Source: Candidatus Blautia faecigallinarum (GTDB lineage Bacteria; Bacillota; Clostridia; Lachnospirales; Lachnospiraceae). From it: a DNA stretch of 64,000 nt. Both the position numbers and the translations under genes were made by a program. Under the pieces are notes generated by a model. That model saw only the letters and a list, made by a program, of their open reading frames with translations. It searched no databases and was not told the DNA's origin. The DNA is taken from contig DXBU01000017.1 of the NCBI GenBank assembly GCA_019116385.1, positions 2,930 to 66,929 on the forward strand, read 5' to 3'. This document shows, in pieces, positions 1 to 64,000 of the stretch (positions within the stretch are counted from its first letter, which is position 1; every line of letters starts with the position of its first letter).

Positions 1-879
1 GTTGTTGCTGCTACAGACGGTGTTATGGCTCAGACTAAAGAGCATATCCTTCTTTCCCGTCAGGTAGGTGTTCCTTACATCGTAGTATTCATGAACAAAT
101 GTGACATGGTAGACGATGAAGAGCTCCTTGAGTTAGTAGAAATGGAAATCCGCGAGCTGTTAAGCGAGTATGATTTCCCGGGAGATGACATTCCGGTTAT
201 CCGTGGTTCCGCTCTGAAGGCTCTGGAAGATCCCAGCAGCGAGTGGGGCGACAAGATCATGGAGTTAATGGATGCTGTTGACGAGTACATTCCGGATCCG
301 CAGCGTGATACTGACAAGCCATTCGTTATGCCTGTAGAGGACGTATTCTCCATCACCGGACGTGGTACTGTTGCTACTGGTAGAGTAGAGGCTGGTACTC
401 TTCATGTATCCGAGGAAGTTGAGATCGTTGGTATCAAAGAAGAAACACGTAAAGTCGTTGTAACCGGTATCGAAATGTTCCGTAAGCTTCTTGACGAGGC
501 TCAGGCTGGTGACAACATCGGTGCTCTTCTTCGTGGTGTTCAGAGAAACGAGATCGAAAGAGGACAGGTTCTTGCAAAACCAGGTACTATCACCTGCCAC
601 ACCAAGTTCACTGCTCAGGTTTACGTTCTGACAAAAGATGAAGGTGGCCGTCATACACCATTCTTCAACAACTATCGTCCGCAGTTCTACTTCAGAACAA
701 CAGACGTTACAGGTGTTATCACTCTTCCGGAAGGAACAGAGATGTGCATGCCTGGAGATAACATCGAGATGACCATCGAGCTGATCCACCCGATCGCTAT
801 GGGACAGGGTCTTACCTTCGCTATCCGTGAAGGCGGACGTACTGTTGGATCAGGCCGTGTTGCTACCGTTATCGAGTAG
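1..879 (+). CDS. tuf: Elongation factor Tu (5' part lies outside the window)
   Basis: Frame is open from base 1 ([15 protein letters not shown]). EF-Tu motifs [24 protein letters not shown] and REGGRTVG are present. Confidence 0.99.
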
Positions 880-1012
880 GCATTGAACACTTAATGAGTG
901 CAGAGCACGAATTTAGTGAGAAAGCCGTTCTTTGAGCAAAGCGAAAAGAACTACATTAGATAAAAATATAGAAAAGGTATCAGACGATACCATTGTGTCC
1001 AAGCATAAGATT

Positions 1013-1043
1013 GCCCCGGAACCGTAAGGTTTCCGGGGTTTTT
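1013..1043 (+). terminator. Intrinsic terminator downstream of tuf
   Basis: ccccggaa-ccgtaaggt-ttccgggg stem followed by ttttt. Confidence 0.8.
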
Positions 1044-1185
1044 CTGTTGTACGGGAACCGCGCGGCCGGAAAAAGAAAACCGCCGCTCTGTCTGTATTTT
1101 TTACATAAAATGAAAAATATGGGGATATTTTTGCAGGAATAACGTCTAATCTATGTTTGTCTATGTTTGTGGTAAAAGAATTATT

Positions 1186-1214
1186 TTGACATTTCTGTGG
1201 GTACATGATAATAT
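1186..1214 (+). promoter_or_regulatory. SigA-type promoter of candidate antitoxin RNA
   Basis: TTGACA (1186-1191), 17-bp spacer, extended -10 TGnTAATAT (1206-1214). No protein ORF follows before a terminator. Confidence 0.65.
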
Positions 1215-1220
1215 GATTGT

Positions 1221-1309
1221 AGAAAGAGTGCTGCCGATAGACGGTTAGCCCATATACTTAATTGATTAAAAATAACCGTTCAGTTTGCGAGGCTGGGGCG
1301 GTTATTTTT
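1221..1309 (+). ncRNA. Candidate type I antitoxin small RNA
   Basis: About 90 nt between a consensus promoter and a bidirectional terminator. Its 3' end is antisense to the last codons and terminator of the small toxin-like ORF. Ends are inferred, not measured. Confidence 0.55.
1268..1309. terminator. Bidirectional terminator shared by toxin mRNA and antisense RNA
   Basis: aaaaataaccg ... cggttattttt inverted repeat with A/T tracts on both sides. The toxin stop codon lies within the stem. Confidence 0.75.
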
Positions 1310-1400
1310 GTGTCTTGTTATTATCTTTTCCGAATGTGTATCCGGCACAAAAGCAGGTTATGCCGAAGCTAACAACTGCAATGAAATCCAAAATACTCAT
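1302..1400 (-). CDS. Small hydrophobic peptide, candidate type I toxin (MSILDFIAVVSFGITCFCAGYTFGKDNNKTQK, 32 aa); absent from the ORF track
   Basis: Translated by hand. Strong RBS AAAAGGAGG about 8 nt upstream, one hydrophobic helix followed by a polar Lys-containing tail, own promoter and terminator. Confidence 0.75.
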   Translation of the reverse strand: MSILDFIAVVSFGITCFCAGYTFGKDNNKTQK

Positions 1401-1526
1401 TGGCTTGGCCCTCCTTTTGAGAGATTTCCGCCAGAATGTTCTGGGGATTTCTATGTAATCGGAGGGTCACAGTCCCTCCGTTGAAGGACTAACCGCCTAC
1501 CGCTTTTTGGCAGCACCCATGCATTG

Positions 1527-1555
1527 ATTATACCAATGGAAACATAGGGCTGCAA
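1527..1555 (-). promoter_or_regulatory. SigA-type promoter of the small peptide gene
   Basis: Minus strand TTGCAG-17 bp-TATAAT with TG extension, implying a ~120-nt structured 5' UTR. Confidence 0.7.
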
Positions 1556-1745
1556 GTCCCTTCCATTTAATAAGAACTCTGATGTAGTTTTATTTCAAAA
1601 TAATGCACATATGCTGATGCAGCTTTTGAAAATCTTATAGATTTTATTATCAGATCAATACTGGTAAATAAATTAAAAACAGAGTATACTTGGTTTATGA
1701 TGTTGAGTTCAAAAGAAAACAGTTAAAGAAACGAGGTGCAAAGAC

Positions 1746-2792
1746 ATGAAAATAGGAATTCTCGGGGCCGGTCGTATCGCGATAAAGATGGCGGAGACGA
1801 TCAAAGGGCTGGAAAAGCCGGAAAACATGGAAAGAGCCATCGCTCAGATGTATCCGGACCGGAAGGCTGGGGACACAATGCAGCCGCTTCCCCAGGTGGA
1901 ACGCACAGCGGTGGCCGCCAGAGAACTGGAAAGGGCAAAAAAGTTTGCGGATGAATATGGGTTTCACAAGGCATATGGCTCCTATGAAGAGCTCCTGGCG
2001 GATCCGGAGATCGAACTGGTCTATATCGCCCTTCCCCATTCTCACCACTGCGAATGGACGAAAGCTGCATTGGAGGCCGGAAAAAATGTATTATGTGAGA
2101 AAGCCTTTGCCATGAACGAAGAGGAAGCCAGAGAAATGCTGGAGCTGGCTGAAAAGAAAAACCTGCTTCTGACAGAGGCGATCTGGACCAGATATATGCC
2201 GGCCAGAAAAATGATTGATGATATCATCGAAAGAGGCGAGATCGGACAGGTGCACTCACTTTCGGCAAACCTGGGATATCCGGTCACTCATAAAGAGCGC
2301 GTGATGAAACCGGAGCTGGGCGGCGGAGCAATGCTGGACCTGACGGTTTATCCTTTGAATTTTGCAAGTATGGTCTTTGGAGATAAAATAAAGGGATTTT
2401 CCGCATCCTGCATCATGGATAAGAGCGGCGTGGACGGACAGGACCAGGTGACGATCGCATATGAAGACGGAAAGGCGGCTGTTTTATCCAGTTCCATGTA
2501 TACAATGACAGACCGCACCGGATGGATATTCGGAGATAAGGGAATGATGGAAGTCCAGAATATCAATAATCCGGAGGCGATCCGTCTGTACGAATGCGAG
2601 GACGGAGGAAGTCCGCGTGTCACAAAAGAATATTCCATTCCGCCTCAGATCTCCGGTTATGAGTATGAGGTAGTATCCTGCGCCCTGGCTCTTATGGAAG
2701 GAAAGACCGAGTGCGTGGAAATGCCTCACAGTGAAACGATAGAGATCATGCGCCAGATGGACGAGATCAGGAAATCCTGGAAAGCCTTTTAA
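1746..2792 (+). CDS. Gfo/Idh/MocA family oxidoreductase
   Basis: GILGAGRIA Rossmann motif, LCEKAF, AIWTRY and GGAMLDLTVY. Confidence 0.9.
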   Translation: MKIGILGAGRIAIKMAETIKGLEKPENMERAIAQMYPDRKAGDTMQPLPQVERTAVAARELERAKKFADEYGFHKAYGSYEELLADPEIELVYIALPHSHHCEWTKAALEAGKNVLCEKAFAMNEEEAREMLELAEKKNLLLTEAIWTRYMPARKMIDDIIERGEIGQVHSLSANLGYPVTHKERVMKPELGGGAMLDLTVYPLNFASMVFGDKIKGFSASCIMDKSGVDGQDQVTIAYEDGKAAVLSSSMYTMTDRTGWIFGDKGMMEVQNINNPEAIRLYECEDGGSPRVTKEYSIPPQISGYEYEVVSCALALMEGKTECVEMPHSETIEIMRQMDEIRKSWKAF

Positions 2793-2846
2793 AAAGGCAG
2801 GAAAGAACAGTAAAAGCCGTAAGGTGCAGAAGGAGAGGGAAAATAC

Positions 2847-3695
2847 ATGGCAAAGAATTATCGTGCGGAATTGACAGGGGTTTTTGGAGATCCGGTAGAC
2901 GACAACCCCACCGGAGTGGTGGAAGAGGCGGCCTTTCAGGAAAAAGGGCTGAACTACCGCTATCTTACCATTAAGGTGCTGCCGGAGGATCTGGAGGATG
3001 CGATGAAGAGCGTCCGTATCTTCGGCATGAAAGGGATCAATCTGACTATGCCCCATAAGGTAAAGGTGCTTTCCTATCTGGATGAGCTGAGCGAGGCGGC
3101 AGAGATCATCGGAGCGGTGAACACAGTGATCAACCGGGATGGGAAGCTTTACGGAGAAAATACAGACGGGAAGGGATTTGTTACCGCCCTTGAAGAATCC
3201 GGCACAGACTTAAAAGATAAGGTCGTCACGATCTTAGGCGCAGGCGGGGCAGCCAGAGCCATCGCGGTGGAATGCGCCCTTCGCGGTGCAAAACAGATCA
3301 CGATCATCAACCGCAGCGAAGAAAGAGGAGCAGAACTGGCAAAGCTTCTTAATGAAAAGACCGACTGTCCGGCCCGGTATCTGAAATGGACAAGCGCTAT
3401 GGAGATCCCAGGGGATACCCAGATCCTGATCAATGCCACATCGGCAGGCTTTTCTCCCAATGTAAAGGAAAAGCCGGATATTGCTTATGATACGGTGACG
3501 GCGTCCATGTGTGTATGCGATGTTGTCTTTAACCCGGCGGAGACCGTATTTCTTGCAGAGGCGGCAAAACGCGGTGCAAAGACGGTGAACGGCCTTGGAA
3601 TGCTGGTGCGTCAGGCTGCGCTGAATTTTACCCTCTGGACAGGAGAAGAGGCGCCGCTGGACATCATGACGGAGGCGCTCAAAAAGGAATTTTAA
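2847..3695 (+). CDS. Shikimate dehydrogenase family protein (atypical substrate-binding motif)
   Basis: NLTMPHK, GAVNT, NTDG, GAGGAARA, NRS and GLGMLVRQA are present. The N-terminal S-x-S motif is replaced by DNPTG. Confidence 0.88.
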   Translation: MAKNYRAELTGVFGDPVDDNPTGVVEEAAFQEKGLNYRYLTIKVLPEDLEDAMKSVRIFGMKGINLTMPHKVKVLSYLDELSEAAEIIGAVNTVINRDGKLYGENTDGKGFVTALEESGTDLKDKVVTILGAGGAARAIAVECALRGAKQITIINRSEERGAELAKLLNEKTDCPARYLKWTSAMEIPGDTQILINATSAGFSPNVKEKPDIAYDTVTASMCVCDVVFNPAETVFLAEAAKRGAKTVNGLGMLVRQAALNFTLWTGEEAPLDIMTEALKKEF

Positions 3696-3717
3696 AAAAT
3701 ACGAAAAGCTTCATGTG

Positions 3718-3755
3718 ACAGGCGGCGGGAAAAATACCCTGCCGCCTGTATTTTT
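3718..3755 (+). terminator. Intrinsic terminator
   Basis: acaggcggcggg/ccctgccgcctgt stem followed by a T tract. Confidence 0.75.
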
Positions 3756-3900
3756 CCGCAAAAAAGAGAAGTATTGGTTGCGAAAAGTTTAGAATTTGTT
3801 TATAATTGTTTTTATACTGTGATATGGTAATGCTCCATATTGCTATAAGAAAACAGCACCATCAACGGGTGCTGAAATAAAGGGAAAGGAAAGAAACAAA

Positions 3901-5454
3901 ATGGGAGACACAATACAGATACTGATCGCCATGGTCATTTATATGGCTGCGGTGATCGTGATCGGAATCGCTTTTGCCAGAAAGGCAAATGCAAGCTCCG
4001 ACGCTTATTTCCTGGGCGGCAGAAGCTTAGGCCCCTGGGTGACGGCGATGAGCGCGGAGGCGTCGGATATGTCCGGATGGCTCTTGATGGGACTGCCGGG
4101 CGTGGCATACTGGTGCGGTATTGCCGATGCGGCATGGACGGCTATCGGACTGGCAGTAGGTACCTACATAAACTGGCTGATCGTTTCCAAGCGCCTGCGC
4201 CGGTACAGTGTAAAGGCAGGAAACGCTATCACACTTCCGGAATATTTTTCCAACCGTTTTCATGAAAAGCGGAAAGTGATCATGACGATCGCGGCAGTGT
4301 TTATCCTGATCTTCTTCACCGTTTATGCGGCAAGCTGTCTGGTAACCTGCGGAAAATTATTTTCCACACTGTTTGACATGCCATATATTCCAATGATGAT
4401 CGTAGGCGCGGTATTCGTGCTGGTATATACGCTGATCGGAGGTTTCCTGGCGGAGAGCGCTTCCGACTTTATGCAGGCGGTGGTCATGATCGTTGCCCTT
4501 GTAGTAACGGTGATCGTGGGAACCATCGCGGCAGGCGGCCTTGGGGAAGTGCTGGACAACGCAAGATCCATTCCGGGATTCCTGGAATTTTTCGGAATCG
4601 CCACGCCGGAGATGGCAGACGGCGTACAGCAGATCGTAAATGGAGAGCCTCAGTTTGGGGCGGCGGGCCAGTACAGCCTTTTGTCCGCTGTATCCAATTT
4701 GGCATGGGGACTTGGCTACTTCGGAGTTCCTCAGGTCCTGCTCCGTTTCATGGCTATCCGCAGTGAAAACGAGCTGACCCGTTCCCGCCGGATCGCTACC
4801 GTATGGGTGGTGATCTCACTGACCATCGCGGTGTTCATCGGAGTCATGGGACGTGCCCTTTATCCTGCGGCGCTGACAACCTCCTCAGATGCGGAGAACG
4901 TATTCATCCTTCTGGCGACAAACCTGTTCCCGCCACTTCTGGCAGGCTTTGTGATGGCAGGTATCCTTGCGGCTACCATCAGCTCCTCGGACTCTTATCT
5001 GCTCATTGCGGCGTCCGCTTTTGCGAAGAACATTTACCAGGGCCTGTTCCGGAAGAAAGCTTCTGATAAAGAAGTCCTGAATATTTCCAGGATCACCCTG
5101 CTTTTGATCGCCATAGTGGCTATGATCATCGCTCTTGATGAAAACAGTGTCATCTTCACCATCGTAAGCTTTGCGTGGGCAGGATTCGGAGCCACCTTCG
5201 GACCGCTGATGCTGTTCAGCCTCTTCTGGAAGCGTACCACCCGCGCAGGTGCTGTGGCAGGTATGGTCAGCGGCGCGGCCATGGTATTTATCTGGAACCT
5301 GCTGGTACGTCCATTGGGCGGCCTCTGGGATATCTATGAACTGCTTCCGGCATTCCTGGTTTCCTGCATCTTTATCGTTGTGGTATCTCTGCTCACACCG
5401 GAACCATCCAAGGAGATCCAGAGAGAATTCACAGAAGTGCAGGCCGGAAAATAA
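3901..5454 (+). CDS. putP: Sodium/proline symporter (SSS family)
   Basis: YFLGGRSLGPWVTAMSAEASDMSGWLLMGLPG and WAGFGATFGP motifs, many TM helices. TTGCGA-N17-TATAAT promoter upstream. Confidence 0.88.
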   Translation: MGDTIQILIAMVIYMAAVIVIGIAFARKANASSDAYFLGGRSLGPWVTAMSAEASDMSGWLLMGLPGVAYWCGIADAAWTAIGLAVGTYINWLIVSKRLRRYSVKAGNAITLPEYFSNRFHEKRKVIMTIAAVFILIFFTVYAASCLVTCGKLFSTLFDMPYIPMMIVGAVFVLVYTLIGGFLAESASDFMQAVVMIVALVVTVIVGTIAAGGLGEVLDNARSIPGFLEFFGIATPEMADGVQQIVNGEPQFGAAGQYSLLSAVSNLAWGLGYFGVPQVLLRFMAIRSENELTRSRRIATVWVVISLTIAVFIGVMGRALYPAALTTSSDAENVFILLATNLFPPLLAGFVMAGILAATISSSDSYLLIAASAFAKNIYQGLFRKKASDKEVLNISRITLLLIAIVAMIIALDENSVIFTIVSFAWAGFGATFGPLMLFSLFWKRTTRAGAVAGMVSGAAMVFIWNLLVRPLGGLWDIYELLPAFLVSCIFIVVVSLLTPEPSKEIQREFTEVQAGK

Positions 5455-5498
5455 AAAGACTGAGAAATTCTTCAAGTAGATCAGAATCGCATCCATAA

Positions 5499-5550
5499 TA
5501 AAATGGTCAGGATACATCCAAGGAAAAGGCTGTATTCTGACCATTTTTTA
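5499..5550. terminator. Bidirectional terminator between putP and convergent MATE gene
   Basis: aaaatggtcaggatac ... gtattctgaccatttt inverted repeat. Confidence 0.7.
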
Positions 5551-5582
5551 TTTTTATCTGACTTTCTGCCGGATCCCTGCTC

Positions 5583-6947
5583 TCAGCGCAGGCCCATACT
5601 GATCTGCCGCAGGCATTTCTTGCGTACAAAGTAGTAGCATACCGCCTGCATGAGGATCGTAGCGATCCAGGAACCGGGATAGGAGATGAATAAAAAGTGG
5701 AGGGTGCGGTTCTGGGGGAAAAACCAGTAGATCCACACGATCCTGGTACCCACGGTCCCGATGATGGATAAGATCATGGGAACGGCGGAATGGCCGGTGC
5801 CCCGCAGGGAACCGGGGATCAGGTCCATGATCCCGCAGAGGAAATAGGGAACGGTGGTGATGGATAAAATCTCCAAACCGCATTGGATCACTTCCTTATC
5901 AGAGGTATAGATTTTCAAAACCTGATTGCCGAATACATAGGCTCCCACTCCAAGTACTACGGACACACTTACGGATAGGAAGATACAGTCCCAAAATACA
6001 CGATCCATACGTTTGGCCTTTCCTACACTGTAATTTTGGCTGGTAAAACTCATACAAGCCTGGGTTACGGCATTGACGGCAGCATATAAAAATCCGAGGA
6101 TATTATTTGCGGCAGTATAACCGGCCATGGCAGTAGAACCGAAGGAATTCACAGAGGACTGCAGGAGGGCATTGGAAAAATTGATTACCGTACTTTGGAT
6201 GCCGGCAGGAATTCCTACCTGGAAAATACGCACCAAATACCGTTTCTTTATTTTAAGCTTGGAAAAGCGGAGCTGGTAGCTGCTTTCGGACTTATAAAGA
6301 CAGCGCATTACCAAAATACTGGAGATCATTTGTGAGGCAACGGTGCCGATGGCGACTCCGGCCACATTTAATGGGATCACAATGACCAGCAATAGATCCA
6401 GGACTACATTAGTAAGACCTGCCACGATAAGATAAGCCAGGGGCCGTTTGGTATCGCCTACCGCTCTTAAAATGGCAGCGCCATAGTTATACAGCATAAA
6501 AAACGGCATGCCCATAAAATAAATCCGCATATACAAGGCGGACAGATCGATCACATTGTCCGGTGTTGCCATCAGTTCCAGGGCAAACCGTGAGGCAGCT
6601 ACCCCTACAAAAGCCATAAGGATCCCGCTTAAGAGGGCCAGAGCAATGGCGGTATGTACTGCCTCGGACATCTCTTTGTCCTTTCCGGCGGCAAAGTACC
6701 GGGCGGCCAGGACATTTGCCCCCAGGGAGACGCCGATAAATAAGTTTGTAAAAATATTGATCAGCGCGGTAGTGGAACCAACCGCTGCAAGAGACTGGCT
6801 TCCGCTGAATCTGCCAACCACGATGATATCTACGGCATTAAACATCAGCTGCAGGATACTGGAAGCCATCAATGGAAGTGCAAAAGAGATCAGTTTGTCC
6901 ATGATCGTTCCATTGCACATGTCTATTTCAAATTTGCTGGTTTTCAA
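5583..6947 (-). CDS. MATE family efflux transporter
   Basis: ALPLMASSILQLMFNAVD, RAVGDTKRPL and GIPAGIQ; about 12 TM helices. Confidence 0.92.
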   Translation of the reverse strand: MKTSKFEIDMCNGTIMDKLISFALPLMASSILQLMFNAVDIIVVGRFSGSQSLAAVGSTTALINIFTNLFIGVSLGANVLAARYFAAGKDKEMSEAVHTAIALALLSGILMAFVGVAASRFALELMATPDNVIDLSALYMRIYFMGMPFFMLYNYGAAILRAVGDTKRPLAYLIVAGLTNVVLDLLLVIVIPLNVAGVAIGTVASQMISSILVMRCLYKSESSYQLRFSKLKIKKRYLVRIFQVGIPAGIQSTVINFSNALLQSSVNSFGSTAMAGYTAANNILGFLYAAVNAVTQACMSFTSQNYSVGKAKRMDRVFWDCIFLSVSVSVVLGVGAYVFGNQVLKIYTSDKEVIQCGLEILSITTVPYFLCGIMDLIPGSLRGTGHSAVPMILSIIGTVGTRIVWIYWFFPQNRTLHFLFISYPGSWIATILMQAVCYYFVRKKCLRQISMGLR

Positions 6948-7146
6948 TGTACATCCCCCTCCATGTAAAGAAAAAAATAAGTCTTTCTATTGCCTATATT
7001 ACTGCGATAGTTTTTGCCGGTCAATAGGGAAGCGGATAAAAAATATTGTGCGGGGAAATAAAATTTGCTATACTCTTTACAGAAATAATTCAGTGAAAAG
7101 CAGACGGCCAAGGAACAGAAAAAGAAGGGAACAAGGAGGGAACGTT

Positions 7147-8121
7147 ATGAAAAAAATCGCTGCAGTACTGGTCTGTATGGCGCTTCTTTTAACCGGTCTG
7201 CCACAGACAGTTTTGGCTGAGAAAGCCAGTGTAGGATCCGTCTCCCGGGAGGAGGGATACACCGGGCTTAAAACGATAAATGGAAAGAAGTATTATTTTA
7301 AAAACGGAAAAAAAGTAACCGGTATGCACAAAATCGGAAATTATTACTACTTCTTTTCCGGAGCTGCCAAAGGCGCAATGTCCGGCGGCTGGAAACTGGT
7401 AAAAGGTCATTTTCGATATTTTGATAAGAAGACCGGAAGGATGGCTGTCAACCGTACAGTAAATGGACGCAGGATCGACAAAAACGGAATCTGGGTACCG
7501 GTTGTAGTTTTAGATCCCGGACATTCTTCCAAAGTGGCCGGAGGATATGAACCGCTAGGTCCCGGGTCCGGTCAGATGAAAGCGAAAGATACCTCCGGTA
7601 CCCAGGGTGTGGCCACCAACGTGCCGGAATACAAGCTGAACCTTACCATAGCAAAAAAACTGAAGACCGTCCTGCAGAAAAGAGGGTATAAGGTCATCCT
7701 CACCCGCACCAACAACAATGTGGCATTAAGCTGCAGGCAAAGGGCAGAAATTGCCAACAAAGCGAAGGCAGATGCCTTCATCCGCATCCATGCCAACGGA
7801 AGCACGTATTCATCGGCCAATGGAGCTATGACCATCTGCACCACGAAAAACAGTCCCTATATGCCTTCTTTATATACAAAGAGCAAAGCCCTTTCCACAC
7901 AGCTCCTTAACGCCTATGTAAAAGCTACCGGCTGTAAAAAGGAATACGTATGGGAAACGGATTCCATGAGCGGCAATAACTGGAGCAAGGTACCCACAAC
8001 GATCATAGAGATGGGCTATATGAGCAACCCTGCGGAAGACCGGAAGATGCAGAACGCATCTTATCAGAAACGAATGGTCCAGGGGATCGCCAATGGGATC
8101 GACCAATATATCATTTCCTAA
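7147..8121 (+). CDS. N-acetylmuramoyl-L-alanine amidase (Amidase_3) with N-terminal cell-wall-binding repeats
   Basis: RBS aggaggg before ATG 7147, signal peptide, aromatic repeats (NGKKYYFK, GNYYYFF, GHFRYFD), Zn ligands LDPGH, E, IHAN and IEMGYMSN. Confidence 0.9.
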   Translation: MKKIAAVLVCMALLLTGLPQTVLAEKASVGSVSREEGYTGLKTINGKKYYFKNGKKVTGMHKIGNYYYFFSGAAKGAMSGGWKLVKGHFRYFDKKTGRMAVNRTVNGRRIDKNGIWVPVVVLDPGHSSKVAGGYEPLGPGSGQMKAKDTSGTQGVATNVPEYKLNLTIAKKLKTVLQKRGYKVILTRTNNNVALSCRQRAEIANKAKADAFIRIHANGSTYSSANGAMTICTTKNSPYMPSLYTKSKALSTQLLNAYVKATGCKKEYVWETDSMSGNNWSKVPTTIIEMGYMSNPAEDRKMQNASYQKRMVQGIANGIDQYIIS

Positions 8122-8133
8122 GAGGTGACATAC

Positions 8134-9474
8134 ATGAAAGAAAAAGTAAAAGATCTGACCAGCGGCTCGCCGGGAAAACTGATCCTGCTTTTAGCGGTTC
8201 CTTTGATGCTGGGCAATATTTTCCAACAGTTCTATACCATGGTGGATACCATGGTAGTGGGCCAGGTAGTCGGGGTAAAGGCTTTGGCTGCTCTTGGCGC
8301 GGTAGACTGGATCGTATGGATGATACTTGGGATCGCCTCGGGCATGACCCAGGGATTTTCCATCCTGGTCTCCCAATACTATGGAGCTCAGAAATGGGAC
8401 GGATTAAAAAAGGCAGTAGCCCGCAGTTACATACTTACAGCTATTTTATCTGTGACAGTATTGGCTGTGAGCCAGGCGGGGGCTGCGCCTCTTCTTAGGC
8501 TTTTAAATACGCCTTCAGATATTATGGGAATGGCGCTGCTGTATCTGCGGGTAGCCCTTTGCGGCGTCCCCTGTATTGCCGCCTATAACTGCCTGGCCTC
8601 CATGTTGAGGGCTATGGGAAACAGCAAGTCTCCTCTTGTTGCCATGATCATTGCCGCACTTATAAATATCTTTCTGGATCTGCTTTTTGTGGCGGGATTT
8701 GGCTGGGGAGTAGGCGGAGCTGCCGCGGCGACTGTCATCGGTCAGACTTTTTCTGCGGTATACTGCTATCTGGTCATTAAAAAAATATCCTATCTGCAGG
8801 TGAAAAAAGAAGACTTCCAGGGAGAACCGGGGATGGATGCCACTCTTTTGAAAATGGGCACCCCTGTATCCCTGCAGAACATCATTATTGCCATAGGCGG
8901 GTTTGCCCTCCAGTTTGCAGTAAATGGATATGGCTCTTTGGTGGTGGCCGGATTTACCGCCACAAATAAAATGTACGGCATTTTGGAGCTGGCGGCTATT
9001 TCTTACGGATATGCTATAACCGCATATGTGGGACAGAATCTAGGCGCAGGAGAAATCGGCAGGATCAAACGAGGAGTAAAAAGCGGAGCGGTGATGGCAG
9101 TGGCCACCTCCTTGTGCATGTCTGTGATCATGCTGATCGCCGGCCGGTTTATCCTTTCACTGTTTATCTCAGGAGAACCGGAACAGGCAAAGATCGCGCT
9201 GGATGTTGCTTTTGGATATCTGGTGGTATTGTCTGTGTGCCTGTGGATCCTTTATCTCTTATATGTATTCCGCTCGGCGATCCAGGGCCTTGGGAATACC
9301 CTGCTTCCCATGCTCAGCGGGGTAGCGGAACTGGTAGTGCGTGTAGTGGTTGTCTTTACTCTTCCGCTTTTTATGGGAAAAGAGGGAATCTATCTGGCGG
9401 AGATCGGAGCCTGGCTGAGTGCCGTCCTGCTCCTGATTCCCGGCTATATATGGAACATAAAAAAATATAAATAA
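8134..9474 (+). CDS. MATE family efflux transporter
   Basis: AVPLMLGNIFQQFYTMVD, RAMGNSKSPL and VGQNLGA. Start placed after RBS gaggtga. Confidence 0.92.
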   Translation: MKEKVKDLTSGSPGKLILLLAVPLMLGNIFQQFYTMVDTMVVGQVVGVKALAALGAVDWIVWMILGIASGMTQGFSILVSQYYGAQKWDGLKKAVARSYILTAILSVTVLAVSQAGAAPLLRLLNTPSDIMGMALLYLRVALCGVPCIAAYNCLASMLRAMGNSKSPLVAMIIAALINIFLDLLFVAGFGWGVGGAAAATVIGQTFSAVYCYLVIKKISYLQVKKEDFQGEPGMDATLLKMGTPVSLQNIIIAIGGFALQFAVNGYGSLVVAGFTATNKMYGILELAAISYGYAITAYVGQNLGAGEIGRIKRGVKSGAVMAVATSLCMSVIMLIAGRFILSLFISGEPEQAKIALDVAFGYLVVLSVCLWILYLLYVFRSAIQGLGNTLLPMLSGVAELVVRVVVVFTLPLFMGKEGIYLAEIGAWLSAVLLLIPGYIWNIKKYK

Positions 9475-9489
9475 ACCAGAATGTGTATA

Positions 9490-9531
9490 GGGAATGCGCC
9501 TCATTTTCTTTTTTGAGGCGCATTCCTTTTT
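9490..9531 (+). terminator. Intrinsic terminator
   Basis: ggaatgcgcctca/tgaggcgcattcc stem followed by a T tract. Confidence 0.85.
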
Positions 9532-9569
9532 TTACGAACATTTTACATAAGCAGGATTTTATATTTAAC
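9531..9569 (+). promoter_or_regulatory. Pho-box-like direct repeats upstream of pstS
   Basis: TTTAC at 9531 and 9542 (11-bp period) and TTTAAC at 9564 (22 bp further), upstream of a TATAAT -10. Matches PhoP/PhoB-type spacing. Confidence 0.55.
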
Positions 9570-9644
9570 TTTCCGTTTTTATAATGGCACTTGTAAATGA
9601 GACAGCAACAAAAAAGAAAATATAAAAGAGGAGAGAAAATCATC

Positions 9645-10559
9645 ATGAAGAAAAAAATTGTAAGTGTTTTAGCAGCAGCAGTTATCGGAACAACCGCATT
9701 TGCAAGCGTTGCAAGCGCAGCAAGCGGAGCGATCACCGTCGTATCCCGTGAGGATGGATCCGGAACACGTGGAGCATTCGTTGAGCTGTTCGGCGTTGAG
9801 GAAGAGGTTGACGGCGAGAAGGTTGACATGACAACCGTTGACGCAAGCGTAACCAACAGCACCTCCGTTATGCTCACCACAGTAGCAGGCGATGAGAACG
9901 CCATCGGATATGTTTCCTTAGGTTCTTTAAACGACACTGTTAAGGCGGTAAAGATCGACGGAGCAGAAGCTTCTGTAGAAAACGTTGCAAATGATACATA
10001 CAAAGTATCCCGTCCGTTCAATATCGTAACAGGCGCAGAAGTAAGCGAAGCAGCACAGGATTTCATCAACTACATCATGAGCGCAGAAGGACAGCAGATC
10101 GTAGAAGACAACGGATACATCAAAGAAGCTCCGGAAGCAGAGGCTTATGAAGCTGCAGGCGTTGAAGGAACAGTGGTAGTTGCAGGTTCCTCATCCGTAT
10201 CCCCTGTAATGGAGAAATTAAAAGAAGGTTATGAAGCACTCAACGAAGGCGTGACCATCGAAGTACAGACAAGCGATTCTACCACAGGCGTTAACTCTAC
10301 TGTAGAAGGCATCTGCGATATCGGTATGGCATCCCGTGAACTGAAACCGGAAGAGGAAGAGCAGGGCGTTACCGCACAGGTTATCGCAATGGACGGCATC
10401 GCAGTGATCGTGAACCCCACCAACGAGATCGAAGACCTTACCAGCGAACAGGTTAAGTCCATCTTCACAGGCGAGACCACAGAGTGGGAAGCAGTAGCAG
10501 AAGCAGCAGCTTCCGAAGACGCAGCAGCCGAGGAGACCACAGAAGAAGCGGCTGAATGA
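9645..10559 (+). CDS. pstS: Phosphate ABC transporter substrate-binding protein
   Basis: SREDGSGTRGAF and AGSSSV/SDSTTG motifs, two PBP lobes, first gene of the pst operon. Confidence 0.95.
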   Translation: MKKKIVSVLAAAVIGTTAFASVASAASGAITVVSREDGSGTRGAFVELFGVEEEVDGEKVDMTTVDASVTNSTSVMLTTVAGDENAIGYVSLGSLNDTVKAVKIDGAEASVENVANDTYKVSRPFNIVTGAEVSEAAQDFINYIMSAEGQQIVEDNGYIKEAPEAEAYEAAGVEGTVVVAGSSSVSPVMEKLKEGYEALNEGVTIEVQTSDSTTGVNSTVEGICDIGMASRELKPEEEEQGVTAQVIAMDGIAVIVNPTNEIEDLTSEQVKSIFTGETTEWEAVAEAAASEDAAAEETTEEAAE

Positions 10560-10746
10560 TCCGACAGAGGATAAAGATCCGGAAAATCCGGAGAAATAAA
10601 AACTGACAGAAAACAAAGACAAGAAATACCATGCAAGAGCGGCTGGGATGCGGCGCATCCGATAAGCCGCTCAACGCAGGTATACCGATAAAAGTGAAAC
10701 AGTAATAAAAGCAGAGAGATAGAGATAGGAAAGAGATAGGTGTGCT

Positions 10747-11604
10747 ATGAATCACATTAAAGAAAGAGGAATGAAGGTCATTTTCATGATCGCCGCATGC
10801 GTTTCCGTGCTGGCAGTATTCCTGATCTGTATATTTTTGTTTGCAAACGGGATCCCCGCGATCGGCAAGATCGGTCCTCTGGAATTCCTGTTTGGCACGG
10901 TATGGAGACCATCCAATGATATTTATGGGATCCTTCCGATGATCGTCGCAAGTATCTATGTAACCGGCGGAGCCATTGTAATTGGTGTTCCTGTAGCCAT
11001 TTTTACTTCGGTTTTCATGGCACGCTACTGTCCAAAGAAAATTTACAGACCCTTAAAATCCGGCGTTGAGCTGATGGCCGGCGTACCATCCATCGTATAC
11101 GGTTTCTTTGGACTGGTAGTGCTGGTGCCGTTTATCCGGCAGACCTTCGGCGGAACAGGGACCAGTATGCTGGCGGCATCTTTGATCCTGGGCATCATGA
11201 TCCTGCCCACGGTCATCGGCGTTACCGAATCCGCCATCAGAAGCGTACCGGAAAGCTATTATGAAGGCTCCCTGGCATTAGGAGCCACAAAAGAGAGAAG
11301 TATTTTCTGCGTGATCATCCCGGCGGCAAAATCCGGGATCCTTGCAGGCGTAGTCCTGGGGATCGGCCGTGCGATCGGAGAGACCATGGCAGTAGTAATG
11401 GTAGCTGGAAACCAGCCGAGAATGCCAAAGGGCATCCTGGACGGCCTGCGCACCATGACTGCAAATATCGTCACAGAGATGGGATATGCGACCGGACTTC
11501 ACAGAGAAGCGCTGATCGCAACGGGCGTCGTACTGTTCGTGTTTATCCTGATCATTAACCTGAGTCTTTCTTTATTGAACAGGAGGGCAGAAAATGCAGA
11601 TTGA
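10747..11604 (+). CDS. pstC: Phosphate ABC transporter permease
   Basis: ELMAGVPSIVYG and GRAIGETMAV; operon position. Confidence 0.95.
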   Translation: MNHIKERGMKVIFMIAACVSVLAVFLICIFLFANGIPAIGKIGPLEFLFGTVWRPSNDIYGILPMIVASIYVTGGAIVIGVPVAIFTSVFMARYCPKKIYRPLKSGVELMAGVPSIVYGFFGLVVLVPFIRQTFGGTGTSMLAASLILGIMILPTVIGVTESAIRSVPESYYEGSLALGATKERSIFCVIIPAAKSGILAGVVLGIGRAIGETMAVVMVAGNQPRMPKGILDGLRTMTANIVTEMGYATGLHREALIATGVVLFVFILIINLSLSLLNRRAENAD

Positions 11605-12502
11605 TACATCCGTAGTTATTGACAGTGCGCCAGCGGGAGAAAAAAGGAACGCAGTGCCTGTCTCCGAAAAAATGAAATCTTACGGCCGGCATCCCGGCTC
11701 CGGTGTCCTTGCGCTGCTCACAGGCATCGCCGCCGTTATCACCTTCGCGGTGCTGGCGTTTCTTGTAGGATATATCCTTGTGACCGGTATTCCGTATCTG
11801 AACTCGGATCTGTTCAGTTGGGAATACACTTCAGAGAACGTGTCGCTGGTACCGTCTCTGATCAACACCTTTATCATGACCATCGTGTCCCTGCTGATCG
11901 CCGCGCCGATCGGGATTTTTGCCGCGATCTATCTTGTAGAGTATTCCAAACAGGGAAGCCGTTTTGTAAAGCTGATCCGCATCACGGCGGAAACCCTTTC
12001 CGGTATTCCTTCCATCGTATACGGTCTGTTTGGTCTTCTGTTCTTTGTAACCGCTCTTCACTGGGGAATGTCCCTTCTGTCCGGCGCCTTTACCATGGTG
12101 ATCATGGTGCTGCCGCTGATCATGCGTACTTCCGAGGAGGCGCTGAAGGCGGTCCCGGATTCTTACCGTGAGGCAAGCTTCGGACTTGGGGCAGGCAAGC
12201 TGCGTACCATATTTACCATCGTGCTCCCGTCAGCGGTGCCGGGCGTCCTTGCAGGCGTGATCCTGGCTATCGGACGTGTGGTAGGCGAGACGGCGGCTCT
12301 TATGTACACTGCCGGTACGGTGGCTGCAGTTCCCGACAGCCTGATGGGTTCCGGACGTACGCTGGCCCTTCATATGTACGTGCTGTCCAGCGAAGGTCTG
12401 CATATGAACCAGGCATCTGCGACGGCTGTGGTGATCCTGGTCTTCGTTTTGATCATTAACGCATTGTCCAGTATGGTGGCAAAAAGAATTGCGAAAGGAT
12501 AA
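11594..12502 (+). CDS. pstA: Phosphate ABC transporter permease
   Basis: [12 protein letters not shown] and GRVVGETAA; operon position. Confidence 0.95.
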
Positions 12503-12507
12503 GAAAA

Positions 12508-13266
12508 ATGAGCGAGACAACGAAAATTTCCGTGGAAAATATGGACCTGTATTATGGTACATTCCACGCGCTGAAGAATATAAATATGAACATCCCGGAG
12601 AAGCAGATCACGGCCTTTATCGGCCCCAGCGGCTGCGGGAAGTCTACCCTTTTAAAGTCATTAAACCGAATGAACGACCTGATCGAAAGCTGTGTGATCA
12701 CGGGAAAAGTATCCCTTGACGGGGAAGACATTTACGGAAACATGGATGTGAATATGCTCCGGAAGAGAGTGGGAATGGTTTTCCAGAAGCCGAATCCATT
12801 TCCTATGAGCATCTATGACAATATCGCTTACGGACCGAGGACACACGGTATCCGTTCTAAGGCAAAGCTGGACGAGATCGTTGAGAAGTCTTTAAGGGAC
12901 GCGGCGATCTGGGACGAAGTAAAAGACAGGCTGAAAAAGAGCGCCCTGGGCATGTCCGGCGGGCAGCAGCAGCGTCTTTGTATCGCAAGAGCCCTTGCGG
13001 TACAGCCGGAGGTGCTTCTGATGGATGAGCCTACGTCTGCTCTTGACCCCATTTCAACTTCCAAGATCGAGGAGCTGGCAATGGAGTTAAAGAAGGATTA
13101 TACGATCGTTATGGTAACCCATAATATGCAGCAGGCCACCCGTGTTTCTGACAAGACCGCTTTCTTTTTGCTGGGAGAAGTGATAGAATTTAATGATACC
13201 GATCAATTATTCTCCATGCCCAGTGACAAGCGCACAGAAGACTACATTACAGGGAGGTTTGGTTGA
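12508..13266 (+). CDS. pstB: Phosphate ABC transporter ATPase
   Basis: [32 protein letters not shown] and EDYITGRFG. Confidence 0.97.
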
Positions 13267-13267
13267 T

Positions 13268-13936
13268 ATGGCGACACGTTTCGAGAGACAGCTTGAAGAG
13301 CTTCATGTACAGATGATCACCATGGGAAGCCTCTGTGAAAAAGCGATCTCCGCTTCTTCCAGCGCCATCCAGGGAGAGGGCATTTCCTTTGCCAAAGAGG
13401 TTTTTGAGACAGACAGAGAGATCGACGAAAAGGAAAGAGAGATCGAGACCCTGTGTATGCGCCTCCTTCTCCACCAGCAGCCGGTCGCAGGAGACTTAAG
13501 AGAAATCTCGGCGGCTCTTAAGATGATTTCCGATATGGAAAGGATCGGAGACCAGGCGGCGGATATTGCAGACCTGTCCCAGTTTGTGGATGTAAAAATG
13601 GTAGACAGCTCTGTGGATATTACGGAAATGGCGGAAAATACCGTGAAAATGGTCACGGAAAGCGTGGATGCTTTTGTTAAGGCGGATCTGAATCTGTGCA
13701 GAAAGGTGATCAACGACGACGACCTGGTAGACCGTGCCTTTAATGAGATTAAAGACAGGCTGGCGGATCTTATCATTGACAAAAAGATCGATCCGAAAGC
13801 GGGCCTGGATCTTCTGATGACCGCAAAATACTTCGAGAGGATCGGAGATCATGCGGTAAATATCGCGGAGTGGGTGGAATATTCCATTACCGGAGAACAC
13901 AGAAATAATGAGCATCATGTGGGGATAGTTGAATAG
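13268..13936 (+). CDS. phoU: Phosphate signalling complex protein PhoU
   Basis: QPVAGDLR, DMERIGDQAADI and YFERIGDHAVNIAE. Start taken at ATG 13268, just after the pstB stop. Confidence 0.95.
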   Translation: MATRFERQLEELHVQMITMGSLCEKAISASSSAIQGEGISFAKEVFETDREIDEKEREIETLCMRLLLHQQPVAGDLREISAALKMISDMERIGDQAADIADLSQFVDVKMVDSSVDITEMAENTVKMVTESVDAFVKADLNLCRKVINDDDLVDRAFNEIKDRLADLIIDKKIDPKAGLDLLMTAKYFERIGDHAVNIAEWVEYSITGEHRNNEHHVGIVE

Positions 13937-13980
13937 GCGGGAAGATTACTTCAAATTATGTATTTGCGGAGGTTAAACCG

Positions 13981-15648
13981 TTGACAAAGAAGATTTTCAA
14001 GTCTATTATTTCAGTCTCAGTGATCGTATTTGCACTGGGACTGGCTTTCGTGATGGGGATCCTGTACCGGTATTTCGGGGACGAGATCAAGGAAGAGCTG
14101 AGGAAAGAAGCTTCCTACCTGGCGGTAGGAGTGGAGAAGAATGGGACAGAGTATCTGGAAAGTGTTACTTTTGACGATTCCCGTATCACCTATATCGCGG
14201 AGGACGGAACCGTACTGTATGACAGTGAAGCGAATTCCGATTCCATGGATAATCACGGACACAGGGAAGAAGTGGTGGAAGCGGCAAAACAGGGGAGTGG
14301 AGAGGCGTACCGGATATCTACCACCCTGTCGGAAAGGACGACCTACTATGCTCTTCGTCTGACAGACGGGACGATCCTGCGGGTATCGAGTACACAATAT
14401 TCTGTCACGGCGCTGATGTACCGGCTGCTCCGGCCGTTGATCCTGATCCTGCTCCTGATGTTTGCTTTGTCAGCATTCTTTGCGTCAAAGATCGCGAAAT
14501 GGATCGTAAAGCCGATGAACGAGCTGGATCTGGACCATCCGGAGGAAAATCAGGCCTACGAAGAGGTTGCGCCTCTTCTGAGCAAGATCCATAAACAGAA
14601 CCGTCAGATCAAGAACCAGATCGATACGGCCATGCAGCAGCAGGCGGAGTTTTCGATCATCACGGAAAATATGCAGGAAGGCCTCCTGGTGATCGATAAA
14701 TATACCATGATCCTGTCTGGGAATTCCAGCGTATGGAAGCTTTTCCAGACCAAGGAGAAGACCGGGGAAAGCGTATACTCTCTGGACAGAAGCGAAGAAT
14801 TCCGAAGAGTGGTCGAAAATGTACTGGAAGGAAGGCATGGGGAAACCGTTCTGAGATCCCCGGCCGGGCATGTACGTCTGATCGCCAACCCGGTGATCCA
14901 TGAGGAGGAGACGGTAGGCGCCGTTCTCCTGTTCGTAAACGTAACGGAGGAAATCGAGCGGGAAAGCCTGCGCCGGGAATTTTCCGCCAATGTATCCCAT
15001 GAGTTAAAAACGCCCCTTACTTCGATCTCCGGCTTTGCAGAGATCATCCAGGATGGTTTTGTAAAGCCGGAGGACATCAAGATGTTCGCGGGCAGGATCT
15101 ATAAAGAGGCACAGCGGCTGATCCAGCTTGTGCAGGATGTGATCAAGATCTCCCAGTTGGATGAAAAAGAGATCCCCTATGAATGGCAGAACGAGGATCT
15201 GTACTGCCTTGTGAAGGATGTGCTGGACCATCTGGCAGAAGTGGCGAAGAAGCAGGATGTACAGATGGACATTGAAGGGGACAGAACGATCCTGCGCACA
15301 GTCCGTCCGATCCTGGAGGAAGCCCTTTATAATCTGTGCGATAATGCGATCAAATATAATAAGCCCGGCGGAAACGTCAGGATCGTCCTTTCGGAGGATC
15401 CGTACGAGATAAGGATTGCTGTGAAGGATACGGGGATCGGGATCCCCCAGGAAGACCAGGGCAGAGTCTTTGAGCGGTTCTACAGAGTGGACAAGAGCCA
15501 TTCCAAGGAGATCGGCGGGACCGGGCTGGGGCTTTCCATTGTAAAACACGGCGTCACCTTCCTTGGGGGAAGCCTTGAGCTTGAAAGCGAGGAAGGAAAA
15601 GGAACAAAGATCACGATGGTGTTTCCCAAAGACACGAAAGAAAGCTGA
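13981..15648 (+). CDS. phoR: PhoR-like sensor histidine kinase
   Basis: TTG start, two TM segments, PAS-like region, FSANVSHELKTPLTSI H-box, and N/G1/F/G2 boxes. Confidence 0.85.
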   Translation: MTKKIFKSIISVSVIVFALGLAFVMGILYRYFGDEIKEELRKEASYLAVGVEKNGTEYLESVTFDDSRITYIAEDGTVLYDSEANSDSMDNHGHREEVVEAAKQGSGEAYRISTTLSERTTYYALRLTDGTILRVSSTQYSVTALMYRLLRPLILILLLMFALSAFFASKIAKWIVKPMNELDLDHPEENQAYEEVAPLLSKIHKQNRQIKNQIDTAMQQQAEFSIITENMQEGLLVIDKYTMILSGNSSVWKLFQTKEKTGESVYSLDRSEEFRRVVENVLEGRHGETVLRSPAGHVRLIANPVIHEEETVGAVLLFVNVTEEIERESLRREFSANVSHELKTPLTSISGFAEIIQDGFVKPEDIKMFAGRIYKEAQRLIQLVQDVIKISQLDEKEIPYEWQNEDLYCLVKDVLDHLAEVAKKQDVQMDIEGDRTILRTVRPILEEALYNLCDNAIKYNKPGGNVRIVLSEDPYEIRIAVKDTGIGIPQEDQGRVFERFYRVDKSHSKEIGGTGLGLSIVKHGVTFLGGSLELESEEGKGTKITMVFPKDTKES

Positions 15649-15816
15649 GTTATTTGAATAATAGTTTTGGAAAAGGATATCCACTGTCTTGAAAAAGGCG
15701 GCGGATATCTTTTTTTATACAGAAAGAAAAGATTTGTCTGACAGAACCGGGTTTTCCTTGCACATTTTTTGAATAACCTTTATACTGGAAAAAACGGGTA
15801 AAACAGGAGGTCGCTT

Positions 15817-17169
15817 ATGAAGATATTGTTGAAAAACGCCATGGTCATCACCATGAACGAAAAACGAGAGGTTTACCGGGAAGGGAACATTCTGATAGAA
15901 GACGATAAGATCAAGGAGATCGGCCATTTTAACGGGCCGGATGACTGTGACGAGGTTATGGACTGCAAGGGGAAAATGATCATGCCCAGCTTTGTGAACA
16001 CCCATACCCATACGTCCCAGCAGCTTGCCAGAGGGCTGGCGGACGACGTGGATCTTCTCACCTGGCTTCGGGAGCGCATCTGGCCCTATGAGAGCAATAT
16101 GACCGAGGAAGACTCCTATATTTCCACGCTCCTGTTCTGCGCGGAGCAGATCAAGGCCGGCTGTACCTCCATCGCGGAGCCGGGAGGACAGTTTGTGTCC
16201 GGCATGGCAAAGGCCATTACCGAAGCGGGTATCCGCGGAAAACTGGCCAATTCTGTCATGGACTGCGGAGAAGGGCTTCCCAGGGTGTGGCAGCGCAGCA
16301 CAGAGGAAGAGCTGGCCCGCCAGGAGGAGGATATCAAAAAATATCACAACACCGCCGATGGAAGGGTAAAAGTATGGTTCGGCATCCGCACGATCTTTAA
16401 CGCCACCGATGAACTGATCCTGCGGACCAAAGAGCTTGCGGATAAATACGGAGTAGGCGTGCATATGCACATCGCGGAGGCAAGATCCGAGGTAGAATAT
16501 GCCAAAGCCACCAGAGGCTGCACCACCGTTACCCACCTGAACAATTTAGGCTTCCTTGACAAAAATATCATGGCCGCCCATGCGGTGTGGCTGACAAACG
16601 AAGAAGTGGAAATGTTCCGGGATCACGGAGTGAAGGTTTCCCACAATCCGGCTTCCGCCATGCGTGTCCTTGGCTTTGCCAAGATCCCGCGGATGCTCCG
16701 GGAAGGGATCTGCGTGGCTCTGGGAACGGACGGAACGCCTACCAACAACCGTATGAACATGGTAGATGAAATGTGGGTAACTTCCCTGATCCATAAGGGC
16801 TGGAGACTGGAGCCGGATGTGGTGAAGGCGGAAGAAATCCTGATGATGGCCACCATCAACGGAGCAAAGGCTGTGGGGGACGAAGACCTCTATGGCAGCC
16901 TGGAACCCGGCAAGAAGGCGGATCTGATCATCATCGATCCGGACGCGAACCCGGACATGCTGCCGGTCCACGACCCCATCGCCAATCTGGTGACTTCCAT
17001 GCACAGTACAAACATTGAATGCACCATGTGCGACGGCAAATGGCTGATGAAGGACAGGGAGCTTCTGACCATCAATGAAAAAGAGATCATCCGCCTGGGC
17101 AAAGAACATGCGGCGGCGATCTGCAAACGGGGAAATATCCATCTGCCGGACAGATTTCCCATGCTGTAA
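15817..17169 (+). CDS. Amidohydrolase (MTA/SAH deaminase-like nucleoside or base deaminase)
   Basis: HTHT, HMHIAE, AHAVW, HNP and GTDG metal-binding motifs. Confidence 0.88.
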   Translation: MKILLKNAMVITMNEKREVYREGNILIEDDKIKEIGHFNGPDDCDEVMDCKGKMIMPSFVNTHTHTSQQLARGLADDVDLLTWLRERIWPYESNMTEEDSYISTLLFCAEQIKAGCTSIAEPGGQFVSGMAKAITEAGIRGKLANSVMDCGEGLPRVWQRSTEEELARQEEDIKKYHNTADGRVKVWFGIRTIFNATDELILRTKELADKYGVGVHMHIAEARSEVEYAKATRGCTTVTHLNNLGFLDKNIMAAHAVWLTNEEVEMFRDHGVKVSHNPASAMRVLGFAKIPRMLREGICVALGTDGTPTNNRMNMVDEMWVTSLIHKGWRLEPDVVKAEEILMMATINGAKAVGDEDLYGSLEPGKKADLIIIDPDANPDMLPVHDPIANLVTSMHSTNIECTMCDGKWLMKDRELLTINEKEIIRLGKEHAAAICKRGNIHLPDRFPML

Positions 17170-17232
17170 GAGGCAGTGCCCATAAGCATTCAGGATACAT
17201 AAAAAGGGAACAGACAAAAGGAGGTACCAGAC

Positions 17233-17835
17233 TTGGCAAAGAAATTACTTGTGATCGACTCCTGTGTGAGAAGAGAGGAATCCAGAACAAAACAGATGCT
17301 GGACGCGGCATTGGAGACATTCAAAGAACGTCATCCGGACTGGGAGACGGAGATCCTGAACCTGATGGAACTGGATCTGGATTACTGGCGGACAGATACC
17401 CTGAAGGCAAGAGACGCCCTTCTGGAAAAAAAGGATTATGACGACCCCATCTTCCGCTATGCGCACCAGTTCCATGACGCGGACGGGATCGTAGTGGCGG
17501 CTCCCTTCTGGGACTTGAGCATTCCGGCGGTCCTTAAGGTGTATGTGGAGAACATTTCTGTGGACGGGATCACCTTTGACTGCAATGCAGAGGGGATGTA
17601 CGGGCTGTGCCGGGGGAAATGGATGCTTTTCCTTACCACCAGAGGCGGGATCTGGGCCGGGAGCGATATGGAACAGGGCAGCACCTACATGGAGGCACTG
17701 TGCAGATTTTTCGGCGTCAAGGAATATCACTGCATTTACGCGGACGGCATAGACATCCAGGAGCTGGACGGAAAGGCGATCCTGGAAAAGGCGATCCGGG
17801 ATACCAGAAGCCTGTGCGAAAGTCTTACACTGTAA
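17233..17835 (+). CDS. FMN-dependent NAD(P)H oxidoreductase (AzoR/flavodoxin-2 family)
   Basis: TTG start with RBS ggagg. IDSCVRREESRT, AAPFWDLSIPAVLKVY and TTRGG. Confidence 0.82.
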   Translation: MAKKLLVIDSCVRREESRTKQMLDAALETFKERHPDWETEILNLMELDLDYWRTDTLKARDALLEKKDYDDPIFRYAHQFHDADGIVVAAPFWDLSIPAVLKVYVENISVDGITFDCNAEGMYGLCRGKWMLFLTTRGGIWAGSDMEQGSTYMEALCRFFGVKEYHCIYADGIDIQELDGKAILEKAIRDTRSLCESLTL

Positions 17836-17893
17836 TTGTGCATTGTGCATAAAAAAAGACGATAAAAACTATATAAAAGGTAAAAGATGACAA

Positions 17894-17915
17894 GAATCAG
17901 ACATGTGTCCGATTC
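17894..17915. promoter_or_regulatory. 22-bp palindrome, candidate Crp/Fnr-family operator
   Basis: GAATCAGACATGTGTCCGATTC is self-complementary apart from two mismatched pairs and lies upstream of TATACT (17933-17938). Confidence 0.55.
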
Positions 17916-17967
17916 ATTTCATAAAAAAGATACTATACTGAGTCTCACAGAATTAAGGAATACGGAA

Positions 17968-18624
17968 ATGAAAACAGCAGCAGAATATCTGAGATACTGG
18001 GGGCTGGAAAAGGCTTTTTCCGGCGTCTCTGAAAATGAACTTTCTCTGAAAGCTTATAAAGACGGTGAAAACCTGTTCTTAGCGGGACAGGATGTCCGGT
18101 ACGCCTATCTTCTGGTAGAGGGCCGGTGCAGGCTCTACGGACTTTCCAAAGAAGGAAAGGAAGTCCTGGTGAACTTTAAAGAGGCGCTGGGGATCTTTGG
18201 GGATATGGAAATCCTTTTGGGTATCGACTTCCAGTTGAGCATGGCTGCCTGGGGACGGGCTATGGTGCTCCGGATACCGAAGAGCCTGATGGAAAAGAAG
18301 CTGCTGTACCAGGTGGATTTCCTCCGTTTTCTTTCCAGGGAGCTGGCAGATAAGATGTGTATCGATTCCGCCCAGCAGATCCAGTCCATCTTAAAAGGGG
18401 GAAAGGCCAGGGCGGCCCACCGTCTCTGCCTTCAGGCACAGGCGGAGGGAAAAAACAGTTTTCTGTTTTCCTGCCGGGCTACGGCCAGGGATGCGGTGAT
18501 CTCGGAACGGCAGCTTTCCCGGGTCCTGGTGGAATGGGAAGAAGAAGGGATCATTAAAAGAGATGGGAGGCAGATCCGTATCACCGATATGGACAGATTA
18601 AAGAAGCTTTCCGGAGATATGTAG
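17968..18624 (+). CDS. Crp/Fnr family transcriptional regulator
   Basis: cNMP-binding-like domain (YLLVEG, FGDMEIL) and C-terminal HTH (ISERQLSRVLVEWEEEGII). Confidence 0.85.
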   Translation: MKTAAEYLRYWGLEKAFSGVSENELSLKAYKDGENLFLAGQDVRYAYLLVEGRCRLYGLSKEGKEVLVNFKEALGIFGDMEILLGIDFQLSMAAWGRAMVLRIPKSLMEKKLLYQVDFLRFLSRELADKMCIDSAQQIQSILKGGKARAAHRLCLQAQAEGKNSFLFSCRATARDAVISERQLSRVLVEWEEEGIIKRDGRQIRITDMDRLKKLSGDM

Positions 18625-18673
18625 TCCCGGCGGACGCACATGCTCCGGGGGAAAATGAAAGGAGAGAGCAGGA

Positions 18674-19450
18674 ATGGTTTATTCAGAAGACGGAAGAGCA
18701 TATCATATCAAGGTGGCGCCGGGAGAGGTGGGAAAATATGTGATCCTTCCCGGGGACCCGAAGAGATGCGCTTCCATAGCAAAGTATTTTGACGATCCGG
18801 TGCTGATCGCGGACAACAGAGAATACATCACCTATACCGGATATCTGGACGGAGAAAAGGTAAGCGTCACTTCCACAGGCATCGGCGGTCCCTCTGCTTC
18901 GATCGCCATGGAAGAACTGGTGCAGTGCGGCGCGGACACCTTCGTGCGGGTGGGAACCTGCGGAGGTATGGATCTGAAGGTAATAGGCGGCGATATCATC
19001 GTGGCAACAGGAGCTATCCGTATGGAAGGCACCAGCAAAGAATACGCGCCGATTGAGTTTCCGGCTGTGGCAAATCTGGATGTGATCAACGCGCTGGTGA
19101 CTTCTGCAAAGGATCTGGGCGTTACCTTCCACACCGGAGTGGTGGAGTGTAAGGATTCCTTCTACGGACAGCATTCCCCCCAGACAAAGCCGGTGAGCTA
19201 TGAACTTGAGAACAAATGGGAGGCCTGGATGAGACTGGGCTGCCTGGCTTCCGAGATGGAGTCGGCGGCGCTGTTTACCGTGGCAAGCTATCTTAAGGTG
19301 CGCTGCGGATCCGCATTTCTGGCTGTAGGCAACCAGGAACGGGCCAAGAGAGGGATGGACAATCCTCAGGCCCATGACACTGACATGGCCGTGCGCGTAG
19401 GCGTAGGAGCCCTGCGGCGGCTGATCGCGGAAGATAAGAAAAATAAATAA
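18674..19450 (+). CDS. udp: Uridine phosphorylase
   Basis: [38 protein letters not shown] and EMESAAL. Confidence 0.92.
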
Positions 19451-19464
19451 AGAAAAAGGAAGAG

Positions 19465-19920
19465 TCAGGCTTCCTGCCGCTCTTCCTTTGCAGAAGATGA
19501 AATTTTATTGTCCCAGATGATCCCGGCGGCTACCAGGACGATGCCGAAAAGCTTGCCGGCGCTGATATTCTGGAAGACGAAGGCGTCAAAGAGGATGCCG
19601 GCGGTAAGCTGCCCTACCAGGAGAAGGATGGTGGACTCCATCACCTTCAGGTGGGAGAGGGTGATCATGGAAATGATAAAGGCCACGATGCCGAAGGCTC
19701 CGCCCAGATACAGCCACCAGGGCGCCTGTTTAAAGGCGTACAGGTCCACGGAAAAGCGGGAGGAGACCAGAAGCAGGATCAGGGACAGCACGGATGCCAC
19801 CACATAATTTACCAGGGATCCGTTGTTGGTGCCAAGATGCTTGGTGCAGCGGTAATTGATCATTTTTGAAATAACGGTGGCACAGCCGTTTACAAAGGCC
19901 AGGGTCAGTACGAAAGCCAT
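19465..19920 (-). CDS. DMT family (YdcZ-like) small transporter subunit
   Basis: APWWLYLGGAFG and GQLTAGILFD; about 5 TM helices. Confidence 0.8.
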   Translation of the reverse strand: MAFVLTLAFVNGCATVISKMINYRCTKHLGTNNGSLVNYVVASVLSLILLLVSSRFSVDLYAFKQAPWWLYLGGAFGIVAFIISMITLSHLKVMESTILLLVGQLTAGILFDAFVFQNISAGKLFGIVLVAAGIIWDNKISSSAKEERQEA

Positions 19921-19934
19921 AAATACGCTCCTTT

Positions 19935-20357
19935 CTAAGACAGGTTGATGATGATAAGTCCTGCGAGGATCAAAAGGAAGCAGGGAAGCCTCCTGAAGTT
20001 AAAGGGGATCTTCGGAACGCCGAACCAGCCGAAATGATCGATCACAGCGGAGATCACAAGCTGCCCGGTGACGGAGATGCAGGTCATGAAGGAGACGCCC
20101 AGGATCCCGATGCAGTAGCTGGAGCTTACCACAAGGAAGATCCCGAAAAAGCCTGCGGAATACAGGTACCAGGGCATTCCGGAAATCTTCAGTTTTTCGC
20201 CGGTGGTGGCCTTCATATATAAGATCAGAAGGATCCCGCCGATGGCATGGACCATAAAGCTCATGCCGAACATGCCCACATGGTTGGTGAGCATGCCGTT
20301 CAGGCTTGCCATGGCGGACTGGCAGGCGCCTGCCAGAAGGGTGAACAACGCGTACAT
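19935..20357 (-). CDS. DMT family (YdcZ-like) small transporter subunit
   Basis: PWYLYSAGFFG and GQLVISAVIDHFGWFG. Start placed after RBS ggagg. Confidence 0.82.
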   Translation of the reverse strand: MYALFTLLAGACQSAMASLNGMLTNHVGMFGMSFMVHAIGGILLILYMKATTGEKLKISGMPWYLYSAGFFGIFLVVSSSYCIGILGVSFMTCISVTGQLVISAVIDHFGWFGVPKIPFNFRRLPCFLLILAGLIIINLS

Positions 20358-20590
20358 ATACAGTACCTCCTGTATGCTATAAGAATCATCTGTCATAAAA
20401 TCTAATTGTTGAGTATGCCATATGTGAAATAAAAAAGCAATAGGATAAAAGAAAATATTTAATCGGGTTTTTGCAAAAAAAGTGTAGTAATTATAGGGAA
20501 AATGTTATAAAATAATCTTACTAAGCACAAATTGTTTGTTAAGATTGAAGAAAACACCCGATGAAGATTCTACAAAAAGGAGAGAAGTAC

Positions 20591-21991
20591 ATGAAGGCGT
20601 GGGAAATTGCACAAAAAGTTTTTACGGAAGCCAAGCCTGTCATCCGGACGGAAGAAGAGCAGACCTGGACGGACAACGTAGACGTATCCGGCTTCTATGA
20701 TCAGAATCTGGCATTGGACTGGGGAAGCAATGTACCAGGATCCGGCGCACCGGAGAAGATCATGGTCGCAGCCGTACAGGCACTGGAAAACAGAGGCTAC
20801 CAGGTAAGCCAGGCCGGTTACCGGTATCTGGAGGAAGGCCTCCGGGCACACGCGGACAGAGACTTTGTCCGGCTCCATCAACTGTCGGCCCTTCTGCGCA
20901 GAGAGCTGGCTCATGCGGTGAAGGACGAGAGTTCTCCCTATTGGGACTATAAATATTATACCTCTTTTGAGGAGTATGAGATGGCGGTAAGCTTTCCGGA
21001 AGCGGTTCCGGTGGATACCTCTACAGAGGATTTTAAAGAAAAGATCCACGCCGGATGGCTGGCTCAGCTCATCGGCGGAGCCATGGGGACCATGGTGGAA
21101 GGCTATACCCACGAAAACCTGGTAAAAGCGTTCGGCGACGTAAAAGGCTATCTGCGCCAGCCGAATACATACAACGACGACATCACCTTTGAACTGGCGT
21201 TCCTGGATGCTTTTTCAAAGAACGGCTATAACATCACTTCAGAAGATATCGCCTTATCCTGGGTGGGCCTGATCCCCTGCGGCTGGTCGGCAGAAGAGCT
21301 GGCTATCCGGAATATCAAAAACGGGATCTTCCCGCCGGAAAGCGGTACCTATAGAAATCCTTTCAATGAATGGATCGGAGCACAGATGCGCGGGGCCATC
21401 TGCGGCATGACGGCTCCGGGAGATCCATATCTGGCAGCGGGACTGGCCTGGAAGGACGGAGAAGTGTCCCATGCGAACAATGGTATTTTAGGCGAAGTCT
21501 TTAATGCGGTCATGGCATCCCTTGCTTTTGTCACAGACGACATAAGAGAGATCGTAAAAAAAGCAATGGACATGATCCCAAAAGACAGTGAATATTATTC
21601 GGTGATCTCATTCGCGTATGACTGCTGTCTGCGGTATGAGGACTGGGAGGACGCCCTCAGGGCCTGTGAGGAAAAATACCACAGGTACAACTGGATCCAC
21701 GCTTATCCCAACGCCTGCTGTGAGATCATCGCATTAATATACGGGAACGGGGATTTCCGGGAAACACTCCACATCATCACCATGTGCGGGATCGACGTGG
21801 ACTGCAACGCGGGAATGATCATGCCGCTCCTGGCGATACAACAGGGGATCTCTTCAATCCCTGAAGAATTGATTCATCCGGCTTTCGGAGAACTGATCAC
21901 CTATATGAGAGGGGAATACCGGAAGCTGTCCATGGAGGAATTGGTTCAGAAAACGATCAACAGCATTAGAAATGCTGAGCATCAAAAATAA
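20591..21991 (+). CDS. ADP-ribosylglycohydrolase family protein
   Basis: GWLAQLIGGAMG, TYNDDITFE, WIGAQMRG, SHANNG and GIDVDCNAG resemble ARH metal-binding segments. Alternative start at 20561. Confidence 0.8.
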   Translation: MKAWEIAQKVFTEAKPVIRTEEEQTWTDNVDVSGFYDQNLALDWGSNVPGSGAPEKIMVAAVQALENRGYQVSQAGYRYLEEGLRAHADRDFVRLHQLSALLRRELAHAVKDESSPYWDYKYYTSFEEYEMAVSFPEAVPVDTSTEDFKEKIHAGWLAQLIGGAMGTMVEGYTHENLVKAFGDVKGYLRQPNTYNDDITFELAFLDAFSKNGYNITSEDIALSWVGLIPCGWSAEELAIRNIKNGIFPPESGTYRNPFNEWIGAQMRGAICGMTAPGDPYLAAGLAWKDGEVSHANNGILGEVFNAVMASLAFVTDDIREIVKKAMDMIPKDSEYYSVISFAYDCCLRYEDWEDALRACEEKYHRYNWIHAYPNACCEIIALIYGNGDFRETLHIITMCGIDVDCNAGMIMPLLAIQQGISSIPEELIHPAFGELITYMRGEYRKLSMEELVQKTINSIRNAEHQK

Positions 21992-22007
21992 AAGGAGGAA
22001 ATGAAAT

Positions 22008-23138
22008 ATGAAGAAAAAATTCTTAGCAGCAACACTTTCCGCAGCAATGGTACTTTCTCTTGGAGTATCCGCGGTACCTGTAATGGCAGAGGACGACGGC
22101 GAGCCCTATAAGGCGGCCCTCCTTCTGAATGGTACTCTTGGAGACAAATCCTTCTATGATTCCGCAAACGCAGGCCTGACCGCTCTTCAGGAAGAGCTTG
22201 GAGAGGACAAGTTCACCTTTAAGGTAGAGCAGATGGGCGCTACCGCTGCAGATGAAGCAAAATGGGAGCCGACCATTTATGATTATTGTGACGACGGATC
22301 CTACGACGTGATCATCTGCGGAACCTTCCAGATGCTCGCAGCACTTACAAACGCTGCCAACGACTATCCGGACCAGAAGTTCATCTACTTTGATGAAATG
22401 TTCGACTACAGCGCAGGCGGCGAAGAAAACGTATACAATGTAATGTACAAACAGAACGAGGTTTCTTATCTGGTAGGCGCTATGGCGGCTCTTATGACCA
22501 CAGATGAATCTCTGGAAATGGTCGATCCGTCCAATGCTATCATCGGATTCCTGGGCGGTATGGAAAACTCCGTTATCAAGGACTTCCTGGTAGGTTATAT
22601 CCAGGGTGCCCAGTCCATTAACCCTGATATCCAGGTAGCTCTGGCTTATGTAGGAAACTTCTATGATTCCGCAGCCGGAAAGGATATGGCGCTGACCCAG
22701 TACCAGAACGGCGCAGACGTTGGATTCAACGTAGCAGGAAGCGCCGGACTCGGACAGATCGAAGCGGCTGCAGACGCCGGCAGATATGCATTCGGTGTTG
22801 ACTCCGACCAGGCAGCTCTTCTTCCGGATTACGCGGCAAACATTCCTACTTCTGCTATCAAGAACGTAGGCAACTCCCTGATCCGTGCCATCAAGATGGA
22901 CATGGAAGGCGAGCTTCCTTACGGAACACTTGAGTACCTGGGATTTGCAGAAGGCGGCGTTGAGCTGGTAGAAGACGCTCACTATGAAGAGGTTGTTCCG
23001 GAAGAGATCCGTACACAGATCGCAGATCTGAAAGAGCAGATCACAAACGGCGACATTACTGTTCAGTCCGCACTTGGCGAAAATGCAATGAGCGAGGACG
23101 ATATTCAGGCTCTCATCGAATCTGTACAGGTAGGATAA
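22008..23138 (+). CDS. BMP family nucleoside ABC transporter substrate-binding protein
   Basis: GTLGDKSFYDSA, YKQNEVSYLVG, GFLGGM and AFGVDSDQ; signal peptide. Confidence 0.9.
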   Translation: MKKKFLAATLSAAMVLSLGVSAVPVMAEDDGEPYKAALLLNGTLGDKSFYDSANAGLTALQEELGEDKFTFKVEQMGATAADEAKWEPTIYDYCDDGSYDVIICGTFQMLAALTNAANDYPDQKFIYFDEMFDYSAGGEENVYNVMYKQNEVSYLVGAMAALMTTDESLEMVDPSNAIIGFLGGMENSVIKDFLVGYIQGAQSINPDIQVALAYVGNFYDSAAGKDMALTQYQNGADVGFNVAGSAGLGQIEAAADAGRYAFGVDSDQAALLPDYAANIPTSAIKNVGNSLIRAIKMDMEGELPYGTLEYLGFAEGGVELVEDAHYEEVVPEEIRTQIADLKEQITNGDITVQSALGENAMSEDDIQALIESVQVG

Positions 23139-23164
23139 GTATTTAAGCGGGCCTGGGCCCTGCG

Positions 23165-23203
23165 ATCCAGCCCCGGGTGATAAGGCCGGGGCTGGATTTT
23201 TTT
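23165..23203 (+). terminator. Stem-loop after the binding-protein gene (partial terminator or mRNA stabiliser)
   Basis: atccagccccgg/ccggggctggat stem followed by a T tract. Confidence 0.65.
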
Positions 23204-23256
23204 ATCTCAGAATATAAATTTCACATCAAATAAGAAAAGAGAAGGGGTGAGCAGAT

Positions 23257-24810
23257 TTGGATAATCAGATCGTATTACAGATGAACCACATCATGAAGAT
23301 TTACGGAAATGGTGTGGTTGCAAATGAGGATGTATCCTTAGAGCTGCGAAAAGGCGAGATCCACGCGCTGCTGGGAGAGAACGGCGCGGGGAAAAGTACC
23401 CTGATGAAGGTGCTCTTCGGCATTGAGGCGCCGGATCAGGGAGAGATCCTGCTGAACGGACAGCAGACCACCATCCGGTCTCCGCAGGATGCCATCAGCA
23501 AGGGCATCGGTATGGTGCATCAGCATTTCATGCTGGTTCCCTCCCTCACGGTGGCGGAAAACATCATCCTGGGCGTTGCGCCCAAGAAAGGGCCTTTCAT
23601 TGACATGGACAAGGCGGTGGAAGCCGCTTCAAACATTGCCAGAGAATATAATTTTGATATCGACGTGCGCCAGAAGGTGGAGGAGATCCCGGTAGGCATC
23701 AAGCAGAAGGTGGAGATCCTGAAAGCCCTGTACCGGGGAGCAGAGATCCTGATCCTGGACGAGCCCACTGCCGTTCTTACACCGCAGGAGACAGAAGAGC
23801 TGTTCGTACAGCTTATGAAGCTTAGGGAAAAAGGGCATACGATCATCTTTATCTCCCATAAGCTGGACGAGATCAAGCAGATCTGTAACCGCGCCACCAT
23901 CATGAGGAACGGCAAGAGCATGGGAACCTACGAAGTGGCGGACATCTCCACCCAGGAAATGTCAAGACTGATGGTAGGAAGAGAGGTATCCCTGAAATTT
24001 GATAAAAAAGAACAGCACCTTACAGACAATGTGTTCCTGAAGGTGAGAAATCTCACCGTACATAATTCCCAGGGCGTCCTGAAGGTGGACGATCTGTCCT
24101 TTGACTTAAAGGGCGGCGAGATCCTGGGGATCGCAGGCGTGGAAGGAAACGGACAGACCGAACTGGTGGACACCCTCACCGGTCTGAACAAACGATACAA
24201 GGGGACGATCCAGCTCAAGGGAACGGATATTGCCGCGGCATCGATCCAGGCGATCCGCGATATGAAGCTGGCAAATATCCCGGAAGACCGTATGACCTCC
24301 GGCTGCGCGGGAACCCTGAGTATCCAGGAAAACCTGTTTTCCAACCAATACCGCAGCGAAAAATATTCCGGCCGTTTCTTCATGAAGAAAAAAGCCATTG
24401 AGTCCAGAAGCGACGAGCTGATCAAAGAATATCTGATCAAATGTAAATCCAGAAAGCAGAATGTAGGAATGCTCTCCGGAGGAAATATCCAGAAGGTGAT
24501 CGTTGCCAGAGAATTTTCCACCGGACCGGACATCATCATCGCAAACCAGCCTACCCGCGGTATCGACGTAGGAGCGGCGGCATTTATCCGTAAGCGTCTT
24601 CTGGAGTTCCGGGACGCCGGCTGCGCCATCCTTCTGATCTCCGCCGACCTGACCGAGATCTTCTCCTTAAGCGACCGTCTGGCGGTTATGTACAAAGGAA
24701 AATTTGCAGGCTTCTTTACCGACGTGGAGCACGTAACGGAAGACGAGCTTGGCCAGCATATGCTGGGCATCAAGCATGACGATGTATTGGAGGGTGTAAT
24801 GTATGAGTAG
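23257..24810 (+). CDS. Nucleoside ABC transporter ATPase (two NBDs)
   Basis: GENGAGKSTL, VHQHFMLV, LDEPTAVLT, LSGGNIQK and QPTRGIDVGA. Confidence 0.93.
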   Translation: MDNQIVLQMNHIMKIYGNGVVANEDVSLELRKGEIHALLGENGAGKSTLMKVLFGIEAPDQGEILLNGQQTTIRSPQDAISKGIGMVHQHFMLVPSLTVAENIILGVAPKKGPFIDMDKAVEAASNIAREYNFDIDVRQKVEEIPVGIKQKVEILKALYRGAEILILDEPTAVLTPQETEELFVQLMKLREKGHTIIFISHKLDEIKQICNRATIMRNGKSMGTYEVADISTQEMSRLMVGREVSLKFDKKEQHLTDNVFLKVRNLTVHNSQGVLKVDDLSFDLKGGEILGIAGVEGNGQTELVDTLTGLNKRYKGTIQLKGTDIAAASIQAIRDMKLANIPEDRMTSGCAGTLSIQENLFSNQYRSEKYSGRFFMKKKAIESRSDELIKEYLIKCKSRKQNVGMLSGGNIQKVIVAREFSTGPDIIIANQPTRGIDVGAAAFIRKRLLEFRDAGCAILLISADLTEIFSLSDRLAVMYKGKFAGFFTDVEHVTEDELGQHMLGIKHDDVLEGVMYE

Positions 24811-25867
24811 TGCAAAAAGATTTGAAATCCTGCGGACTGTGTTCGCTGTTGTGGTTGCACTGGCAATCTCTTTTGTCATCATCTTTTTGGTGAGCGAGCA
24901 GCCATTGGAAGCGATCAAGCAGTTGCTGACGGGACCGCTTACCAGCAAACGAAACTTCGGTAACGTGCTGGAATCCATGATCCCCCTTATTTTTACCGGT
25001 ACCGGCGTATGTATCATGTTCTCCGCCAACCAGATCAACCTGGCAAGTGAGGGCGCGTTCCATATCGGCGGTCTGATCGCCACCTGCGTGGCCATCAATA
25101 TGACGGCAAGATTTGTCTCCCCTGTGACGGCCATGATCTGTGCAGGACTGGCGGGCGCACTGTTTACCGCGATCCCGGCGATCATGAAGATCACCACCAG
25201 CGCTCCGGAGCTGGTATCTTCGCTGATGATCAACTATATTGCTCTGTATTTCGGAAACTATATGCTCAATAACGTGATCGGCGACCCGAGAGCCAGCGCA
25301 GCTTCCTACGTTCTTTCCGATGCTTCCAAGCTTCCGGTATGGCTTTCCAGGACCCGTGTCCATGTGGGCTTTTTCATCGCCATCGGCGTGGCTGTCCTGG
25401 GCTATATCTTCCTGTACCGGACAAAGATGGGCTATGAGCTCCGTCTTACCGGTGAGAACGGCGAGTTTGCCAAGTATTCCGGCATCAATATCATTAAGGT
25501 CATTATGGTCTCCCAGCTTCTGGGCGGCTTTGTGGCCGGGCTTGGCGGCGGCGTGGAAATGCTGAGCCCCATTTATCAGAGATTTACCTGGACGGCGCTC
25601 CTGGGCTATGGCTGGGACGCCATCGTGATCTGTACCCTGGCAAAGAAAAATCCTTTGTATACGCCTTTTGCCGCACTGTTCCTGGCATACCTGCGGACCG
25701 GAGCGTCCATCATGTCCAGAAGAACGGATGTTACGCTGGAGATCGTACAGATCACACAGGGTATCATCATCATGCTGGTTGTGGCGGAGCAGTTCCTGAG
25801 CAAGTATAAGCACAAGATGATCGCAAAAGAGGCGAAAGCGGCTCTTAAAGAAGAGGAGGTGGCATAA
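24803..25867 (+). CDS. Nucleoside ABC transporter permease
   Basis: NLASEGAFHIGG and ELVSSLMINY; operon context. Confidence 0.9.
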   Translation: MSSAKRFEILRTVFAVVVALAISFVIIFLVSEQPLEAIKQLLTGPLTSKRNFGNVLESMIPLIFTGTGVCIMFSANQINLASEGAFHIGGLIATCVAINMTARFVSPVTAMICAGLAGALFTAIPAIMKITTSAPELVSSLMINYIALYFGNYMLNNVIGDPRASAASYVLSDASKLPVWLSRTRVHVGFFIAIGVAVLGYIFLYRTKMGYELRLTGENGEFAKYSGINIIKVIMVSQLLGGFVAGLGGGVEMLSPIYQRFTWTALLGYGWDAIVICTLAKKNPLYTPFAALFLAYLRTGASIMSRRTDVTLEIVQITQGIIIMLVVAEQFLSKYKHKMIAKEAKAALKEEEVA

Positions 25868-25869
25868 GT

Positions 25870-26790
25870 ATGTGGAATGCGATTTTATCCCCTGATTTTT
25901 TCAGCGCAATCTTAAGATCCGCCACTCCGATCCTGTTTGCCGCTTTGGCAGCGGGCGTGGCTTCAAAATCCGGTATCACCAACATGGCTCTGGAAGGGAT
26001 CCTTCTCTTTTCCGCCCTGTTTGGCGTTATCTTTTCCTCACTGACCCACAGCGCGTGGCTGGGCCTTCTGATCACTATGATCATCGGCGGCCTGATCGGC
26101 CTGATCCTGGCCTTCTTCGTGCTGAACCTGAAAACAGATGAGATCCTTGCGGCGATCGCCATCAACCTGGCGGCTACCGGCGGAACCGTTCTGATCATGC
26201 TGTATTTCTCCGGCGATCGTGGTGTTTCTTCTTCTATCCGAAGTTTTGCCACGCCGACGGTGACCATCCCGGTCATTGATAAGATCCCCTTTATCGGAGA
26301 GATCCTTTCCGGTCAGAATGTCCTGACCTGGCTGTCTCTGGTGGCAGTGGTGATCATGCACCTGTTCCTGTACAAGACTCCTCTGGGACTTGCGATCCGC
26401 GCCGTGGGCGAAAATAAAAACGCTGCGGAATCCGTAGGCATCAGCTCCAGGAGGATCCAGTACATTGCCCTGATCTTAAGCGGCGTGCTGGCAGCTATGG
26501 GCGGCTTCTACCTGTCCGGCGGATATATGAACATGTTTACAAAGGACATGGCCGGCGGCCGTGGTTACATTGCTCTGGCGGCATCCAGCATGGGCGGGAA
26601 CACTCCTGTGGGAGGATTTCTGGTATCCCTGCTCTTCGGTGCGGCCCAGGCGCTGGCCAATATCATGCAGCTTACCTCTGTGATGCCTTATGAGATCATC
26701 CTGATGGTGCCGTATCTGACCACACTGATCGGCCTTGGTATCTACTACTACAGCAGAAAGAAAAAGAGGGAGCGTTTAAGTGGCAAATAA
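25870..26790 (+). CDS. Nucleoside ABC transporter permease
   Basis: SGITNMALEG, YKTPLGLAIRAVGEN and GRGYIALAA. Confidence 0.92.
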   Translation: MWNAILSPDFFSAILRSATPILFAALAAGVASKSGITNMALEGILLFSALFGVIFSSLTHSAWLGLLITMIIGGLIGLILAFFVLNLKTDEILAAIAINLAATGGTVLIMLYFSGDRGVSSSIRSFATPTVTIPVIDKIPFIGEILSGQNVLTWLSLVAVVIMHLFLYKTPLGLAIRAVGENKNAAESVGISSRRIQYIALILSGVLAAMGGFYLSGGYMNMFTKDMAGGRGYIALAASSMGGNTPVGGFLVSLLFGAAQALANIMQLTSVMPYEIILMVPYLTTLIGLGIYYYSRKKKRERLSGK

Positions 26791-27742
26791 AAGAAAGATC
26801 ATTATGGACTGCGATCCGGGGATCGACGACGCGGTGGCCCTTTGCCTGGCCGCCGCCCACCCGGAGGCATTTGAACTGTTAGGCATTACCACTGTGGCAG
26901 GAAACCAGACCATAGAAAAGGTCACGGAGAACGCCCTGCGGCTTACTGATTTTTATGGACTGGACGTTCCGGTGGCAAGAGGGGCGAAAACCCCGATCCT
27001 CCGTCCGCCGGTGACGGCTTCGGATATCCATGGAAAGAACGGGATCGGAGATGCAGAGATCCCGGCTTCAGAGAGACAGGCAGTGCCGGAGACGGCGGTC
27101 CTGTTTATGAAAAAGCTTTTTGACGGGCTGGGTGAAGGGGAGAAGATCACACTGATTCCCACCGGCCCTCTCACAAATGTCGCCCTGTTGTTCGACGTTT
27201 TTCCGGAGGTTAAGGAAAAGGTGGAGGAGATCATCCTCATGGGCGGCGCGGCTTCGGGCGGAAATGTGACCCCGGCAGCGGAATTTAATATTTATGAAGA
27301 CCCGGAAGCGGCAGCCATTGTTTTTGACAGCGGGATCCCGGTGGTCATGTGCGGCCTGGACGCCACACACCTTTGCGGGATAAGCTGGGAAAACGCTGCG
27401 GCCCTCAGGGAAAATGGCGGCAGGATCGCCCGGGCCGTAGGGGAAATGGTAAGTTTTTATCTGAAAAGTCCGGCCTATAAAAACAGAAAGGCGGCCTGCA
27501 TCCATGATGCGGTGACCTTTATGTATCTGCTCCACCCGGAAATCTTCAAGGGTGTGAAGATGCCGGTGACGGTAGACTGTTCAGATGGAATCATGCGCGG
27601 GAATACCCTTTGCGATATGCGGGGATTTGTTCCGGAAGAGGGACTGCAGGTCACGGTCCTTATGGATGCGGACGGAGATAAATTCCAGGAATACCTTCTG
27701 GAGGCCGTGCGTTCCCTGGACGGCAGCCTGAGGGGCAGGTAG
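26780..27742 (+). CDS. Inosine-uridine preferring nucleoside hydrolase family
   Basis: DCDPGIDDA, TGPLTNVA, AEFNIYEDPEAA and IHDA. Confidence 0.93.
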   Translation: MANKRKIIMDCDPGIDDAVALCLAAAHPEAFELLGITTVAGNQTIEKVTENALRLTDFYGLDVPVARGAKTPILRPPVTASDIHGKNGIGDAEIPASERQAVPETAVLFMKKLFDGLGEGEKITLIPTGPLTNVALLFDVFPEVKEKVEEIILMGGAASGGNVTPAAEFNIYEDPEAAAIVFDSGIPVVMCGLDATHLCGISWENAAALRENGGRIARAVGEMVSFYLKSPAYKNRKAACIHDAVTFMYLLHPEIFKGVKMPVTVDCSDGIMRGNTLCDMRGFVPEEGLQVTVLMDADGDKFQEYLLEAVRSLDGSLRGR

Positions 27743-27802
27743 CCGCGCGGGTATCGCCTGCCGGCTCCCAGCGGCTGAAAGGGCCGCAGGCATGAAAAGC
27801 AG

Positions 27803-27841
27803 AAAATAACAGCTTCGTACAGATCTATACGAAGCTGTTAT
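27803..27841. terminator. Bidirectional terminator
   Basis: ataacagcttcgta/tacgaagctgttat inverted repeat between convergent genes. Confidence 0.75.
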
Positions 27842-27844
27842 AGC

Positions 27845-28747
27845 TTAAAGAAGTTTTAATTTTTCAAATTCTTCATCCGGAAGGAGAGCGGAAGTAGTCC
27901 CTACAACGGCGGCGGCCACCATGTTTGCCTTGGCTATGGCTTTTGGGAGGGGATCGCCTTTTTTCAGGCAGGCCATGACAGAGCCGATGTGGGAATCCCC
28001 TGCGCCGATGGTATCTGCCAGATTTACGGAAAAGGCGGGAATGGTCTCTTCCTTTTCTCCGTCGAAATAATAGCAGCCATTGGCTCCCAGTGTGACAATC
28101 ACCGTATTGTGCGTTTTTTCATACAGAGCCCTGGCAGCCTGGGAAACGGAGTTTTCCTCTGTGACGGACAGGACCTCGGTCTCATTTAAATGAAGCACCG
28201 GGGAAAGGCAAAAGAGTCTGGCCAGAAGCCAGGGATCGATGCGGGAAATACGGGGGCCGGGAGCAAAAAAGACCTTCAGCCGGGGATTCTTTTCCAGAAA
28301 ATCCACGATGACCGGGCCTGTGCTTTCCTCGATCTCCAGACCGCAGATGTAAACGGAATCGATCTCTTCCAGATCAAGGAGCCGGAACCATTCCTCGCGG
28401 AAAAGATATTCCGCGCCGTGATCACAGACAAAGGTGCGCTCGCCGGTGTTTTCCACAAAACAGTAACAGCAGCCGTTGTCCTTATCCGGGGTGGGGATGG
28501 GGGAGGAGATCCCCCGGCGGTGTAATTCTTCCCGGACGAAGTGGCCGTAAGTTCCGGTCCCTACAGGGGAGAAGAGGATATAGGGCACCTGAAAGTGCCG
28601 GATGGATTCCGAAACATTAAAGGCGCAGCCGCCCAGAGACATCTGCTGGCGGCGCACATGGACGTCTTCTCCTGTTCTGGGGAGGCGCTCCATCAGTTCA
28701 ATGATTACGTCTACTACGGTAGATCCGATAACTAATATTTTTTTCAT
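27845..28747 (-). CDS. PfkB family carbohydrate or nucleoside kinase
   Basis: LGGCAFNV, VTLGANG and DTIGAGDSHIG signature. Confidence 0.9.
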   Translation of the reverse strand: MKKILVIGSTVVDVIIELMERLPRTGEDVHVRRQQMSLGGCAFNVSESIRHFQVPYILFSPVGTGTYGHFVREELHRRGISSPIPTPDKDNGCCYCFVENTGERTFVCDHGAEYLFREEWFRLLDLEEIDSVYICGLEIEESTGPVIVDFLEKNPRLKVFFAPGPRISRIDPWLLARLFCLSPVLHLNETEVLSVTEENSVSQAARALYEKTHNTVIVTLGANGCYYFDGEKEETIPAFSVNLADTIGAGDSHIGSVMACLKKGDPLPKAIAKANMVAAAVVGTTSALLPDEEFEKLKLL

Positions 28748-28886
28748 GGCAGCTCCTTTAGCGGTTACGGGGACAGGCTCCCCGGGATTTGTAAAAATTG
28801 TCAGGAAACCGCCGGAGACGGCGGTTCCGCTACGGATGTTATGCTATCACAGTTTAATTTTGCTGGCAATATGGAAAGGAGAATTT

Positions 28887-30191
28887 ATGGGAAAAACCAT
28901 TCTTTTAAAGAACGCTTCGCTGCTCACGGAAGAGGCGGAGTGCATTTCCTCCCAAAATGTGTATGTAAAAGACGGCAAGATCGAAAAGATCCTTCCCGGG
29001 GACAGGGACGACGGCTCCCTGAAGGCGGAGGAGACCATAGACTGCAGCTCTTACTATGTAAGCCCCGGACTTGCCAACCTGCATACCCATACGGCGATGA
29101 ACATTTTCAAGGGCATTGCCGAGGATGTGACGGCAGACGCCTGGTTCAACGAGATGATCTGGCCCTATGAAAGCAAGATGACGGACGACGATGTTTATAT
29201 CGGAACCTTGCTTGGGATCGCAGAAATGCTCAACAACGGTGTGACTGTTTTCGCGGATCATTATTTCGGGGAAGAACAGGTTTTAAAGGCTGTGAAGGAA
29301 ACCGGAATCCGGGGGGATCTGGCGCCCACGATTTTCGGTGCGGCCCCGGAATTCCCGGAGCGCCTGGCACAGGTTAAAGAGTTTATTACGAACCACAGGA
29401 ACGATTCAGATAAGATCGCCTTCCATATGGGCCCCCACGCCAATTATACCTGCCCGGCACCTACCCTGGGGCAGATCGTGGACGAAGCGAAGGCTCTGGA
29501 TCTTCCCATCCATCTTCATGTATCCGAGGAGGACGTGCAGGTGGAAAAGGCAAGAGCGGAAACCGGCCTGACGCCTTTCGGGATCCTCCACGAAGCAGGG
29601 GGATTTGACTGCAAGGTGCTCATCGGACACGGACTCTGGGTGGAAGAAGAGGATCTGAAATATTTAAGAGACGATACCTGGTTTGCCTTCTGCCCGAAGA
29701 CGTATATGAAGCTGGCTTCTGGCAGAGGCGGATTTTTCGATTATTATAAACAACTGAATTTCGGCTTCGGGACAGACGGGGCGGCCAGCTCCAATACCTT
29801 AAATCCTGTGGAACAGGCGCGGCTCTTCGGGCTTCTGGGAAAGTTCCAGGACAGGAACGCGGCGGCTTTCGACGCGCCTTTTATCTGGAAGCACCTGATG
29901 AAGAGCCATGAAGCCTTTCCATTTAAGAGCGGAAGGCTCGCGGAGGGCGCGCCGGCGGATCTGGTGATCTGGGATCTGTATCAGCCGGATACCTTCCCCT
30001 TCTACAGTCCGATCTCGGCCATCCTTTACAGCAGCAACAGCCAGAATGTAAAGTACACCATGGTGGCAGGTGAATTCCTGAAATACGACGGAAAGCTGAA
30101 GATGGATACAGAGACGCTCAGGAAGGAAGCGATCCGCCTTCAGAAGGATCTTCTGGCCAGAGGAAAAGGAAAGGCGGAAGTAAGCTACTGA
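28887..30191 (+). CDS. Second amidohydrolase (nucleoside deaminase-like)
   Basis: HTHT, MGPHANY, HLHVSE, GHGLW and GTDG. Start placed after RBS aaaggag. Confidence 0.87.
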   Translation: MGKTILLKNASLLTEEAECISSQNVYVKDGKIEKILPGDRDDGSLKAEETIDCSSYYVSPGLANLHTHTAMNIFKGIAEDVTADAWFNEMIWPYESKMTDDDVYIGTLLGIAEMLNNGVTVFADHYFGEEQVLKAVKETGIRGDLAPTIFGAAPEFPERLAQVKEFITNHRNDSDKIAFHMGPHANYTCPAPTLGQIVDEAKALDLPIHLHVSEEDVQVEKARAETGLTPFGILHEAGGFDCKVLIGHGLWVEEEDLKYLRDDTWFAFCPKTYMKLASGRGGFFDYYKQLNFGFGTDGAASSNTLNPVEQARLFGLLGKFQDRNAAAFDAPFIWKHLMKSHEAFPFKSGRLAEGAPADLVIWDLYQPDTFPFYSPISAILYSSNSQNVKYTMVAGEFLKYDGKLKMDTETLRKEAIRLQKDLLARGKGKAEVSY

Positions 30192-30241
30192 TATCGTCCT
30201 GTGAGTACGGCGGCGGGCCGTATAATGAAAGAATTGGAGGA

Positions 30242-39258: not shown

Positions 39259-41035
39259 GTGAGATCCCTCCCTTCTGAAGCGAAGGAGCGCCGGACGCAT
39301 CCTTCTGTCCTTTCATCTGTGACGCATAGATTTCCTGATAGATCGGATCGGAGGCAAGAAGCTCCTGATGGGTTCCCACCGCATGGATCCTGCCGTCGTC
39401 CAGGATGACGATCTTATCTGCTTCCATTACAGAAGTGACCCGCTGGGCGATGATGATCTTTGTCACATCCGGAAGTGACCTTAAGGCGTGGCGGATCTTT
39501 CCTTCTGTGGCTGTATCCACCGCGCTGGTGGAATCATCGAAGATCAGGACCTTAGGGTTCTTCAGCAGAGTCCTGGCGATACAGAGCCGCTGCTTCTGGC
39601 CGCCGGAAATATTTACGCCGCCCTGGCCGAGATCCGTGTCCAGGCCCTTTGGCATGGCGGACAGGAATTCGTCGGCGCAGGCTTTGCGGCAGGCTTCCCA
39701 TAAAGCGTCGTCGTCCGCTTCCTTGTTGCCCCAGAGAAGATTTTCCCGGACCGTTCCGGAAAACAGGACGTTTTTCTGCAGGACGATCCCTACCGCGTCC
39801 CGGAGGGCGGAAAGATCATATTCTTTTACATTATGTCCGCCCACCAGGACGCTTCCCCGGGTGGCGTCGTACAGACGGGGGATAAGCTGTACCAGAGTAG
39901 ATTTGGCGGAGCCGGTCCCGCCGATGATCCCTACGGATTCCCCTGCCCGGATATGGAGATTTACGTGGGACAGGGCGGATTTTTTGGCATTCTGGAAGTA
40001 TTTAAAGGATACGTCCTGAAATAGGATCTCTCCGTCCGGGATTTCCATAACCGGATCTTTTGGGGAATCCAGAGCCGTCTTTTCATCAAGGATCTCGGAA
40101 ATCCTACGGGCGCTGGTCAGAGACCGGGTGAGCATCAGGAAAACATTGGAGATCATCATCAGGGAATTCAGGACCTGGAGCGCATAGCTTAGAAACGCGG
40201 TCAGTTCTCCCACTGTCATGGAACCTGCAAGGATATATCTTCCGCCGTTCCACATGATCAGCACGATAGCCGTATACAGCACCGCCTGAAAGGCCGGAAG
40301 ATTCAGCACCGCGAATTTAAAGGTAGTACAACTGGCGTCCGCCAGTTCCCCGTTCACATCCTGGAATACTTCTGCTTCGTAGTCTCCCCGGACAAAAGCC
40401 TTGATGGCCCGGATGGCCGTAAGACTTTCCTGGATATGGCTGTTCACATGATCCACGGCGGTCTGCTGCCGGTTGTAAAGAGGGCTTACCTTATGGACGA
40501 TAAAGGCCAGGATCACGCCCAGGACCGGCGCCGCGATGATAAACACAAGGGCGAGCCGGGGATTCAGCATCAGAGACAGTCCCACACCCAGGATCAGCAT
40601 CACAGGCCCGCGGACCATGGGACGCAGGCCGCCGTTTACCGCATTCTGCATGACGGTGACGTCCGTGGTCATGCGGGTCACCAGAGAGGGCGTGGAAAAA
40701 TGGTCCAGATTGGAAAAGGCAAAGTCCTGTATCCGGCTGTACTGGGCCAGACGAAGCTCCGCGCCGAAGCCGTAGGCGGCCCGGGCGGCGAATTTGGCAT
40801 AGGCAAGTCCGGAGATCAGAGAAAGGACCGCGCACACCGCCATCTTCCCTCCCTGGAGAAGAAGATAAGGAATGTCCCGGGCCGGGACGCCCACATCTAC
40901 GATATCGGTCATGATCACGGGAATGACCATTTCAAAAGCGCTTTCTATGATCACCAGGAGGACTGCCAGGAAGAAATCCATCCGGTATGGCTTCATATAA
41001 GAAAATATTTTTTTTAGATCCTGCAAAACCTTCAC
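39251..41035 (-). CDS. ABC exporter, fused permease/ATPase (heterodimer subunit 1)
   Basis: Degenerate Walker A GGTGSAKST, ISGGQKQR and FDDSTSAVD. Exact start uncertain. Confidence 0.92.
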   Translation of the reverse strand: MKVLQDLKKIFSYMKPYRMDFFLAVLLVIIESAFEMVIPVIMTDIVDVGVPARDIPYLLLQGGKMAVCAVLSLISGLAYAKFAARAAYGFGAELRLAQYSRIQDFAFSNLDHFSTPSLVTRMTTDVTVMQNAVNGGLRPMVRGPVMLILGVGLSLMLNPRLALVFIIAAPVLGVILAFIVHKVSPLYNRQQTAVDHVNSHIQESLTAIRAIKAFVRGDYEAEVFQDVNGELADASCTTFKFAVLNLPAFQAVLYTAIVLIMWNGGRYILAGSMTVGELTAFLSYALQVLNSLMMISNVFLMLTRSLTSARRISEILDEKTALDSPKDPVMEIPDGEILFQDVSFKYFQNAKKSALSHVNLHIRAGESVGIIGGTGSAKSTLVQLIPRLYDATRGSVLVGGHNVKEYDLSALRDAVGIVLQKNVLFSGTVRENLLWGNKEADDDALWEACRKACADEFLSAMPKGLDTDLGQGGVNISGGQKQRLCIARTLLKNPKVLIFDDSTSAVDTATEGKIRHALRSLPDVTKIIIAQRVTSVMEADKIVILDDGRIHAVGTHQELLASDPIYQEIYASQMKGQKDASGAPSLQKGGISLG

Positions 41036-41038
41036 CTC

Positions 41039-41464
41039 CTAGAGCAGCCGTCCGCCCATGTTCCGGTAGGCGCGGGACAGGTAGTCGGCAAAATGTTCTT
41101 TTTCTTCTCCGGTAAACCCCTGGAGCATACGGGCTTCTATGGTACTGCACTGGTCTTCCCAGGCTTCAAAGGTGGCGACGCCTTTTTCGGTGAGGGAAAC
41201 CTCGCCGGTGCGTCGGTCTGTTCTGGACGGGCGGCGGACAATAAAGCCGTTCCGTTCCAGGATATCCAGAGTACGGCAGATGGCTGCAGGGTCTACCTCG
41301 CAGTAATCGGCAAGAGCCCGCTGGGAAAGGACGCCTTCGGAGTACAGGCACCGAAGGACCTTGGGCTGGCCGGGAGAGAGTCCAAGCTGGCTGAGATAAG
41401 GCCGCAGATAATTCTGCTGGGCGTGCCCCGTCCGGGAGAGCAGGGTGTGAAGTGGATAGTTCAT
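41039..41464 (-). CDS. MarR family transcriptional regulator
   Basis: LGLSPGQPKVL, SQRALADYC, LERNGFIVR...DRR and LTEKG. Confidence 0.9.
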   Translation of the reverse strand: MNYPLHTLLSRTGHAQQNYLRPYLSQLGLSPGQPKVLRCLYSEGVLSQRALADYCEVDPAAICRTLDILERNGFIVRRPSRTDRRTGEVSLTEKGVATFEAWEDQCSTIEARMLQGFTGEEKEHFADYLSRAYRNMGGRLL

Positions 41465-41515
41465 GGATGATCGCTCCTTTTTACAAAAGTTTTAACGCAT
41501 TGTGTGGGACTTACA

Positions 41516-41560
41516 ATTGATAGCTTAATGATTGATATATCTGTAATTGATATATCAATA
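41516..41560. promoter_or_regulatory. Three tandem MarR-type operator palindromes
   Basis: ATTGATAGCTTAAT, ATTGATATATCTGT and ATTGATATATCAAT (perfect palindrome) starting at 41516, 41531 and 41546. Confidence 0.6.
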
Positions 41561-41629
41561 TTATATGCATCATTGTAAAACTGGTGATATACATTGTCAA
41601 TAGAAAAAGGAGCGGCAGGCATCCATGGT

Positions 41630-43735
41630 TTACCCTCGGATCCCAAGCTGCCGGCTGATCCGGCAGAGGGTATGGGTATAGACTCCGTAAAAGAGCCCGG
41701 CAAGGATAAGGATGATCCCCAGGCAGAGCAAAAAACCTTCGACCTCTGTTCTGGAAAACCGCCCGTCATTGGCAAACAGGATCATCCCGTACAGGAAGGA
41801 CATGGCGGTCATGCCGATGAGGGCAGGGAGTTTGAAAACATTTCCGCATTGCTGGCGCAGCTCCTTTAAAAGAAAAGCGGGAGAAGCGCCCAGACGCTTT
41901 AAGTCGTCAAATACATAGCGGTTGTTTATGGCGATAGTCTGGCAGCGGGTATAGCCAATGACCATGGCGGCCGTAAGGCAGATGATGCAGATGAACAGGA
42001 AAGTCATCAAAAACACGGCAAAGGTCTGCAGAAAATCATTTGCAGACAAAATCCGGAATTTCGGCATATACATCCAATACATCCGGAAATCGGGAGCGTC
42101 CGGGCTCAGATGGGACATATCGTTTGCTTCCAGAGCGCGGTAGGAATCCTTTGCTCCCCGTTTTTTGGCATCCATTTCCCCGATCCGGTCATAGTAGACA
42201 GAGGTGAGGCAGTCCTTGCGGAAAGACTTGATGATCCGGTGATACAGCTCCCGGGCAAATTGATAATCATCGTTTCCCGCCATATTAAAGAACACCAGCT
42301 TTCCGCTCCAGTAAGGGGTGAGCCCCTGTGACAGAATGCGGTAATCTGCATCATCCAGTACATACCAGCCCATCTGATCTGCCAGCATACTAAAGTGCAG
42401 ATAATCGGCAAATTCTGCGGAAAGAGTTTTGTGTGTCAGAGGATTGGTAAAGACGGAATCCGAAGAGCTGACCCAGTAAGTGCCGGTTTCCTCCTCATTG
42501 GTAATGGAACAGAAGCTTCCTGCCGGGACATCCGCATCCTGCCCGGTAACAGCATTGTAGGCGGATTCGGAAATAAGCCTGCTTTCAGTCAACATTTCCC
42601 GGTATTCATCGTGAAAACTTCCGTCTTCTTCCTCGATCCGCATCTGGCCGTCCATACCAAGGGTGATATAGGCGCATTCCTTCCAATCGGCGGGAGCGAG
42701 CCCATAGGAATCCGCCAGATCTGTGATTTCCTTTTGGTCCGGGAGCACCTGATCCGCCCGGTAGTGGAATCCGTAGTCGTACAAACGGCCATTGGCTTCC
42801 GAGAGACTGGAGGCGCTTAGAACAGGAATATAAAAAACAGCAAAGCATCCCCCGGCGATCAGCACCGTGCTTACCAGCAGGCTGTTTACCGTCTGCTTTC
42901 CCTGAAATTTCATCATGCTCCTTGCGATGATATTTTTATAAGGATGCTTTCTGCGGGAGGTCCAGCCATGGACCACCGTATGGAGCATGATCATATAAAG
43001 CCCGATGAATACAGGGAGATACGCCGCATTGATCCAGGCAGGAGGGTATTTTTTAAAAAGTGTCATATAAATAGAACCGGAATAATAACCCAGGACCGCC
43101 CCGCCTGCTAAAAGCAGGATCCCTGCCGGCCCGCACCACCGGCCAAGCTCCTTCACCGGCTCATTTTTGTGCTCCTCCTGTACCACATCCATAATGTTGG
43201 TGCGCCGGAGATAGACAAAAGCCAGTATACAGGCAAAGGCCGTTACCACCAGGAACATGGCCCCGGAGAGGAACAGAAAACGAAAATCCAGGATCAGTTC
43301 CATTTCCGCGCTGTCCACAAGAAAAGTCCGAAAGAGCTCCCAAAGAACGATCACCAGAGGGATCCCGGCCAGGATCCCCGCAAAGGAGGAAGCGCCGCTT
43401 AAAAGGAGCACCTGGGTGAAAAGTCCCGGGGCGAGCCTTCGCCTGGAAGCGCCCAGCGCCATAAGGATGCCAAGCTGCCTGGATTTTTTGCGGAAGAATA
43501 AGGTGGAGGCATAGACCGTAAATACAATACATCCCACCAGCGCCAGGACAAAGATCGCATACATCTGTTTGAGGCTGTCCCCTCCCTCCGGGAAGATATT
43601 CAAAACGGTGGGAGAAAACATCATGGCGGAATAGGCGGTGATCAGCATAAGGGAAATAAAATTGCAGAACAGGTATAAAACAGCCTGCTTCACCTCAGCT
43701 TTTTGAAGTTTGCGTTCTAAATAGGAAAAAGTCAT
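41630..43735 (-). CDS. FtsX-like ABC transporter permease (peptide antibiotic resistance type)
   Basis: RKKSRQLGILMALGASRR and LKRLGAS; about 10 TM helices with a large extracellular loop. Confidence 0.85.
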   Translation of the reverse strand: MTFSYLERKLQKAEVKQAVLYLFCNFISLMLITAYSAMMFSPTVLNIFPEGGDSLKQMYAIFVLALVGCIVFTVYASTLFFRKKSRQLGILMALGASRRRLAPGLFTQVLLLSGASSFAGILAGIPLVIVLWELFRTFLVDSAEMELILDFRFLFLSGAMFLVVTAFACILAFVYLRRTNIMDVVQEEHKNEPVKELGRWCGPAGILLLAGGAVLGYYSGSIYMTLFKKYPPAWINAAYLPVFIGLYMIMLHTVVHGWTSRRKHPYKNIIARSMMKFQGKQTVNSLLVSTVLIAGGCFAVFYIPVLSASSLSEANGRLYDYGFHYRADQVLPDQKEITDLADSYGLAPADWKECAYITLGMDGQMRIEEEDGSFHDEYREMLTESRLISESAYNAVTGQDADVPAGSFCSITNEEETGTYWVSSSDSVFTNPLTHKTLSAEFADYLHFSMLADQMGWYVLDDADYRILSQGLTPYWSGKLVFFNMAGNDDYQFARELYHRIIKSFRKDCLTSVYYDRIGEMDAKKRGAKDSYRALEANDMSHLSPDAPDFRMYWMYMPKFRILSANDFLQTFAVFLMTFLFICIICLTAAMVIGYTRCQTIAINNRYVFDDLKRLGASPAFLLKELRQQCGNVFKLPALIGMTAMSFLYGMILFANDGRFSRTEVEGFLLCLGIILILAGLFYGVYTHTLCRISRQLGIRG

Positions 43736-43765
43736 GTGAATACATCTCCTTTCTGCGTCAGGTAT

Positions 43766-44539
43766 TCAGGATCTGGAAGTATCCGGTTCCTCTTCCCGGC
43801 TCATTTCCCGGATGGCGTCAAGGAGCAGATCGTGGAAGTGCCGCTGGTCTCCCGGGTTCTCCAGTTGCTGGTATATGCACCCGTCCCGCAAAAGGATCAC
43901 CCGGTCGCAAAAGGAAGCGGAAAAACTGTCATGGGTCACCATAAAAATAGTGGCGCCCATCTGCTGCTTGGCATTTTCAAAGGCTTCGATGACTGTGCGG
44001 CTGGAACGGCTGTCCAGATTGCCGGTTGGTTCGTCCGCCAGGATCATAAGAGGATGGTTGATGAGGCTGCGGGCCACAGCCGTCCGCTGCCGTTCCCCTC
44101 CGGAAACCTCGGCGGGATATTTGTCCGCTATGAGGCTGATGCCAAAAAGACGGATCAGCCGGTCTGCAAGGGCTTCGCCCTCCCGGTCCGCCTTTCCCTG
44201 TATGATCCGGGGAACCAGAATGTTTTCCTTTACGGTCAGCCCGTCTAAGAGCATGAAGTCCTGAAAGACAAAGCCCAGCTTCTCATTCCGCACCTTGGCA
44301 AGATGCGTCTCATCCATGCCCTTCAGCTCCTGTCCGCCCAGAGCGATCCTTCCCTCTTCAAAGGGAATATAGCAGGAAATGCAATTTAAGAGCGTGCTTT
44401 TTCCTGAGCCGGAAGGCCCCATCACTGCCACAAATTCTCCCTTGGCTACCGAAAGACTGACGCCTTTGAGCACAGGATAGTTTTTCTTTCCTACAAGATA
44501 GGACTTTTTCAGATCCTTTACATATAACATGTCATTCAC
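43766..44539 (-). CDS. ABC transporter ATPase (LolD/BceA-like)
   Basis: GPSGSGKSTLL, VSGGERQRTAVAR and ADEPTGNLDS. Confidence 0.93.
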   Translation of the reverse strand: MNDMLYVKDLKKSYLVGKKNYPVLKGVSLSVAKGEFVAVMGPSGSGKSTLLNCISCYIPFEEGRIALGGQELKGMDETHLAKVRNEKLGFVFQDFMLLDGLTVKENILVPRIIQGKADREGEALADRLIRLFGISLIADKYPAEVSGGERQRTAVARSLINHPLMILADEPTGNLDSRSSRTVIEAFENAKQQMGATIFMVTHDSFSASFCDRVILLRDGCIYQQLENPGDQRHFHDLLLDAIREMSREEEPDTSRS

Positions 44540-44603
44540 CTTCTCTTTCTATATTGTTCTTTAAGACCACGATAACATAAAAAATCCGGCGGAAGATCCG
44601 GCA

Positions 44604-44681
44604 TGTAAAGAACGGCGCCGCCTTTGTAAAGAAGGACATGCTCCTGCAGAAAATGTAAAGAACCGCGTCTGTGGTGTAAAG
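44604..44681. promoter_or_regulatory. Two pairs of TGTAAAG direct repeats (21-bp period), candidate response-regulator sites
   Basis: TGTAAAG at 44604/44625 and 44654/44675, between the divergent ABC and LytTR genes. Confidence 0.6.
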
Positions 44682-44784
44682 TTTGGAAGCGCCATGTCTC
44701 TAAAGGCGGGAGAACATAATTGTAAGGAAAAAAGGAAATTGTTATAATGGATCCAGGAAAATAAGAGATAAAAAGGAGGATCAG

Positions 44785-45510
44785 ATGGACAGTATGTTAA
44801 GGATCGGGATCTGCGACGATGAAACAGCAGCCCGGGACCAGCTTCGTTTTGGCCTGGAAAAGATACTCCATGAGGACAGAGAAAAGATCGTTTATGAATT
44901 CAGCTCCGGAAGAAGCGCCGCAAGCTGGCTTAAGAACCATCCGGGAGAGATCGACCTTCTCTTCCTGGACGTGGAGATGCAGCCGCCGAACGGCATGGAG
45001 ACAGCCAGGCAGATCCGGTCTTTTGACCGGGAGATCCTGATCGTGTTTGTGACCGGGTATAAGGATTATGTATTTGAAGGATATGAGGTGGGAGCCCTGG
45101 ACTATGTGATAAAGCCGCCGGAGCCGGAAAAACTGCGGCAGATCCTGGAGCGGGCCGGGGAGAGCCTTGGAAAGAAGACAGATAAAATGTTCCTGTGCAA
45201 AAATACAGAAGGCACCTACCGGATGCCGCTGGCGCAGATCTCCTGTTTTTACAGTGACCGCCGCAAGGTCGTCCTGGTTTACGGAGACAGGGAATATGCC
45301 TTTTATGGGAAGCTGGACGACATACAGGAGCAGGCGGGAAGCAGATTTGTGCGGATACATCAGCGCTATCTTGTAAATGCGGACCGGGTGGAGCATATCG
45401 GAAAGGATTCCGTTCTGGCAGGCGGCAGAGCGTATCCTGTCAGCAGGAGCATGAAAAATGAAGCTATGGCCGCATTTGCCAGGGCGATGCTGGAGGAAAA
45501 AAACAGATGA
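44785..45510 (+). CDS. LytTR family response regulator
   Basis: ICDDE, LFLDVEM, VFVTG, KP, and FVRIHQRYLVN LytTR motif. Confidence 0.93.
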   Translation: MDSMLRIGICDDETAARDQLRFGLEKILHEDREKIVYEFSSGRSAASWLKNHPGEIDLLFLDVEMQPPNGMETARQIRSFDREILIVFVTGYKDYVFEGYEVGALDYVIKPPEPEKLRQILERAGESLGKKTDKMFLCKNTEGTYRMPLAQISCFYSDRRKVVLVYGDREYAFYGKLDDIQEQAGSRFVRIHQRYLVNADRVEHIGKDSVLAGGRAYPVSRSMKNEAMAAFARAMLEEKNR

Positions 45511-46829
45511 AATGGACACCCTATCTTGCAGGCATTCTTCCTTTTGGGGAACTGTTCAAGGGCGGAAAGCTGTTTTGGTGGCTGCTCTGTACGGCAGGCG
45601 TGATCTTTTGCATTTACCGTACAGTGGGCTGTTTTCTGGAAATACGAAGGAGACTTCCCGCCAGGATCCTGCTGATGGCAGGCTGCATGGTGACCGGAAT
45701 GATGATCATTTATCTGGCGGATATGGATAATCTGCCCCCTGCCATGGCGGTATTTCTGGCTGCGGTCTGGCTGGGCTGCGGCGGAAGCCCGATGAAACGG
45801 ATCACCATAGGATTGATCATTTCCTGTACCGTATTTACTTATAATGCGCTGATCGATAACTACCTGCTGTATGGGCTAAGGCACAATACAGGAACGGCCG
45901 CAGAGATTTTATCGGGATTCTTGCGTCTGGCTTTCAGCGGGGTCTTGTATATCTGTGCCAGGTATTTTTCCCCGAAACACAAAGATTTTGAATTGTCCCG
46001 GGCCCTGTGGAGGATCCTGCTGCTGCTTACTGCCGCGCCTGTGGGGATCGTTCTTTGTATCGTGCTGTTATCCCGATACGGAGAGATCCGCAATGACATT
46101 CAGGATATGGCCCTTCTGGGCCTGTCGCTTTTTTCTTTTGCCGGGCTTTTGGGAACAACGGCGGTCCTGGCGCGCCAGAAAGAGCTGGAAGAAGAACAGA
46201 ACTTCTTCCGGCTGAACGAAAAATATTATAAGACGTTAAAGGAACAGAATTTTGAAGTAAGAAGGATCAAGCATGACCTTGCCAATCACCTGCAGACCAT
46301 CCTTTCCCTTCCGAAAAAGGAAAGAGAGGATTATATAAAAAGCCTGCTGGACAACCCGGCAGCTTATCGGACAATGCGTTACTGCGGAGACGATACGGTA
46401 AATATCATCCTTTCCGCGAAAGAAGCACTCATGGAGCAAAAAGGGATAGAATTTCGTCTCGCCCTGGATATCCCCGGTCCCCTTCCTATAGAAAAAACAG
46501 ATATCTGCGCGATCCTGGGAAATGCGCTGGATAACGCTATAGAAGGGGTATCTGCCCTGCCGGAAGAGAAGGATCCGGCAGGCGCGGCAAGGTATATCTC
46601 CCTGGAAGGAAGGTATGCCAAGGGGATTTTCGCACTGAAAATAGAAAATCCCGGGAAGGAACCTGCCCTGCCGGACCGGCACGGCCTTTTCAGGACCACG
46701 AAAAAATATGGGGAGCTCCACGGATATGGATTATTAAGCATAAAAGAAGCGGTAAAAAGATATGAGGGGAATCTGGATGCCAGATGGGAAGAAGGGAAAT
46801 TTATCCTGTTCTTGTATCTGCATTTATAG
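45507..46829 (+). CDS. GHKL sensor histidine kinase (AgrC/VirS-like)
   Basis: About 7 TM helices, RRIKHDLANH, ILGNALDNAIE and HGYGLLSI. Confidence 0.9.
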   Translation: MKWTPYLAGILPFGELFKGGKLFWWLLCTAGVIFCIYRTVGCFLEIRRRLPARILLMAGCMVTGMMIIYLADMDNLPPAMAVFLAAVWLGCGGSPMKRITIGLIISCTVFTYNALIDNYLLYGLRHNTGTAAEILSGFLRLAFSGVLYICARYFSPKHKDFELSRALWRILLLLTAAPVGIVLCIVLLSRYGEIRNDIQDMALLGLSLFSFAGLLGTTAVLARQKELEEEQNFFRLNEKYYKTLKEQNFEVRRIKHDLANHLQTILSLPKKEREDYIKSLLDNPAAYRTMRYCGDDTVNIILSAKEALMEQKGIEFRLALDIPGPLPIEKTDICAILGNALDNAIEGVSALPEEKDPAGAARYISLEGRYAKGIFALKIENPGKEPALPDRHGLFRTTKKYGELHGYGLLSIKEAVKRYEGNLDARWEEGKFILFLYLHL

Positions 46830-46865
46830 ATGCCCCGGCAAGCAGCCGGTTTCCCGCGGCGAAAG

Positions 46866-46902
46866 AAAAGGCCCCTGTACCATTGGATACAGAGGCCGTT
46901 TT
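46866..46902. terminator. Bidirectional terminator
   Basis: aaaaggcccctgta ... tacagaggccgtttt. Confidence 0.6.
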
Positions 46903-46910
46903 GCTGCGGC

Positions 46911-48266
46911 TTACAGAAGTGCAAGCAAAACAAAGTTCAGGATAAACAATCCGGTACATACCCAGAGGATCGGATGTACATCCTTTGTCTTTCCTTTGCA
47001 GATCTTTACGATGCAGTAGAAGATGAAGCCTGCGGCGATGCCGTAGGAGATGCTGTAGCAAAGCGCCATGAAGATACCTGCAAAGAATGCCGGGATCGCT
47101 TCGTCAAGATTGTTCCATTCAATATCCTTAAAGGAAGAAACCATCATGATACCTACGGATACCAGGGCAGGAGCGGTTGCTGCAAAAGGAACCGCACTGA
47201 CAAAGGTTGCCAGGAATGCGGAGAGGGCGAAGCAGATAGCCACTACCACAGAGGTAAGTCCGGTTCTTCCGCCTGCTCCGATACCGGAAGCACTTTCTAC
47301 GAAGGTGGTGGTATTGGAGGTTCCGAACAGCGCGCCGATAGAGGTTGCGGTAGCATCCGCGAACAGGGCCTTGTCCAGTCTGGATTTAAATCCGGTGGAG
47401 GTTTCCATCAGACGCTCATCCTCTTCACTGAAAATACCGCTGCGGCGTCCTGTTCCGATGAAGGTTCCAAGAGTATCAAAGGTATCAGAGATACTGAAGG
47501 AAAAGATCGTGATCAGCACCAGCGGAAGCTTGGCCGGGTCTGTAAACAGGCTTCCCAGACCGCCTTCTTTAAAGATGGCAAGGAACGTGGTGGGAAGAGC
47601 CTGACAGGCTTCTGTAAAGCTTACCGTATCCTGAGGGCTGGTAACGCCGGCCGGGATACCAACCAGGGTCGTTACGATGATGGAGATCAGGATCGCGCCT
47701 TTTACATTCAGCACCAGCAGGATGATGGTCAGAGCCAGGCCGAAGATAAATACTAAAAAGGAAGGCTGATTCAGGGTAGAAAGAGCCGGCACGCCGCCGT
47801 CAAAATTAATGATCCCTACATTCAGCAGACCTATGTACGCCACAAAGATACCAATGCCGCCGCCGATGGCGTTCTGCAGGCTCAGCGGGATGGATTTGAT
47901 GATGAATTTACGTACCTTTGTCACAGTGATGATGATATTAAGGATACCGCAGATGAAAACCATGGAAAGGGCCTGCTGCCAGGTGAATTCCAGGGCAAAG
48001 CATACGGTGTACACGAAGAATGCGTTCAGTCCCATGCCGGGAGCCTGCGCATATGGCACATTTGCCACAAGGCCCATCACCAGTGTACCGATGATGGATG
48101 CGATGATCGTTGCAAGAAATACCGCGCCCCATTCCATACCGGACTGGGAGAGGATACTGGGGTTGACCACGATGATGTAGGACATCGCAAAGAATGTGGT
48201 CAGTCCGGCTACGATTTCGGTAGAGACAGTTGTGCCGTTTGCTTTAAGCTTGAAAAAATTTTCCAT
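46911..48266 (-). CDS. NCS2 family purine permease (PbuG/AzgA-like)
   Basis: AGLTTFFAMSYI, APGMGLNAFF and TTTFVESASGIGAGGRTGL. Confidence 0.92.
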   Translation of the reverse strand: MENFFKLKANGTTVSTEIVAGLTTFFAMSYIIVVNPSILSQSGMEWGAVFLATIIASIIGTLVMGLVANVPYAQAPGMGLNAFFVYTVCFALEFTWQQALSMVFICGILNIIITVTKVRKFIIKSIPLSLQNAIGGGIGIFVAYIGLLNVGIINFDGGVPALSTLNQPSFLVFIFGLALTIILLVLNVKGAILISIIVTTLVGIPAGVTSPQDTVSFTEACQALPTTFLAIFKEGGLGSLFTDPAKLPLVLITIFSFSISDTFDTLGTFIGTGRRSGIFSEEDERLMETSTGFKSRLDKALFADATATSIGALFGTSNTTTFVESASGIGAGGRTGLTSVVVAICFALSAFLATFVSAVPFAATAPALVSVGIMMVSSFKDIEWNNLDEAIPAFFAGIFMALCYSISYGIAAGFIFYCIVKICKGKTKDVHPILWVCTGLFILNFVLLALL

Positions 48267-48475
48267 ATCGTTCTCCTTCTCTTTTATAAAATTTTTATAA
48301 ATAATATCATAAAAAAGTGTAAAAGGCTATAGGGGATTTGAAAATTCCTGCAAATGTGGATAAAAATGTCGAAAATTATGACATATTTTGGCGGGACGGA
48401 AATTAAAGATTGAGTCCCGTCCGGGTAGAGTGTATACTTATCATAGGACCATAAAATCACAGGAGGAGATCGGAT

Positions 48476-48985
48476 ATGGGCATATTTAAGATCGAACAGG
48501 GAGACATCACCCAGTACCATGTAGACGCCATAGCCAACGCGGCCAATACTTCGCTCCTGGGCGGCGGAGGCGTGGATGGAGCTATCCACAGAGCAGCCGG
48601 CCCGGAGCTTTTAGAAGAGTGCAGGACATTAAACGGCTGTGCCACCGGCCAGGCGAAGATCACAAAGGGCTACCGGCTGCCGGCCAGATATGTGCTCCAT
48701 ACCCCGGGACCTATATGGCGGGGCGGGAACTGCCATGAAGCAGAACTGCTTGCATCCTGTTACGAAAACTGCCTGAAGCTGGCAGAAGAATACGGCTGCA
48801 GAACCGTGGCCTTTCCCTCCATCAGCACAGGCGTCTACCATTTTCCTCTGAAACAGGCAGCCGGGATCGCGGTGAAAACCATCCGGGATTTTCTTGCCCG
48901 CAGCCGTACCGTGGAGGAGGTCACCATGGTGTGCTTTAACCAGGAGACTTACCTGGCCTATAAAGAAGCAGACTTAAAAATTTGA
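48476..48985 (+). CDS. Macrodomain protein (O-acetyl-ADP-ribose deacetylase / ADP-ribosylhydrolase)
   Basis: [20 protein letters not shown] and [10 protein letters not shown]. Confidence 0.93.
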
Positions 48986-49046
48986 CTTTTTGAGAAAAAT
49001 ATGATATTTTAGTAAACAGCTATACAGGAAGGATGTGATTTCTTAC

Positions 49047-49133
49047 ATGGACGACGGTGCGGATGCCGATTGTAAATGGTATATGATAAATCGAAAAAAT
49101 AGAACTGCTCCATGTAGCGTTATGGATATATAG
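49047..49133 (+). CDS. Candidate 28-aa leader peptide (MDDGADADCKWYMINRKNRTAPCSVMDI)
   Basis: AAGGATGTGAT near-perfect SD 6-7 nt upstream. The stop is 4 nt before a terminator-like hairpin. Translation is not demonstrated. Confidence 0.4.
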   Translation: MDDGADADCKWYMINRKNRTAPCSVMDI

Positions 49134-49137
49134 AGGT

Positions 49138-49185
49138 GTAGTCTGTCCTCCCGAGAGGACAGGCTATGCCTTTTGTTGCTTTTTT
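49138..49185 (+). terminator. Candidate attenuator hairpin in the corC/hlyC leader
   Basis: gtagtctgtcctc-ccga-gaggacaggctat followed by a T-rich tract. Confidence 0.55.
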
Positions 49186-49222
49186 AGCGCTATAGATAAA
49201 CGATGGAATTTGGAGGAGTAAA

Positions 49223-50578
49223 ATGATACAATCGTTGATTTTATTGGTAATATTGATCTTTTTGAACGCTATTTTTGCCAGTGCGGAGATCGCGGTCATC
49301 TCTGTGAATGAAGCAAAGCTGAAAAAGATGGCGGAGGATGGGGACAAAAGAGCAAAGCATCTCTGTTTCCTTACCGAACAGCCGTCCCGCTTCCTGGCAA
49401 CGATCCAGGTAGCGATCACGCTGGCCGGCCTGCTGCAGAGTGCGTTCGCTGCAGAGAATTTTTCCGATCCCCTTGTTGCCGGTCTGGTAAGCTTAGGCGT
49501 GACCATTCCGGAGAACATTTTAAAGACCGTAAGTATCGTTGTGATCACAGTGATCCTGGCGTACTTCAATCTTGTATTCGGAGAACTGGTACCCAAGCGT
49601 ATCGCCATGAAAAAGGCGGAGGCGCTGTCCCTGGCGCTGTCCGGGCTTCTGTATACGGTATCCAAGGTCTGCAAGCCTCTTGTGTGGCTGCTGACCGTCT
49701 CTACAAACGGGATCCTTCGTCTTCTGGGAATGAACCCTGATGAAGAAGATGAAAAGGTAACGGAAGAAGAGATCCGTATGCTGCTGGTGGAAGGAAACGA
49801 GCAGGGTACGATCCAGGAAGAGGAAAACGAGATCATCCAGAACGTATTTGAGTTTGACGATATCTCTGTGGAAGAGATCTGTACCCACAGAAGAGAGGTG
49901 GTAGCTCTTTATATGGACGACTCTGAGGAAGAATGGGCAAAAGTGATCCATGACAACCGCCACACCTATTATCCTATCTGCGGAAAGGATATGGACGACG
50001 TGATCGCGGTGCTGGATACCAAGGACTATTTCCGTATGGAAAATAAATCCCGGGATTATCTGATGGCAAAGGCCACAGACCAGGTATTCTTTATTCCCGA
50101 GACCATGAAAGCCAATGTGCTTTTCCGCAAGATGAAAGAAACCCGCATGTACTTTGCGGTGATCCTTGATGAATACGGCGGACTGAGCGGCATCATCACC
50201 CTGCACGACCTGATGGAATCCCTGGTGGGCGATCTCAGCGAGCGGGAAGAGCCGTGGAAACCGGATGATATCCAGGAGCTGGAAGAAAACCTATGGAGGA
50301 TCCAGGGCTGCGCTTTTCTTGACGATGTAGCGGAAGCCTTAAAGCTGGAGCTTCCGGTAGACACCTATGATACCTTCAGCGGATATATCTGTGATATCAT
50401 CGGAAGGATCCCCGCAGACGGCGAGGAATTTACCTGTGAGACAGAGGATATGACTATCCAGGTGCACAGGGTGGAAAATCATATGATCGGAGAAGCTACC
50501 GTAAAGAAAAAAGAAAAGACGGAAGCAAAAGACGAGGAAGCGGATAAGGAAAAAGATCAGGAGAAAGAAAAAGAATAA
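49223..50578 (+). CDS. HlyC/CorC (CNNM + CBS + CorC) family transporter
   Basis: NAIFASAEIAVIS, FLATIQVAITL, VFGELVPKRIA, CBS pair and VILDEYGG. Confidence 0.93.
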   Translation: MIQSLILLVILIFLNAIFASAEIAVISVNEAKLKKMAEDGDKRAKHLCFLTEQPSRFLATIQVAITLAGLLQSAFAAENFSDPLVAGLVSLGVTIPENILKTVSIVVITVILAYFNLVFGELVPKRIAMKKAEALSLALSGLLYTVSKVCKPLVWLLTVSTNGILRLLGMNPDEEDEKVTEEEIRMLLVEGNEQGTIQEEENEIIQNVFEFDDISVEEICTHRREVVALYMDDSEEEWAKVIHDNRHTYYPICGKDMDDVIAVLDTKDYFRMENKSRDYLMAKATDQVFFIPETMKANVLFRKMKETRMYFAVILDEYGGLSGIITLHDLMESLVGDLSEREEPWKPDDIQELEENLWRIQGCAFLDDVAEALKLELPVDTYDTFSGYICDIIGRIPADGEEFTCETEDMTIQVHRVENHMIGEATVKKKEKTEAKDEEADKEKDQEKEKE

Positions 50579-50641
50579 ATCTGCCCCGGGCTGGAGATGA
50601 TCGATCCTGCCCGGGGTTTTGGCATGTTAAGGGGGAATGGT

Positions 50642-52141
50642 ATGGAAAAGGACAGTTCTATGGAAGGCATCTATCAGAAAGATAAGATCCGTTTTTCAAT
50701 CCGAAATAAAATATTGATGCTGTCAGCGCTGGTGGCCCTTCCGTTTCTGGGAATGGTGGTATACCTTCTGATCTCCATGGCGGATTACAGCAATACCTAC
50801 GACCAGATCGTAAGGAACATGACCGTTGCCAATAATTATAACCTGAATTTTAAAGAGGAAATGGACGAGAGCCTGTATAAACTGGTGGTAGGCTATGTGA
50901 CCTTTGAAAATATTTCCCAGGAAGAGACTTTGAAAAATCCTTACAGTCTCATTGAAGAGCTTCGGGATGCCTTTACAGAGCTTATGGACATCACCACGGA
51001 AGAGGAAAGCCGGATGTGGCTGGAAAGCCTTCTGCGGAATATTGATACTTTGGAGAAGCGGGTGGACGACATTGTGGAGAGCGTGTCGGCCGGGGGAAGA
51101 TATGACGAGAATATTGAAATGCTGGATAACAACATTTACATTCTTACCGAACTGATCCAGGATGATATCCAGTATTATATCTATTACCAGACCAGGGCTA
51201 TGGAAAGTGTAAACAATGACCTGAATCAGCAGATCAACCGGTTCATTGTCATCTGCAGTGTGCTCATCGGCGTTATGGTAGTGGTGCTGATCACGGCGGC
51301 GGTGGTGATCACTTCCGGCATCCTTCGCCCGGTAAAGGAACTGTACCAGGTGACCGGCCGTGTGGCACAGGGAGATTTCAAGGCCAGAGCCATGATCCGC
51401 TCCAATGACGAGATCGCGGTGCTTGCCCAGGGCTTCAACAATATGGCGGGCAACATCCAGTCCCTGATCGACAAGATCAAGGAGGATGAGCAGAAGCTGC
51501 GCAAAACGGACCTGCGCCTCCTGCAGGAGCAGATCAACCCGCATTTTCTTTATAATACCTTAGATACGATCGTATGGCTGATCGAAAGCAATGAGACAGA
51601 CCAGGCGGTAAACATGGTGGTGACGCTGTCGGATTTCTTCCGGCTGGTACTAAGCAAAGGGAAAGAATTTATCTCAATCGGAGAAGAAGAGCGCCATATC
51701 CGCAGCTATCTGGAGATCCAGGAGATGCGGTACAGGGATATCCTGGAATATGAGATCCGGATCGACAAAAATATTTATGGCTTTCAGATCCTGAAGCTTA
51801 CCCTGCAGCCTCTGGTAGAAAATGCTCTCTACCACGGCATCAAGTACAAGCGTGCAAAAGGGTTTATCCATGTGAACGGAGAAAGGGAAGGAGACATTAT
51901 ACGCCTTACGGTCCGGGACAACGGTGTGGGAATGGAAGAGGAGGAGCTCATCCAGCTTCAAAAAGAGATCGAACGTCCCTGCAAGGAAACGGAAAAAGGC
52001 TTTGGACTGGCCAATGTTAATGAACGCATCCACATGTATTTCGGTCCGGAATACGGGATGAAGATCGACTCCCGAAAAGGAAAGGGAACAAAGATAGAAA
52101 TCGTGATCCCGGCCATAAAGGCAGGGGAAGAAGAGCAGTAA
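50642..52141 (+). CDS. YesM/LytS-like sensor histidine kinase
   Basis: Two TM segments, HAMP, LQEQINPHFLYNTLD, LQPLVENALYHG and GFGLANV. Confidence 0.92.
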   Translation: MEKDSSMEGIYQKDKIRFSIRNKILMLSALVALPFLGMVVYLLISMADYSNTYDQIVRNMTVANNYNLNFKEEMDESLYKLVVGYVTFENISQEETLKNPYSLIEELRDAFTELMDITTEEESRMWLESLLRNIDTLEKRVDDIVESVSAGGRYDENIEMLDNNIYILTELIQDDIQYYIYYQTRAMESVNNDLNQQINRFIVICSVLIGVMVVVLITAAVVITSGILRPVKELYQVTGRVAQGDFKARAMIRSNDEIAVLAQGFNNMAGNIQSLIDKIKEDEQKLRKTDLRLLQEQINPHFLYNTLDTIVWLIESNETDQAVNMVVTLSDFFRLVLSKGKEFISIGEEERHIRSYLEIQEMRYRDILEYEIRIDKNIYGFQILKLTLQPLVENALYHGIKYKRAKGFIHVNGEREGDIIRLTVRDNGVGMEEEELIQLQKEIERPCKETEKGFGLANVNERIHMYFGPEYGMKIDSRKGKGTKIEIVIPAIKAGEEEQ

Positions 52142-52166
52142 ACGGATTTTGAAGGGGAATAGAGTT

Positions 52167-53192
52167 ATGAAGTGGTGCAGAAAAAGGATGAAGAACCGGA
52201 TGCTCTGCCTTTTAAGCGCGGCAGTATTCATGAGCGGCTGCGGCAGTGTGAAAGCGCCGGAGCCGAAGGCGGAGCCCCTGGAGGTGGCAGATGAGAGCCT
52301 GATCGTGGTAGGAGTTTCCCAGCTTGGCAGCGAATCCGTGTGGAGAACGGCAAATAGTGCATCGATCCAGCGGGTGTTCACAAAAGAAAATGGATTTTTC
52401 CTGAATTTTAAAAACGCCAGACAAAAGCAGGAAAACCAGATAAAAGCCATACGGAGCTTCATTTCCCAGCAGGTGGATTATATCATATTTTCTCCGGTAA
52501 CGGAGGAAGGCTGGGATACGGTCCTTTTGGAAGCAAAAGAGGCCGGGATCCCTGTGATCCTTATGGACCGTATGGTAAAGGTAGAAGACGAATCCCTATA
52601 CACGGCGTGGGTTGGCTCCGATTTCCAAGAGGAAGGAGAAAAAGCAGGACAATGGCTTGCGGATCATCTGGAAAAGGAGGCCCGCCAGGAGGAAGAGATC
52701 CATATCGTGGTACTCAGGGGAACAGAAGGAAGTTCCTCCACCATAGGAAGGACCAAAGGCTTTTCCCGGATCGCGGCGGCCCAGGAAAACTGGAAGATCC
52801 TGGAAGAGGGAGACGGAGAATTTACCACGGCCAAGGGAAAAGAGGTCATGGAAAACTTTCTGGAAAAATACGAAGATATCGATGTGGTAGTCTCCCAGAA
52901 TGACGACATGACCTTCGGCGCCCTGGAGGCGATAGAGGAAGCAGGAAAGACCGTGGGAACAGACGGGGAGATCATCATGATCTCTTTCGATGCAGTAAAG
53001 GCGGCCCTTGAGATGGTGGAAGAAGGGATCATCAACGTAGATATCGAATGTAATCCGGAACAGGGAGAATATATTGAAGAGGTGATCCGAAAGATTGAAC
53101 AGGGAGAAGAACCGGATAAGCTTAATTATGTGTCAGAGAATGTGTTCACCCGGGAAAACGTCAGTGATTTTATTGATGAAAGAATCTATTAA
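52167..53192 (+). CDS. Sugar-binding lipoprotein (sensor accessory)
   Basis: Lipobox VFMSGC, SQLGSESVWR and QNDDM; lies between the kinase and the response regulator. Confidence 0.85.
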   Translation: MKWCRKRMKNRMLCLLSAAVFMSGCGSVKAPEPKAEPLEVADESLIVVGVSQLGSESVWRTANSASIQRVFTKENGFFLNFKNARQKQENQIKAIRSFISQQVDYIIFSPVTEEGWDTVLLEAKEAGIPVILMDRMVKVEDESLYTAWVGSDFQEEGEKAGQWLADHLEKEARQEEEIHIVVLRGTEGSSSTIGRTKGFSRIAAAQENWKILEEGDGEFTTAKGKEVMENFLEKYEDIDVVVSQNDDMTFGALEAIEEAGKTVGTDGEIIMISFDAVKAALEMVEEGIINVDIECNPEQGEYIEEVIRKIEQGEEPDKLNYVSENVFTRENVSDFIDERIY

Positions 53193-53210
53193 AGGAGAGC
53201 GGACAGATAT

Positions 53211-54848
53211 ATGTTAAAGGTTTTTTTGGTAGAAGATGAGCTGGTGATCAGAGAAGGACTGAGAGATAAGATACCATGGGAGCAGTACGGATTCCAATTT
53301 GTGGGAGCGGCTGCGGACGGGGAGATGGCCCTTCCCCAGATCCGCAAACTGCAGCCGGATGTGCTGATTACAGACATAAAAATGCCCTTTATGGACGGAT
53401 TGTCCCTGAGCAGGATCGTAAGCAGTGAATTCCCTCAGATGAAGATCGTCATCATCAGCGGACACGATGATTTTGACTATGCCAGGCAGGCTATAGAAGT
53501 GGGCGTGGATCAGTATCTTTTAAAGCCGATAACCAGGATGACCCTGCGGAAGGTCCTTTTGGAATTAAAGGAAAAGATCGAACAGGAAATGGAGCATAAC
53601 GACTATCAGCTCCAGTTCCAGAATGAAATGCACGAATACGAGCAGATGTCCCGCAGACGTTTTTTTGAAAAAGTATTTGAAGGGAAGCTGTCGGTAAAGG
53701 AGATTTATGAGGAGGCCGCCAGACGTTCCATAGAGATCACCGGTTCCTGCTATAATCTGCTGCTCTTTTATCTAAGAGAGAAGGATTTTCAGCTTTCCCA
53801 GGCCAGGATGGATGAGCTGATGAGAAAACAGGAAGAAATCCTGCACTTTTTTCTCCGCTATCCCCAATATATCCTGTTCCGCTGGAATGTGAACAGCTAT
53901 GGAGTGCTGATAAAAGGAGAAAAAGAGCAGATGGAGGAAATGGCAGAGACAGGTCTTTCCCAGATCAAAAGACTATGCCAGCCTCTGGAGGACCATCTGG
54001 AATGGTATGCGGCGGTGGGGAAACCGGTAGAGCGTTTAAGTCTTCTGCCTCAGTGCTATCAGAGTACCAATCATTATTTTGCCAGCCGCTTTTTGACGCC
54101 GAATCTGCATATCCTTACAGAGGAAACGCTGGCAGAATATCTGACGCCTCAGGAGGAAAAAAGCATCGACAGCGTAGATTCTTCGAAGATGGATCCGGAG
54201 ATCATCCGGGATTTCCTTTCCCGGGGGACCAGCGGGGAAATCCAGGAATTTGTAGAATCTTATCTTTATAACATCCGGGAAGCGCTGGAATCCAGAATGT
54301 TCCGGGACTATGTGGTACTGAACATCCGCTTCACCATTATGGCCTATGTGGAGTCGATCGGCGCTACCCGGGAAGAGTACAGAGAACGGCTTAGAGACAG
54401 CGACCGGGATATGCACATGAAGCCGGAAGAGGTTTTTGAATATTTTGTGGACATGCTCCAGGCGGCGGTGAGTATCCGGGATAAGGAGAGCAATTATCAA
54501 AGCAGCAGGATGCTCCGCAAGGTATTGGACTATATTGATGAAAATTATACAAAAGATACCCTGTCCTTAAACAGTGCGGCGGAGGCGGTGGATGTCAGCG
54601 CCAACTACCTCAGTGCCATTTTCAGCCAGAATATGCAGAAAACTTTCATCGAATATGTTACAGCCAAGCGTATGGAAACGGCAAAAAAGCTCCTTCGCGG
54701 AACAGACAGATCCTCCGGAGAGATCGCGGCGGAGGTGGGGTATAAAGATCCCCATTATTTCAGCTTTGTTTTTAAGAAAACCCAGGGCATGAGCCCCAGG
54801 GAATACCGTACCGGCAAAAAGGGGCAGCAGGGCGGAAGCATGAAATAG
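53211..54848 (+). CDS. YesN-like response regulator (REC + AraC HTH)
   Basis: VEDE, ITDIKMP, KP, and C-terminal YLSAIFSQ ... GYKDPHYFSFVFKK. Confidence 0.93.
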   Translation: MLKVFLVEDELVIREGLRDKIPWEQYGFQFVGAAADGEMALPQIRKLQPDVLITDIKMPFMDGLSLSRIVSSEFPQMKIVIISGHDDFDYARQAIEVGVDQYLLKPITRMTLRKVLLELKEKIEQEMEHNDYQLQFQNEMHEYEQMSRRRFFEKVFEGKLSVKEIYEEAARRSIEITGSCYNLLLFYLREKDFQLSQARMDELMRKQEEILHFFLRYPQYILFRWNVNSYGVLIKGEKEQMEEMAETGLSQIKRLCQPLEDHLEWYAAVGKPVERLSLLPQCYQSTNHYFASRFLTPNLHILTEETLAEYLTPQEEKSIDSVDSSKMDPEIIRDFLSRGTSGEIQEFVESYLYNIREALESRMFRDYVVLNIRFTIMAYVESIGATREEYRERLRDSDRDMHMKPEEVFEYFVDMLQAAVSIRDKESNYQSSRMLRKVLDYIDENYTKDTLSLNSAAEAVDVSANYLSAIFSQNMQKTFIEYVTAKRMETAKKLLRGTDRSSGEIAAEVGYKDPHYFSFVFKKTQGMSPREYRTGKKGQQGGSMK

Positions 54849-54854
54849 GACGCG

Positions 54855-55940
54855 CTAATCCAGTTTCTTTCTGGTGCTTTCTTTTATATTTAACTGCCAG
54901 GGGACTTCCTGTGAAGATACAGGGAGTCCTTTTAGTTTATCCAGAAGGGCTCTGGCGGCTTTTCGCCCCATTTCGTGGGGCCGATGGGACAGAGTAGTGA
55001 TGGAAAGCCCTTCCCCATCGCTCAGGTAAGTGTTGTCAAAGGCTGCCACAGCCATGTCCTCCGGCAGATGAAAACCTTCAAGGCGCAGTTCCTTCTGCAG
55101 ATGGTAGGCGAGGATATCGTTGTAGCAGATCACAGCCGTGCAGCCGAAAAGGCTCCGGCGAATAAAAGATCTTAAAAAATCCCCATTTCCCTCTTGGAGG
55201 AGGGATTCAAGGTCGCAGGAATCGTACCAGCCGATCTGTTCGTCAGAAAAGTCCAGCCTCTGTTCCTTAAGAGCCTCCAGAAATCCCTGAAACCGTTCCA
55301 CTCCCTGAAGGTCATCCCCTTTAAAGATCCCGCCAATGTATTTATGCCCCTGCTCCGCCAGGTGGCGTACCAAAAGCGTGCTTCCGGAGAGATTTCCATC
55401 TTTTATATAGACACTTTCAGGCAATGCCGGATAATGACTATGAAGAAAGACCATGGCCGTTCCCTTATTCATCAGACTGCGGTAAAGGTGAAGGCTGGGA
55501 TTGGGAAGGGCGCTTTTGCATCCTTCCACGATCATGCCCCGGGGAGGATTTTTCTGGAGGGAGAGAAGGATGTCCTGCTCTGTCCGAAGACGGTTCCCGG
55601 TGGCAAAGACCTTTATGGTAAAACCGAAAGGCTCCAGAACCTGCCGGATATCATAAAGGATGCCGGGATAAATATATTCCCGGTCGCTGGAAAGAAGAAG
55701 ACAGACCGTATTGGAAAGGGGATCCGGGGAAAGCCCGGTGAGATAGGATCCGCTTCCTTTTTTCTTTATGATCAGGCCATCCTGCTCCAAAAGAGCCAGC
55801 GACTGCCGTACGGTCTGGCGGCTGACCTGATACCGGGCGCAAAGCTCCTGTTCGGAAGGGAATTTAAGTTTCCCGTTTTTTAAATTATTGATTATTTGTT
55901 CTTTCAAAAGGCTGGCAAGCCATTTATATTTGATCGCCAT
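54855..55940 (-). CDS. GntR-HTH + LacI-type sugar-binding repressor (AraR-like)
   Basis: PSEQELCARYQVSRQTVRQSL and GSGSY, followed by a periplasmic-binding-protein fold domain. Confidence 0.88.
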   Translation of the reverse strand: MAIKYKWLASLLKEQIINNLKNGKLKFPSEQELCARYQVSRQTVRQSLALLEQDGLIIKKKGSGSYLTGLSPDPLSNTVCLLLSSDREYIYPGILYDIRQVLEPFGFTIKVFATGNRLRTEQDILLSLQKNPPRGMIVEGCKSALPNPSLHLYRSLMNKGTAMVFLHSHYPALPESVYIKDGNLSGSTLLVRHLAEQGHKYIGGIFKGDDLQGVERFQGFLEALKEQRLDFSDEQIGWYDSCDLESLLQEGNGDFLRSFIRRSLFGCTAVICYNDILAYHLQKELRLEGFHLPEDMAVAAFDNTYLSDGEGLSITTLSHRPHEMGRKAARALLDKLKGLPVSSQEVPWQLNIKESTRKKLD

Positions 55941-56364
55941 AGTATCCTCCGGGTAAGCTGAAAATCTTAAGAAGTAAAAATTCTTTGTGGGAAAATCTTG
56001 GATTTTTTTAGGATTTCTTTCTGGGATGCCGTAAAATTCTCATAAAAAACATAAAATATCAGAAATATCCATGTTCCTGTCTGCATATTGCACAATAGCA
56101 TAAAAAGGGAAAAACAGGAGATTTTGCCGGCAGAAACAGAAGAAAACATAAAATTTCTTACTTTCTCCGTAAAAAAATACATTTATATAAAAACCTGTAT
56201 TTAAAATGTATTTTAACACGGAAAATCTGTATTGTAAATCATCTACAAACCGCACAGATACAGCCTGTACAGCGTTGACCCAAAAGCCCCTGGCTGATAA
56301 GATGAAACCAACGGGAGAGATGATCCCAAAGCCAAGAAAAAGTTTTAAAAAGGGAGGAAACAAA

Positions 56365-57336
56365 ATGAAGAAAAGATTAGTGTCCGTAATGATGGTATCC
56401 GCAATGGCAGCAAGCCTTATGGGAGGCGCATCTACTGTTTTTGCTGAAGAAGGCGATCTGATCAAGGTCGGCATCATCAACAATGACCCCAACGAATCCG
56501 GTTATCGTACCGCCAACGACAAAGACATGAAAGAAATGTTCACCGAAGAAAACGGATATGAAGCTTCTTTCGCATACAGCCTGAAAAACGATGAGCAGAT
56601 CAATGCGGCTCAGAAGTTTATCCAGGACGAGGTAGATTACCTGCTTCTCTCCGCTGCCGATACAGCAGGCTGGGATTCCGTTCTTATGGATGCACAGAAC
56701 GCAGGCATCCGTGTGATCCTTTTCGACCGTACCATTGATGCGGATGAAAGCCTTTACGAAGCATCCATCGTTTCCGATATGGATCTGGAAGGACAGACCG
56801 CGGTGAACTGGCTGGCTGACCAGGGACTGGAAAACTACAATATCATCCATATCCAGGGTGTTATGGGATCCGCAGCACAGAAAGGACGTACCGGTGCTCT
56901 GGACGCTGCAGTTGAGGAAAATGAAAACTGGAACATCGTAACCCAGCAGACCGCTGAGTGGAACGCAGAAAAAGCACAGCAGATCGTACAGTCCGTGATC
57001 GACTCCGGTGAGGAATTCAACGTGATCTACGCAGAGAACGACGATATGGCAAAAGGCGCTGTAGCAGCTCTTGACAAAGCAAACATTTCCCACGGCGTTG
57101 ACGGCGATGTGATCATCATGGGCTTTGACTGCAATAAGTGGGCTCTGGAAGAGCTTCTTGCAGGAAACTGGAACTATGATGGACAGTGCAATCCTTTCCA
57201 GGCTTCCTACATCGATGAAGTTATCAAGACCATCGAAAGCGGCGGAGAAGTAGAAGAAAAGGTTATCATCCTTGACGAAAAAGGATTTGACGCAGAAACC
57301 ATCACACAGGAAGACGTTGACACCTACGGAATCTAA
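56365..57336 (+). CDS. Monosaccharide ABC transporter substrate-binding protein (YtfQ-like)
   Basis: RBS gggagg, signal peptide, ESGYRTAND, LFDR and AENDDMA. Confidence 0.88.
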   Translation: MKKRLVSVMMVSAMAASLMGGASTVFAEEGDLIKVGIINNDPNESGYRTANDKDMKEMFTEENGYEASFAYSLKNDEQINAAQKFIQDEVDYLLLSAADTAGWDSVLMDAQNAGIRVILFDRTIDADESLYEASIVSDMDLEGQTAVNWLADQGLENYNIIHIQGVMGSAAQKGRTGALDAAVEENENWNIVTQQTAEWNAEKAQQIVQSVIDSGEEFNVIYAENDDMAKGAVAALDKANISHGVDGDVIIMGFDCNKWALEELLAGNWNYDGQCNPFQASYIDEVIKTIESGGEVEEKVIILDEKGFDAETITQEDVDTYGI

Positions 57337-57466
57337 GGTATCGGGAATTCCCTGTGATACAGGAAACAAAAACGGAAATTGAAAAGTGATTTTCAGGACG
57401 CGGCGCAGCGTAAAGATCAGTACGCAGGCGCCGCGTTTTTCAAGAAAAGATAGGAGTGATACGCTG

Positions 57467-58984
57467 GTGAAAGACAAAGCTGTATTGGAAATGAGAAATA
57501 TATCCAAAAACTTTCCCGGAGTACGTGCCCTGCAGAATGTGGATTTTACCCTCTGCGAAGGAGAGATCCACGCGCTGATGGGAGAAAACGGCGCAGGAAA
57601 GTCTACGCTCATCAAGGTCCTGACAGGTGTTTACGAAAAGGACGGGGGCGAGATCTTCCTGAAGGGAATGGATAAGGCGGCGGTGATCCGTTCGCCCCAG
57701 GATGCGCAGAACCTTGGGATCAGTACCGTATATCAGGAAATTACTCTGTGCCCGAATCTTTCTGTTGCAGAGAATATGTATATCGGACGGGGCAAAGGCG
57801 TGGTGCAGAACTGGAAAAAGATGAACCAGGCTGCGGATAAGATCCTGAAATCCTTAGGCATCCCGGCAAAGGCGGCACAGCAGCTTTCCAGCTGTTCTAT
57901 TGCGATCCAGCAGATGGTGGCCATTGCCCGTGCAGTAGATATGGAATGTAAAGTGCTGATCCTGGATGAGCCTACCTCCTCTCTGGACGAGAGTGAAGTA
58001 GAGAAGCTTTTCGGCCTGATGCGGGATCTGAAGGCAAAAGGAGTAGGGATCATTTTTGTAACCCACTTTCTGGATCAGGTATATGAGGTCTGCGATAAGA
58101 TCACAGTCTTAAGGGATGGAAAGCTGGTAGGAGAATATGAGATCAAGGATCTTCCAAGAGTACAACTGGTATCCAAGATGCTGGGAAAAGAACTGGACGA
58201 CATGTCAGAGATCCGGGACGAAAGCCTGGTATATCAGGAAGAGGGGAATGCCGTTCCGGTATTTGAAGCCAAAGGGCTGCAGAGCAGCGCAGGGATCAAG
58301 CCATTTGATTTTTATATCAAAAAGGGTGAGGTCAACGGCTTTACCGGACTTTTGGGTTCCGGCAGGAGCGAATGCGTCCGGGCGATCTTTGGCGCGGACC
58401 ATGTGACGGCAGGGACCGTAAAAATAAACGGAAAACCTGTTAAAATCACGAAACCTATTGATGCTATGAAAAACGGCATTGCCTACCTTCCGGAGGACCG
58501 CAAGGTGGACGGTATAGTAGGAGATCTTTCCGTAAAGGAAAATCTCATACTGGCGCTGCAGGTACTGCGGGGCTTCTTCCATCCGATCTCCAAGGCAGAG
58601 GCAAACAAATTTGCAGACGAATATATCAAACTTCTGGATATTAAGACGGCTTCTCCGGAAACGCCGATCAAATCTCTTTCCGGCGGAAATCAGCAGAAGG
58701 TGATCCTGGGACGATGGCTCCTTACCCATCCGGAATATCTGATCCTGGATGAGCCTACAAGAGGTATCGACGTAGGGACCAAGATCGAGATCCAGAAGCT
58801 GGTGCTGAAGCTGGCTTCCGAAGGAATGTCCGTGACCTTTATTTCTTCGGAGACCGATGAAATGCTCCGTACCTGTTCCCGTCTGATCGTTATGAGAGAC
58901 CGGAAAGTGGTGGGCGAGCTTTCAGGCAGCGACCTGACCCAGAACAAGATCATGGGTACAATTGCCGGAGGTGACAACGAATAA
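57467..58984 (+). CDS. Monosaccharide ABC transporter ATPase
   Basis: GTG start after ggagtga. GENGAGKSTL, LDEPTSSL, LSGGNQQK and DEPTRGIDVG. Confidence 0.93.
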   Translation: MKDKAVLEMRNISKNFPGVRALQNVDFTLCEGEIHALMGENGAGKSTLIKVLTGVYEKDGGEIFLKGMDKAAVIRSPQDAQNLGISTVYQEITLCPNLSVAENMYIGRGKGVVQNWKKMNQAADKILKSLGIPAKAAQQLSSCSIAIQQMVAIARAVDMECKVLILDEPTSSLDESEVEKLFGLMRDLKAKGVGIIFVTHFLDQVYEVCDKITVLRDGKLVGEYEIKDLPRVQLVSKMLGKELDDMSEIRDESLVYQEEGNAVPVFEAKGLQSSAGIKPFDFYIKKGEVNGFTGLLGSGRSECVRAIFGADHVTAGTVKINGKPVKITKPIDAMKNGIAYLPEDRKVDGIVGDLSVKENLILALQVLRGFFHPISKAEANKFADEYIKLLDIKTASPETPIKSLSGGNQQKVILGRWLLTHPEYLILDEPTRGIDVGTKIEIQKLVLKLASEGMSVTFISSETDEMLRTCSRLIVMRDRKVVGELSGSDLTQNKIMGTIAGGDNE

Positions 58985-60072
58985 TGGAAAAAACGAAAAA
59001 AACAGGTACAGCCGGGATCCTTTCCGGGCTGGTGCGTAAACAGATTTTTATTCCTATAGCGGCACTGCTCATCCTGGCGGTGTTCAACCTGATCGCCGAT
59101 CCGGGCTTCTTTAAGATCACTTTCGGCTATAACAGCGCCGGAGACCCGGTGCTTTCCGGATATCTTATGACTATCCTGGATTCCGGTTCAGAGCTGGCCA
59201 TCCTGGCCATCGGTATGACGCTGGTAACTGCGGCATCCGGCGGACAGGATATCAGTGTGGGCGCCACCATCGCCATTGCAGGTTCTGTGATCCTGCGCGT
59301 TCTCTGCGGGACCAATTCCCGTCCGGAGGAACTGCAGGCTCCCATTATCGTGGCGTTTTTGGTTGCATGTGTGGTGGCGATGCTCTTTGGCGCTTTCAAT
59401 GGTGTGCTGGTGGCTTACTTTAAGATTCAGCCCATGGTTGCGACTCTGATCCTTTTCACAGCCGGACGTTCCATCGCGGCCTGGATCAACAACAATGAGC
59501 TGCCTATCGTAAGCGATCCTACTTTTACCTATTTCGGCGGATTTATACCGGGAATCCCAATTCCCACGCCGTTCTTTATCGCTGTGATCTGCATGATCAT
59601 CACCGCATTGGTACTCCGTTTTACCACCCTGGGATTGTATACACAGTCTGTGGGCATCAATGAAAGCTCCTCCAGACTGAACGGTCTGAATCCTAACTTT
59701 ATCAAATTTCTGACCTTTGTGATCCTGGGACTTTGTGTGGCGGTAGCGGCCCTGATCAAGGTAAGCCGCCTTTCCTCCATCAATTATTCGGTTATTGCAA
59801 AGGATATTGAGATGGATGCCATCCTGGCAGTGGCTTTAGGCGGAAATGCGCTGAGCGGCGGAAAATTCAGTATGCCGGCGTCCATTCTGGGAGCTTATGT
59901 GATCCAGATGCTGACAACGACTCTGTACAAGTTCAATGTGCAGTCCGATGCACTTTCTGCTTATAAAGCAGTGGTGGTCATCGTACTGGTAGTCTTAAGC
60001 GCGCCGATCACCAGAGAAAAACTTGCTTCTCTTGGGAAGAAGCTGAGACCCCAGGCAAAGGAGGTAGGTTAA
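58984..60072 (+). CDS. Monosaccharide ABC transporter permease (YtfT-like)
   Basis: GGQDISVGA, KIQPMVATLIL and AILAVALGG. Confidence 0.9.
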   Translation: MEKTKKTGTAGILSGLVRKQIFIPIAALLILAVFNLIADPGFFKITFGYNSAGDPVLSGYLMTILDSGSELAILAIGMTLVTAASGGQDISVGATIAIAGSVILRVLCGTNSRPEELQAPIIVAFLVACVVAMLFGAFNGVLVAYFKIQPMVATLILFTAGRSIAAWINNNELPIVSDPTFTYFGGFIPGIPIPTPFFIAVICMIITALVLRFTTLGLYTQSVGINESSSRLNGLNPNFIKFLTFVILGLCVAVAALIKVSRLSSINYSVIAKDIEMDAILAVALGGNALSGGKFSMPASILGAYVIQMLTTTLYKFNVQSDALSAYKAVVVIVLVVLSAPITREKLASLGKKLRPQAKEVG

Positions 60073-60073
60073 C

Positions 60074-61120
60074 ATGGCAAAACCATCATCTGGGAAACAG
60101 ACAAAGGTTTCAAGATGGAAAAATATATCCGATACCAATCTGCTGCTGACTATTACGATCGTGGTATTCTTCGTAATGTATATCGGAGCGATGGTATTTT
60201 TGGGCGAAGGCTTTTTGAAACCGCAGACATTTTTTAATATTTTAAATGCCAATGCCGCTCTGATCATTACATCCTGCGGGCTCAGCCTGGTAATGATCAC
60301 CGGAGGGATCGATATTTCCGTAGGCGGCGTGGTGGCGCTGGTAAGTATGTGCTGCGCTGTGTATCTGGATTACCATGACGGAAATGTGGCGGTGGCTGCC
60401 CTGATCGCTCTGGCGATCGGTCTGGCCTTTGGCCTGGTGCAGGGCTTCCTGGTAGCTTATCTGGACATTCAGCCCTTTATCGTGACTTTGGCGGGAATGT
60501 TCTTTGCCAGAGGCATGACGACGATCGTACATACCAATCCATTTAATGTTGCAAATGAAGAATTTGTGGCAGTAAAAATGACCCGTATCAATGTACCGGG
60601 GATGGGTTCGGTAAACAAGCTGGGGAAATATGTGAACGCCTATGTGGAGATCGGTGTGATCGTGGCGATCCTGGTAGTGATCGCACTGTTCCTCATACTC
60701 CGTTGGACAAAATTCGGGCGGGGCTTTTATGCGGTAGGCGGCAACAGGCAAAGCGCTCTGATGCTGGGCATCAATGTAAAACGCCAGAGATTTTTGGCAC
60801 AGCTTTTGTGCGGACTTTTGGCCGGGATCGCGGGATTTGTCTATTTCCTTCATGTAGGCTCCGGATCGGCGTCGCATGCCAGCGGCATGGAGATGAACGC
60901 TATAGCCTCATCTATCATCGGAGGAACACTTCTCACCGGCGGTGTGGGAAATATTATCGGTACCTTCTTTGGGGTGCTTTCCCTGAGCACGATCCAGAAT
61001 ATTGTTTCTTCTGTAGGCCTTGACCAGGCCTGGTGGACAGGGATCACCATTGCGGCAATGCTTTGCCTGTTCCTGGTGATCCAGAGCGTGGTGATGGCGC
61101 GGAAGAACCGGCTGTCGTAA
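60074..61120 (+). CDS. Monosaccharide ABC transporter permease (YjfF-like)
   Basis: GGIDISVG, IQPFIVTLAGMF and IIGGTLLTGGVG. Confidence 0.9.
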   Translation: MAKPSSGKQTKVSRWKNISDTNLLLTITIVVFFVMYIGAMVFLGEGFLKPQTFFNILNANAALIITSCGLSLVMITGGIDISVGGVVALVSMCCAVYLDYHDGNVAVAALIALAIGLAFGLVQGFLVAYLDIQPFIVTLAGMFFARGMTTIVHTNPFNVANEEFVAVKMTRINVPGMGSVNKLGKYVNAYVEIGVIVAILVVIALFLILRWTKFGRGFYAVGGNRQSALMLGINVKRQRFLAQLLCGLLAGIAGFVYFLHVGSGSASHASGMEMNAIASSIIGGTLLTGGVGNIIGTFFGVLSLSTIQNIVSSVGLDQAWWTGITIAAMLCLFLVIQSVVMARKNRLS

Positions 61121-61138
61121 ATAGTAAAAAATGTATAG

Positions 61139-61168
61139 AAAAAAGGGGCTGCCGGGACAGCCCCTTTT
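61139..61168. terminator. Bidirectional terminator
   Basis: aaaaggggctg-ccggga-cagcccctttt. Confidence 0.8.
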
Positions 61169-62741
61169 ATACTACTGCTTCGATAAGAAGCTTATCTCCC
61201 ACCTGGATTTCCTTCACTCCAATCTCTTTTTTCTTGTTGAAATTAAAACTCAGCATATATCCCACATTTAAATGATAATAGTCCAGATAACCCTTTAATT
61301 GGTTCTCGTCTCGTTCATTGTATGCATTTCCATGCCATACCTTCATCTCGATCACATATTGCTCTCCCAAATAATCAATGATCAAGTCTGTACGTTCCTG
61401 ATTTCTTGTACGTGCTTCTGCATAATAGTTGCCGGTTCCATTAATGATCGGTTTCAAATAGAGCATAAAATAGCGTCTGCCGTCTTCTTCGACAAATTTC
61501 ATATCCCGATCGCCATAAATATCATCAAAATGTTTAACAAATTTTTCCAGCAGCAGTTTCATATCCAGCCGCCCCTTTTGTATAAACTGATTTTTATTTC
61601 CAAGGGCAAATTTGTACATTTCCCCGTTCTGGACTTCGGGAAGAGTCAGAAAATAATTATACAAACGTGTCTCGAAAATTCTATTTGCAATCTGTACAGT
61701 GGCATTTTCAATTTTAATAAATCCAAACATGAGAAGCATATCCGTGGACGGATCGTCCGCATTATAAGTTATTGCCCTGCCTTGGAATAACAGCAGGTAA
61801 ATCATCTTTTTTAATTCCGGATAATCATTCAGTTTGCCGATCAAAGATTCAAACAAAGTATTTTTTTCAGCAAGCAGCCATTTTACCGCTTCCATTACTC
61901 CCTGCCTTGTCCAGATTTCTTTGATTTCCTTCTTGTCAGAAAGCTTCTCATCCATGATCTTGCACAGACGTGATACCAAAAATGGATATCCTGACGTATA
62001 TTCATATAATAATCCTGCAATTTCATTGATATCCATTCCCGTAGAATGATCGTTTTCAAACTGAATAAGCATCCCGGAAATGTCTTCCGCTGTGAACCCC
62101 ATATGAATATCGAAATCTGCAGCAATATTCCAGGGGTTATTCTGTTTGTGTTCCTCTTCCGGACGTATACGCCTTCTAATGTTGCGTACATCATATACCC
62201 CAGCGAGAATTACGGATTGAAACGTCCGTACTTTTCTTCTTTTTAAATAGTAGGCGCGGATCTGTGCCAGAAAATCTATAAACACTTGGTTATTTGAAGC
62301 AGTATCCACTTCATCGATGATCAAAACTACTTTCTTTTCAGACTCTTCACACAGTTTCAGTAAAGCTTTAAATAGTACTGAAAGAGTTGCCTGAGGAACA
62401 TTCCCTGTTGCATACCATTTAAGTTCTTTCTCTACCTCATACGATATATCTTCCGCGCAGTCCAGTATTTCCCGGGAAAAGGCGGCAACAAATCTCTGTT
62501 CACACTCGAAATCTGCATAACTGATCGTTTGAAAGTCCAGGCTGATAACCTGATACTCCTGTTTCAGATAGTCTGCAAGAGCGGCAAGTACGGTAGTCTT
62601 TCCGTATTGTCTGGCTCTATTTATAGAAAAATATTTTTCTTCGTCTACCATCTTTTTAATCGCTTTGATCCGGCTTGACAGATCGACCATATAATTAAGC
62701 TCCGGGTCACAGCAGCCATTCGTATTGAATATTTTTGCCAT
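61167..62741 (-). CDS. AAA-like ATPase with C-terminal PD-(D/E)XK nuclease-like domain
   Basis: Start after ggaggagg. Walker A RARQYGKTT, Walker B IIDEVD, C-terminal RTDLIID...VIEMK. AT-rich relative to neighbours. Confidence 0.85.
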   Translation of the reverse strand: MAKIFNTNGCCDPELNYMVDLSSRIKAIKKMVDEEKYFSINRARQYGKTTVLAALADYLKQEYQVISLDFQTISYADFECEQRFVAAFSREILDCAEDISYEVEKELKWYATGNVPQATLSVLFKALLKLCEESEKKVVLIIDEVDTASNNQVFIDFLAQIRAYYLKRRKVRTFQSVILAGVYDVRNIRRRIRPEEEHKQNNPWNIAADFDIHMGFTAEDISGMLIQFENDHSTGMDINEIAGLLYEYTSGYPFLVSRLCKIMDEKLSDKKEIKEIWTRQGVMEAVKWLLAEKNTLFESLIGKLNDYPELKKMIYLLLFQGRAITYNADDPSTDMLLMFGFIKIENATVQIANRIFETRLYNYFLTLPEVQNGEMYKFALGNKNQFIQKGRLDMKLLLEKFVKHFDDIYGDRDMKFVEEDGRRYFMLYLKPIINGTGNYYAEARTRNQERTDLIIDYLGEQYVIEMKVWHGNAYNERDENQLKGYLDYYHLNVGYMLSFNFNKKKEIGVKEIQVGDKLLIEAVV

Positions 62742-62873
62742 ATGTTCCTCCTCCCCTACTTTTGTCATCTTGTCTATTGTTTATTATATGGTGTCTTTTT
62801 AGTATTGAGAAGAGATTTTCTCTATTCGTTTAAAAATCTTATGTATTTCTTCTTCAGGACGGCCCTGCTGTGA

Positions 62874-63803
62874 TCAGGTTTGTTTGAGAACCAGCGTCCG
62901 TGTTTTGTCCAAAAAGAAGGGACGGTAATATCCTGTGGTATCTGAAAGGGGAAGAACTTCATCATGAAGGTTCAGGCGTAGTACCTCCCTCATATAAGTT
63001 CTCCGCCGTACAAAACGCTGCCATAGGATCGGGTATTTTTCTTTAATGTCAGCGCGAAGCCTGGCGTCTGCCAAAGCGATCCCATTTTCAGCACCTGCAC
63101 CGCCATAACCATTTATGGAAGGAATAATGTCAAGCTGCAGGATCATTCCGCTTTTTAGCTGAATTTGCGAATTTTTGTAAATCGGAGAACAAAGCCATTC
63201 TTCTTCTGCACATAAGTGCCCCGGGTTTAAATACCAGTGGTAGACTTCCTGGGGCAAAACTCTTTTAATAATGTCATATAACTCTCCGCCGGACATACCA
63301 ATATGGATCTGCTCCAGCCAGGCGGCCGCAGCTGCGTAATAAGGTTTGGCCAGCCGCTCTAAATAATTATTTACCTTATCCGGCAGCTGGGAGTGATCTT
63401 TTACCACATATCCGGCTCTGGAAGTAAGACCGCCGGAAAATCCACTGGTGACCGACATTTTATCTCCTATTTGTATTTTTCTGTTAGAGGGATAGAGATT
63501 TGCGTTGTTCAGTGCTCTTGCACCGATATCAGGAGAAATCCAGATATCGGTGCAGTTTTCCGGAAGTGTAACAGTGAAATGCAAAGAGGCGTTTTCAATC
63601 TTGTCCAGCAGAGCGTCCAGACGTTCACTGGCGAGGGCGATATTCTGTTTAAGATTATTCTGCGTTTCATTTTTCAGCAGCCGGTTGCTTACCGCACCAA
63701 TACCCAGAGCGATCCCTGCAATGGCGAGAAGGTGGAGGAGTGCATATACAATATTGATCCGCATACGGAAGGAAGCACGACTTAGAATGGGCTTTAATTT
63801 CAT
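62874..63803 (-). pseudogene. Chimeric ORF: sensor-kinase-like N-terminus fused in frame to the C-terminal half of an M24/Xaa-Pro peptidase-like protein
   Basis: Residues ~1-85 have a basic N-terminus, one TM helix and LDALLDKIENAS. The rest (NANLYP, GGLTSRAGY, LNPGHL, EEW, LQLDIIP, ENGIALAD) recalls an M24-fold family lacking its N-terminal half. Confidence 0.55.
63519..63554 (+). repeat. Near-perfect hairpin at the chimera junction
   Basis: TGCACCGATATC-A-GGA-GAAA-TCC-A-GATATCGGTGCA: perfect 12-bp arms, one A/A mismatch, 3 more pairs and a GAAA loop. Confidence 0.85.
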
Positions 63804-64000
63804 AAGGTTCTCCTGAAAATCTATAGGAAGCAGAAGACGGGATTTTCACTTTGCTTCCTAATATATAGTATAATTTTCTCCATCATAAAATATATTTAAC
63901 CAATTTTCAATAAAACTTAGGGAGATGGACAAAAAAATACAAAATAGCAAGAAAATACATAAAAATTATTCCGGTGATAAAAGTATGGCATGACAAGAAA

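What the first reader, a model, noticed from the sequence alone, without database searches (positions are those of the whole stretch)
1186..1555. Unannotated candidate type I toxin-antitoxin module downstream of tuf
Seen in sequence: a 32-aa ORF missed by the ORF track (1302-1400, minus; MSILDFIAVVSFGITCFCAGYTFGKDNNKTQK) with a strong RBS, one hydrophobic helix and a polar tail. It has its own TTGCAG-N17-TATAAT promoter and a ~120-nt leader. A second consensus promoter on the plus strand faces it and would give a ~90-nt non-coding RNA ending in the same bidirectional terminator, so the two 3' ends overlap by about 40 nt. Established: Firmicutes type I systems (TxpA/RatA, Fst/par, C. difficile modules) have this convergent layout. 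Inference: this is a membrane-toxin/antisense pair, and I cannot place the peptide in a characterised family.
Basis: partly seen in the sequence, partly recalled or inferred. Interest (0 to 1): 0.8.

Follow-up and report, generated by a model that had tools for sequence, protein, structure and literature searches.

The report
Unnamed small toxin–antisense RNA gene pair
A 370-bp cassette downstream of tuf in a gut Blautia encodes a conserved 32-residue membrane peptide facing a conserved small-RNA gene, the layout of a type I toxin-antitoxin pair; the same unnamed cassette occurs, often in several copies and on mobile elements, in about a quarter of Lachnospiraceae genera sampled.

Summary
The ORF, RBS, both promoters and the shared terminator sit at the stated coordinates.

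It is not chance. The promoter-to-promoter cassette is kept at 75-86% identity in 17 of 36 other Blautia species genomes, often in 2-4 copies with unrelated flanks. The reading frame is under purifying selection (pN 0.085 vs pS 0.45). 75 of 86 related loci carry the facing RNA's 5' motif.

The peptide family occurs at 460 sites in species-representative genomes. It is named only "hypothetical", and has no Pfam, NCBIfam or Rfam match. The leader RNA occurs in 80 of 301 Lachnospiraceae genus representatives.

Many copies lie about 170-200 bp inside the right end of mobilisable elements inserted in the 3' end of tuf. The window's copy is a solo one.

The invariant 5' motif GGUUAGUCCUUC of the toxin leader is complementary to the ribosome-binding site and spacer, and the small RNA carries the same motif. 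A leader model also finds cassettes encoding TxpA/BsrG-type (Hol_Tox) peptides. This peptide itself is not Hol_Tox.

Most likely this is a new type I toxin-antitoxin family.

The parts
1527..1555 (-). Toxin promoter: -35 TTGCAG (1550-1555), 17-nt spacer, extended -10 TGgTATAAT (1527-1535)
   Evidence: Read. TTGCA-N-TGnTATAAT (2 or fewer mismatches) is present in 70 of 86 related loci. It is conserved in the alignment while the spacer varies.
1401..1520 (-). About 120-nt structured toxin leader: 5' hairpin P1; anti-SD 1 GGUUAGUCCUUC (1483-1494); hairpin pseudo-SD/anti-SD 2 (1460-1480); small hairpin; SD plus spacer GGAGGGCCAAGCC (1402-1414)
   Evidence: MFE z = -2.6. RNAalifold consensus and pair counts: 98-99% of cells paired in both alternative SD-sequestering folds, against 34-62% for slid controls. 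Covariance model R1 hits 80 of 301 Lachnospiraceae genus representatives.
1302..1400 (-). 32-aa peptide gene (putative toxin): hydrophobic helix, G20xxxG24, polar tail KDNNKTQK. The stop codon lies in the terminator stem
   Evidence: (pS 0.45, pN 0.085). AlphaFold predicts a single helix at residues 3-29, mean pLDDT 82.
1268..1309 (.). Shared bidirectional intrinsic terminator. Region of perfect complementarity between the two RNAs (about 45 nt, covering the last 4-5 codons)
   Evidence: (I15, 11 of 11 bp), (-82 kcal/mol duplex; compensatory AU to GC changes).
1186..1214 (+). Promoter of the facing small RNA: TTGACA, 17-nt spacer, TGaTAATAT
   Evidence: 10 of 12 plus TG. A strict pattern is present in 67 of 86 related loci. 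Hexamers are conserved and the spacer is variable.
1221..1311 (+). Putative antitoxin RNA of about 90 nt: A-rich 5' end, conserved 5' hairpin domain GUGCUGCCGAUAGACGGUUAGCCC (1228-1251) that repeats the toxin leader's 5' hairpin and anti-SD motif, a variable linker, then the terminator
   Evidence: I2, I3; motif in 75 of 86 loci, 46-58 nt after the stop; one at 82 nt. Ends are predicted, not measured.

Best explanation
This is a type I toxin-antitoxin cassette of a previously unnamed family, in the convergent 3'-overlapping layout typical of Firmicutes.

The minus strand gives an mRNA of about 250 nt for a 32-residue single-helix membrane peptide. Its 120-nt leader keeps the ribosome-binding site closed by one of two internal anti-SD sequences: the 5'-proximal GGUUAGUCCUUC or the downstream CCCUCC. 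The primary transcript is therefore poorly translated.

The plus strand gives an RNA of about 90 nt from a stronger promoter. Its 3' 45 nt are perfectly complementary to the toxin mRNA's last codons and terminator. By analogy with TxpA/RatA and BsrG/SR4, this duplex should trigger RNase III-type decay. Its conserved 5' domain is a copy of the mRNA's own 5' hairpin plus anti-SD motif. That domain could close the ribosome-binding site in trans. Alternatively it could pair with read-through toxin transcripts and release the cis anti-SD.

If the unstable RNA is lost, for example with the mobile element that often carries the cassette, the peptide is made and damages the membrane.

Shown here: conservation, coding selection, promoters, terminator, complementarities, copy number and mobile-element context. 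Inferred: transcription, toxicity, RNA-mediated neutralisation and the role of the 5' domain.
For: - ORF, RBS, promoters and terminator are present.
- The cassette is conserved from promoter to promoter with unrelated flanks, in 17 of 36 other Blautia species genomes, with up to 4 matches per genome and tandem pairs.
- The frame is kept in all copies. pS is 0.45 against pN 0.085, and variable columns by codon position are 12/5/25.
- The peptide family has 460 sites in species representatives across Lachnospiraceae, 15 viral-catalogue contigs and 476 clusters at 50% identity.
- The RNA 5' motif accompanies the ORF in 75 of 86 loci, and the promoter in 67 of 86.
- The terminator covaries.
- The leader folds so that the SD is paired in both alternative structures, with 98-99% of cells paired. 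An optional 52-nt insert sits exactly in a predicted hairpin loop.
- Cis anti-SD:SD duplexes are -11 to -20 kcal/mol and sRNA motif:SD duplexes -4.5 to -17 kcal/mol (mostly -11 to -15) across variants.
- The leader model finds the same RNA scaffold in front of other hydrophobic peptides. One scores above the Pfam Hol_Tox cut-off (25.1 bits). My recalled TxpA and BsrG sequences score 31-34 bits on that model.
- The cassette sits 170-200 bp inside attR of elements integrated in tuf. One of these is an 8.6-kb integrase/Mob_Pre mobilisable element.
- The peptide is predicted to be one helix.
Against:
- There are no toxicity data.
- The peptide matches no toxin family, and the RNA matches no Rfam antitoxin family.
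- Outside the 45-nt overlap, sRNA-mRNA complementarity is no better than shuffles by energy alone (-25.6 vs mean -24.2 kcal/mol). The proposed trans anti-SD contact therefore rests on conservation, not thermodynamics.
- Several copies, including the window's, are solo chromosomal cassettes between housekeeping genes. An addiction role is then not obvious.
Confidence: 0.72

Rival explanations
1. A non-toxic small membrane protein, for example a modulator of a transporter or sensor or a stress peptide, whose expression is tuned by a cis-antisense RNA. The architecture is the same, but there is no toxin-antitoxin (addiction or growth-arrest) biology.
For: Several copies are solo cassettes between housekeeping genes. 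The peptide has no similarity to any known toxin. Some candidate type I toxins are reported as non-toxic on overproduction, e.g. YhzE-2 in PMC2887945.
Against: Copy number, tandem pairs and placement at the ends of mobilisable elements fit selfish modules better than a housekeeping regulator. A double lock on the SD plus an antisense RNA is heavy repression for a harmless peptide. The same RNA scaffold serves Hol_Tox-type peptides.
Confidence: 0.15
2. The conserved inverted repeat (1228-1251 / 1486-1516) acts at the DNA level. It would be two operator sites for one regulator just downstream of both start sites, or the ends of a small mobile cassette, and not RNA motifs. The plus-strand RNA would then act only through the 3' overlap, or would be incidental.
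For: The two arms evolve in concert even in distant cassettes with other peptides. Cassette boundaries coincide with the two promoters and the flanks are unrelated.
Against: The motif is complementary to the SD plus spacer of the same mRNA, and that spacer is itself conserved. In 72 of 74 arm pairs the toxin-sense duplex is about 10-15 kcal/mol better than the opposite sense, because mismatches are G-U in that sense. By distinct kinds of difference the bias is weaker, 16 vs 11. The conserved block extends beyond the repeat to both promoters. No transposase or target duplication was seen.
Confidence: 0.08
3. A secreted or signalling peptide (bacteriocin-like or quorum peptide) gene with an antisense regulator.
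For: It is small and conserved, and cysteine and glycine are nearly or fully invariant (C16, G13, G20, G24).
Against: There is no leader or cleavage motif. No processing, export or immunity genes recur next to it. The hydrophobic core runs from residue 3 with a basic polar tail, as in membrane-inserted type I toxins.
Confidence: 0.03

Closest known systems
TxpA/RatA and BsrG/SR4 (Bacillus subtilis; Pfam Hol_Tox PF16935; also reported as TxpA-like in Clostridiales, PMC2887945)
   Same: Convergent genes overlap at their 3' ends, and the antisense RNA covers the end of the ORF. The peptide is a small single-helix peptide with a basic tail. Both are located on integrated mobile elements (PMC6563280). 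Cassettes with a homologous leader scaffold encode Hol_Tox-scoring peptides. The window's own genome has a Hol_Tox locus with the same mirrored 5' motifs and a weak Rfam BsrG match.
   Different: The peptide is not detected by the Hol_Tox model, and profile-profile comparison gives no alignment. The overlap is only about 45 nt. The most conserved part of the RNA lies outside the overlap.
Fst / par RNA I-RNA II (Enterococcus faecalis pAD1)
   Same: The two convergent RNAs share one bidirectional terminator. Contacts are expected both at the terminator and near the translation start. A 5' structure in the toxin mRNA hides the ribosome-binding site. These par features are from my own knowledge. 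T1TAdb (PMC8594479) states that in this family the interaction lies outside the overlap.
   Different: In par the 5' repeats are direct in the DNA, so the RNAs are directly complementary there. Here the repeat is inverted in the DNA, so the two RNAs carry the same sequence, and complementarity to the SD region arises because that sequence is an anti-SD. There is no Fst family match.
SprA1/SprA1AS (Staphylococcus aureus)
   Same: It is a 3'-overlapping cis-antisense pair. The functional contact is made in trans by the non-overlapping 5' domain of the RNA with the toxin's translation initiation region (from my own knowledge of Sayed et al. 2012; cited).
   Different: There is no sequence relation. 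Here the 5' domain duplicates the mRNA's own cis anti-SD, and its action is only predicted.
Clostridioides difficile prophage type I modules (CD0956.2/RCd10 and others)
   Same: They are Clostridia modules encoding small hydrophobic peptides with charged tails, lie on prophages or skin-like elements, and are proposed to stabilise those elements (PMC6563280).
   Different: The peptides are longer (about 50 aa) and the RNA arrangement differs. Sequences were not compared here.

Membership tests
Type I toxin-antitoxin system (general definition) | Small hydrophobic protein (under 60 aa) with a predicted transmembrane helix and a charged or polar C-terminus | tested here: met
   32 aa, helix at residues 3-29, tail KDNNKTQK. 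The coding frame is under purifying selection.
Type I toxin-antitoxin system (general definition) | An antisense RNA gene overlapping or adjacent to the toxin gene, with base complementarity to the toxin mRNA | tested here: met
   Conserved facing promoter, 5' domain and terminator. 45-nt perfect complementarity. This is sequence level only.
Type I toxin-antitoxin system (general definition) | Both RNAs are expressed, with the antitoxin RNA in excess and unstable | not testable with these tools
Promoter strength only suggests a stronger sRNA promoter.
Type I toxin-antitoxin system (general definition) | Overexpression of the peptide is toxic, and the RNA prevents this | not testable with these tools
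   Requires an experiment.
TxpA/BsrG family (Pfam Hol_Tox, PF16935) | The peptide matches the family profile (N-terminal M-x-T/V-Y-E-x-L motif) | tested here: not met
   No hit at E up to 10. A six-frame scan of the genome hits C99 but not this ORF. hhalign probability is 0.4%.
TxpA/BsrG family (Pfam Hol_Tox, PF16935) | Convergent 3'-overlapping antisense RNA covering the ORF end, located on mobile elements | tested here: met
Fst/par (RNA I/RNA II) | Shared bidirectional terminator between the convergent RNAs | tested here: met
Fst/par (RNA I/RNA II) | Direct DNA repeats at the 5' ends giving directly complementary RNA segments around the toxin start codon; Fst-type peptide | tested here: not met
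   The repeat is inverted in the DNA, so it is same-sense in the RNAs. There is no NCBIfam Fst match.
Rfam antitoxin and toxin-mRNA families (RatA, SR4-type, BsrG, par and others) | Covariance-model match | tested here: not met
   No relevant hit at E up to 10 in 800-1800.
SprA1/SprA1AS-like mode of action | The non-overlapping 5' domain of the RNA pairs with the toxin SD or start region | tested here: inconclusive
   The motif GGUUAG(U/C)CC is complementary to GGGCUAAGCC, at -4.5 to -17 kcal/mol (mostly -11 to -15), and is conserved. It is no better than shuffles on energy alone. A rival fold-back explanation is not excluded.

The most novel reading that the evidence does not exclude
The antitoxin RNA works mainly through a 'mirror lock'. 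Its conserved 5' domain is a duplicated copy of the toxin mRNA's own 5' hairpin plus anti-SD. It would close the ribosome-binding site in trans once the cis lock is lost. Alternatively it would compete for a 27-bp 5'-3' fold-back in read-through toxin transcripts that would otherwise free the SD. This design would be shared by a superfamily of Clostridia cassettes that swap unrelated toxin peptides (this family, Hol_Tox-type and others) onto one RNA scaffold.
Probability: 0.3. Interest if true: 0.7.

Novelty: new member of a known kind. Interest (0 to 1): 0.6.

Why it matters
[quoted passage not shown] Three literature searches found none. [quoted passage not shown]

This cassette is present in about a quarter of genera sampled, and its peptides are seen on a thousand or more contigs each. 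Databases call them only "hypothetical protein".

It marks the ends of mobilisable elements that target tuf, so it may help keep such elements in gut bacteria.

Its RNA design, in which the antitoxin repeats the toxin's own anti-SD, gives a compact and testable model for how 3'-overlapping antisense RNAs control translation at a distance.

Tried and rejected
- Rfam on the region found only noise.
- Pfam and NCBIfam on the peptide found nothing.
- The Hol_Tox resemblance (M-S-x-x-D/E ... F-G) that I recalled was tested and rejected.
- A MITE or spurious ORF was rejected by codon-position selection and by the conserved promoters lying outside the repeat.
- Extra sRNA-mRNA complementarity outside the overlap, judged by duplex energy, is not above shuffles.
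- The search for an empty site downstream of tuf in close relatives failed. Synteny breaks right after the tuf terminator, so it remains open whether the window's copy was inserted or is a relic.
- The G-U asymmetry test for a toxin-sense 5'-3' fold-back was strong by energy (72 of 74 arm pairs) but weak by distinct kinds of difference (16 G-U type, 11 A-C type, 21 transversions). I count it as suggestive only.
- The 52-nt leader insert as a genome-wide repeat was rejected: only 0-2 copies per genome.
- A literature search for the peptide strings and for type I systems in Blautia or Lachnospiraceae found nothing relevant.
- The search for homologous proteins refuses queries under 40 aa.

Full report
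**1. The observation**

Reading the window and listing ORFs confirms the 32-codon ORF at 1302-1400 on the minus strand. It has an AAAGGAGGG Shine-Dalgarno sequence 8 nt upstream.
- The minus-strand promoter is TTGCAG (1550-1555), a 17-nt spacer, then TGgTATAAT (1527-1535).
- Its -35 is weak (3 of 6), so the consensus scan did not list it, but the extended -10 is perfect.
- The plus-strand promoter is TTGACA (1186), a 17-nt spacer, then TAATAT (1214) with an upstream TG. It scores 10 of 12.
- An 11-bp perfect inverted repeat at 1268-1278/1299-1309 has A/T runs on both sides and forms a bidirectional terminator.
- The predicted RNAs are about 250 nt (1520 to about 1268, minus strand) and about 90 nt (1221 to about 1311, plus strand).
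- They would share about 45 nt of perfect complementarity covering the last 4-5 codons.

**2. Is it real?**

A search of 60 relatives found the whole cassette, from one -35 to the other, at 75-86% identity in 17 of 36 other same-genus genomes. There were up to four matches per genome, on different contigs and with unrelated flanks. Record titles identify the genus as Blautia.
- The reading frame is intact with the same length in all 16 aligned copies.
- Pairwise pS is 0.45 against pN 0.085. Variable columns by codon position are 12, 5 and 25 of 32. The two other frames show no such pattern. The ORF is therefore a real gene.
- A back-translated pattern scan found 460 sites in species-representative genomes: Blautia, Coprococcus, Roseburia, Fusicatenibacter, Anaerostipes, Jingyaoa and many uncultured Lachnospiraceae. 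It also found 15 sites on IMG/VR contigs.
- A profile search found 476 clusters at 50% identity.
- Exact-sequence look-ups show each common variant on up to 1000 contigs, named only "hypothetical" or "uncharacterized".
- Of 86 loci with full flanks, 75 have the plus-strand RNA's 5' motif, in 74 of them 46-58 nt beyond the stop codon. 67 have its promoter under a strict pattern, and 70 have the toxin promoter.
- The RNA alignment shows an invariant 5' domain, a linker free to vary in length and sequence, and a terminator with compensatory changes, AU:17 vs GC:15 at one pair.

**3. Context**

In many Blautia genomes the cassette lies 170-200 bp before a 53-nt copy of the 3' end of tuf, followed by a copy of the tuf terminator. 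The real tuf lies 8-40 kb upstream.
- This is the signature of elements integrated into the 3' end of tuf.
- About 22 of 95 related loci show the same attR-proximal position.
- One such element (G018:C13, 8.6 kb) encodes an HTH regulator, a tyrosine integrase, an AAA_25 protein, a Mob_Pre relaxase, TnpV, DUF6483 and SdpI. The cassette follows these. It is an integrative mobilisable element.
- Other copies sit next to TnpV or integrase genes, and others between housekeeping genes.
- The window's copy is of the solo type: tuf, tuf terminator, cassette, oxidoreductase. It has no second att copy and unique flanks. L100 and L102 have the same layout, and probably L058, whose contig ends within tuf.

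**4. The leader**

The single-sequence fold pairs CCCUCC (anti-SD 2) with the SD (z = -2.6).
- The alignment fold instead pairs the invariant 5'-proximal GGUUAGUCCUUC (anti-SD 1, window 1483-1494) with GGAGGGCU(A)AGCC, the SD plus the conserved spacer. That is 12 bp.
- In that fold, GAGGG (a pseudo-SD) pairs with anti-SD 2 in a local hairpin.
- Pair counts show both structures are 98-99% pairable across 23 diverse leaders, against 34-62% for slid controls. There are a few compensatory changes: pair 52-76 AU/GC, pair 71-133 CG/UA, and the small hairpin at 90-91/113-114.
- The SD is blocked in either fold.
- An optional structured insert of about 52 nt sits exactly in the loop of the pseudo-SD/anti-SD 2 hairpin. 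It occurs in either orientation and is not a genome-wide repeat.

**5. The mirrored motif**

The plus-strand RNA's conserved 5' domain, GAGUGCUACCGAUAGACGGUUAGUCC, is same-sense similar to the first 35 nt of the toxin leader: the 5' hairpin plus anti-SD 1. In the DNA this is an inverted repeat (I2/I3). Two RNA-level readings fit.
- **(a) Trans anti-SD.** The RNA carries the mRNA's own anti-SD and can pair with the SD and spacer.
  - Duplex energies are -4.5 to -17 kcal/mol, mostly -11 to -15.
  - The frequent U-to-C variant, as in the window, turns a G-U pair into a G-C pair in that duplex.
- **(b) Fold-back.** If toxin transcripts read through the shared terminator, the complement of the RNA gene forms a 27-bp helix with the leader's 5' end. 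The SD is then no longer held by either anti-SD. Antisense pairing to that 3' extension would release anti-SD 1 to close the SD.
  - In 72 of 74 distinct arm pairs the toxin-sense duplex is about 10-15 kcal/mol more stable than the opposite sense, because the mismatches are G-U.
  - Counted as distinct kinds of difference the bias is modest: 16 G-U type, 11 A-C type, 21 transversions.
- By energy alone there is no significant complementarity outside the overlap.
- I cannot decide between (a) and (b). Both make the 5' domain a translational controller, as in par RNA II or SprA1AS, where the interaction lies outside the overlap (PMC8594479).

**6. Relatives with other peptides**

A covariance model of the leader (R1) hits 80 of 301 Lachnospiraceae genus representatives. 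One genome has up to nine copies, including tandem pairs. It also hits a few genomes in other families of the class.
- The more distant hits keep the architecture but encode other hydrophobic peptides. Where the contig extends far enough, they keep the stop codon in the terminator stem and a mirrored arm that changes in concert with the leader (e.g. GGGAACUACC in both arms).
- One of these peptides (MITYEELF...) passes the Pfam Hol_Tox cut-off at 25.1 bits, and another is just below it at 21.4 bits.
- My recalled TxpA and BsrG sequences score 31-34 bits on the same model.
- The window's own genome has a true Hol_Tox locus (46.9 bits). It has a weak Rfam BsrG match and the same mirrored 5' motifs.
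- The window's peptide is not Hol_Tox: no HMM hit and no profile-profile signal.
- The regulatory RNA scaffold therefore appears to be shared among cassettes with unrelated toxins.

**7. The peptide**

AlphaFold with the family alignment gives one helix over residues 3-29, with pLDDT 92 over the first 20 residues.
- F12, G13, T15, C16, F17, G20, Y21 and G24 are invariant in the 20-sequence alignment. G20xxxG24 is a helix-packing motif.
- The conserved KTQK tail is partly constrained by the RNA terminator's U-tract on the other strand.

**8. Verdict**

The cassette is best described as a new family of type I toxin-antitoxin modules, widespread in gut Lachnospiraceae and frequently carried by tuf-integrating mobilisable elements.

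No paper describing this peptide or such systems in Blautia or Lachnospiraceae was found.

Noticed in passing
L131 (G018:C13:32300-42300); also G010:C54, G031:C8, G002:C1, G036:C62: Integrative mobilisable elements of 8-40 kb are inserted in the 3' end of tuf in many Blautia genomes. They are bounded by a 53-nt copy of the tuf 3' end plus a copy of the tuf terminator, and are sometimes in tandem. The 8.6-kb example carries HTH, tyrosine integrase, AAA_25, Mob_Pre, TnpV, DUF6483 and SdpI genes.
   Followed up: partly
L056, L035, L105 and others (one orientation) vs L073, L088, L058 (opposite orientation); own genome C61:470-525 (L010): An optional structured insert of about 52 nt sits in the loop of a leader hairpin. 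Its core hairpin is GAGTGCC-NNN-GGCACTC, with compensatory variants. It occurs in either orientation at nearly the same site, with only 0-2 copies per genome. Its origin and function are unknown.
   Followed up: partly
L010 (G000:C61) 432-752: The window's genome holds a second, paralogous toxin-type leader (62 bits with model R1). It precedes a different 52-aa ORF (MSYFEMLSIVLIILGI...) and lies next to the C-terminus of a tyrosine recombinase and a MarR-like gene. It has no mirrored RNA arm and no terminator, so it is probably a recombined or broken cassette.
   Followed up: partly
L133 (G000:C99:6768-9108), peptide at C99:8268-8360: A genuine Hol_Tox (TxpA/BsrG-type) peptide gene lies in the same genome, beside a tRNA gene cluster. 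It has a sub-threshold Rfam BsrG match and a facing RNA whose 5' end repeats the toxin leader's 5' end (GAACAACCG...AGCCUC). This is the same 'mirror' design in a different toxin family.
   Followed up: partly
window 1150-1169: A perfect tandem duplication, TCTATGTTTG x2, lies just upstream of the small RNA's -35 box (D7). It is not present in other copies of the cassette.
   Followed up: no
G520: C65:12520-13043, C207:2391-2904 and five other contigs: One Lachnospiraceae genome carries nine hits of the leader model, including two tandem pairs about 400 bp apart. This is a local expansion of the cassette.
   Followed up: no
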